A stretch of DNA of 32,000 nt from an uncultured archaeon (GTDB taxonomy: Archaea; Iainarchaeota; Iainarchaeia; Iainarchaeales; 0-14-0-20-30-16): positions 5,347-37,346 of the forward strand of contig CAZMGA010000005.1 in the NCBI GenBank assembly GCA_964565725.1. Direction: 5' to 3'. The notes beneath the pieces were generated by a model. The model was not told the origin of the DNA. It made no database searches and saw nothing but the letters and a program-made list of their open reading frames with translations. Positions 1-32,000 of this stretch are shown here, piece by piece (within the stretch, counting starts at the first letter, position 1; the number at the start of each line of letters is the position of its first letter). A program made the position numbers and the translations under genes.

Positions 1-741
1 ATCAATAAATATTATTGTTGGTGCTTTTTCTTTTGCAATTTTAAATAAATCTTTTACTACTTTCGCACCTTCCCCAATAAATTTATGGACTAATTCTGAA
101 CCATTTAAACTAATCATAGTAGATTTTGTTTTTTGTGCAATTGCTTTTACTAACATAGTTTTTCCAGTTCCTGGTGGTCCGTATAATAAAATTCCTTTTG
201 GAGAATCAATACCAAATTTAATAAATAATTCTGGTTTTGTTAATGGTAATATAACAGTTTCTTCAACTTCTAATATTACTTTTTTTAAGCCTCCTACTTC
301 TTTAAAACTTATTTTTGGTTTTTCGTTTATTTCAAAAGCCTGTGCTCTGTAATCTTTTTCAGGACTTAGAACATCTAACATAGCCAAATTATTTTGTGCT
401 AAAACTACTCTAGATTCTATTTGAATTTCTTTTAAGAATCTTTCAGGTAAATTTACAAAAAATATCATACCATTATTTGTTCTAATAACTACTTTCATTT
501 TATCTAAAAATATTTCTGATACACTACCTATAATTGCGGGCGTGTTTTTGTACATGCCTATTGTTTTTTCTAATCTTTCATTTTCTAAAATTAAATTTTG
601 ATTTTGAATGGATAAATTTTCATTTTGTATTTTTAATAATTGAATTTCGTTTTTTATTTGTTCGGAATAGTTTTGATTATCTAAATTGTCATAAATATTT
701 AATGATTTTAAACTATTGCCTAAATTATTTAAATTTTCCAT
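1..741 (-). CDS. pan: Proteasome-activating nucleotidase (PAN, AAA+ ATPase); C-terminal part cut off by the window edge
   Basis: Reverse-strand ORF runs off the left edge, so it is absent from the ORF track. My translation: MENLNNLGNSLKSL...IQLLKIQNENLSIQNQNLILENERLEKT (coiled-coil-like N-terminus), then ...FKEVGGLKKVILEVEETVILPLTKPELFIKFGIDSPKGILLYGPPGTGKTMLVKAIA...APTIIFID. This has Walker A GPPGTGKT in the typical PAN/Rpt context. GGTGA Shine-Dalgarno lies 4 nt upstream of the ATG at 741-739. Confidence 0.85.
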   Translation of the reverse strand, partial: MENLNNLGNSLKSLNIYDNLDNQNYSEQIKNEIQLLKIQNENLSIQNQNLILENERLEKTIGMYKNTPAIIGSVSEIFLDKMKVVIRTNNGMIFFVNLPERFLKEIQIESRVVLAQNNLAMLDVLSPEKDYRAQAFEINEKPKISFKEVGGLKKVILEVEETVILPLTKPELFIKFGIDSPKGILLYGPPGTGKTMLVKAIAQKTKSTMISLNGSELVHKFIGEGAKVVKDLFKIAKEKAPTIIFID

Positions 742-774
742 TTTCTCACCTATTATATATAAATCTTAGATTAA

Positions 775-782
775 TTTATAAA
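775..782 (+). promoter_or_regulatory. TATA box (TTTATAAA) for a probably leaderless transcript of the transglycosylase operon
   Basis: TTTATAAA sits 21 nt upstream of the ATG at 804. That equals the spacing between the same octamer and the 5' end of the 5S rRNA at 6028. There is no Shine-Dalgarno before 804. Confidence 0.4.
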
Positions 783-803
783 GGTTTATGAGTTAGTTTT
801 AAT

Positions 804-2066
804 ATGCCTATAAAAATGCCTAAAAAATTAAGTAATTTTAGAAGTAATATTAAACATAATGCTAAAAAATTAACTTTAGGATTGGCATTAGCAGCTACTG
901 TCTCCGGCATAAGTCCTAAATTTAAAGTTGTAGATAAAAAACCTTTAGTTCATGAGGTTTATGATTATCGAAATTATGAATTAAAACAATCTATACTACA
1001 TTCAGAAATTTATGTGGAAGAAAGTATTTCTAGTAAAAAAATGAGAAATAAATTATTTTGTGAAAAATCATTAAACGAACTTTTAAAAAAATCAAATTCA
1101 AAAGAAAGTATTAACAAAATTGGTAAAATATTATTAACTAAATATCCTACAGATAAATTATATTTATATGATTTGGCAATAGAACTTTTTTCTAAAAATT
1201 TTAATGTGGATCCAATTATATTAAAGACTGTATTTCGTAGAAATCAATTTAGTCTAGATAACCCTGTTTTAGAATCAAATCCTGAAAGAATATCATCTAC
1301 ATTGGGCTTTAAAATAACTAAAAATGAATTAAAAGAAAATCCTTTATTAGGAATTCTTTCTGCAACTATTCGTATAAATAATTTATCTAAAAAATACGGT
1401 AAAGATTCTGCTACTTTATTATCCTATTATTTGAAAGGTTCAAATATTAAACCTGAAGATATTAAAAGATATGAATTAGAAATTATTAAATATAAAGGAG
1501 ATTATTGGGAAAAAATAGATAAATCTACCAGAAAGTTAAATGGTTTACAAACAATATCTTTAATGTCAAATTATAAAAAACATAATTATAAATTTTTATC
1601 AATTGAAAATTATAAAAAATTGTCTAAATTAGAACAAAGAAGAGAAATAGAAAGATTTTTATTTTATTTTCAAGGTATTTATAATTTTGATATAAAAACA
1701 ATTTCTTCAATAATAGAAATAGAATCACATTTTACATATGATTTAAAAAGTCCTGCTAATGCTATTGGTTTAATGCAATTAAAAGAAAGTAGTTTTAAAG
1801 AATTATTAGATAATTATGACTTTAAAAAAAATTTTGGTTTTGAACCCAAATTTAGAGATTTAAAAAATCCATATTTAAATTTATTTATGGGTATTATGCA
1901 ATATAAATATTTAGAAATTATGCATAATGGTAATTTGGAAGATATTATTAAAGCATATAATGGTGGTTCTAATGCATTATTAAATGCAAAAAACGGAGAC
2001 ATTAAAATGTCTGAATCTCTTACAAGATATTGGAATAAATTTTTAGGTGCATATAGGTCGAGATAA
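804..2066 (+). CDS. Lytic murein transglycosylase-like protein (SLT domain) with N-terminal membrane anchor/signal
   Basis: The C-terminal third carries the SLT/goose-lysozyme-like signature: IIEIESHF (catalytic E-S), ANAIGLMQLK, IIKAYNGGSNAL. The N-terminus KKLTLGLALAATVSGI is hydrophobic. Confidence 0.75.
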   Translation: MPIKMPKKLSNFRSNIKHNAKKLTLGLALAATVSGISPKFKVVDKKPLVHEVYDYRNYELKQSILHSEIYVEESISSKKMRNKLFCEKSLNELLKKSNSKESINKIGKILLTKYPTDKLYLYDLAIELFSKNFNVDPIILKTVFRRNQFSLDNPVLESNPERISSTLGFKITKNELKENPLLGILSATIRINNLSKKYGKDSATLLSYYLKGSNIKPEDIKRYELEIIKYKGDYWEKIDKSTRKLNGLQTISLMSNYKKHNYKFLSIENYKKLSKLEQRREIERFLFYFQGIYNFDIKTISSIIEIESHFTYDLKSPANAIGLMQLKESSFKELLDNYDFKKNFGFEPKFRDLKNPYLNLFMGIMQYKYLEIMHNGNLEDIIKAYNGGSNALLNAKNGDIKMSESLTRYWNKFLGAYRSR

Positions 2067-2068
2067 TT

Positions 2069-2992
2069 ATGTCAAAAATTTTTGAAATTATAATTGCTAT
2101 AATTGTAGCTTTATTATTAATTTTGTTTATTTTTAAATTGTTTATTTTTCCTAAAACAAATATTTATGCTGATTTAGAAGATTTAATAATTTTAGCAAAA
2201 TCAAAACCAGGGGAACCTATTTGTAAATATTTAAATTTAGATAAAGCTAATGTTTCTAGTAGTTTGTTATTTAATGATGATAAAGATTTAAATTATTTTA
2301 TCTGGTTTGTAGGTTCTGAAAAATTAAAAGTTTTTGCAAATAATGATAATTTTATAATAAATATAAATAATAATTTAGGCAAAAAAAGAATTTGTGCAGT
2401 ATGTTATCCTAAATTAATGTTTAATAAAGATTATGATGTTTTTTGTGAATTATCTTTTGATTCTAATTATAATAGTTTAAATGTAAATTTACAAAAAATT
2501 AATAGCCCTATTTCACAAGGTTTTATTTATAATAATAAAATAAATATTCCTCAAAATTATAAATATTATATTTATGTTTTTAATAACAATAAAAATATAA
2601 TTGCAAATTTGGAATCAATTTTAGATCAAGATAATGAAGATATAGATTTATTGTTAGACAAAAATTTCGAATTTAATGATTCTGGAAATAAATTAGTATT
2701 ACAATTAGTAGTTAAAAATAATGGTAATTATTATTCTGGATTTGGACCTGCTAAATTTTTGTATCAAAATTTAGTAATAAATGTAAATTCAGAATACCAA
2801 AAAAAAGATTGCGTTGCAACTTATAAAGAAAAACAATACTATAACTATGATCTACAAAAATGTGTTTATTATAATTATTGTAATAATTGTATTTTACCAA
2901 ATCATTGTGCTGAAAAATGGAATGCAGAGTCATTATCTAAAGATTATTCTATTTCATATACTAACGAATCTGTAATGGAATGTAATGAGTGA
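2069..2992 (+). CDS. Hypothetical membrane-anchored, Cys-rich extracytoplasmic protein
   Basis: N-terminal TM helix IFEIIIAIIVALLLILFIFKLFIF, then an Asn/Tyr-rich domain with 12 Cys, clustered near the C-terminus (CVATY...CVYYNYCNNCILPNHC...EC). Starts 3 nt after the transglycosylase stop. No family recognised. Confidence 0.55.
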   Translation: MSKIFEIIIAIIVALLLILFIFKLFIFPKTNIYADLEDLIILAKSKPGEPICKYLNLDKANVSSSLLFNDDKDLNYFIWFVGSEKLKVFANNDNFIININNNLGKKRICAVCYPKLMFNKDYDVFCELSFDSNYNSLNVNLQKINSPISQGFIYNNKINIPQNYKYYIYVFNNNKNIIANLESILDQDNEDIDLLLDKNFEFNDSGNKLVLQLVVKNNGNYYSGFGPAKFLYQNLVINVNSEYQKKDCVATYKEKQYYNYDLQKCVYYNYCNNCILPNHCAEKWNAESLSKDYSISYTNESVMECNE

Positions 2993-2997
2993 ATAAT

Positions 2998-3678
2998 ATG
3001 TTTGAATTATTGGGTAATTGGTTATTAACATTAATAAATAATATTGGTTATTTTGGTTTAATATTTTCTATGTTTATAGAAAGTACTTTTATACCTTTAC
3101 CTTCAGAAGTAATTTTAATTCCCGCAGGTATATTATGGTATCAAAAGGTATTTGATCCTATTTTAATAATTATTTGTGGAACTTTTGGAAGTATTTTAGG
3201 GGCTAGTTTAAATTATTTTATAGGGGCTAAATTAGGTCGACCTTTAATATACAAACATCCTAAATGGTTTTTTTTTAGTGAACAAAAATTAAAAAAATTA
3301 GATTTGTTTTTTGAAAAGTATGGTGCTTTAAGTATTTTTTTTGGAAGACTAATATTTGGAGTTAGACATTATATTTCTTTTCCTGCTGGATTTACTAAAA
3401 TGAATAAGAAAAAATTTGTTCTTTTTACAGGTTTAGGTTCTTTATTATGGGTTACTTTTTTAACAATTTTGGGTTATTATTTTGGCTTACAAATGCATTT
3501 AATAAAAAAATATATGTATTTATTTACTATATTAATTATTTTGGTAATTATTATGGCAATATTTATTTATATAAATAAAAATTATAATTTATTTACAAAA
3601 ATAAAAATAAAAATTAAAGAAAATAAAGAGAAAAGAAAACAAAAAAAATTAAATAAATTAAAAAATAAAAAGATTTAG
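2998..3678 (+). CDS. dedA: DedA/SNARE-associated family membrane protein
   Basis: GYFGLIFSMFIESTFIPLPSEVILIPAG and FFGRLIFGVRHYISFPAG are typical DedA motifs, and the protein has multiple TM helices. The track starts at GTG 2989. I prefer ATG 2998, which is preceded by GAGTGA plus 5 nt. Confidence 0.8.
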   Translation: MFELLGNWLLTLINNIGYFGLIFSMFIESTFIPLPSEVILIPAGILWYQKVFDPILIIICGTFGSILGASLNYFIGAKLGRPLIYKHPKWFFFSEQKLKKLDLFFEKYGALSIFFGRLIFGVRHYISFPAGFTKMNKKKFVLFTGLGSLLWVTFLTILGYYFGLQMHLIKKYMYLFTILIILVIIMAIFIYINKNYNLFTKIKIKIKENKEKRKQKKLNKLKNKKI

Positions 3679-3682
3679 AAAT

Positions 3683-4957
3683 TTATTCTAAATCAATTGT
3701 AGAATCTATTTTAGGAGCTATTGCATCAATACCTAATTTTTCTTTAATATTATTTGCAAATACATCTATAACTTCATTGTCTCCATGAACACAAATTACT
3801 TTTTCAGGATTCATTTGGCTTATACTTCTCATTAAATCATTTTTTCCTATGTGTGCTGAAAAATCAAAATGTTTTACTTCAAATGGTGCACTAACTAATT
3901 TATCTTCTATTGTTAATTTTCCACTATGTAGTAATGTATGTCCATTTGTTCCAGGCATTTGAAATCCAGTTAATAAAATTTTTGTTCTTTTATCATTTAA
4001 TTTTCTTTTTAAATAATACATTACTGGGCCACCATCTAACATTCCAGCAGTAGTTATAATAATGCTTTGTTTTTGAGTTATTTTCTTTCTTTCATTGCTA
4101 CTATTTACAAAATAAGTATTATCCAATGCATTTTTTAATCTAAAAGAATCTTTAAAATAACCAGGATATTTCATATATATTTTTGAAACTTTTTGACCCA
4201 TACCATCTAAATATATTGGTACATCATTAATTTTATATTTGTCTAATATTTCTACAATTTCTTGACTTCTTCCAACTGCAAAAGCAGGTATTATTGCTGT
4301 ACCACCATTTTCTAAAGCTGAATTTACAAAAGAAATAAATTCTTTTTCTACATCTTTTCTGTTTGGATGGTCTCTATTTCCATAAGTACTTTCAATCATT
4401 AAATAATTTGGATTATCAAAATCTAAATCTGCACCACTGTGTAATCCACTTTCTTCTAATTTAAAATCACCTGTGTATAATAAAGATTTTTTGCCTAAAT
4501 TTATTTTTGTTAATGCACTACCTAAAATGTGTCCCGCATCAAACATTTCAAAATTAATATCTTTATGAATTTGAATGTTTTGTTTGTAATTTACTAAGTT
4601 TACAGATCCAAATACATCTTTAATATTTTGTTTTGAATAAGGCATAGGGCTATTTTCATATTTTGCAATTTTTAAAGTATCTTCCCATAATATATTTGCA
4701 ATATCTAATGTTGGGGCAGTAGCATAAACAGTAGGTCTATGTTTTTGGAATAACCAAGGAATCATACCACAATGATCTAAATGACTATGACTTAAAATCA
4801 TATGTTTTATTGTAGAGTTTGGTTTTAAAGGGTAGTCTGTTCTATCCTGATTTATTTTTAAACCATAATCTAATAATAAGTTGGTATCATTATATTTTAC
4901 CTCAAATCCTGATCTACCAACTTCATGACCAGCACCTAAGGATCTTATTTTTATCAT
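3683..4957 (-). CDS. Beta-CASP metallo-beta-lactamase ribonuclease, aCPSF2-like (no KH domains)
   Basis: HSHLDHCG (MBL motif 2), DAGH, TGDF, ESTYG (beta-CASP motif A), FSAH (motif B), VHGD (motif C). The 424 aa size fits archaeal aCPSF2. AGGTGA SD lies upstream of the ATG. Confidence 0.8.
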   Translation of the reverse strand: MIKIRSLGAGHEVGRSGFEVKYNDTNLLLDYGLKINQDRTDYPLKPNSTIKHMILSHSHLDHCGMIPWLFQKHRPTVYATAPTLDIANILWEDTLKIAKYENSPMPYSKQNIKDVFGSVNLVNYKQNIQIHKDINFEMFDAGHILGSALTKINLGKKSLLYTGDFKLEESGLHSGADLDFDNPNYLMIESTYGNRDHPNRKDVEKEFISFVNSALENGGTAIIPAFAVGRSQEIVEILDKYKINDVPIYLDGMGQKVSKIYMKYPGYFKDSFRLKNALDNTYFVNSSNERKKITQKQSIIITTAGMLDGGPVMYYLKRKLNDKRTKILLTGFQMPGTNGHTLLHSGKLTIEDKLVSAPFEVKHFDFSAHIGKNDLMRSISQMNPEKVICVHGDNEVIDVFANNIKEKLGIDAIAPKIDSTIDLE

Positions 4958-4961
4958 TTTT

Positions 4962-5069
4962 TCACCTTTTTTTTGTTTTTTTATTTAAAGATAGTAGTAG
5001 GTGTGCTAATAAAAGCCCTAAAACTATAATTATTAATATAATAGTAATAACAATTAGTATCGTATTCAT
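4962..5069 (-). CDS. Possible 35-aa single-TM micro-protein (not in ORF track)
   Basis: My translation: MNTILIVITIILIIIVLGLLLAHLLLSLNKKTKKR*, a hydrophobic helix plus a basic tail. Its stop overlaps the SD of the downstream RNase gene. GTTTATAAAC (5095-5104) lies about 26 nt upstream of its ATG. It could be a chance ORF in AT-rich DNA. Confidence 0.25.
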   Translation of the reverse strand: MNTILIVITIILIIIVLGLLLAHLLLSLNKKTKKR

Positions 5070-5108
5070 AATATATATTAACAATAACAATATTGTTTAT
5101 AAACTTTT

Positions 5109-5888
5109 TTATTTAAAGTCAAAATTAGAAAATATTTTTTTTAAATTATTTCCTAAAATTTTTATCATTTCTTCTTTATTTATAGAAAAATCTTCACAGT
5201 ATTTATCAAATATTTTTTTAATTTGGCTGGGTTCTTGTAATATATTTGATACTGTTGCGGGATAATCAGTTTCAAATAAAATTTGTTCTTTTGGAACGTT
5301 TTTTATTATTTCTTTTACATTCTCATCATATAAGTATTTTGGACCTATTGTAATGAAATATCCTTTTTCAACTGCTTTTTCAACATATTTTTTAGAATCT
5401 AAAAACCAATGCATTATTACTTTATTATAATTAAAATTATTTAATATTTCTAAAGTTTGTTTTACAGCAAAGCGAGAATGTATTTCTACATAAAAATCAT
5501 TTTCTTTTGCAATTTTTAATTGTTCTATAAATGCTTTTTCTTGTAATTCTTTATTATATTCAAATTTAAAATCTAATCCAATTTCTCCTATAATTATTCT
5601 ATTTTCTTCCTTTTTTTCTTTCAACTCTTTAATTTTATCCCTTAAAATATCTATTTTTTTTAAATCTTCAGAATTTTTAAATTCTGTTGGAAATATACCT
5701 AATCCCATAAATATATTATTATATTTAGAGGCTATCAAAATTGTATTATTTATAGTAGCTAAATCTACAGAATTATTAATAAAATATTTTATATTTTGAT
5801 TTTTTGCATTATTAATTATTTTATCTATATTTATTAAATCTAAATTAGAATTTTCTTCTGATAAATGCAAATGTGCATCAAAAAGCAT
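5109..5888 (-). CDS. tatD: TatD-family metal-dependent hydrolase/DNase
   Basis: N-terminal MLFDAHLHL (HxH metal site), internal EIGLD and EIHSR, C-terminal FETDYP. These and the 259 aa length are typical of TatD. Confidence 0.8.
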   Translation of the reverse strand: MLFDAHLHLSEENSNLDLINIDKIINNAKNQNIKYFINNSVDLATINNTILIASKYNNIFMGLGIFPTEFKNSEDLKKIDILRDKIKELKEKKEENRIIIGEIGLDFKFEYNKELQEKAFIEQLKIAKENDFYVEIHSRFAVKQTLEILNNFNYNKVIMHWFLDSKKYVEKAVEKGYFITIGPKYLYDENVKEIIKNVPKEQILFETDYPATVSNILQEPSQIKKIFDKYCEDFSINKEEMIKILGNNLKKIFSNFDFK

Positions 5889-5904
5889 AAAACCACAAAA
5901 AAAG
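5889..5904 (-). terminator. Oligo-T tract downstream of the 5S rRNA
   Basis: The minus strand reads ...CTTTTTTTGTGGTTTT about 13 nt after the 5S 3' end. Archaeal termination typically uses such T-runs. Confidence 0.4.
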
Positions 5905-5916
5905 AATAAATATAAG

Positions 5917-6028
5917 TGTTAACAGAAAATATAAGCTCCGATTCACACCAGTTCCTATACTTTAAAATTGGCTTAACTTCTGGGTTCGGAATGAGACCAG
6001 GTGTACCCCAATTCTTGACCGTTAACAG
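5917..6028 (-). rRNA. rrf: 5S ribosomal RNA (about 112 nt, reduced), not linked to 16S/23S in this window
   Basis: The minus strand reads CUGUUAACGGUCAAGAAUUGGGGUACACCUGGUCUCAUUCCGAACCCAGAAGUUAAGCC.... The core ACACCUGGUCUCAUUCCGAACCCAGAAGUUAAGCC matches the universally conserved 5S loop B/helix III/loop C region. A terminal helix of about 9 bp forms between the two GTTAAC-containing ends. This is the most GC-rich patch locally. The 86-aa track ORF 5840..6100 overlaps it and is spurious. Confidence 0.9.
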
Positions 6029-6048
6029 ATATATATAGGATACAAAAA

Positions 6049-6058
6049 GTTTATAAAC
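6049..6058 (-). promoter_or_regulatory. 5S rRNA promoter: palindromic GTTTATAAAC (TATA box)
   Basis: The TTTATAAA core lies 21 nt upstream of the inferred 5S 5' end, preceded on the minus strand by ACG. The identical decamer recurs at 5095-5104 upstream of the micro-ORF/aCPSF2 unit. Confidence 0.45.
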
Positions 6059-6062
6059 GTAT

Positions 6063-6281
6063 CTAAAAGTCCTCAAAATCATTATCGTCTTCAAAAACAT
6101 TTTTATTATGAATTCCTTGTATTTTAATATCTAATGAAAATGGATGCGCTTTAATAGTTTGTTTTTTATCTTTATATATAAACAGACTATTTTCACAATA
6201 TGGGCAAACTACTATTTTATCTTTATCGCCATTTATATTGGCATTACATATCGGACAAATTGTTTTAGACATAAGTATCAC
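6063..6281 (-). CDS. Small zinc-ribbon protein with acidic C-terminus
   Basis: CPICNANINGDKDKIVVCPYC gives a CxxC...CxxC zinc ribbon. The C-terminal tail is FEDDNDFEDF. Length is 72 aa. Confidence 0.55.
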   Translation of the reverse strand: MILMSKTICPICNANINGDKDKIVVCPYCENSLFIYKDKKQTIKAHPFSLDIKIQGIHNKNVFEDDNDFEDF

Positions 6282-6324
6282 TTAAAATAAGTATTTATTT
6301 ATAGAATCATAATGCTTAAAAAGA

Positions 6325-7473
6325 CTATTTTTTTCCAATTATAGTAAATTCTTTAATATATCCTATTTTTTCAGTTCTATTATAATGGCAGAGTATATTT
6401 CTGTTTATTGAAATATCCATTACTTTAAGATTATTTAATTTGTATAATTCTTGTATATATTCATAAATATCAAAAATTTCTTTTCCTATTATTCCTCCAG
6501 CTATAGTTATACTTATTATACCATTTTTGTTAATTTGTTTTGTTATTAATTTTATAAAATCTTCTAATTGCATAAAATATTCTTGTAAAGAATAGTTTTC
6601 TGATTTATAGTAATTAGTATTTAAATTTTTAATTTTTTCTGAAAAATAATTTTCATAAAAATATTTGTTTTTATTAATTTTAGAATTAATTTCACCTAAA
6701 TGTTCTTTTAAAATTGTATCTTTATTTAATATTGCCAATTCTAACCCATATCTTTTTGTATATTCTGTTTTATTTAAATAAGGTGGTGAAGTAATAACAT
6801 AATCAAATTTTTGTTTATTATCTTCTAAAAATTTAAACACGCTTTTATTATAAACTTTTATTTCTGAGTTAGAATTAATCCTTGTTTTTTTTATGTCTTT
6901 TACTAATTCTTTGAAAATATTTTCAAATACTTTACTTGTTATTCTTTTTGCTTTTTTTACTTTTGTTAAACTAGAATTATTTTTATTGGCGTTCATTATT
7001 TTTTCAATTGTTTTTAATAATACTAAATAAAAAAAGAATTTTTCATTTTCATTAATTTTATCTATATTATTTTTAATATTAATTAAATCTTTTAAATTTT
7101 CTGAATAAAAATATTTTTTAATCCATTCTATATTTTGATTTATTGCTAAATTTGAATCATTTAATATTAATATTTGTGGTAATAAATTGTTTAATAAATT
7201 TATATTATAGTTTTGTGTTTTTGCACTACTTACTAAATACATTAAATATGATACGTCTGTTCCTATTGCATTAAATTTAAATTCTTTAGAAGTTAATAAT
7301 GTAGTTCCTGTGCCACAAAAAGGATCATAAACTAAAATATTTTTTTTATTTATAGGATATTTTTCAAATATTTTTTTAACTAAATCAAAAGAATATGCTT
7401 CTGTAAATTCAAACCAATTGTAAATTTTATTATGTTTGTTTCCTTGAAAAGTACTATCTAATATTTTTCGCAT
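6325..7473 (-). CDS. SAM-dependent N4/N6-type methyltransferase (SPPY catalytic motif); the substrate could be DNA or RNA
   Basis: The SAM-binding region NWFEFTEAYSFDLVKKIFEKY...ILVYDPFCGTGTTLL resembles the motif X-I block of N4/N6 MTases. Catalytic motif IV, DYVITSPPYLN, lies about 175 aa later. No nuclease ORF is adjacent. Confidence 0.65.
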   Translation of the reverse strand: MRKILDSTFQGNKHNKIYNWFEFTEAYSFDLVKKIFEKYPINKKNILVYDPFCGTGTTLLTSKEFKFNAIGTDVSYLMYLVSSAKTQNYNINLLNNLLPQILILNDSNLAINQNIEWIKKYFYSENLKDLINIKNNIDKINENEKFFFYLVLLKTIEKIMNANKNNSSLTKVKKAKRITSKVFENIFKELVKDIKKTRINSNSEIKVYNKSVFKFLEDNKQKFDYVITSPPYLNKTEYTKRYGLELAILNKDTILKEHLGEINSKINKNKYFYENYFSEKIKNLNTNYYKSENYSLQEYFMQLEDFIKLITKQINKNGIISITIAGGIIGKEIFDIYEYIQELYKLNNLKVMDISINRNILCHYNRTEKIGYIKEFTIIGKK

Positions 7474-7480
7474 TTTATCA

Positions 7481-8506
7481 CTAATCTATAATTTTAAAAT
7501 CTATTACAATTTGAATAATATCTGGAGAATAATCTCTAACCTTTCTTTTAAAAATAACTTTAATTTTTTTATTTTTCTTTTTTGCAAATTCTTTTAATTC
7601 TTTTAAAATCTCTTTGTAAGGATTAATATTATCTACGAATTTATATAATGTAATTATACCTGTGTTTTTTTTAATTGCTTTATATGCTGCTTCTAAAAAC
7701 AAATCAGATGTTTTTGGTAAAGGCATGATAATATAATCACATTTATTTTCTATTTTTTTTGCATAATTATAAACATCTGCACATATTGGTTTTACATTAT
7801 TAATTTTATTTAATATAATATTTTCTAAAGCCATTTTATGTGCTTCTTTATTTAATTCTATACTATAAACTTTACAATTAGGGTGTTTTTTACCAATTAC
7901 TATTGAAAAAGGTCCAACTCCTGAAAAAAATACTCCTACTGTTTTGTTATCTTTAATAAATTCTGAAACTCTTGTTCTTTCAAAAGACAATCTAGTTGAA
8001 AAAAACATTTTCCCTAATTCTACTTTAAATTTACAATTATTTTCATTAATTATTGTTGTAAAAGATTTTTTACCTGCTAAATATTTTACTTTTTCTACTC
8101 TATATTCTCCTTCAAAAGGGCTTATTTTTTTAACTATTGTTTTTAATGAAGGATTTATTTCTAATAATCTTTTTGCAATTTCTCTTTCCTTTTCTTCCAT
8201 CTCTTTAGTTATTTTAATTATTGCTATATCTCCTAATGTGTCATAGCTAGAAATATAATCTTTTATTTTAAATTCATTTACTAAAATATCTTTAAAAGAT
8301 TTTGTAGTAATATATTTTTCTGATTTTTTATTTACTATTTTATATTTTTTTAATATTTTTATTTTAGGATTTAAAGTAGTTATGGGGAAGTAAACATAAT
8401 TTTTATCATTTTGGGCTTTTATTCCTTTATTATAAATATTATGCTCTATTAATATTTTTTTAATATTCTCTGCTTCGTTTTTGTTTGTTTGTATAAAATA
8501 AGTCAT
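7481..8506 (-). CDS. trm5: tRNA (guanine37-N1)-methyltransferase, Trm5/Tyw2 (Met-10+) family
   Basis: KFKVELGKMFFSTRLSFERTRV is the characteristic Met-10+ block, followed by a class I MTase core (VGVFFSGVGPFSIVIG, IELN, IIMPLP). Confidence 0.75.
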   Translation of the reverse strand: MTYFIQTNKNEAENIKKILIEHNIYNKGIKAQNDKNYVYFPITTLNPKIKILKKYKIVNKKSEKYITTKSFKDILVNEFKIKDYISSYDTLGDIAIIKITKEMEEKEREIAKRLLEINPSLKTIVKKISPFEGEYRVEKVKYLAGKKSFTTIINENNCKFKVELGKMFFSTRLSFERTRVSEFIKDNKTVGVFFSGVGPFSIVIGKKHPNCKVYSIELNKEAHKMALENIILNKINNVKPICADVYNYAKKIENKCDYIIMPLPKTSDLFLEAAYKAIKKNTGIITLYKFVDNINPYKEILKELKEFAKKKNKKIKVIFKRKVRDYSPDIIQIVIDFKIID

Positions 8507-8555
8507 AGAATAATATTATTCTATTTATTAATAAATCTTTCTTTTATATTATATT

Positions 8556-9401
8556 ATGACTTTTAATATATCTGAATTTATTTATTTTTATTTTGGTAGA
8601 ACTATTGCAGAGGATTTAGGGTATAATTTAGTAAATACTTCAGTTTATGCTATTTTTGCATTATTAATATTTTTTTTTATATTAAAACCCTTTGTTTCTA
8701 AGTATTATGGTAAATTAGACAATAAATTTGTATTATTTTCTGTTTTAATAATAATTTTTGGTTCTATGTTAAGAGTTTCTGAAGAGTTTTATTCTAATAT
8801 TCATTGGATTACTCGTTCTATTAATCCTTTAGATTTAGGTTTTTGGTTTATTACACCTGGTATTTATTTAATGATTTTATTTATTGCATTGTATATTATA
8901 TTAATAAGCTGGTACTTAGAGAAAAAACTAAATATAAATCAAAAGAAATCAATAATAATTGTTCCTTTAATATTAAATCTAATTGTTTTTTTAATAGAAT
9001 TATTTTATATGACTCATTTTTTTAGATTTATTTTGACAATTTTATTAATATTTCTTGTTTTTTTTATTATTTATTTTATTTGTTTTAAATTTAAAATTAA
9101 ATTAATAATTTATGAGCGATTTGCAATATTGGCTCAAATAATTGATGGTTTTGCTACATATTCTGCTTTAAAAATGCCTTATTTTATGGAACAACATGTA
9201 TTTAGTAATTTTTTAATGCAAAAATTTGGTTTGATTTCTTTTCCTATATTTAAGATCTTTTTAGTTTTGTTAATAATTTTTGTTTTAAGAAAAAGTAATT
9301 TAAATCAAAATGTAAAAAATTATATTTTATTATTTATAATTTTATTTGGTTTTGCAACAGGTGTTAGGAATTTATTTAGTATTGCTTTGGTGATGATGTG
9401 A
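8556..9401 (+). CDS. Polytopic integral membrane protein, unknown function
   Basis: About 7-8 hydrophobic segments across 281 aa. The conserved-looking polar patch AQIIDGFATYSAL might be DUF63-like, but I cannot verify that. Confidence 0.55.
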   Translation: MTFNISEFIYFYFGRTIAEDLGYNLVNTSVYAIFALLIFFFILKPFVSKYYGKLDNKFVLFSVLIIIFGSMLRVSEEFYSNIHWITRSINPLDLGFWFITPGIYLMILFIALYIILISWYLEKKLNINQKKSIIIVPLILNLIVFLIELFYMTHFFRFILTILLIFLVFFIIYFICFKFKIKLIIYERFAILAQIIDGFATYSALKMPYFMEQHVFSNFLMQKFGLISFPIFKIFLVLLIIFVLRKSNLNQNVKNYILLFIILFGFATGVRNLFSIALVMM

Positions 9402-10519
9402 TATCTTCAAAAGATGAAATAAATAAAAAGAAAAAATATTTTTATGAAAATGTATTATATAAAATAAAAGAAAAACAAATTTCTAGTAATACTATTTTTA
9501 ATTCTACAGATAATGTTTTTGTTACTTTTGGTGACAATAACTTAAAAGTAGGACCTGTTTTTTCAAGTTTTGATGCGTCTAAAAGTTATGGTTTAAATTA
9601 TAAAGATATTGTTGAAAAATTAGCACTAGGTATTAATACTTATAATTTTACTACCGTTAAACCAAATTATAGAGATATAGATAAATTGCAAGAAATATCT
9701 TTAACAAAAAAACCTATAGATTTAGAAGTATCTTTGGAAAAAAAATTAAATTTTAATTTTGATATTGATAAAATAACTAATCCTATTGGTTTTAAAGGTA
9801 AATTAAAATCTATAGATATTTTAGAAAATCCTAAAATTCCTTGGCAAGTATCACAAGTTTTAGATGAAAAACTAAAAGCTGTAGAGGAAATAAAAATATT
9901 GCAAGATTATGGTTTTGATAATTATTATTTAACAAAAATAATGTCTACGGCTAATTTAGGTTTAGATAAACGTTTAGTTACAACAAGACAAAGTATTACT
10001 GCAATAGATGATATTTTAACAAAATCTTTATTAGATAAAATTAAAGATTATGAATCAATAAATGGATATTATTTATTTGAGAATTCTTTTTTACATAATA
10101 AGTTTTATATCATTTTGTTAGAAGGAAATTGGGAATATGAAGCTTTTGAAATTTGGCCTAAAGGTTCAGAATGGAATACTACTGATTATAATTATGAGTA
10201 TGAAAATTTTAATGGTAGAACTAGTTATGCTAAATTACAAGGTGGGGGCTACTATGCTGCACGTTTGGGTGTTGCAGAATATTTAGAAAAAATTAAAAAA
10301 CAAGCAAGAGTTTTAGTTATTCGAGAAATTGATTCTGAATATTTTATTCCTGTGGGTGTATGGCAAGTTAGAGAAAATGTACGAAATGCATTTTTAAAAT
10401 ATACTCTTTTTAATAGTAAACAAGAAATACAAAACTATTTGCAAAATAAAATTAAAAATAAAACTATATTAAAAGAATCAAAAATGTTTAAACAATCAAG
10501 ATTAAACGATTTTTTTTAA
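9398..10519 (+). CDS. nreA: Nre-family (DUF650/DUF651-like) putative DNA-repair protein with C-terminal PCNA-interacting (PIP) box
   Basis: The C-terminal block GGGYYAARLGVAEYL...VLVIREIDSEYFIPVGVWQVRENVRNA matches my recollection of the Nre_C signature. The last residues, QSRLNDFF, are a canonical PIP box (QxxLxxFF). GTG start preceded by GGTGAT plus 3 nt, with a 4-nt overlap onto the upstream gene. Confidence 0.55.
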   Translation: MISSKDEINKKKKYFYENVLYKIKEKQISSNTIFNSTDNVFVTFGDNNLKVGPVFSSFDASKSYGLNYKDIVEKLALGINTYNFTTVKPNYRDIDKLQEISLTKKPIDLEVSLEKKLNFNFDIDKITNPIGFKGKLKSIDILENPKIPWQVSQVLDEKLKAVEEIKILQDYGFDNYYLTKIMSTANLGLDKRLVTTRQSITAIDDILTKSLLDKIKDYESINGYYLFENSFLHNKFYIILLEGNWEYEAFEIWPKGSEWNTTDYNYEYENFNGRTSYAKLQGGGYYAARLGVAEYLEKIKKQARVLVIREIDSEYFIPVGVWQVRENVRNAFLKYTLFNSKQEIQNYLQNKIKNKTILKESKMFKQSRLNDFF

Positions 10520-10584
10520 AAAATTTGAGTAATATTTATAAATTATATGTGATATACTTAATATAACTTTTTGGGGGTTCTTTT

Positions 10585-11157
10585 ATGAGCATAAGTGCTT
10601 TAAAATTATTAGGATTAGATAAAAAATCTAAAAATACAAAAAAAGTAAAATCTACAAAACCTGTAAAATCAAAGAAAGTTGTTAAATCTGTTAAACCAAC
10701 AAAATCTGTAAAAGCTTTAAAATCAAAAAAGGTTGTTAAATCTGTAAAGCCTACAAAACCTGTAAAATCAGTAAAATCAAAAAAGGTTGTTAAAGTTGTT
10801 AAACCTGTAAAACCTACAAAACCTATAAAATCAGTAAAATCAAAGAAAGTTGTTAAGGTTGTTAAACCTGTAAAACCTACAAAACCTATAAAATCAGTAA
10901 AATCAAAGAAAGTTGTTAAGGTTGTTAAACCTGTAAAACCTACAAAACCTATAAAATCAGTAAAATCAGATAAAAAAGTAAAGAATGAATCAAAAAAAGA
11001 AGTAAAAGAAATTAAAAGAGATGATAATGAATATTTAAAATTATTAGAAAAAAAGAAGAAAAAAATAAAATCAGATTTTGAAAAATTTTCTCAATCTAAA
11101 GAAGATCTAGAAGAATATGATGATTATGATTTATTAGATGATATAGAAGAATATTAA
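10585..11157 (+). CDS. Lys-rich tandem-repeat protein (histone H1 tail-like KPxK/KSVK repeats) with acidic C-terminal tail
   Basis: The first 130 aa or so are almost entirely K, V, P, S and T in 21-aa periods (VVKPVKPTKPIKSVKSKKVVK). A charged helix-like segment follows, then EDLEEYDDYDLLDDIEEY. GGGGGT SD-like element upstream. Confidence 0.7.
   Translation: MSISALKLLGLDKKSKNTKKVKSTKPVKSKKVVKSVKPTKSVKALKSKKVVKSVKPTKPVKSVKSKKVVKVVKPVKPTKPIKSVKSKKVVKVVKPVKPTKPIKSVKSKKVVKVVKPVKPTKPIKSVKSDKKVKNESKKEVKEIKRDDNEYLKLLEKKKKKIKSDFEKFSQSKEDLEEYDDYDLLDDIEEY
10732..10968 (+). repeat. In-frame 63-bp tandem repeat array (about 3.75 copies; two full copies identical)
   Basis: Units at 10795-10857 and 10858-10920 are identical base for base. 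10921-10968 continues identically. 10732-10794 is a diverged copy, and more degenerate periods extend back to about 10645. Confidence 0.9.
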
Positions 11158-11912
11158 ATTAATTTTAAACTTTCTTCTTCATCCATAGTTAATTTACCAA
11201 TAACTATTATAGTTGAAGGATAATTATAATTAGTTATTTGGTTACTTATTTCTTTTATTTTATTTATTATTATTTTTTCATTTTTTGAACAAGCTCCACT
11301 AACTATAATAACTTGCCAATCGTCTATATTTATATTTTTATATTTAGATATTTCTAATAATCTTTTTGTTGCTTCGTATGGTTGCATGTAATATTCTTGT
11401 TTTTCATCAATTTTTATATCTAATAAACAAATTGTATGTAATCCTAATTTTTTATTATCTAAAATATAATCAAAGAAACTATCTGGAGAGTAATTTTCTA
11501 ATGGCTTAACTATTGAAATAGTTCTACCAAATCTATATTCTTCTAAACCTGTAAGCATAGGTATAACTGAAAATATACTAATTCCTGCAATTAGTTTATA
11601 TTTTATATTTTGTTTTTTTAATTCATTTATTATTGTACTATGTGTGGTTGCACTAGTAATATTTCCATAAACACAAAAAGAAATATTTTGTTTTTTTGAT
11701 TCTTCAATAATATTTTGAAAACTTAGTTCTGTATTTTCTCTATATAAAGGTATAAATTTTATGTTATATTCAAATTCTAAATCTTTTAAATTATTTTCAG
11801 AATATTTGCTAGTATAGTTTTCAACATATATTTTTTTTGATTCTTTTAATGCTTTCAAAGCTTCTATACTAATTTGATTTTTATTTAAACCTAAACCAAC
11901 TATATACAACAT
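11154..11912 (-). CDS. dph5: Diphthine synthase (Dph5), tetrapyrrole-methylase fold
   Basis: The N-terminus MLYIVGLGL...ISIEALKALKESKKIYVENYTS and the about 250 aa length match archaeal/eukaryotic Dph5. This is an archaeal/eukaryal marker. Confidence 0.8.
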   Translation of the reverse strand: MLYIVGLGLNKNQISIEALKALKESKKIYVENYTSKYSENNLKDLEFEYNIKFIPLYRENTELSFQNIIEESKKQNISFCVYGNITSATTHSTIINELKKQNIKYKLIAGISIFSVIPMLTGLEEYRFGRTISIVKPLENYSPDSFFDYILDNKKLGLHTICLLDIKIDEKQEYYMQPYEATKRLLEISKYKNINIDDWQVIIVSGACSKNEKIIINKIKEISNQITNYNYPSTIIVIGKLTMDEEESLKLI

Positions 11913-11919
11913 AATATCA

Positions 11920-12576
11920 CTATTTCCATATAAATATTAGTTTGCTATCTATTAATAAAATAGTATCTAAAGGTAATAATCCAAAAATATATGGATTATC
12001 TATATCTATTTCATTATTATTTAAGTTAATTTTAATTACTTTATTTTTCCCTATAATTATTATATTATTACTTTCTAATTTTATTTTTTTTAATTCGTTT
12101 ATGCCTTCTTTTAAAATATTGAAATATAATCTATTATTTTTAATATATAAATATTCATCTCTTATTTTTGCTGTTTGGGAAATATCAAAATCTTCTGGCA
12201 ATATAACTTTATTTTTGATATTTTCAATTTTATGATTTAATTCTTTAAAGTTTAATCTATATTTTTGTTTATTTATATTATATATTAAATTATTCCATGC
12301 CTTTTTTCTATCTATTCTACCAATTTTACTATTTTTTTTAAAATATTCTGAATAATCATTATTTAAATTAACTTTATCTATATCTTCATGCATTCTTAAA
12401 TCTTCATATAATTCTTTAACAAAATTTTTGGGATTATCTTTATTTTTTATAATTTCTGGTCTTATTTTTAATATTTCTTTTATTTTTGTATCTACTTTTA
12501 TAGCTCTAATTTTATCTTTAATATATAAATCTTGTAGTTCTTGATATATAATTGATAATTTCTGTTCTAATTCCAT
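11920..12576 (-). CDS. Hypothetical protein
   Basis: Long ORF in a compact co-directional context, 7 nt upstream of dph5. No motif recognised. Confidence 0.45.
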   Translation of the reverse strand: MELEQKLSIIYQELQDLYIKDKIRAIKVDTKIKEILKIRPEIIKNKDNPKNFVKELYEDLRMHEDIDKVNLNNDYSEYFKKNSKIGRIDRKKAWNNLIYNINKQKYRLNFKELNHKIENIKNKVILPEDFDISQTAKIRDEYLYIKNNRLYFNILKEGINELKKIKLESNNIIIIGKNKVIKINLNNNEIDIDNPYIFGLLPLDTILLIDSKLIFIWK

Positions 12577-12627
12577 AAATAATAAACTTAAGAATAGTTT
12601 ATAATTCTTTTTAATTATAATATAATT

Positions 12628-13059
12628 ATGCCACTAGAAAAGCCAAAACAATTAGAATTATTTCCTAGATTAAAAAAATTTAGACCTGGAAGGTTATCTT
12701 ATAAACATCATAGTTTTAATGGTGTTCAGACTTATAAGGTTGGTAATAAAGGGGTAATTTTTGCAGAAGCACACGTTTTGCAACAAAATGGAAAGCCATT
12801 ATTGTATGATATTAGAATAATGCCTGGATTTGATTTATTAAAAAGAAATGGAATTGCAAAAAGATTATTAAATAGAGTAATTGAAAGTCTTAAACAACAA
12901 GGATATAATGATTTAACATTATATGTTGATAAGGGAGAGGGTATTTTTGGAGATAATGATTTTAGAAAAGAATTATATTTATTAAGGTATTACTCAAGAT
13001 TTGGTTTTAAAGTTATAGGTAAAAATAGAGGTTATTTTAAAATGCGTTTAGATTTTTAA
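12628..13059 (+). CDS. GNAT-family N-acetyltransferase-like protein
   Basis: RNGIAKRLLNRVIESLKQQGY resembles GNAT motif A (R/Q-x-x-G-x-A/G plus helix). FYSRFGFK-like YYSRFGFKV sits at the C-terminus. Confidence 0.5.
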   Translation: MPLEKPKQLELFPRLKKFRPGRLSYKHHSFNGVQTYKVGNKGVIFAEAHVLQQNGKPLLYDIRIMPGFDLLKRNGIAKRLLNRVIESLKQQGYNDLTLYVDKGEGIFGDNDFRKELYLLRYYSRFGFKVIGKNRGYFKMRLDF

Positions 13060-14471
13060 TTATAATTTTCAAATTTTAATGATCTTATTTCATATAATAA
13101 TGAGTTATATTGGTTTACCAATGAGTTATATTCTTTAATTTCAGAATTGTTTGCGAATTCTTTTGTTTTTAATTCATCTATAACAGATTTTAGATTATTT
13201 AAAATTATGGTTTTTTCATTTATTTGATTTAGTGTATTTTGACCATATTTTGATTCTATATATTTTTTTCCATCTGATATTGGTATTACATTTATAGGTT
13301 CAAAATTGATATCATTTATTACATTTTTGTTTGTAGTTTCAATATAACAAACTTTATCTGAATTTATATAATAATCTGAATTATTACAACTAACAGCTAC
13401 TACTGCATGATCTATTAAATTATCTTCAAAGATTGTTTTCCCTACTACTATATAGTTAGAATATCCAAATTCTTTTAATATTCCTGATAAAATAACCGAT
13501 TTGTCTAAGCACAATCCTTTCATAGACCATAAAGTTTCATAAGGATAAGTATTTTTATTATCCCAATTATAATTATAAGGTATTTCTTGTACAAATCTAA
13601 CTGCAATTTCTAATATTTCTGAATCATTAAAATTATAATCTTTTAATGAATTAAAATCATTTGCTATTTTTTTTAAAATTAAATTATTATATTCGTCCAT
13701 GAAATATCTTCTTGCTGATTCATTTTCTTTATAAGTATAACAATATTGATTTTTTAGTTTTATAGAATAATTTACTAAATCTTCATGTAATTCCAAATTA
13801 TATACAAAATGATATTTGTCATAATTAAAATAAAAAGTAGAATGTCGTTTATTATTATAATCAATAGTTAAATTATCTTTGTTTAAAGTACATTTATCTA
13901 AAGTTTCTGGGTTAATATTTATAACATTTAAATTATAATCTTTTTCTTGTTCTAATGTTTCTAATTCTTTTAATTCTAATGGTTTTAATTCATATATTTT
14001 TATTTGACTATTAATATTAGAATATAATTTGTCTAAATTAATTTTTTCTAAATTATTACTATTTCTAGGATTATCTATATTACAATCTATTTGTAATAAA
14101 TTATTATTTTTACATTTATAAATTAATTCTGGATTTTTTAAATCTTCACAATTTTCTTTATATTTTAAAACAATATAATTACAAAAATCTTTTTCAATTC
14201 CATTTAAATCTTCACAAGATTTAAATATATCATCGTGTTTTGATATTGATTCACAATAATAGCAATCTTTTTTATTTGTATAATTTGAACAGTTTCGTGA
14301 AAAATTAATATCTTGTATTATTATAATTTCATTATTATCATTTATATCTGTTATTTCTGTTTCATTAGAAATTGAATAATTTAAATCTATTTGTTTGAAT
14401 TGTTCTATAAAATATACACCTATACTTGAAAATAATATTAACAAAACAAATAAAATAATTATTTTTTTCAT
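13056..14471 (-). CDS. Membrane-anchored Cys-rich protein with C-terminal transglutaminase-like (papain-fold) core
   Basis: N-terminal anchor KKIIILFVLLILFSSIGVYF, then a Cys-rich N-terminal half. The C-terminal block WSMKGLCLDKSVILSGILKEFGYSNYIVVG...IDHAVVAV...CYIETT fits the Cys-His-Asp/Glu transglutaminase-core pattern. Confidence 0.5.
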   Translation of the reverse strand: MKKIIILFVLLILFSSIGVYFIEQFKQIDLNYSISNETEITDINDNNEIIIIQDINFSRNCSNYTNKKDCYYCESISKHDDIFKSCEDLNGIEKDFCNYIVLKYKENCEDLKNPELIYKCKNNNLLQIDCNIDNPRNSNNLEKINLDKLYSNINSQIKIYELKPLELKELETLEQEKDYNLNVININPETLDKCTLNKDNLTIDYNNKRHSTFYFNYDKYHFVYNLELHEDLVNYSIKLKNQYCYTYKENESARRYFMDEYNNLILKKIANDFNSLKDYNFNDSEILEIAVRFVQEIPYNYNWDNKNTYPYETLWSMKGLCLDKSVILSGILKEFGYSNYIVVGKTIFEDNLIDHAVVAVSCNNSDYYINSDKVCYIETTNKNVINDINFEPINVIPISDGKKYIESKYGQNTLNQINEKTIILNNLKSVIDELKTKEFANNSEIKEYNSLVNQYNSLLYEIRSLKFENYN

Positions 14472-14472
14472 A

Positions 14473-15294
14473 TTATCCCTTATAATAATTTTGCATTAAC
14501 ATTGCATCTTTTTCAATGTTTGGAGATTCTGAGATTATTACTCCTTTTAAATTATAATCTTTAAATGTATTTAATAATGTTTTCCAATTTAAATCTGATT
14601 CTTCTAATGTTAAATGATTTCTTTCTCCCTTATTAGTGTAATTTATACCTGATATGTGAATATGCATATTTTCTAATGCTATTTTTCCCAATTTATTTTC
14701 TATTTTATTTAATATATTCTCAAATTCATTTTTAGTATTATTTTTTCCATTTCTTGCGTGTAAATGTGCAAAATCTATACACGGTAAAACCATTTCTAAA
14801 TCCTCTGATAATTTTACACATTCATCTAAATTGCCTATTTGTGTTTCTTTACCTGTTGTTTCTGGTCTAATCCAAATATTTATGTTTTCATCCTTCATTT
14901 TTTTTATAACTTCTTTTAAATTTGTTTTTACAATATTATATGCTTTTTCATTATCTTGTTTTAAATAATAACCAGGATGAAAAGTAATAGAATATCCATT
15001 TAATAAAGATGTAATTTTAGCTGTATTATATATTCTATCTATTGATGCTTTTTGAATTTTTAAATCTAAAGAAGCTAAATTTACATAATATGGGGAATGT
15101 GCTGTGAATATTAAATCATTTTTTTCAGAAAGTATTTTTTGAATTTCTTCCTTTTCATTTTTAATCCAAATGTTGTGTACAAATTCTAATTCCATTCCAT
15201 CTAATTTTAGTGTTTTTAAATCTTTTATAGCATTAAAAATATTACCTTTTGTTATTGATGGAAAACCAGCTGTTAAAAAATTTAATTTATTCAT
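14473..15294 (-). CDS. nfo: Endonuclease IV (AP endonuclease, TIM-barrel)
   Basis: HSPYYVNLAS, FHPGYY, RPETTGKETQIG, CIDFAHLHA, MHIHISG...ERNHLTL and VIISESPN align motif by motif with E. coli Nfo metal-binding blocks. I place the start at MNKL (ATG 15294), which makes an ATGA overlap with the upstream stop. The track start is 15303. Confidence 0.85.
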   Translation of the reverse strand: MNKLNFLTAGFPSITKGNIFNAIKDLKTLKLDGMELEFVHNIWIKNEKEEIQKILSEKNDLIFTAHSPYYVNLASLDLKIQKASIDRIYNTAKITSLLNGYSITFHPGYYLKQDNEKAYNIVKTNLKEVIKKMKDENINIWIRPETTGKETQIGNLDECVKLSEDLEMVLPCIDFAHLHARNGKNNTKNEFENILNKIENKLGKIALENMHIHISGINYTNKGERNHLTLEESDLNWKTLLNTFKDYNLKGVIISESPNIEKDAMLMQNYYKG

Positions 15295-16220
15295 TCGGAC
15301 CACATTGAATAATATTTGTTAAAATAATTATTATATTCAGTATATATATTATAATCATTTATAATTATTATTGATTCTTCATTTTTTTCATTTCCATTAT
15401 TACTTGGATTCATAGAACCTGTAATTACATAATAATCTATAATACAGAATTTATTGTGCATATATTTTGGGTTTTTGTCCCAAATAACTAATATATTGTT
15501 ATCTTTCAGTTTTTGATATTCGGAATATTGTGAATTTTGTTGTTTTTCTAAAATTATTTTAGTATTTAAATTTTTATCTATGATTTCTTTAGATAACGCA
15601 TCGTAAGTAAAAGAAAAAAACATACATTTTATTTCTTTTTGTGAATTTTTTATTAGGTCTAAATACAAATCTATACAATTGTTTGGGGAAAAACAAATTT
15701 CTTCATTTTTTTCAATAGCTTTAAAATTATTATTCCAGTAATTATTGAATTGTTTTTCTGCTTTTTCAATATGATTTTTATTGTTTGTTATAATTACGTT
15801 ATTGTTCTGATACAAAAATGAATCTGTTGTAAAATTTAAAGAGCCTATCCATAAAATGTTAGAATCAAAAATGCAAAATTTGTTATGCATATAATTATTT
15901 GAAGAATCTGTTTTAATATTTTCTGAAATTAAATTAATTTTTTTTAACTCGTCATCATCCATAATAATATGAATATTTTTATTATTTTTAATAAATTCGA
16001 TAATCCAGGGTTCGTTTATAGCATAAACAGCACATTTAATGTTTTTTGAATTCGTAAAATAATTATATAATTCTAAATTACAATCATTTTCCGGACAAAA
16101 CAATGCTTTATAATAAAAATTATTGTCTTTGTTTTCATTATTTTGATTATTGTATGTTAAAAAGTAGATTGTAAATATAAAAAATAAAAGTATAAAAAAT
16201 AAAATAAATCTCTTTTTCAT
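15291..16220 (-). CDS. Phospholipase D-family protein with two HKD motifs and an N-terminal membrane anchor (Nuc-like nuclease or phospholipid-modifying enzyme)
   Basis: It has two copies of HxKx4D: HNKFCIFDSNILWIGSLNFT and HNKFCIIDYYVITGSMNPS. N-terminal anchor KKRFILFFILLFFIFTIYFL. Confidence 0.8.
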   Translation of the reverse strand: MKKRFILFFILLFFIFTIYFLTYNNQNNENKDNNFYYKALFCPENDCNLELYNYFTNSKNIKCAVYAINEPWIIEFIKNNKNIHIIMDDDELKKINLISENIKTDSSNNYMHNKFCIFDSNILWIGSLNFTTDSFLYQNNNVIITNNKNHIEKAEKQFNNYWNNNFKAIEKNEEICFSPNNCIDLYLDLIKNSQKEIKCMFFSFTYDALSKEIIDKNLNTKIILEKQQNSQYSEYQKLKDNNILVIWDKNPKYMHNKFCIIDYYVITGSMNPSNNGNEKNEESIIIINDYNIYTEYNNYFNKYYSMWSE

Positions 16221-16248
16221 AAATAAAAAAAGAGAAAAAGTTTATATT

Positions 16249-16581
16249 TTAGCTGTAATAGTAAGTATTACTATAATAATATGTTCTAGGAGTTCCAGCT
16301 AAAGGATATAATGTAGTATAAGTAGATGTTATTGGTAAACTATAACCATATGTATTATATGCTACGTATGTAGGTGTATTTAAGTAAATTTGTGGATAGT
16401 ATGTTGTAGGATAAATGTAAGTAGGATAAGAATCATAAACATAGCTATTAGAATAATATGAAGATCCTAAATAACCAGTATAATTTGGTACGTTATATAC
16501 ATAAGTAGTAGCAAAAACAGTACTTATAAAAGTAATTGATGTAATAAAAACTAATAAACTTAATAATATTTTTTTAAACAT
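16249..16581 (-). CDS. Secreted Tyr/Thr/Ser-rich low-complexity protein
   Basis: Signal-peptide-like N-terminus MFKKILLSLLVFITSITFISTVFA. The remaining 86 aa or so contain about 26 Tyr by my count (TYYYSNTYYYS etc.). Strong AAGGAGG SD 7 nt upstream of the ATG, with a TATA-like CCTTTATATATT further upstream. Confidence 0.65.
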   Translation of the reverse strand: MFKKILLSLLVFITSITFISTVFATTYVYNVPNYTGYLGSSYYSNSYVYDSYPTYIYPTTYYPQIYLNTPTYVAYNTYGYSLPITSTYTTLYPLAGTPRTYYYSNTYYYS

Positions 16582-16680
16582 GTCTATTCCTCCTTAACTC
16601 ATAAAGTTAAATAATTATATGTATATTTGATTCAAAGAATATATAAAGGTTTTGTTTATTTTAATAAAATTTAAAAATAG

Positions 16681-16708
16681 AAAAATAAAAAAATCCCAAA
16701 AGGGACTT
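16681..16708 (-). terminator. Short hairpin plus T7 run downstream of the small basic ORF
   Basis: The minus strand reads GUCCC-UUUU-GGGAU followed by UUUUUUUAUUUUU, immediately after the stop at 16716. Confidence 0.4.
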
Positions 16709-16715
16709 TCTTTAT

Positions 16716-16844
16716 TTATTTTGCTCTTTTTCTCATATATCTCTTATAACGAGCATTTTTTCTCATCTTTTTCTTATGCCATTTCCATCTTTGTCTCGAT
16801 CTTGTTTTTTTGAAACGACTAGAATCTTTGTGTCTATGACCCAT
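16716..16844 (-). CDS. rpl41e: 42-aa highly basic protein, ribosomal protein eL41-like C-terminus (not in ORF track)
   Basis: My translation: MGHRHKDSSRFKKTRSRQRWKWHKKKMRKNARYKRYMRKRAK*. The last 22 aa align with eukaryotic eL41 as I remember it ([22 protein letters not shown]), with about 12 identities. GGAAGTGAT SD 3-4 nt upstream of the ATG. Confidence 0.45.
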   Translation of the reverse strand: MGHRHKDSSRFKKTRSRQRWKWHKKKMRKNARYKRYMRKRAK

Positions 16845-16997
16845 TTAATCACTTCCCTACTCCCTAAAGGATGGTACTTGCCATAAAGGCGTTTTTCAAA
16901 AGTTATTCTTTCGAATAACATTCGATGTAAAGTTAAAATTTTATAATAAAATTAAAACAAATACATTCAAATATATCACATATGTGAATTGTTTGAA

Positions 16998-17069
16998 TGC
17001 CCCTGCCGGGAATCGAACCCAGGTCTCAAGCTTGAAAGGCTTAAATGATAACCACTACACTACAGGGAC
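16998..17069 (-). tRNA. tRNA-Glu (anticodon UUC), 72 nt, no intron, CCA not encoded
   Basis: The minus strand reads GTCCCTG-TA-GTGTAGTGGTTATCAT-T-TAAGC-CTTTCAA-GCTTG-AGAC-CTGGG-TTCGATT-CCCGG-CAGGGGC-A. Acceptor stem 7 bp (one G-U), anticodon loop CTTTCAA, T-loop TTCGATT. Confidence 0.92.
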
Positions 17070-17322
17070 ACATATTTTATAAAATGTATAAACTATAAGT
17101 TTAATTATATTATTTAAATATTTATCAAAAGAAACTTGTATTACCTAATGTAATACTATATTATCTTAAGAATACGAGTTTTAACTTAAAGTTATTATAA
17201 TATTTGATGTGAAGTATTTATATATATTACGTTTAATTTTTAAATAGAATTGCCCTAATTTATATAATTTTTAATATGGTTATATTATTATTAATATTAA
17301 TATATACGTTTTAAGTGATATT

Positions 17323-17928
17323 ATGCAAGATTTTCAAAATATTATACTATTTGATATGGACAATACTTTATGTGATTATGATAAAGCTTTGACTTTGAAT
17401 TATAATGCAATTAAAAGTCCAGAAGATCCAGAATATGTGTCATATAGTCCAAAAATATTAAAAAGTAAATATTTAAGTTTAAGAATTGATTTAATTCGAA
17501 ATCAAAAAAATTGGTGGATTAATTTAGAAAAATACAAACCTGGGTTTGATATTTTAAATTTAGCAAAAGAATTAGGGTTTGCTATACATATTTTAACTAA
17601 AAGCCCTAAAACAGTTATTAATTCATGGTCTGAAAAAGTTGAATGGTGTGAAAAAAATCTAAAAGATTATGATGTTAAAATAACTATTTCTGATGATAAA
17701 AGTTTAGTGTATGGTAAAGTGTTAGTTGATGATTATCCTCCATATATTCAAAATTGGTTAAACAAAAGACCAAGAAGTTTAGTAATAATGCCATTACAAT
17801 CTTGGAATAAAGATTTTGAACATGATCGAGTTATAAAATATGATGGTAATAATTTAGAAGAAGTTAAACAAACATTAATAATTGCAAAAGATAGGGAGTA
17901 TAAAGAACAAGTAAATTATAAAAAGTGA
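17323..17928 (+). CDS. HAD-superfamily phosphatase, 5'(3')-deoxyribonucleotidase-like
   Basis: Motif I ILFDMDNTLCDY (DxDxT). Motif IV-like VLVDDYPPYIQNW. The about 200 aa size fits the NT5C-type family. Confidence 0.5.
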   Translation: MQDFQNIILFDMDNTLCDYDKALTLNYNAIKSPEDPEYVSYSPKILKSKYLSLRIDLIRNQKNWWINLEKYKPGFDILNLAKELGFAIHILTKSPKTVINSWSEKVEWCEKNLKDYDVKITISDDKSLVYGKVLVDDYPPYIQNWLNKRPRSLVIMPLQSWNKDFEHDRVIKYDGNNLEEVKQTLIIAKDREYKEQVNYKK

Positions 17929-17932
17929 TTAT

Positions 17933-18775
17933 ATGCCTGTTAAAGAACAATTACATTTTTTAAATTTATTAAAAAAAAGACAAACGCAACGAAAAGAAAT
18001 ATCTAATGAAGTTTTTGATTCTTTAGCTGAAAGACAAAAAAGAATGCCTAAAAATATAGGTAGGACATCAAAAGAATTATTACTAATATTAGATAGTTTA
18101 GGTATAAATTCTCCAATTGAAAAAAAATATGTTTTGCAAGGTTTAAGAAAAGCAAGAATAATGTTTGGAAATAAATTAACTGATCCTGCTTACTTTAAAG
18201 ATACTATTGAACATTTAAGAGCAGAATTTGAATTATTAAAAACACAAAAAAATTTAGCAGTAGTTTTAAGGTTAGGAATATCTCCATTTCAGATTTTAGA
18301 TATAAATCATGAAATTAGTGCTTTACCTAAAGAATATTCTGATTTAAGTAATACTATTCGTGGTTTAGTTTTACGTAAAGTTTATCCTAATGTATCTGCT
18401 TTGATAATTCCAATGCAAAAAATAAGTTCTTTTTTAAAAGGGTTATCATTATCTCGAGGTTTGAAAATAAAAATTATTCAATATACTTTTAACTTAAAAA
18501 ATAAAAAAAATACATTTGAAGAAGCATTTGATAAAGCGTTAAAATATTTTACTTTGCCTTTGAAATTTTTAAGTTTAGATGCGAGAACAAATAAAGGTGA
18601 TGATAAAAGCTATCATGAAAAAATAGGTACTAATGAAAATAATCCTTTAAAGTTATTATCTGAAAAAGATAACCAAATACTTTTAGAAAAATTAAGTGTT
18701 TTTTTGGGTGAAAGATACAATGAATTAATATCACATTTAGAAGAACATGATACTTTGCCTAATTGGGCAATATAG
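17933..18775 (+). CDS. Hypothetical protein
   Basis: 280-aa ORF starting 4 nt after the HAD gene stop. No motif recognised. Confidence 0.45.
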   Translation: MPVKEQLHFLNLLKKRQTQRKEISNEVFDSLAERQKRMPKNIGRTSKELLLILDSLGINSPIEKKYVLQGLRKARIMFGNKLTDPAYFKDTIEHLRAEFELLKTQKNLAVVLRLGISPFQILDINHEISALPKEYSDLSNTIRGLVLRKVYPNVSALIIPMQKISSFLKGLSLSRGLKIKIIQYTFNLKNKKNTFEEAFDKALKYFTLPLKFLSLDARTNKGDDKSYHEKIGTNENNPLKLLSEKDNQILLEKLSVFLGERYNELISHLEEHDTLPNWAI

Positions 18776-18896
18776 GAAATTGAAAAATTTAAAAGATCAA
18801 TTAAAAATTAATATTAGGTGGTTTTATGTTCAGTTGTAAATTTAATTCAAAAGAAAATAAATTATACAACAGTTCACAAAAAAAGGAGTGATTTTT

Positions 18897-20525
18897 ATGT
18901 TAAGTGAAAATTCAAAACAAATTATTGAAAATATTGTAATTAAGTATAGACAAAATTTTAAACAAGAGCAAGATGCAAAAAAAATATTTTCTGTAGCTAT
19001 GGGCTCAGAAGCAAAACAAGAAATAATTAAAGATATAAAAGCTTCTCAAAATGAAATAGAAAATATAGTCAAAAATATTAATTCCTGGTCTGAGTCTAAA
19101 ATAGAAAATGAATTTATTGCTCGAAATTTAGAAGAAAAAAAAGAAAAAGTAAAAAAAACTTTAGTGTTTCCTAAAATGGAAAATATAATTGAAAATAAAG
19201 TAAAAACAACATATCCACCAGAACCTTCTAAGTATCCTCATATAGGACACGCATATGCTTGTGTGATAAATTATAGATTTGCAAAAGAACATAATGGTAA
19301 GTTTGTAATTAGATTTGAAGATACAAATCCTAAATTAGCAAAAAAAGAATATTATGATATTCAATTACAAGGTTATAACTGGTTAGGAATAACTCTTGAT
19401 GAAATAATTTATGCGTCTGATTATATGGATTTATTATATAAAAAAGCAGAAGAATTAATTAATAAAGAAAAAGCATATGTTTGTTTATGTAATTCAGATG
19501 ATGTTAGAAATAAAAGACAAAAAAAAGAATCATGTACTTGTTCTAATAATACAAAAGACAAAAATTTAGAATTATGGAATAAATTATTAAACAAAGAATT
19601 TAAAGAAGGAGAAGCATCTTTAAGATTAGTTGGAAATATGTCTAGTCCACAAGCTGAGTTTCGTGATCCAATACTATTAAGAATTTCTTATTTGGAACAT
19701 GCTCGTACTAAAAATAAATATCACTTATGGCCATCATATATTTTTCAAAACACTATTTTAGATTGTGAATTTGGTATAACACATAGATTTAGAAGTAAAG
19801 AATTTGAAGTTTGGAAACCTGTGCAAAAATATTTAGCAAAATTATTAAATTATAATTATCCTGAAGTATTTGAATTTGCAAGAGTTAATTTAGTTAATGG
19901 TATAGCATCAGGTAGAAAGTTAAGAGAAACAATTGAACAAGGAAATATGAATTGGGATGACCCTAGCTTAACTACTTTAGTTGCATTAAAGAAAAGAGGA
20001 TTTTTACCAGAATCAATAATTGAATTTATTGATAAAATGGGTATATCAAAAACAGAAAGTACAATAGAATGGAGTGTTTTAGATTCTATAAATAGAAAAT
20101 TATTGGCACAAAAAAATATTGTAAAAATAGCATCTTTTTATAATCCTATAAAAGTAAAGTTAATTGATGAAAACAAAATTTTAGATAAAGATTTAAAAGA
20201 AGTTTTTATAGATTCAAAAACAGAATTAAATAAAGAATTTAAATTAAGAAATATAGGAAATGTTGTTTTTAATGGAGAATTATTAAATGTTGTAGGCAAT
20301 GAACAAAAAAAAGGTTTGAATATGTTGCCTTTTGCTTTAGATGTAGAAGAAATAAAAGTAATAATGCCTTATGATTTAAAAGATCCTGATAGAGAAAAAG
20401 TTTTGTATATCGATTCCAAAGCATATTTTAATTTAAAGGAAAATGATGTAGTTATATTAGAAGGATTTTCATACTGTAGATTAGATAATAAAGATAAAAA
20501 TATTTTTATTTTTAGTCATGAGTGA
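18897..20525 (+). CDS. gltX: Glutamyl-tRNA synthetase, archaeal/eukaryotic type
   Basis: PPEPSKYPHIGHAYACVINYRFAKEHNGKFVIRFEDTNP (HIGH region). WDDPSLTTLVALKKRGFLPESIIEFI is typical of archaeal GluRS. The track starts at GTG 18888. ATG 18897 is preceded by GGAGTGAT plus 5 nt. Confidence 0.9.
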   Translation: MLSENSKQIIENIVIKYRQNFKQEQDAKKIFSVAMGSEAKQEIIKDIKASQNEIENIVKNINSWSESKIENEFIARNLEEKKEKVKKTLVFPKMENIIENKVKTTYPPEPSKYPHIGHAYACVINYRFAKEHNGKFVIRFEDTNPKLAKKEYYDIQLQGYNWLGITLDEIIYASDYMDLLYKKAEELINKEKAYVCLCNSDDVRNKRQKKESCTCSNNTKDKNLELWNKLLNKEFKEGEASLRLVGNMSSPQAEFRDPILLRISYLEHARTKNKYHLWPSYIFQNTILDCEFGITHRFRSKEFEVWKPVQKYLAKLLNYNYPEVFEFARVNLVNGIASGRKLRETIEQGNMNWDDPSLTTLVALKKRGFLPESIIEFIDKMGISKTESTIEWSVLDSINRKLLAQKNIVKIASFYNPIKVKLIDENKILDKDLKEVFIDSKTELNKEFKLRNIGNVVFNGELLNVVGNEQKKGLNMLPFALDVEEIKVIMPYDLKDPDREKVLYIDSKAYFNLKENDVVILEGFSYCRLDNKDKNIFIFSHE

Positions 20526-21105
20526 TTTGATGTATTCAGGATCAATTTTTTATTTAGTACATTTTCCAGTTGGTTTTTTTAGTATTTCTGATGAAAATAA
20601 TAGATATTCAGCAAAAAATTATAGTGCACATATAAAAAAAATTTTAAGATTAATAAAATTTTCTCAACAAAAAGGTATACCAATAGTTTTAGAAATTGCT
20701 AATGGTAAAGTAGGTGAATTTCAATTGGAATTATTACAAAGATTTTGTGAAAAATATAATTTGAATGATAATATTTTTAAAAGAATTAATGAATTTGATG
20801 TAGTATCTAATAATTTTAAAAAAGCTTTTGAAGAAATAAGAATAATTCCTGAAAAAGTTTTTGTTGCGGGTTGGACAAAAGAAAGGTGTGTTTTAAGATC
20901 TCTTTTAGGATTAAGAAAATATAGTTCAAATTTAGATTTGACATTATTAAAAGGTAATTTTACGTTGGCGTCTAAAAATTTTAAAGGTTATTCTTCTTTA
21001 GAAAAAAATTATTTAAAAAGATTTTTGAGAGAACAAAATGTTAAAAAATCTGTTCTTGCTAAAAAAATAACTTTAAAAAAACCTTTAAGGCACAATCCTA
21101 TGTAA
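20518..21105 (+). CDS. Hypothetical protein, possibly a degenerate isochorismatase/cysteine-hydrolase fold
   Basis: IFYLVHFPVGFF...IKKILRLIKFSQQKGIPIV...KVFVAGWTKERCVLRSL loosely follows the isochorismatase-family pattern (xxDMQNDF...G.PV...GxxTxxCV). The usual Asp is not obvious. ATGAGTGA overlap with the gltX stop. Confidence 0.3.
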   Translation: MSDLMYSGSIFYLVHFPVGFFSISDENNRYSAKNYSAHIKKILRLIKFSQQKGIPIVLEIANGKVGEFQLELLQRFCEKYNLNDNIFKRINEFDVVSNNFKKAFEEIRIIPEKVFVAGWTKERCVLRSLLGLRKYSSNLDLTLLKGNFTLASKNFKGYSSLEKNYLKRFLREQNVKKSVLAKKITLKKPLRHNPM

Positions 21106-21124
21106 TAATATTAAAATTTTTTAA

Positions 21125-22027
21125 TTATAATATTTTTTTTCTTTTTAAAATCAATACAAAGATTGTTATTAATATTACTGTGAGAATTAATACAAAAATA
21201 TATGTAAAAGGATTATTTTGTAAAGGTAAATAAACATTCATGCCGTAAAATCCTGATATTGCAGTAGGTATACTAATAAATATAGTAAATATTGTTAATA
21301 TGGTAATTGTTTTATTTAATCTATTTGATAATAACAAATTTTGATAATTTCTTAAATTTGAAATTGTTTTTAATGAATTAGTACAAATATTCAAAGCTTC
21401 TTCTAAATCTATAATTAAATCATCAATTAAATCTTGATCTTTATCATAAAATTTAATTTTTTTAATAAGTTTATTATATAAATGTAAAGTGTAAGTATAA
21501 GTAGATACTAATGAGTTTAAAATTTCTTCATTTTCTAATAATGATTCTATATCTTTATCTTTAAGATTTTTTGTACTAACTTTTTTATTATTTAAATTTT
21601 TCATAATTTTTGCAACTAAATTTTCAAAATGAGAATTATTTAAATTTAATAATTCTAATATGGCTTTCTTTTTTTGAGTTGTAATAAAATTTTTCTTTTT
21701 TAATATTTCTGTAATAAGTTTATTATTTTCTTTTGAAAATGTTAAAATAAATGTATCTGTTAATGCAATTAGTAAAGTTATATTCTCATTATTATTGTTT
21801 AATGTTTTAATATAAATATAATCTATGTTATTTTCAAAATCATGTCTAGGTAATTCATTTTCATCTAAACCCTCTTCTAGTAATTCATAGTTTAAATTAA
21901 ATTCTTTAGATAAATATTTTAGTTCATTAACATTAGGATTTATGATATTAATCCAACAACCTTTTTCAAATTTAGATAAAGTTTTTAATTCATTATCTTT
22001 AATTCTTTGTAAATAATACTCTATCAT
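21125..22027 (-). CDS. corA: CorA-family Mg2+/Co2+ transporter
   Basis: GFYGMNV (GMN motif) sits between the two C-terminal TM helices. 300 aa with a typical soluble N-terminal domain. Confidence 0.85.
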   Translation of the reverse strand: MIEYYLQRIKDNELKTLSKFEKGCWINIINPNVNELKYLSKEFNLNYELLEEGLDENELPRHDFENNIDYIYIKTLNNNNENITLLIALTDTFILTFSKENNKLITEILKKKNFITTQKKKAILELLNLNNSHFENLVAKIMKNLNNKKVSTKNLKDKDIESLLENEEILNSLVSTYTYTLHLYNKLIKKIKFYDKDQDLIDDLIIDLEEALNICTNSLKTISNLRNYQNLLLSNRLNKTITILTIFTIFISIPTAISGFYGMNVYLPLQNNPFTYIFVLILTVILITIFVLILKRKKIL

Positions 22028-22082
22028 AAAAAACCCTTAGAAAATTAGATTTTATATAACAAGATATAAAATATTTATATGT

Positions 22083-22967
22083 TTATCTTTTTTTTGTTTG
22101 TTTTCTTACTACGTCTTCAAAAAAAGATTTTGGATTTGAATAATTTTTTTCTAACAAATCTAAATATTTTGCACCAAATTTTTTAAATAATCGTGCTAAT
22201 TGTAAAAGATGTTTTGGGAGCCAAGCTCCATTAGGGTCTAAAATAACGTTTTTGATATTTTCTGAAATATTATATGTTTCTAAATGTTCTCTAACATAAT
22301 CGTAAATTGTTTTTTCACGATAATTTATTCTATCTATTTTTTCTTCTACTCTTGCTCTACCAATTGCTTTTTTTATTTTATTTATTAAATTTAAAACACT
22401 ATTAATAGTTATTAAATTATCATTTTTTAAGAAATTTTTAATTTCATTAATTACTAAATTTTTTCCAAATTCATTTAATGATTCAAAATATTTTTTAAAA
22501 TCAATTATTGCACTATGATTTCCTAATATTCGTTCCATTTTGCCAATAAAATGTGTAAATTGACTATTAAAATCATTTGTTTTTAATAAATCTGATAACA
22601 TAGTTATTTTTAGTGAATGATTATTAAAATATAATTTCCACAATTTAACGTTAAAATTAAACCCATGTTTATTTATTAAACTTAATAATGTTTTTTCAAC
22701 GAATTTTATAACGGGGTCATTAGGATCAATTTTATTTTGTGAAAATAAATCTAGTAATTCTTTTAGATTATTTACTTTTTTATTAGAAATTTCAAAATAA
22801 ACTTTTAATTCTTCTGGTTTTGGTCCACCATTAGAATATAACTCTTTTAAATTATCTCTTAATGTTCTTGCTCTTTGAGGAATATTTTCATATTTTCTAA
22901 ATGGATTGTTTGTTATTCTTCTAACTTTTTTTGTAATAGTTCTTTTTAATTTATTCATAATTATCAT
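22083..22967 (-). CDS. Hypothetical protein, translationally coupled to serS
   Basis: 294-aa ORF whose ATG overlaps the serS TAA by 1 nt (TAATG); an alternative ATG lies 9 nt downstream. Basic N-terminus. No motif recognised. Confidence 0.45.
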   Translation of the reverse strand: MIIMNKLKRTITKKVRRITNNPFRKYENIPQRARTLRDNLKELYSNGGPKPEELKVYFEISNKKVNNLKELLDLFSQNKIDPNDPVIKFVEKTLLSLINKHGFNFNVKLWKLYFNNHSLKITMLSDLLKTNDFNSQFTHFIGKMERILGNHSAIIDFKKYFESLNEFGKNLVINEIKNFLKNDNLITINSVLNLINKIKKAIGRARVEEKIDRINYREKTIYDYVREHLETYNISENIKNVILDPNGAWLPKHLLQLARLFKKFGAKYLDLLEKNYSNPKSFFEDVVRKQTKKR

Positions 22968-24289
22968 TATATTTCTTTGAATCCAGTATAATTTTGTAAT
23001 ACTTTTGGTATTTGAATTTTTCCATTTACATCTTGAAAGTTTTCAATTATTGCTGTTAATATTCTTGGACTTGCTACAGCAGTACAATTTAAAGAATGTA
23101 AAATTTTTTTCTCGCCTTTTTCTTCATATTTTATATTTAAACTACGTGTTTGATAGTCTGTAGTAATTGATCCTGAATTTAATTCTCTAAAAGTGCCTTG
23201 AACAGGCATCCAAGCTTCTAAATCTATTTTTTTTGCAGCTGTGTTATTTAAATCACCAGAACAAATATTTATTAGTCTATATGGGATTTCTAGTTCTTTT
23301 ATAATCTCTTCAGCATTTTCAATCATATCATTATGAATTTTTTCAGAATCTTCTGCTAAGCAAAATATATATTGTTCTACTTTATCAAATTGATGAACTC
23401 TAAATATTCCTCTAGTATCTTTTGATCTACTACCAGCTTCTTTTCTAAAACAACTAGATATGCCTACATATTTTAAAGGCAATTTATCTTTAGGAATTAT
23501 TTCATCCATATGATATGAAGCTAAAGTTTGTTCTGCTGTTGCAATTAAAAATTCATCTTCAGTTGTTTTATACAAAGTTTCTTCAAAATCATTAAGTTCT
23601 GCTGCTTTTTCCATTGTTTCTTTATTAATCATAAAAGGAGTATACAAAAAATTGTATCCTTTTTTAATTAGTTTATCTATTGCAAATCTTAATAAAGATA
23701 AATGTAAAATTGCAAATTTATTTTTTAAATAATATTGTCTTGCTCCTGAAACTTTTGTAGCTCTTTCTAAATCAAACAAATCTTTTTCTATACCTAAATC
23801 AACATGACTTTTGGGTTCATAATCTAATATTTCATAATCCATTTTGTTATTAGATAATTTTTTTAAATTATCTAAATGTTGTTTTTGTACTTTGGCTTTT
23901 CCAAAGGTTTTTATTACTACATTTTCTTCTTCACTTAAACCAAAAGGGACATCATGCCATAATATATTACCTACTTTTTTTATTTCTAAATCTCTTTTTT
24001 CCAAATATTCTTTTTCTTTTATTTCTAAATCTTTAATTTCTTCATCTATAGTAATGCTTTTCATTTTTAATTCTTCAATAGATTCTTTATTTATAGCTTT
24101 TATTCCTATTTCTTTAGATATCTTGTTTTTTTCTGCTCTTTTTGTTTCTTTATTTAATTTTGATTCTCTCCATAATTCATCATACTTTTTAACATTTTCT
24201 GCGAACTCTAAATTATGGTTTCTTTTCTTTTCACTTTCTAAAATTTTATTAAAATCGTTATCATTTCTAAATAAATTAATATCTAACAC
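22967..24289 (-). CDS. serS: Seryl-tRNA synthetase (bacterial-like type)
   Basis: MLDINLFRN..., an N-terminal coiled-coil arm and class II core motifs (FRKEAGS..., RVHQFDKVE, GSITTD...). GTG start preceded by AGGTGAT plus 3 nt. Confidence 0.9.
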   Translation of the reverse strand: MLDINLFRNDNDFNKILESEKKRNHNLEFAENVKKYDELWRESKLNKETKRAEKNKISKEIGIKAINKESIEELKMKSITIDEEIKDLEIKEKEYLEKRDLEIKKVGNILWHDVPFGLSEEENVVIKTFGKAKVQKQHLDNLKKLSNNKMDYEILDYEPKSHVDLGIEKDLFDLERATKVSGARQYYLKNKFAILHLSLLRFAIDKLIKKGYNFLYTPFMINKETMEKAAELNDFEETLYKTTEDEFLIATAEQTLASYHMDEIIPKDKLPLKYVGISSCFRKEAGSRSKDTRGIFRVHQFDKVEQYIFCLAEDSEKIHNDMIENAEEIIKELEIPYRLINICSGDLNNTAAKKIDLEAWMPVQGTFRELNSGSITTDYQTRSLNIKYEEKGEKKILHSLNCTAVASPRILTAIIENFQDVNGKIQIPKVLQNYTGFKEI

Positions 24290-24406
24290 AATATCACCTA
24301 TTAAATATAATACTATAGTTTATTTTAAAATAATATCTTAAAATAAAGTAAAATATATAAATAATTAGGACTATTACTATGTATTTTGTAATCCTGAGGT
24401 GATTAA

Positions 24407-24586
24407 TTGAGTTTTTTAAAAGATGATAAAGCACAAATATCTGTAGAAATGATAATTGTTTTAGCTGCTTTATTAGCTGTTGCTATAGTATTAATTACTA
24501 AATTATCTAGTACTAGTAAACAAGCCTCTGAAAAGATTGATGATAAAACTAATGATTTAATGGAGCAAATAGATGATATTAATTAA
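24407..24586 (+). CDS. Small archaeal type IV pilin-like protein (class III signal peptide), TTG start; not in ORF track
   Basis: My translation: (M)SFLKDDKAQISVEMIIVLAALLAVAIVLITKLSSTSKQASEKIDDKTNDLMEQIDDIN*. The KA-QISVE junction followed by a hydrophobic helix mirrors KG-QISLE in the next gene. GAGGTGAT SD 3 nt upstream of the TTG. Confidence 0.6.
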   Translation: MSFLKDDKAQISVEMIIVLAALLAVAIVLITKLSSTSKQASEKIDDKTNDLMEQIDDIN

Positions 24587-24974
24587 AAAAGGGCAAATAT
24601 CTTTAGAATTTTTAATAGTTGTTTTGGCAATGGTTTCAATTTTAATTATATTTATGCCTGTATTTGTTAAATTAATGAATGCTTTACTATTAACAATTGA
24701 TACTTATAATGCTTCAAAGTATTTACAAGAATTTCAAACAAATGTAAATACTTTAAATACATTAGATTCAGGTTCTAGTTTTAAATTTGAATTAGATTTT
24801 ATAAAAACAGCAAAACTAATTTGTCATAATAATATTATAAAAATTGAATTAAATCATAAAAATAATAAAATATTAGAACGGGAATTAAGTTTAAATTGTG
24901 ATTTTGATTTAGAAATTAATAAAAAAATTTCTTTTTTAATTACAAAAAGTGAAGAATATATTGTTTTAAATTAG
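24573..24974 (+). CDS. Archaeal type IV pilin-like protein (class III signal peptide)
   Basis: The N-terminus MILIKKGQISLEFLIVVLAMVSILIIFMPVF has the canonical prepilin-peptidase site (K-G | Q-x-S-x-E) plus a hydrophobic helix. It overlaps the preceding pilin gene by 14 nt. Confidence 0.65.
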   Translation: MILIKKGQISLEFLIVVLAMVSILIIFMPVFVKLMNALLLTIDTYNASKYLQEFQTNVNTLNTLDSGSSFKFELDFIKTAKLICHNNIIKIELNHKNNKILERELSLNCDFDLEINKKISFLITKSEEYIVLN

Positions 24975-25762
24975 CTATATCCTTCGTAATTTTTTAATTG
25001 CTTATAGAAAAATCTTCTAAATGTAATTACACAAATTAAAGCATATATTCCTAATAATATCGTTAATATAATGCTCCAAAATAAATTTACTTTATTTAAA
25101 AATATTAATGCAGGAACAAATAAACATACTAAAGTTGGAGGAAATAAAAAAGATATTAAAATAAAATAAGGTCTGGTTAATATTTGCATAGGATATTCAG
25201 AAAATCTTTGTTGAATAACTCTATATAACCAAGAAGCATCATTAACATCCCCATATTTAAAACTTAATAAGTGTATTGATGAATTAATAAATAAAAAAGA
25301 TATTAATCCAAAAATATATGCTATTAAACCCAATATAAATGATATTATTGTTAAATTTATACTTAATATAAAAAACATAATAATTACAAATATAAAACTT
25401 ATAATAAAGAATATTAAATTATGATAATTAATTTCCCAAAATGTAAATAATGTAATTGTGTCTTTTGGTTTTATTAAATAAATATTTAATTCGCCCGATG
25501 TTACTAAATAACCATAATTTTTTAATCCCAAAGTATATAATAATTCAAAAGGTATTTGATTTATAAAAAATAAAAACATAATTTCATTAAAATTCCATCC
25601 TACTATGGTTTCAGTAAATCCAAATATTGTTTTAAAAAATACAAATACAATTAAATAATAACCCATTTGTAATACAAAATATATTAAACTATCTTTATTG
25701 AATTCTTTTATAGCTCTAAATTTAGATAACATTATTTTTTTAATTAAATTCCAATAAGACAT
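24971..25762 (-). CDS. ABC-2-type transporter permease (COG3694/COG4587-like)
   Basis: About 6 TM segments in 263 aa. Last gene of a three-gene ATPase-permease-permease unit. Confidence 0.6.
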   Translation of the reverse strand: MSYWNLIKKIMLSKFRAIKEFNKDSLIYFVLQMGYYLIVFVFFKTIFGFTETIVGWNFNEIMFLFFINQIPFELLYTLGLKNYGYLVTSGELNIYLIKPKDTITLFTFWEINYHNLIFFIISFIFVIIMFFILSINLTIISFILGLIAYIFGLISFLFINSSIHLLSFKYGDVNDASWLYRVIQQRFSEYPMQILTRPYFILISFLFPPTLVCLFVPALIFLNKVNLFWSIILTILLGIYALICVITFRRFFYKQLKNYEGYS

Positions 25763-26542
25763 TTAACCACCATAACCATCATATTTTTTTAAGCCTTTTT
25801 TTTCTAAAAACTTTGCTAATGCGTAAAATATAATTATCCAAAGTATATATTGTAAAACAATCCAAATGTTTGGAACTAATTGTCCTAAATATATTTTTGC
25901 AGGAGTATAAACCATTAAATTAAAAGGTAATATTAAAAATATTTTTTGAACTATTTCAGGAAATAAATCTAATGGCAAAAATCTACCTGCTGAAAAATTT
26001 ATAATCATACCTATTAAAGATATAACTCCAAAGTTTTTTCCTAACCAAAAACTAGAGAATTGCAATGCGACTACTAAAAAACTCATTATTATAATTCCTA
26101 AAATATAAAATAATATTCCTAACAATGAAATTGGTCCTATAAATATTAAACCAGCCATTATCACAAAAAACAGTATAAATATTAATGGAATTAAATATTT
26201 TGAAAAAATATTATAAAAATAATTTTGTGTTAAGCTTAATGGCCTTGTTAATCTATTTGCTATTTGTCCATAATATACTTCTTCAAATATACTCCATTGA
26301 TCTCCAACTCCATAAAACAAACCCCATACAAAAAAATAATATAAATAAATTTCTTTTGATGAATAAATAAATAAAGGACTTTGAGATATAATACTCATTA
26401 AGAATATTACTGGAATAAAATCTAATATTGGTGAAAGAATGTATGCAATTCTTCTAAATGGATATGCATTTAAATCTTGCCAATAAAATTTTAATGTACT
26501 TAAAAAATATTTTAAATTAAATTTATTTAACATATCCATCAA
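25763..26542 (-). CDS. ABC-2-type transporter permease (COG4587/COG3694-like)
   Basis: About 6 TM segments in 259 aa. It abuts the downstream permease with no gap and overlaps the ATPase gene 3' end. Confidence 0.6.
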   Translation of the reverse strand: MMDMLNKFNLKYFLSTLKFYWQDLNAYPFRRIAYILSPILDFIPVIFLMSIISQSPLFIYSSKEIYLYYFFVWGLFYGVGDQWSIFEEVYYGQIANRLTRPLSLTQNYFYNIFSKYLIPLIFILFFVIMAGLIFIGPISLLGILFYILGIIIMSFLVVALQFSSFWLGKNFGVISLIGMIINFSAGRFLPLDLFPEIVQKIFLILPFNLMVYTPAKIYLGQLVPNIWIVLQYILWIIIFYALAKFLEKKGLKKYDGYGG

Positions 26543-27509
26543 CGTATATTTTTTTTACAATTTCTTTTAGATTTGGTTCTTCAATTTTTAAATCAAATAC
26601 TTCATAACAGTTTAATAGCTCTTTTGTTATTAAATCAATTCTTATTGCTGGTGATTTTAATATAATATAATTTTTATTTTTTTCAATTATTTCTAAATTT
26701 TTTAAATTTGGTTCTTTTAATTCTTTTTTAAAATATATTGTAATTCTTTTCCAATTAGCATATTTATTTTTTAATTCTTTTAAATCACCATCATATACTT
26801 TTTTACCTTCATCAATCATTATAATTCTATTACATAATTCTTCAATATCATCCATATTGTGAGTTGTTAGAATTATTGTTGTATTATATTTTTTGTTAAT
26901 TGTATCCAAGAATCTAATAATTTTTTCTCTAGCTATTAAATCTAAACCAATAGTGGGTTCATCTAAAAATACTATTTTAGGATTGTGTAATAATGATGCT
27001 ATTATTTCAAATCTCATTCTTTCTCCTAAAGATAATTTTCTTACTTGTGTATTTAATAAATGACTTACATCTAATTCTTTTGCAAATTCTGTTATTTTAT
27101 CTTTTATGTATTTGTCATCTAAATTGTATATTGTGCCTTGAATCTCCAAAGCATATTTTGGAGGTATATCTTGACTTAACAAACTTCTATTTCCAAAAAC
27201 TACTCCTATATCTTTTACATAATCTATTCTTTCAGTAAATGGGTTTTTGCCTAAACATTTAATAGTTCCTGATGTAGGTATTAAAATTCCTGTTAACATT
27301 TTTATAGTTGTACTTTTACCAGAACCATTTTCTCCAATATAACCTATTTTTTCTCCTTCTTTAATTTCAAAAGACATATTAGTTATTACTTTTTTATCTT
27401 TTTGTTTTTTGATTAAAAAGTTTTTAAATTTATTAAATCTACCTTTTATTTCTTCAGGTACTTTAAATATTTTATTAACGTTATTTAAACTAATTATTAT
27501 ATTTGACAT
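26523..27509 (-). CDS. ABC transporter ATP-binding protein (COG4586-like, with C-terminal extension)
   Basis: Walker A GENGSGKST, signature LSLGERMR, Walker B VFLDEPTIGLD, H-loop TTHNM. I prefer ATG 27509 (GAGTGAT plus 5 nt upstream) over the track GTG 27518. Confidence 0.9.
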   Translation of the reverse strand: MSNIIISLNNVNKIFKVPEEIKGRFNKFKNFLIKKQKDKKVITNMSFEIKEGEKIGYIGENGSGKSTTIKMLTGILIPTSGTIKCLGKNPFTERIDYVKDIGVVFGNRSLLSQDIPPKYALEIQGTIYNLDDKYIKDKITEFAKELDVSHLLNTQVRKLSLGERMRFEIIASLLHNPKIVFLDEPTIGLDLIAREKIIRFLDTINKKYNTTIILTTHNMDDIEELCNRIIMIDEGKKVYDGDLKELKNKYANWKRITIYFKKELKEPNLKNLEIIEKNKNYIILKSPAIRIDLITKELLNCYEVFDLKIEEPNLKEIVKKIYVDGYVK

Positions 27510-27599
27510 AAAAATCACTCTTAAAAAGTTTTTTCAAAAATTAGAATGTGTAATACATATATAAATGTATTAGATTATATTTTTAAATACTATTTATAT

Positions 27600-28220
27600 T
27601 TATAATATTTTTTCAATTCTTTTTAATATATTTTCTGGATTGTCTGAAGAATTTATTTTTTTAATTAATTTTAATTTATTAAAATATTTTTCTAATGGTT
27701 TTGTTTCAATATTATATACTTTTAATCTTTTTTTAATTATACTTAATTTATCATCAGGTCTTTGTATTAGTTTTTCACCATCATTATCACAGATACCTTT
27801 AATTTTTGGTTTTAAATTTTTTGTATGATATATTGTCTTACATTTAGGGCAAATTCTTCTGCCTGTTAATCTTTCTAAAATTATTTTTTCAGAAGCTTTT
27901 AAATCTAAAACTAAGTCTATTTTTTTTACTTTTATAATTTCATTTGCTTGTTCTATATTTCTAGGAAAACCATCTAATATTATATTTTTTGATTTAACAT
28001 TTTTTATTGCTTTTGCTATTAATGGAATTATTATTTCTGTAGGTACTAATTTACCATTTAACATATATTCTTGAATTGTTTTACCAATTTTTGTTTTTTT
28101 TGCAACCTCTCTTTTTAAAATTTCAGATGCGGATAATATTTTCATATTATGTTTTTTAACCAACCGATTTGCAATAGTACCTTTTCCTACACCTGGTGCT
28201 CCAAACATAACGATAATCAT
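27600..28220 (-). CDS. adk: Adenylate kinase (long form with zinc-binding lid)
   Basis: P-loop GAPGVGKGT. Lid CPKCKTIYH...CDNDG (Cys4-type). LDGFPRN motif. Confidence 0.9.
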   Translation of the reverse strand: MIIVMFGAPGVGKGTIANRLVKKHNMKILSASEILKREVAKKTKIGKTIQEYMLNGKLVPTEIIIPLIAKAIKNVKSKNIILDGFPRNIEQANEIIKVKKIDLVLDLKASEKIILERLTGRRICPKCKTIYHTKNLKPKIKGICDNDGEKLIQRPDDKLSIIKKRLKVYNIETKPLEKYFNKLKLIKKINSSDNPENILKRIEKIL

Positions 28221-28250
28221 AAAATCACCTATTATAATAAAGATATAAAT

Positions 28251-29309
28251 CTATATATAGTTTATTGCAAATAAATGTTTTAAAAATATAGTAGCATAAC
28301 AGCCTTTTTTAATTCTAAATTCAATAAATTCTTTTTGTTTCAAGTCTTTAGGAAAAAAAGTAGTTTTTCTTAATTCTTTTGTTTTTGGGATTATTTTTTC
28401 TAAATGTTTTTGTTTTATATTGTATTTCTCTAAAATAATTTCTAAATGTTTTTGATATTTTTTATAATTTGATTTAGAATTTGGTAATGGTAATTCTAAA
28501 TTAGGTATTTTTTCTAAAGGATAATATAAACTTTCAAATTCTTTATATTTGTAGTCTTTAACAATTTCTTTTAACAATTCGTTCCATAAATGACTTTGAA
28601 ATTGTTTGTAGTAAAATTGTAAATCCTTTTCATTTAATAAATTAAATGCTTTTTCAAATTCTTTGTTTAATATTAATTCAAATATTTGTTTTTTGTATTG
28701 ATTTTTTTCAAATACTTTTTCTTTTATTTTTTTATTTAAATTGTTTAAATTATACCAGTTTTTTTCAATTTCTAATCTATCTGTTTTAGTTTCTTCATTA
28801 AAAGAATCTCTAGTTAAATAAAATTTTAATGCGTTTTCAAAATCATTATTTAAAACAGATAATGTAATTTTTAAATATTCTGTATTGCCAAATCTTTGAG
28901 TATCAAAATAATTTGGACTGCCAATATATTGTATTTTTTTTATTTCTTTAAATGAATTAGTTTTTATTTTAAAATAATTTTCTAAATTTGCACCTGTAAA
29001 TAAATGTTTTTTAGTATTGTTTACAAATTCTAATTTTATATAATAATCCTTTTCAAAAATTTCAAAATCATTAATTTTTTCATGACTTGTAATATATTGG
29101 ATAGTTAGTGCATTTTTATCTTTCATGCCTGCATAATAAAAGTTTTTTTTGAATTTTGTTTTTAATATTTGTTCTAAATTTTTATGTGCTAAATTTTTTT
29201 TAGTTATTTTATATAAATAAATATTAGAATTGACATTAGTGAAATATTCTTTAGGTATGATCTCTTCAACATAAAAATCTAAGGGGTTTTCTTTTAAAAT
29301 TAATTGCAT
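28251..29309 (-). CDS. truD: tRNA pseudouridine synthase TruD/Pus7 family
   Basis: YAGMKDKNALTIQY contains the catalytic Asp in the G-x-K-D motif. PNYFDTQRFG is also present. Both are TruD signatures. Confidence 0.75.
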   Translation of the reverse strand: MQLILKENPLDFYVEEIIPKEYFTNVNSNIYLYKITKKNLAHKNLEQILKTKFKKNFYYAGMKDKNALTIQYITSHEKINDFEIFEKDYYIKLEFVNNTKKHLFTGANLENYFKIKTNSFKEIKKIQYIGSPNYFDTQRFGNTEYLKITLSVLNNDFENALKFYLTRDSFNEETKTDRLEIEKNWYNLNNLNKKIKEKVFEKNQYKKQIFELILNKEFEKAFNLLNEKDLQFYYKQFQSHLWNELLKEIVKDYKYKEFESLYYPLEKIPNLELPLPNSKSNYKKYQKHLEIILEKYNIKQKHLEKIIPKTKELRKTTFFPKDLKQKEFIEFRIKKGCYATIFLKHLFAINYI

Positions 29310-29389
29310 AATATTATTTTATAAGCAAGCATTTTAAATATATAATATATTAATATATAATTATTATATTTAATTTAACAGTGAGATTT

Positions 29390-31132
29390 ATGATTACAAG
29401 TAATGAATTAAGAAGAAAATATATAGATTTTTTTGTAAGTAGAGGGCATAAAGAAATACCTTCTGCGTCTTTAGTTCCCAATAATGACCCAACAGTTTTA
29501 TTTACTACTGCGGGAATGCATCCTTTAGTGCCCTATTTATTAGGGGAAAAACATCCTTTAGGTAATAAGTTAGTAAATTCACAAAAATGTATTAGAACCG
29601 GAGATATAGAGGATGTAGGAGATTCATCTCATCATACTTTTTTTGAAATGTTGGGTAATTGGAGTTTGGGTGATTATTTTAAAGAAGATGCAATAAAATA
29701 TACTTTTGAATTTCATACTAAAATTTTAAATATACCTTTAGAAAGATATGCTGTTACTGTGTTTTCTGGAAATAGTTTTGCTAAAAAAGATTTTGAGTCT
29801 GAAAAAACTTGGTTATTTTTAGGCATGTCAAAAGATAGAATTGCTTTTTTAGAGGATAATTGGTGGGGTCCTGCTGGTTTAACTGGTCCTTGTGGTCCTG
29901 ACACTGAAATGTTTTATTGGAAATTAAATAATGTAAAAGCACCAAAAATTTTTGATCCTAACGATAAAAATTGGGTTGAAATAGGAAATAATGTTTTATT
30001 GCAATTTATAAAAAATGATAAAGGTGAATATTTAGAATCTAAACAAAAAAATATTGATTTTGGTGGGGGTTTAGAAAGAACTTTGGCTTTGTTAAATGGA
30101 TTAGAAGATAATTATTTAACAGATTTATTTTTACCAATAATTCAAAAAATTGAAAAATTATCTAATAAAAAATATAATGATAATTTAAGAAGTATGAGAA
30201 TTATTGCGGATCATATTAAAGCCTCAGTGTTTATAATAAATGATGGAGTAATACCTAGTAATACTGAAAGAGGGTATGTTTTAAGAAGATTAATAAGAAG
30301 AGCTATAAGATTTGGTAGTGAATTAGGTTTAAAGAATTTTGTTAAAGAAATTGCTTTGCCTATTTTTGATATTTATTTTGAATTTGAATATTTACAAAAA
30401 AATAAATTAATGATATTAACTGAATTAGAAAAAGAAGAACAAAAATTTTCACAAACATTAGAAAAAGGAATTAAAGAATTTGATAAAATAGTAAATAAAT
30501 GGAATGAAATTAATGGTGAAGATGCATTTTTGTTATATCAAAGTTATGGGTTTCCAATTGAAATGACTATTGAATTATCAAAAGAAAAAAATATCAATGT
30601 AGATGTAAATGCTTTTAATGAAGAATATAAAAAACATCAAGAATTATCTAAAACATTGAGCGCTGGAAAATATAAATCTGGTTTAGCTGATAATTCTGAA
30701 GCTACAAAAAGATATCATACTGCTACTCATTTGTTAAATGAAGCCTTGAGAAATTTAATATCAAAAAATATTAGACAAAAAGGTTCAAATATAAATGCAG
30801 AAAGATTAAGATTTGATTTTAATTTAAATAGAGCATTAACTAAAGAAGAATTATTATTAATAGAAAATGAAGTTAATAAAATAATACTAAAAGAATTAGA
30901 AGTAAAAAAAGAAGAAATGCCTTTAGGTAAAGCAATAAAATTAGGCGCACAAGCTGAATTTGGCACAAAATATCCTGAAATAGTTTCTGTTTATTTTATA
31001 GGAGATTATTCAAAAGAAATTTGTACAGGTCCACATGTAAATAATACTAAAGAATTAGGTGAATTTAAAATAATTAAAGAAGAATCTTCTGGTGCAGGTA
31101 TAAGAAGAATTAAAGCTATATTGGAGAATTAA
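29390..31132 (+). CDS. alaS: Alanyl-tRNA synthetase, bacterial-type, short form (no C-Ala domain)
   Basis: FFVSRGHKEIPSASLVPNNDPTVLFTTAGMHP, HHTFFEMLGNWSLGDYFK, WWGPAGLTGPCGPDTEMFY and IDFGGGLERT form the catalytic core. HTATHLLNEAL and CTGPHV are the editing-site HxxxH/CxxxH. The protein ends right after GAGIRRIKAILEN. The track starts at GTG 29381; ATG 29390 gives MITSNELRRKY. Confidence 0.88.
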   Translation: MITSNELRRKYIDFFVSRGHKEIPSASLVPNNDPTVLFTTAGMHPLVPYLLGEKHPLGNKLVNSQKCIRTGDIEDVGDSSHHTFFEMLGNWSLGDYFKEDAIKYTFEFHTKILNIPLERYAVTVFSGNSFAKKDFESEKTWLFLGMSKDRIAFLEDNWWGPAGLTGPCGPDTEMFYWKLNNVKAPKIFDPNDKNWVEIGNNVLLQFIKNDKGEYLESKQKNIDFGGGLERTLALLNGLEDNYLTDLFLPIIQKIEKLSNKKYNDNLRSMRIIADHIKASVFIINDGVIPSNTERGYVLRRLIRRAIRFGSELGLKNFVKEIALPIFDIYFEFEYLQKNKLMILTELEKEEQKFSQTLEKGIKEFDKIVNKWNEINGEDAFLLYQSYGFPIEMTIELSKEKNINVDVNAFNEEYKKHQELSKTLSAGKYKSGLADNSEATKRYHTATHLLNEALRNLISKNIRQKGSNINAERLRFDFNLNRALTKEELLLIENEVNKIILKELEVKKEEMPLGKAIKLGAQAEFGTKYPEIVSVYFIGDYSKEICTGPHVNNTKELGEFKIIKEESSGAGIRRIKAILEN

Positions 31133-31133
31133 T

Positions 31134-31982
31134 ATGCCTAAACCTTTAAAATTAAAAAGAACTTATAAAATAGAAGGCAAAGTTTTTCTTACACATAAAT
31201 TTAGAGAAAGAGTGAGAGAAAATAGAAAAAAATTAGATGAAATAAGATATATTGATAATTTTAAATATGACGAAGTTTGGCCTTTGAATGATGCTAGATC
31301 TAGGTTTAATACTATTTATTATTATTTTTTAAAAGGAGCTCCAATAAATTTTTTTAAAAATCTTAGAAAATCTAATCCTAGAATAATGGTTTTAGGCCCT
31401 GGAAAAGGAGAATATATTTTAGATTTACATAATAGATTAAATAGATTAAATATAAATCCTGTAACTGATGTTTTTGGTTTAACTAAATCTGTATCTGAAG
31501 AAGTTTCTAAAATTATTAATAAAGATCATTCACAAGGAATAACTTTTGAAGAATTATGGAATTATCCTGAAAAATATAAATCAACAATAGAAAAATTTTT
31601 TGGAGAATATGATTTTATTGATGCTAGCTATTCTACAAGTTATCATACAAGTTATCCTGAAAAAACAGCATTTTATACCTCTTTAATGTTGGCAAAAGGA
31701 GGAGAAGCATATATTACTTTGAATCCATTCTCAATTTCGAGAAGATTTTTTGATCGATTAAAAGAATTCAAATCAAATAGATTTTTTACAAATGAAAATT
31801 TTATTCCTCGAAGTGTTGAATTAACTAATAGTTTTGATAAAAGTATAAAATATGTTTTAAATTATTTAAAAAAAGCTATAAAAGCATATAATAAATCACA
31901 TAATACTAATTTAGATTTTGAATTTGAAATAATTAATACTGATTCAAAAGATGTATATTTAAAAATTAAACGAATATTATAA
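31134..31982 (+). CDS. Hypothetical protein, possibly class I SAM-methyltransferase-like; translationally coupled to alaS
   Basis: Starts 1 nt after the alaS stop. RIMVLGPGKGEYILDL (motif I-like), DVFGLT, YDFIDASYS and LAKGGEAYITL loosely follow the Rossmann MTase strand order. Confidence 0.35.
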   Translation: MPKPLKLKRTYKIEGKVFLTHKFRERVRENRKKLDEIRYIDNFKYDEVWPLNDARSRFNTIYYYFLKGAPINFFKNLRKSNPRIMVLGPGKGEYILDLHNRLNRLNINPVTDVFGLTKSVSEEVSKIINKDHSQGITFEELWNYPEKYKSTIEKFFGEYDFIDASYSTSYHTSYPEKTAFYTSLMLAKGGEAYITLNPFSISRRFFDRLKEFKSNRFFTNENFIPRSVELTNSFDKSIKYVLNYLKKAIKAYNKSHNTNLDFEFEIINTDSKDVYLKIKRIL

Positions 31983-32000
31983 TATAATGAGTGATTTTAT

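Follow-up and report, generated by a model that had tools for sequence, protein, structure and literature searches.

Predicted exported lytic transglycosylase gene next to a cysteine-rich membrane protein/DedA gene pair in a DPANN-type archaeal genome

What would a lytic transglycosylase do in an archaeon, given that archaea have no murein? This question is raised by a stretch of DNA of 32,000 nucleotides (hereafter the window), which contains three co-oriented open reading frames (ORFs) on the forward strand, the last of which could start at position 2989 or 2998. They encode a protein with an SLT domain (the SLT protein), a cysteine-rich membrane protein (ORF2) and a DedA protein (Table 1). 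The explanation that we prefer, and in which we place middling confidence, is that these genes constitute two juxtaposed surface-related units in a housekeeping neighbourhood that a DPANN archaeon has inherited vertically. The observations on which it is built are domain identities, motif conservation, an export signal, family membership, gene order and promoter conservation.

Table 1. Positions of the features discussed in the text (window coordinates, or residues of the protein named).
Feature	Position	Strand	Basis or remark
5' part of PAN-like AAA+ ATPase gene	1-741	-	Truncated at the window edge; reads away from the SLT gene
TATA box TTTATAAA	775-782	+	21 nt before the SLT ATG at 804
SLT protein, predicted exported lytic transglycosylase, 420 aa	804-2066	+	Pfam SLT, motifs, MltE alignment
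SLT protein, hydrophobic core	residues 23-36		12-14 residues, after a basic N-terminal stretch
SLT protein, middle	residues ~126-245		Conserved helical region, preceded by a variable linker
SLT protein, catalytic SLT domain	residues 293-420		Contains Glu307
Degenerate TATA-like element TTTTTAGG	2040-2047	+	Inside the SLT gene, at its 3' end; -29 to -22 relative to the start of ORF2
ORF2, lineage-restricted membrane protein, 307 aa	2069-2992	+	TM helix at residues 3-26, then a beta-sandwich-rich domain
DedA/VTT-domain membrane protein, UptA-like (COG0586-type), 226 aa	2998-3678	+	Pfam VTT_dom

The source of the DNA is a tiny, very AT-rich archaeon of the DPANN type. As an earlier note on this window had stated, its lineage markers are archaeal. 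They stand on either side of the genes and comprise Nre_N/Nre_C, DUF63, Trm5/TYW2, a PAN-type AAA ATPase, a beta-CASP protein and a class III signal peptide; others, namely Topo VI-B, PriS, GINS51, eIF2-alpha and L21e, are present at related loci. The nearest named relatives are MAGs labelled Candidatus Diapherotrites. The Pfam Class_IIIsignal match in the window is ORF 24573-24974. We also considered that the contig might be bacterial (e.g., CPR) or chimeric, or contain an integrated mobile element or virus, in which case the SLT protein would be an ordinary bacterial or phage wall enzyme. The SLT domain is indeed bacterial in type, and the protein weakly matches (E 2e-6 and weaker) PHROG families of endolysins and tail lysins. 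Such an origin is nevertheless extremely improbable. Besides the archaeal markers on both flanks, the GC content is ~20% throughout, the genes of interest forming no compositional island; the same arrangement is present on independent assemblies from at least eight samples; and neither integrase, repeats nor tRNA were found at the borders. In collections of phages, plasmids and viral contigs, the only relative was one partial match (37% identical). A phage, plasmid or viral origin of the locus is thus contradicted by the flanking genes, the independent assemblies and the nearly empty mobile-element searches.

A profile search bore out the SLT signature described in the earlier note: residues 293-398 match Pfam SLT (PF01464) with an E value of 7.3e-16 and 58.2 bits, the gathering cut-off being 21.3. 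The motifs EIES (residues 305-308), GLMQL (322-326), AYNGG (384-388) and RYWNKF (408-413) are all present, and we take the R-Y-x-x-K of the last one to be “motif IV” of the family-1 lytic transglycosylases. In phmmer and profile alignments, Glu307-Ser308 aligns with the ES motif of Escherichia coli MltE/EmtA, including the catalytic Glu. The top matches in PDB and NCBIfam are likewise MltE/EmtA and MltC (phmmer E 1e-6 for 6gi4/2y8p of the PDB), with a score that is far short of the cut-off of the NCBIfam equivalog models (34.6 versus 233 bits). Residues S308, G322, L323, Q325, A384, G388 and R408 are invariant in an alignment (A3) of the SLT relatives, which are 382-415 aa long, and the catalytic Glu and the Tyr and Lys of R-Y-x-x-K are retained in all five full-length members. 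The retention of ES, GLMQ, AYNxG and R-Y-x-x-K in five lineages with an overall identity of 24-34% indicates selection on catalysis.

The basic N-terminus and hydrophobic core are likewise conserved in the five full-length members, and together they look like a Sec signal peptide. The earlier note was correct in that the N-terminus is hydrophobic, but with a core of only 12-14 residues after a basic stretch, the membrane anchor that it had proposed is no more than a possibility. The N-terminal region of ~250 residues has no family or PDB match (Pfam, NCBIfam, PHROG and PDB). When its conserved helical part was compared with the catalytic domain by hhalign, 115 columns were colinear (P 7e-4, probability 26%), and it is possibly a dead duplicate SLT-like domain. 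Pfam detects SLT alone, and no recognised peptidoglycan-binding domain was found in the protein. A single-sequence AlphaFold model had a pLDDT of 39.8, which is too low to use. Judged by its sequence, the protein is apparently an active, exported family-1 lytic transglycosylase encoded by a DPANN-type archaeal genome.

With MltE (EmtA) and MltC of E. coli, the SLT protein shares the homologous catalytic domain, the Glu-Ser, GLMQ and AYNxG motifs and export; it differs from them in having an archaeal host without murein, no lipobox, and an N-terminal region without known homologues. The earlier note had mentioned murein transglycosylase genes in DPANN bins, and SLT/GH23 genes in these archaea, read as attacking or attaching to bacteria, have indeed been published (PMC8204110, PMC9723730). 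As cited in these two papers, DPANN murein transglycosylases have been reported since 2013 (Rinke 2013, Castelle 2015), including a murein-like lytic transglycosylase protein of the Woesearchaeote AR20 (Castelle 2015). The fam00969 proteins, described as murein-like lytic transglycosylases of up to 3,000 aa, occur specifically in Woesearchaeota and Pacearchaeota according to Castelle et al. 2021 (PMC8204110), and GH23 genes in DPANN were reported by Vigneron et al. 2022 (PMC9723730). Our locus resembles both sets in the SLT/GH23 domain, the small-genome DPANN host and the predicted extracellular location. Compared by its published description, fam00969 has the SLT domain alone in common with the SLT protein, which is 380-420 aa long in Diapherotrites-labelled MAGs and is encoded at a fixed chromosomal position beside PAN, paired with the ORF2 family. 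Such enzymes being already known in DPANN, what is new here is limited to the conserved neighbours and the small architecture of two domains.

Strock et al. 2025 (PMC12352652) showed that bacteria are killed by archaeal peptidoglycan hydrolases that belong to another class. These are also archaeal enzymes of bacterial type that have an export signal and are directed at a polymer absent from archaea. However, most of them are peptidases or amidases that contain recognised wall-binding domains, and their distribution is patchy and often plasmid-borne, whereas the SLT protein is predicted to cut glycan strands, contains no recognised binding domain and is vertically inherited in a core block. Lacking a pair of catalytic and wall-binding domains, it falls outside the definition of a modular peptidoglycan hydrolase used in that study (PMC12352652), and the stable inheritance of its gene, unlike the distribution of those weaponised hydrolases, counts against an action on bacterial walls.

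ORF2 contains 10 cysteines rather than the 12 given in the earlier note, and all but one of the complete family members have exactly 10. Nor is it the ORFan that it was thought to be: it has about ten diverged relatives, since an exhaustive phmmer search yielded 10 further cluster representatives (E 1e-41 to 9e-4), all in archaeal contexts. The family was recovered by this exhaustive search only, as word-indexed searches returned almost only the queries (low-complexity, AT-rich composition); a search for related loci with a reduced ORF2 alignment gave two genome loci and two metagenome loci. The statement that ORF2 belongs to no recognisable family stands, there being no match in Pfam, NCBIfam or PHROG. 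Its most conserved part is the C-terminal C-x5-C-x2-C-x5-C-x3-W (residues 265-284), and C126, C248, C265, C271, C274, C280, C305 and W284 are invariant in the family alignment (A1). Structure prediction of ORF2 alone, a check proposed in the earlier note, gave a confident AlphaFold model (pLDDT 81.4, pTM 0.65) composed of a TM helix and beta-rich domains, for which Foldseek detected weak tandem Ig/BIG2/FN3-like matches only (TM about 0.2). ORF2 would thus be a type II membrane protein peculiar to the clade, its beta-sandwich ectodomain, presumably extracellular, being stabilised by about five disulfides, and most simply it would serve for binding or as a scaffold at the surface. Its topology is not clarified by N-glycosylation sequons, in which ORF2 is not enriched. 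An archaeal type IV pilin-like protein was also considered and rejected: no K/R-G/A cleavage motif precedes the hydrophobic helix of ORF2, which also lacks a Pfam Class_IIIsignal match.

DedA proteins are common in archaea. The identity given to the third ORF in the earlier note was upheld by its match to Pfam PF09335 (E 1.3e-22, 81 bits versus a gathering cut-off of 33.9), and the protein has four hydrophobic segments. As for its start, the N-termini of homologues (MFEL.../MLE...) align at the ATG at 2998, and the protein from 2998 is identical to a sequence in a public protein collection; of the two starts left open in the earlier note, ATG 2998 is thus the right one rather than GTG 2989. 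The best NCBIfam model is UptA (NF052604), matched by residues 8-192 over 181 of the 198 profile positions with 105.7 bits, so that the equivalog cut-off of 250 is not reached. The near-full-length match and the shared motifs E-x-x-F-x-P-x-P-S-E and R-x6-R make the protein similar to the UptA/COG0586 flippases (Roney and Rudner, 10.1101/2022.02.03.479048; Sit et al., PMC9876793; Todor et al., 10.1101/2023.01.04.522824). It differs from UptA in its score below the equivalog cut-off and in its archaeal host, in which the carrier would be dolichyl phosphate. Most simply, it would flip or scramble polyprenyl phosphate or another lipid. A DedA gene adjacent to that of a lytic transglycosylase or of an ORF2 family member is not known to have been described.

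Equivalents of the TATA box upstream of the SLT gene are present in four diverged relatives: boxes with the sequence TTTTTATA or TTATATAA end 21 nt before the SLT ATG in loci L004, L013 and L015, and 22 nt before it in L005. The distance between box and ATG is thus fixed in five of five lineages, and no SD-like motif was found upstream of the ATG at 804. A leaderless SLT mRNA, as the earlier note had proposed, is implied because this conservation goes beyond mere AT-richness. The relatives have another TATA box ahead of ORF2 (-29 to -22 relative to its ATG), which is TTTTTAT[AT] in L004, L005, L008 and L015 and TTTATATA in L013. The gaps between ORF2 and DedA are 0-14 nt (5 nt in the window), and an SD-like GTGA/GAGG precedes DedA in most of the six loci; in the window, DedA is probably co-translated with ORF2 via the SD-like GAGTGA at 2984-2989. 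The separate TATA box of ORF2 and the SD-like motif of DedA in the relatives indicate that the ancestral layout was an SLT gene alone plus an ORF2/DedA bicistron. In the window, the SLT-ORF2 spacer has shrunk to 2 nt (2067-2068, not 3 nt as stated earlier) and the internal TATA box is degraded, and hence all three genes may use the SLT promoter. A scan for sigma-70 promoters and terminators gave fewer matches than in shuffled sequences, and no terminators.

The SLT gene is located upstream of ORF2 in all six close lineages, and DedA downstream of ORF2 in six of seven close lineages plus one distant lineage. Synteny of the genes, which the earlier note had named as a point on which its model could fail, is thus found in the close clade, and the complete trio is present in four independent lineages (the window, L008, L013 and L015). 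The DedA protein is 50-59% identical to the product of the gene directly 3' of ORF2 in L006, L008, L013, L014 and L015. The coupling is not a strict one: L005, a close lineage, has SLT-ORF2 without an adjacent DedA, three distant lineages have ORF2 without SLT, and among the distant members the SLT-ORF2 and the ORF2-DedA link are both broken. PAN and SLT are adjacent in five of five lineages, and synteny extends over the entire block between PAN and beta-CASP/TatD. In tblastn searches, the PAN-like gene is 63-70% identical to those upstream of SLT in L004, L005, L013 and L015, and Pfam AAA and AAA_lid_3 were recorded for the full gene in L002. This ATPase is a conserved neighbour that is functionally unrelated to SLT; since it is equally constant, gene order at such divergence is not evidence of function.

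These data bear on the model of the earlier note, according to which the three genes are one dedicated operon for a single machine that breaches or scavenges walls, with ORF2 docking or positioning the enzyme on the wall of a bacterial partner and DedA handling the lipids or lipid-linked wall fragments of that partner. The short same-strand gaps in the window, the recurrence of the complete trio, the similarly high divergence rates of SLT and ORF2, and the degraded TTTTTAGG, which is consistent with read-through from the SLT promoter, fit this model. Nonetheless, we consider it unlikely, because an independent TATA box before ORF2 is retained in relatives, L005 lacks the adjacent DedA, the three distant members carry ORF2 without SLT, and the unrelated PAN gene is as constant a neighbour. 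Of the unit driven by one TATA box, then, the box before SLT holds and the idea of a single three-gene operon is weakened.

In two of the three distant lineages, ORF2 is located behind a processive GT2 glycan synthase, and in one behind an unrelated coiled-coil gene. The order in L011 and on a JGI 150-kb contig is GT2, a gene for a TM protein of 208-211 aa, and ORF2; in L011, a GGTGA SD and a 0-nt gap before ORF2 indicate co-transcription with the glycan synthase. The 211-aa protein is not related to SLT or any other protein of the window. A QRVRW motif is present in the GT2, which matches PgaC/IcaA best (E 1e-40), with a score far below the equivalog cut-off. It might be argued from this arrangement that the module acts on the envelope glycan of the archaeon itself rather than on bacteria. 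ORF2 would then be a surface glycan-handling protein, paired either with a GT2 making a GlcNAc-type polymer (PgaC/NodC/chitin-synthase-like) or with a GH23 enzyme cutting it, and DedA would recycle the dolichyl or polyprenyl phosphate carrier. DedA flippases have been proposed as carrier-lipid recyclers (bioRxiv 10.1101/2022.02.03.479048), in line with UptA as best match. The stable position of the SLT gene in a core housekeeping neighbourhood also agrees with a role in the cell's own envelope. We find this explanation improbable all the same: GT2 is absent from the 32-kb window, SLT and GT2 were never found together among the loci compared, and neither the GT2 nor the UptA match comes near its equivalog cut-off. 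Moreover, we know of no archaeal polymer that is cut by family-1 lytic transglycosylases, and their 1,6-anhydro mechanism is characteristic of MurNAc.

We therefore return to the two-unit explanation. Its first unit would be a leaderless gene for an exported family-1 (GH23, MltE/MltC-like) lytic transglycosylase with a signal sequence and an intact catalytic domain. Because archaea have no murein, the most likely substrate would be the peptidoglycan of neighbouring bacteria, be it from a host, prey or debris, and cleavage by the enzyme would take place at the MurNAc-GlcNAc bond, outside the cell of the archaeon. Murein is not the sole possible substrate, since GH23 includes chitin-active enzymes too, and the archaeal hosts of cultivated DPANN count against a bacterial partner. 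The second unit would be the bicistron of ORF2 and the UptA-like DedA, and the two units may be linked physically or functionally. The identity of SLT and ORF2 among relatives is 24-35%, as compared with 50-70% for the flanking PAN, beta-CASP, TatD and DedA, and such faster evolution is expected of surface-exposed interaction proteins.

A more far-reaching version, which we regard as a long shot, is a host-interface module fixed in the Diapherotrites-like core genome, in which a transglycosylase with a dead SLT-like binding module, an Ig-like disulfide-rich protein and an UptA-like DedA would open the sacculus of a bacterial partner, whose lipid or polyprenyl-linked material they would take up or recycle. 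The chief hint in genomes that some DPANN may use bacteria as hosts or prey comes from murein-cleaving enzymes, and such a three-part module, if true, would be genetic evidence that this clade lives on bacteria rather than on other archaea. The overall picture is unchanged, as the enzyme class in DPANN and its interpretation have been published and the functional link to the neighbours is a putative one. What the locus adds is an enzyme type that is small, vertically conserved and complete in its catalytic motifs, the fixed position of its gene on the chromosome, with leaderless promoters that are conserved, and a previously unrecognised family of cysteine-rich surface proteins. It also offers easy expression targets in the form of a soluble enzyme of 380 aa and an ectodomain of 280 aa.

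The genes for the lytic transglycosylase (SLT), the cysteine-rich membrane protein ORF2 and the DedA protein lie in DNA with a GC content of about 20% throughout and do not show a compositional break. The archaeal nature of the window proposed in the earlier note is borne out both by its own gene content, which includes Nre_N/Nre_C, DUF63, Trm5/TYW2, a class III signal peptide protein, TruD and archaeal-type aminoacyl-tRNA synthetase genes, and by the related loci, since those carrying ORF2 relatives encode Topo VI-B, PriS, GINS51, eIF2-alpha, L21e, RIO1 and archease. The two ORF2 relatives from named genomes both belong to MAGs labelled Candidatus Diapherotrites. The same gene arrangement was recovered on independent assemblies from several samples, and phage, plasmid and viral-contig collections contained no relatives except for one partial hit of 37% identity; together with the archaeal gene content, this led us to set aside a bacterial or mobile-element origin.

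Features of the SLT-ORF2-DedA region and its surroundings, with the identity of related proteins to those of the window
Feature	Position	Strand	Identity	Description
PAN-like AAA ATPase	start at 741	-	63-70%	left flank, divergent from SLT gene
SLT	804-2066	+	24-34%	420 aa; first of three co-oriented ORFs
ORF2	2069-2992	+	31-35%	307 aa; second of three co-oriented ORFs
DedA	2998-3678	+	50-59%	226 aa; third of three co-oriented ORFs
beta-CASP nuclease gene	right flank of three-ORF region	convergent	69%	
TatD			60%	
Second Cys-rich protein	13056-14471	-		471 aa, transglutaminase-like DUF553 domain

The SLT protein matches the Pfam SLT model with 58.2 bits (E 7e-16, residues 293-398), clearly above the cut-off of 21.3 bits. 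Among solved structures, it is closest to E. coli MltE/EmtA and an MltC-type enzyme, and EmtA and MltC are also its top NCBIfam models, with scores far under the equivalog cut-offs. The catalytic Glu-Ser of MltE aligns with Glu307 of the motif E305-I-E307-S308, and the motifs GLMQL (322-326), AYNGG (384-388) and R-Y-W-N-K (408-412) are also present, so that the full SLT signature described previously stands. Five further SLT-type proteins from related loci share 24-34% overall identity with the window protein, and all full-length members keep the motifs ES, GL(M/L)Q, A(Y/H)NxG and R-Y-x-x-K. Their retention despite this divergence indicates, at the level of sequence, that catalysis is under selection.

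In all full-length members, the N-terminus opens with M-P-(L/I)-(K/R) and continues with basic residues and then a hydrophobic core, 12-19 residues long. This supports the presence of a Sec-type export signal. The hydrophobic segment reported before is therefore present, but its core is short in the window protein (LTLGLALAATVSGI), and a permanent anchor is less well supported than a Sec-type signal. The approximately 250 residues preceding the catalytic domain did not match any family or PDB entry, and a single-sequence structure model of the protein had a pLDDT of 40. A profile-profile comparison gave a colinear match of 115 columns (P 7e-4, probability 26%) between residues ~126-245 (window 1179-1538) and the protein's own catalytic domain, in which the former have other residues at the Glu-Ser position. 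This suggests a duplicated, catalytically dead SLT-like module that possibly functions in binding.

Murein transglycosylase genes are already known in DPANN archaea. Large proteins of up to 3,000 aa with a lytic-transglycosylase domain were described in the smallest-genome Woesearchaeota and Pacearchaeota by Castelle et al. 2021 (PMC8204110), who proposed that these proteins serve to attach to bacterial walls or to degrade them, and who referred to previous observations (Rinke 2013; Castelle 2015). Vigneron et al. 2022 (PMC9723730) reported that several MAGs of Woesearchaeota contain GH23 genes, and proposed a predatory 'vampiristic' lifestyle. The central idea of the earlier interpretation had thus been published. 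Archaeal peptidoglycan hydrolases of another class have been shown experimentally to kill bacteria (Strock et al. 2025, PMC12352652); proteins counted in that survey had to have a recognised wall-binding domain, and no recognised domain of this kind is present in the window SLT protein. As far as the literature was searched, what is new is the small SLT architecture of 380-420 aa with a possible dead SLT-like module, the presence of this SLT type at one fixed place in the core of Diapherotrites-labelled genomes, the ORF2 family, and the recurrent SLT / ORF2 / DedA arrangement.

ORF2 contains 10 cysteines, not 12 as counted before. It has no match in Pfam, NCBIfam or PHROGs, and word-indexed homology searches returned only ORF2 itself. 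An exhaustive phmmer search of 1.8 billion representatives identified 10 relatives (E 1e-41 to 9e-4), and ORF2 is therefore not an ORFan, as had been thought, but belongs to a small lineage-restricted family. Residues C126, C248, C265, C271, C274, C280, C305 and W284 are invariant in the alignment, and every complete family member except one has exactly 10 cysteines. This even, fixed number fits about five disulfides in a putative extracytoplasmic domain; alternatively, the C-x5-C-x2-C-x5-C cluster may bind metal. With the 11-sequence alignment as input, AlphaFold gave a model of reasonable confidence (pLDDT 81.4, pTM 0.65), which contains a TM helix at residues 3-26, then a short helix and beta-rich domains, with the Cys-rich C-terminus best defined. 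Foldseek retrieved only generic tandem Ig/BIG2/FN3-like matches (TM ~0.2). We read ORF2 as a predicted type II membrane protein whose ectodomain would be a beta-sandwich, and for which a role as a binding or scaffold protein is plausible. In locus L006, the gene is present as two ORFs (64-354 and 439-1053, within 64-1053) with DedA still next downstream; this may be a frameshift/pseudogene or an assembly error of the 1.5-kb metagenome contig. The second Cys-rich protein of the window has 13 cysteines (2.8%, versus a window mean of 0.8%).

The genomic context was analyzed for all 11 lineages of the ORF2 family. The close group, whose ORF2 is 31-38% identical to that of the window, comprises the window and the related loci L004, L005/L007, L006, L008, L013, L014 and L015/L016 (slashes join loci of one lineage), and the distant group comprises L009, L011 and a 150-kb contig (JGI 3300072015). 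We checked the refuting condition of the earlier note, that the three genes are never syntenic in relatives, and the finding survived: within the close group, SLT is directly upstream of ORF2 in 6/6 lineages with upstream DNA (window, L004, L005/L007, L008, L013, L015/L016), and DedA is directly downstream in 6/7 with downstream DNA (window, L006, L008, L013, L014, L015). In the exception, L005, this position is occupied by a gene homologous to window ORF 17933-18775 (67% identity). No Pfam family matches the window ORF, and the L005 copy (7054-7678) ends in a tandem duplicated ~35-aa segment (DLPKEYSDLS.TIRG.VL.KKYPDVRRAVQVL) at the contig edge. The respective numbers for the distant group are 0/3 and 1/3. 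The gene orders are coiled-coil protein, ORF2, HhH-GPD in L009; GT2, 211-aa TM protein, ORF2, convergent Nre gene in L011; and GT2, 208-aa protein, ORF2, DedA, TatD, beta-CASP in the JGI contig.

Synteny is of limited value as proof of functional coupling, because the whole neighbourhood (TK, His_Phos, Fer4, PAN ... beta-CASP, TatD, Trm5, DUF63, Nre) is syntenic in relatives, the adjacency of the functionally unrelated PAN and SLT genes is kept in 5/5, and ORF2 clearly occurs without SLT in distant lineages. The coupling is therefore conserved, but not demonstrably functional. Having the lowest identities to the window proteins, SLT and ORF2 stand out in the block as its two fast-evolving genes, which fits a possible surface exposure.

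A TATA box (TTTATAAA, 775-782) is located 21 nt ahead of the SLT ATG at 804. The related loci L004, L005, L013 and L015 have a TTTTTATA or TTATATAA box that ends 21 nt (22 in L005) upstream of the SLT start codon, and neither these loci nor the window has an SD motif ahead of that codon. The conserved spacing and the lack of an SD motif support a leaderless SLT mRNA, as was proposed from the window sequence. The divergent 62-nt intergenic region (window 739-803) appears to contain two promoters, that of SLT and a candidate PAN one, for which the TATATATA stretch (~753-760) is a candidate element; the PAN start codon, in contrast to that of SLT, is immediately preceded by a GGTGA SD. In relatives, a second conserved TATA box spans -29 to -22 relative to the ORF2 start (TTTTTAT[AT] in L004, L005, L008 and L015; TTTATATA in L013), and its window counterpart, TTTTTAGG (2040-2047), lies within the SLT coding end. 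The SLT-ORF2 spacer in the window is 2 nt and not 3 nt. DedA starts 0-14 nt from the ORF2 stop, with SD-like GTGA/GAGG motifs ahead of it in most of six loci. In distant lineages, a GGTGA SD precedes ORF2 itself, which begins 0-18 nt after the gene upstream (0 nt in L011).

The separate ORF2 TATA box and the short ORF2-DedA gaps with SD-like motifs argue for an ancestral arrangement of a monocistronic SLT gene plus an ORF2-DedA bicistron; in the window, the two units may have fused into one transcript. The stronger version of the earlier proposal is a dedicated three-gene machine that would breach walls. The independent ORF2 promoter of relatives, the exceptions to the gene order and the background synteny of the block weaken this version, and we consider it unlikely. 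The observation itself is real, with minor corrections, and a wall-related interpretation is plausible. The best-supported reading, to which we give about an even chance, is that the SLT protein would be a family-1 lytic transglycosylase, exported and competent in catalysis, with the bacterial polymer murein as its sole known kind of substrate, and that it possibly cooperates with a neighbouring unit predicted to encode a disulfide-rich surface protein (ORF2) and an UptA-like DedA flippase.

The DedA protein scores 81 bits against Pfam VTT_dom, and its top NCBIfam model is UptA, the B. subtilis-type undecaprenyl-phosphate transporter, with 105.7 bits, below the equivalog cut-off of 250 bits. 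It contains the motifs E-S-T-F-I-P-L-P-S-E and R-x6-R, which we take to be typical of the COG0586 subfamily. Homologue N-termini and an exact sequence in a public protein collection place its start at ATG 2998, one of the two starts considered before, and not at GTG 2989. Archaea commonly have DedA proteins, for which a function as polyprenyl-phosphate or lipid flippases has been proposed (bioRxiv 10.1101/2022.02.03.479048, 10.1101/2023.01.04.522824; PMC9876793). The L015 DedA (6968-7966, 332 aa), encoded downstream of the Cys-rich gene, carries a fused lysine methyltransferase-like SET domain at its C-terminus, a combination unusual for membrane flippases.

A carrier-lipid flippase type of DedA would also suit a unit serving the archaeon's own envelope, with ORF2 as a glycan-handling surface protein. 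The ORF2 gene of distant lineages is co-transcribed with that of a processive GT2; this glycosyltransferase has the motif QRVRW and best matches the PNAG synthase PgaC (PgaC/IcaA, E 1e-40). The GH23 family also includes enzymes active on GlcNAc polymers. However, there is no known archaeal substrate for such an enzyme and no GT2 is present in the window, which makes this explanation improbable in our view. In the two most distant lineages, L011 (1278-3108) and the JGI contig, GT2 and the 208-211 aa TM protein, which belongs to no known family, precede the Cys-rich gene and replace SLT. Elsewhere in the window, a small protein (24573-24974, +) with an archaeal class III (type IV pilin-like) signal peptide adjoins an ABC-2 type transporter operon (24971-27518, -).
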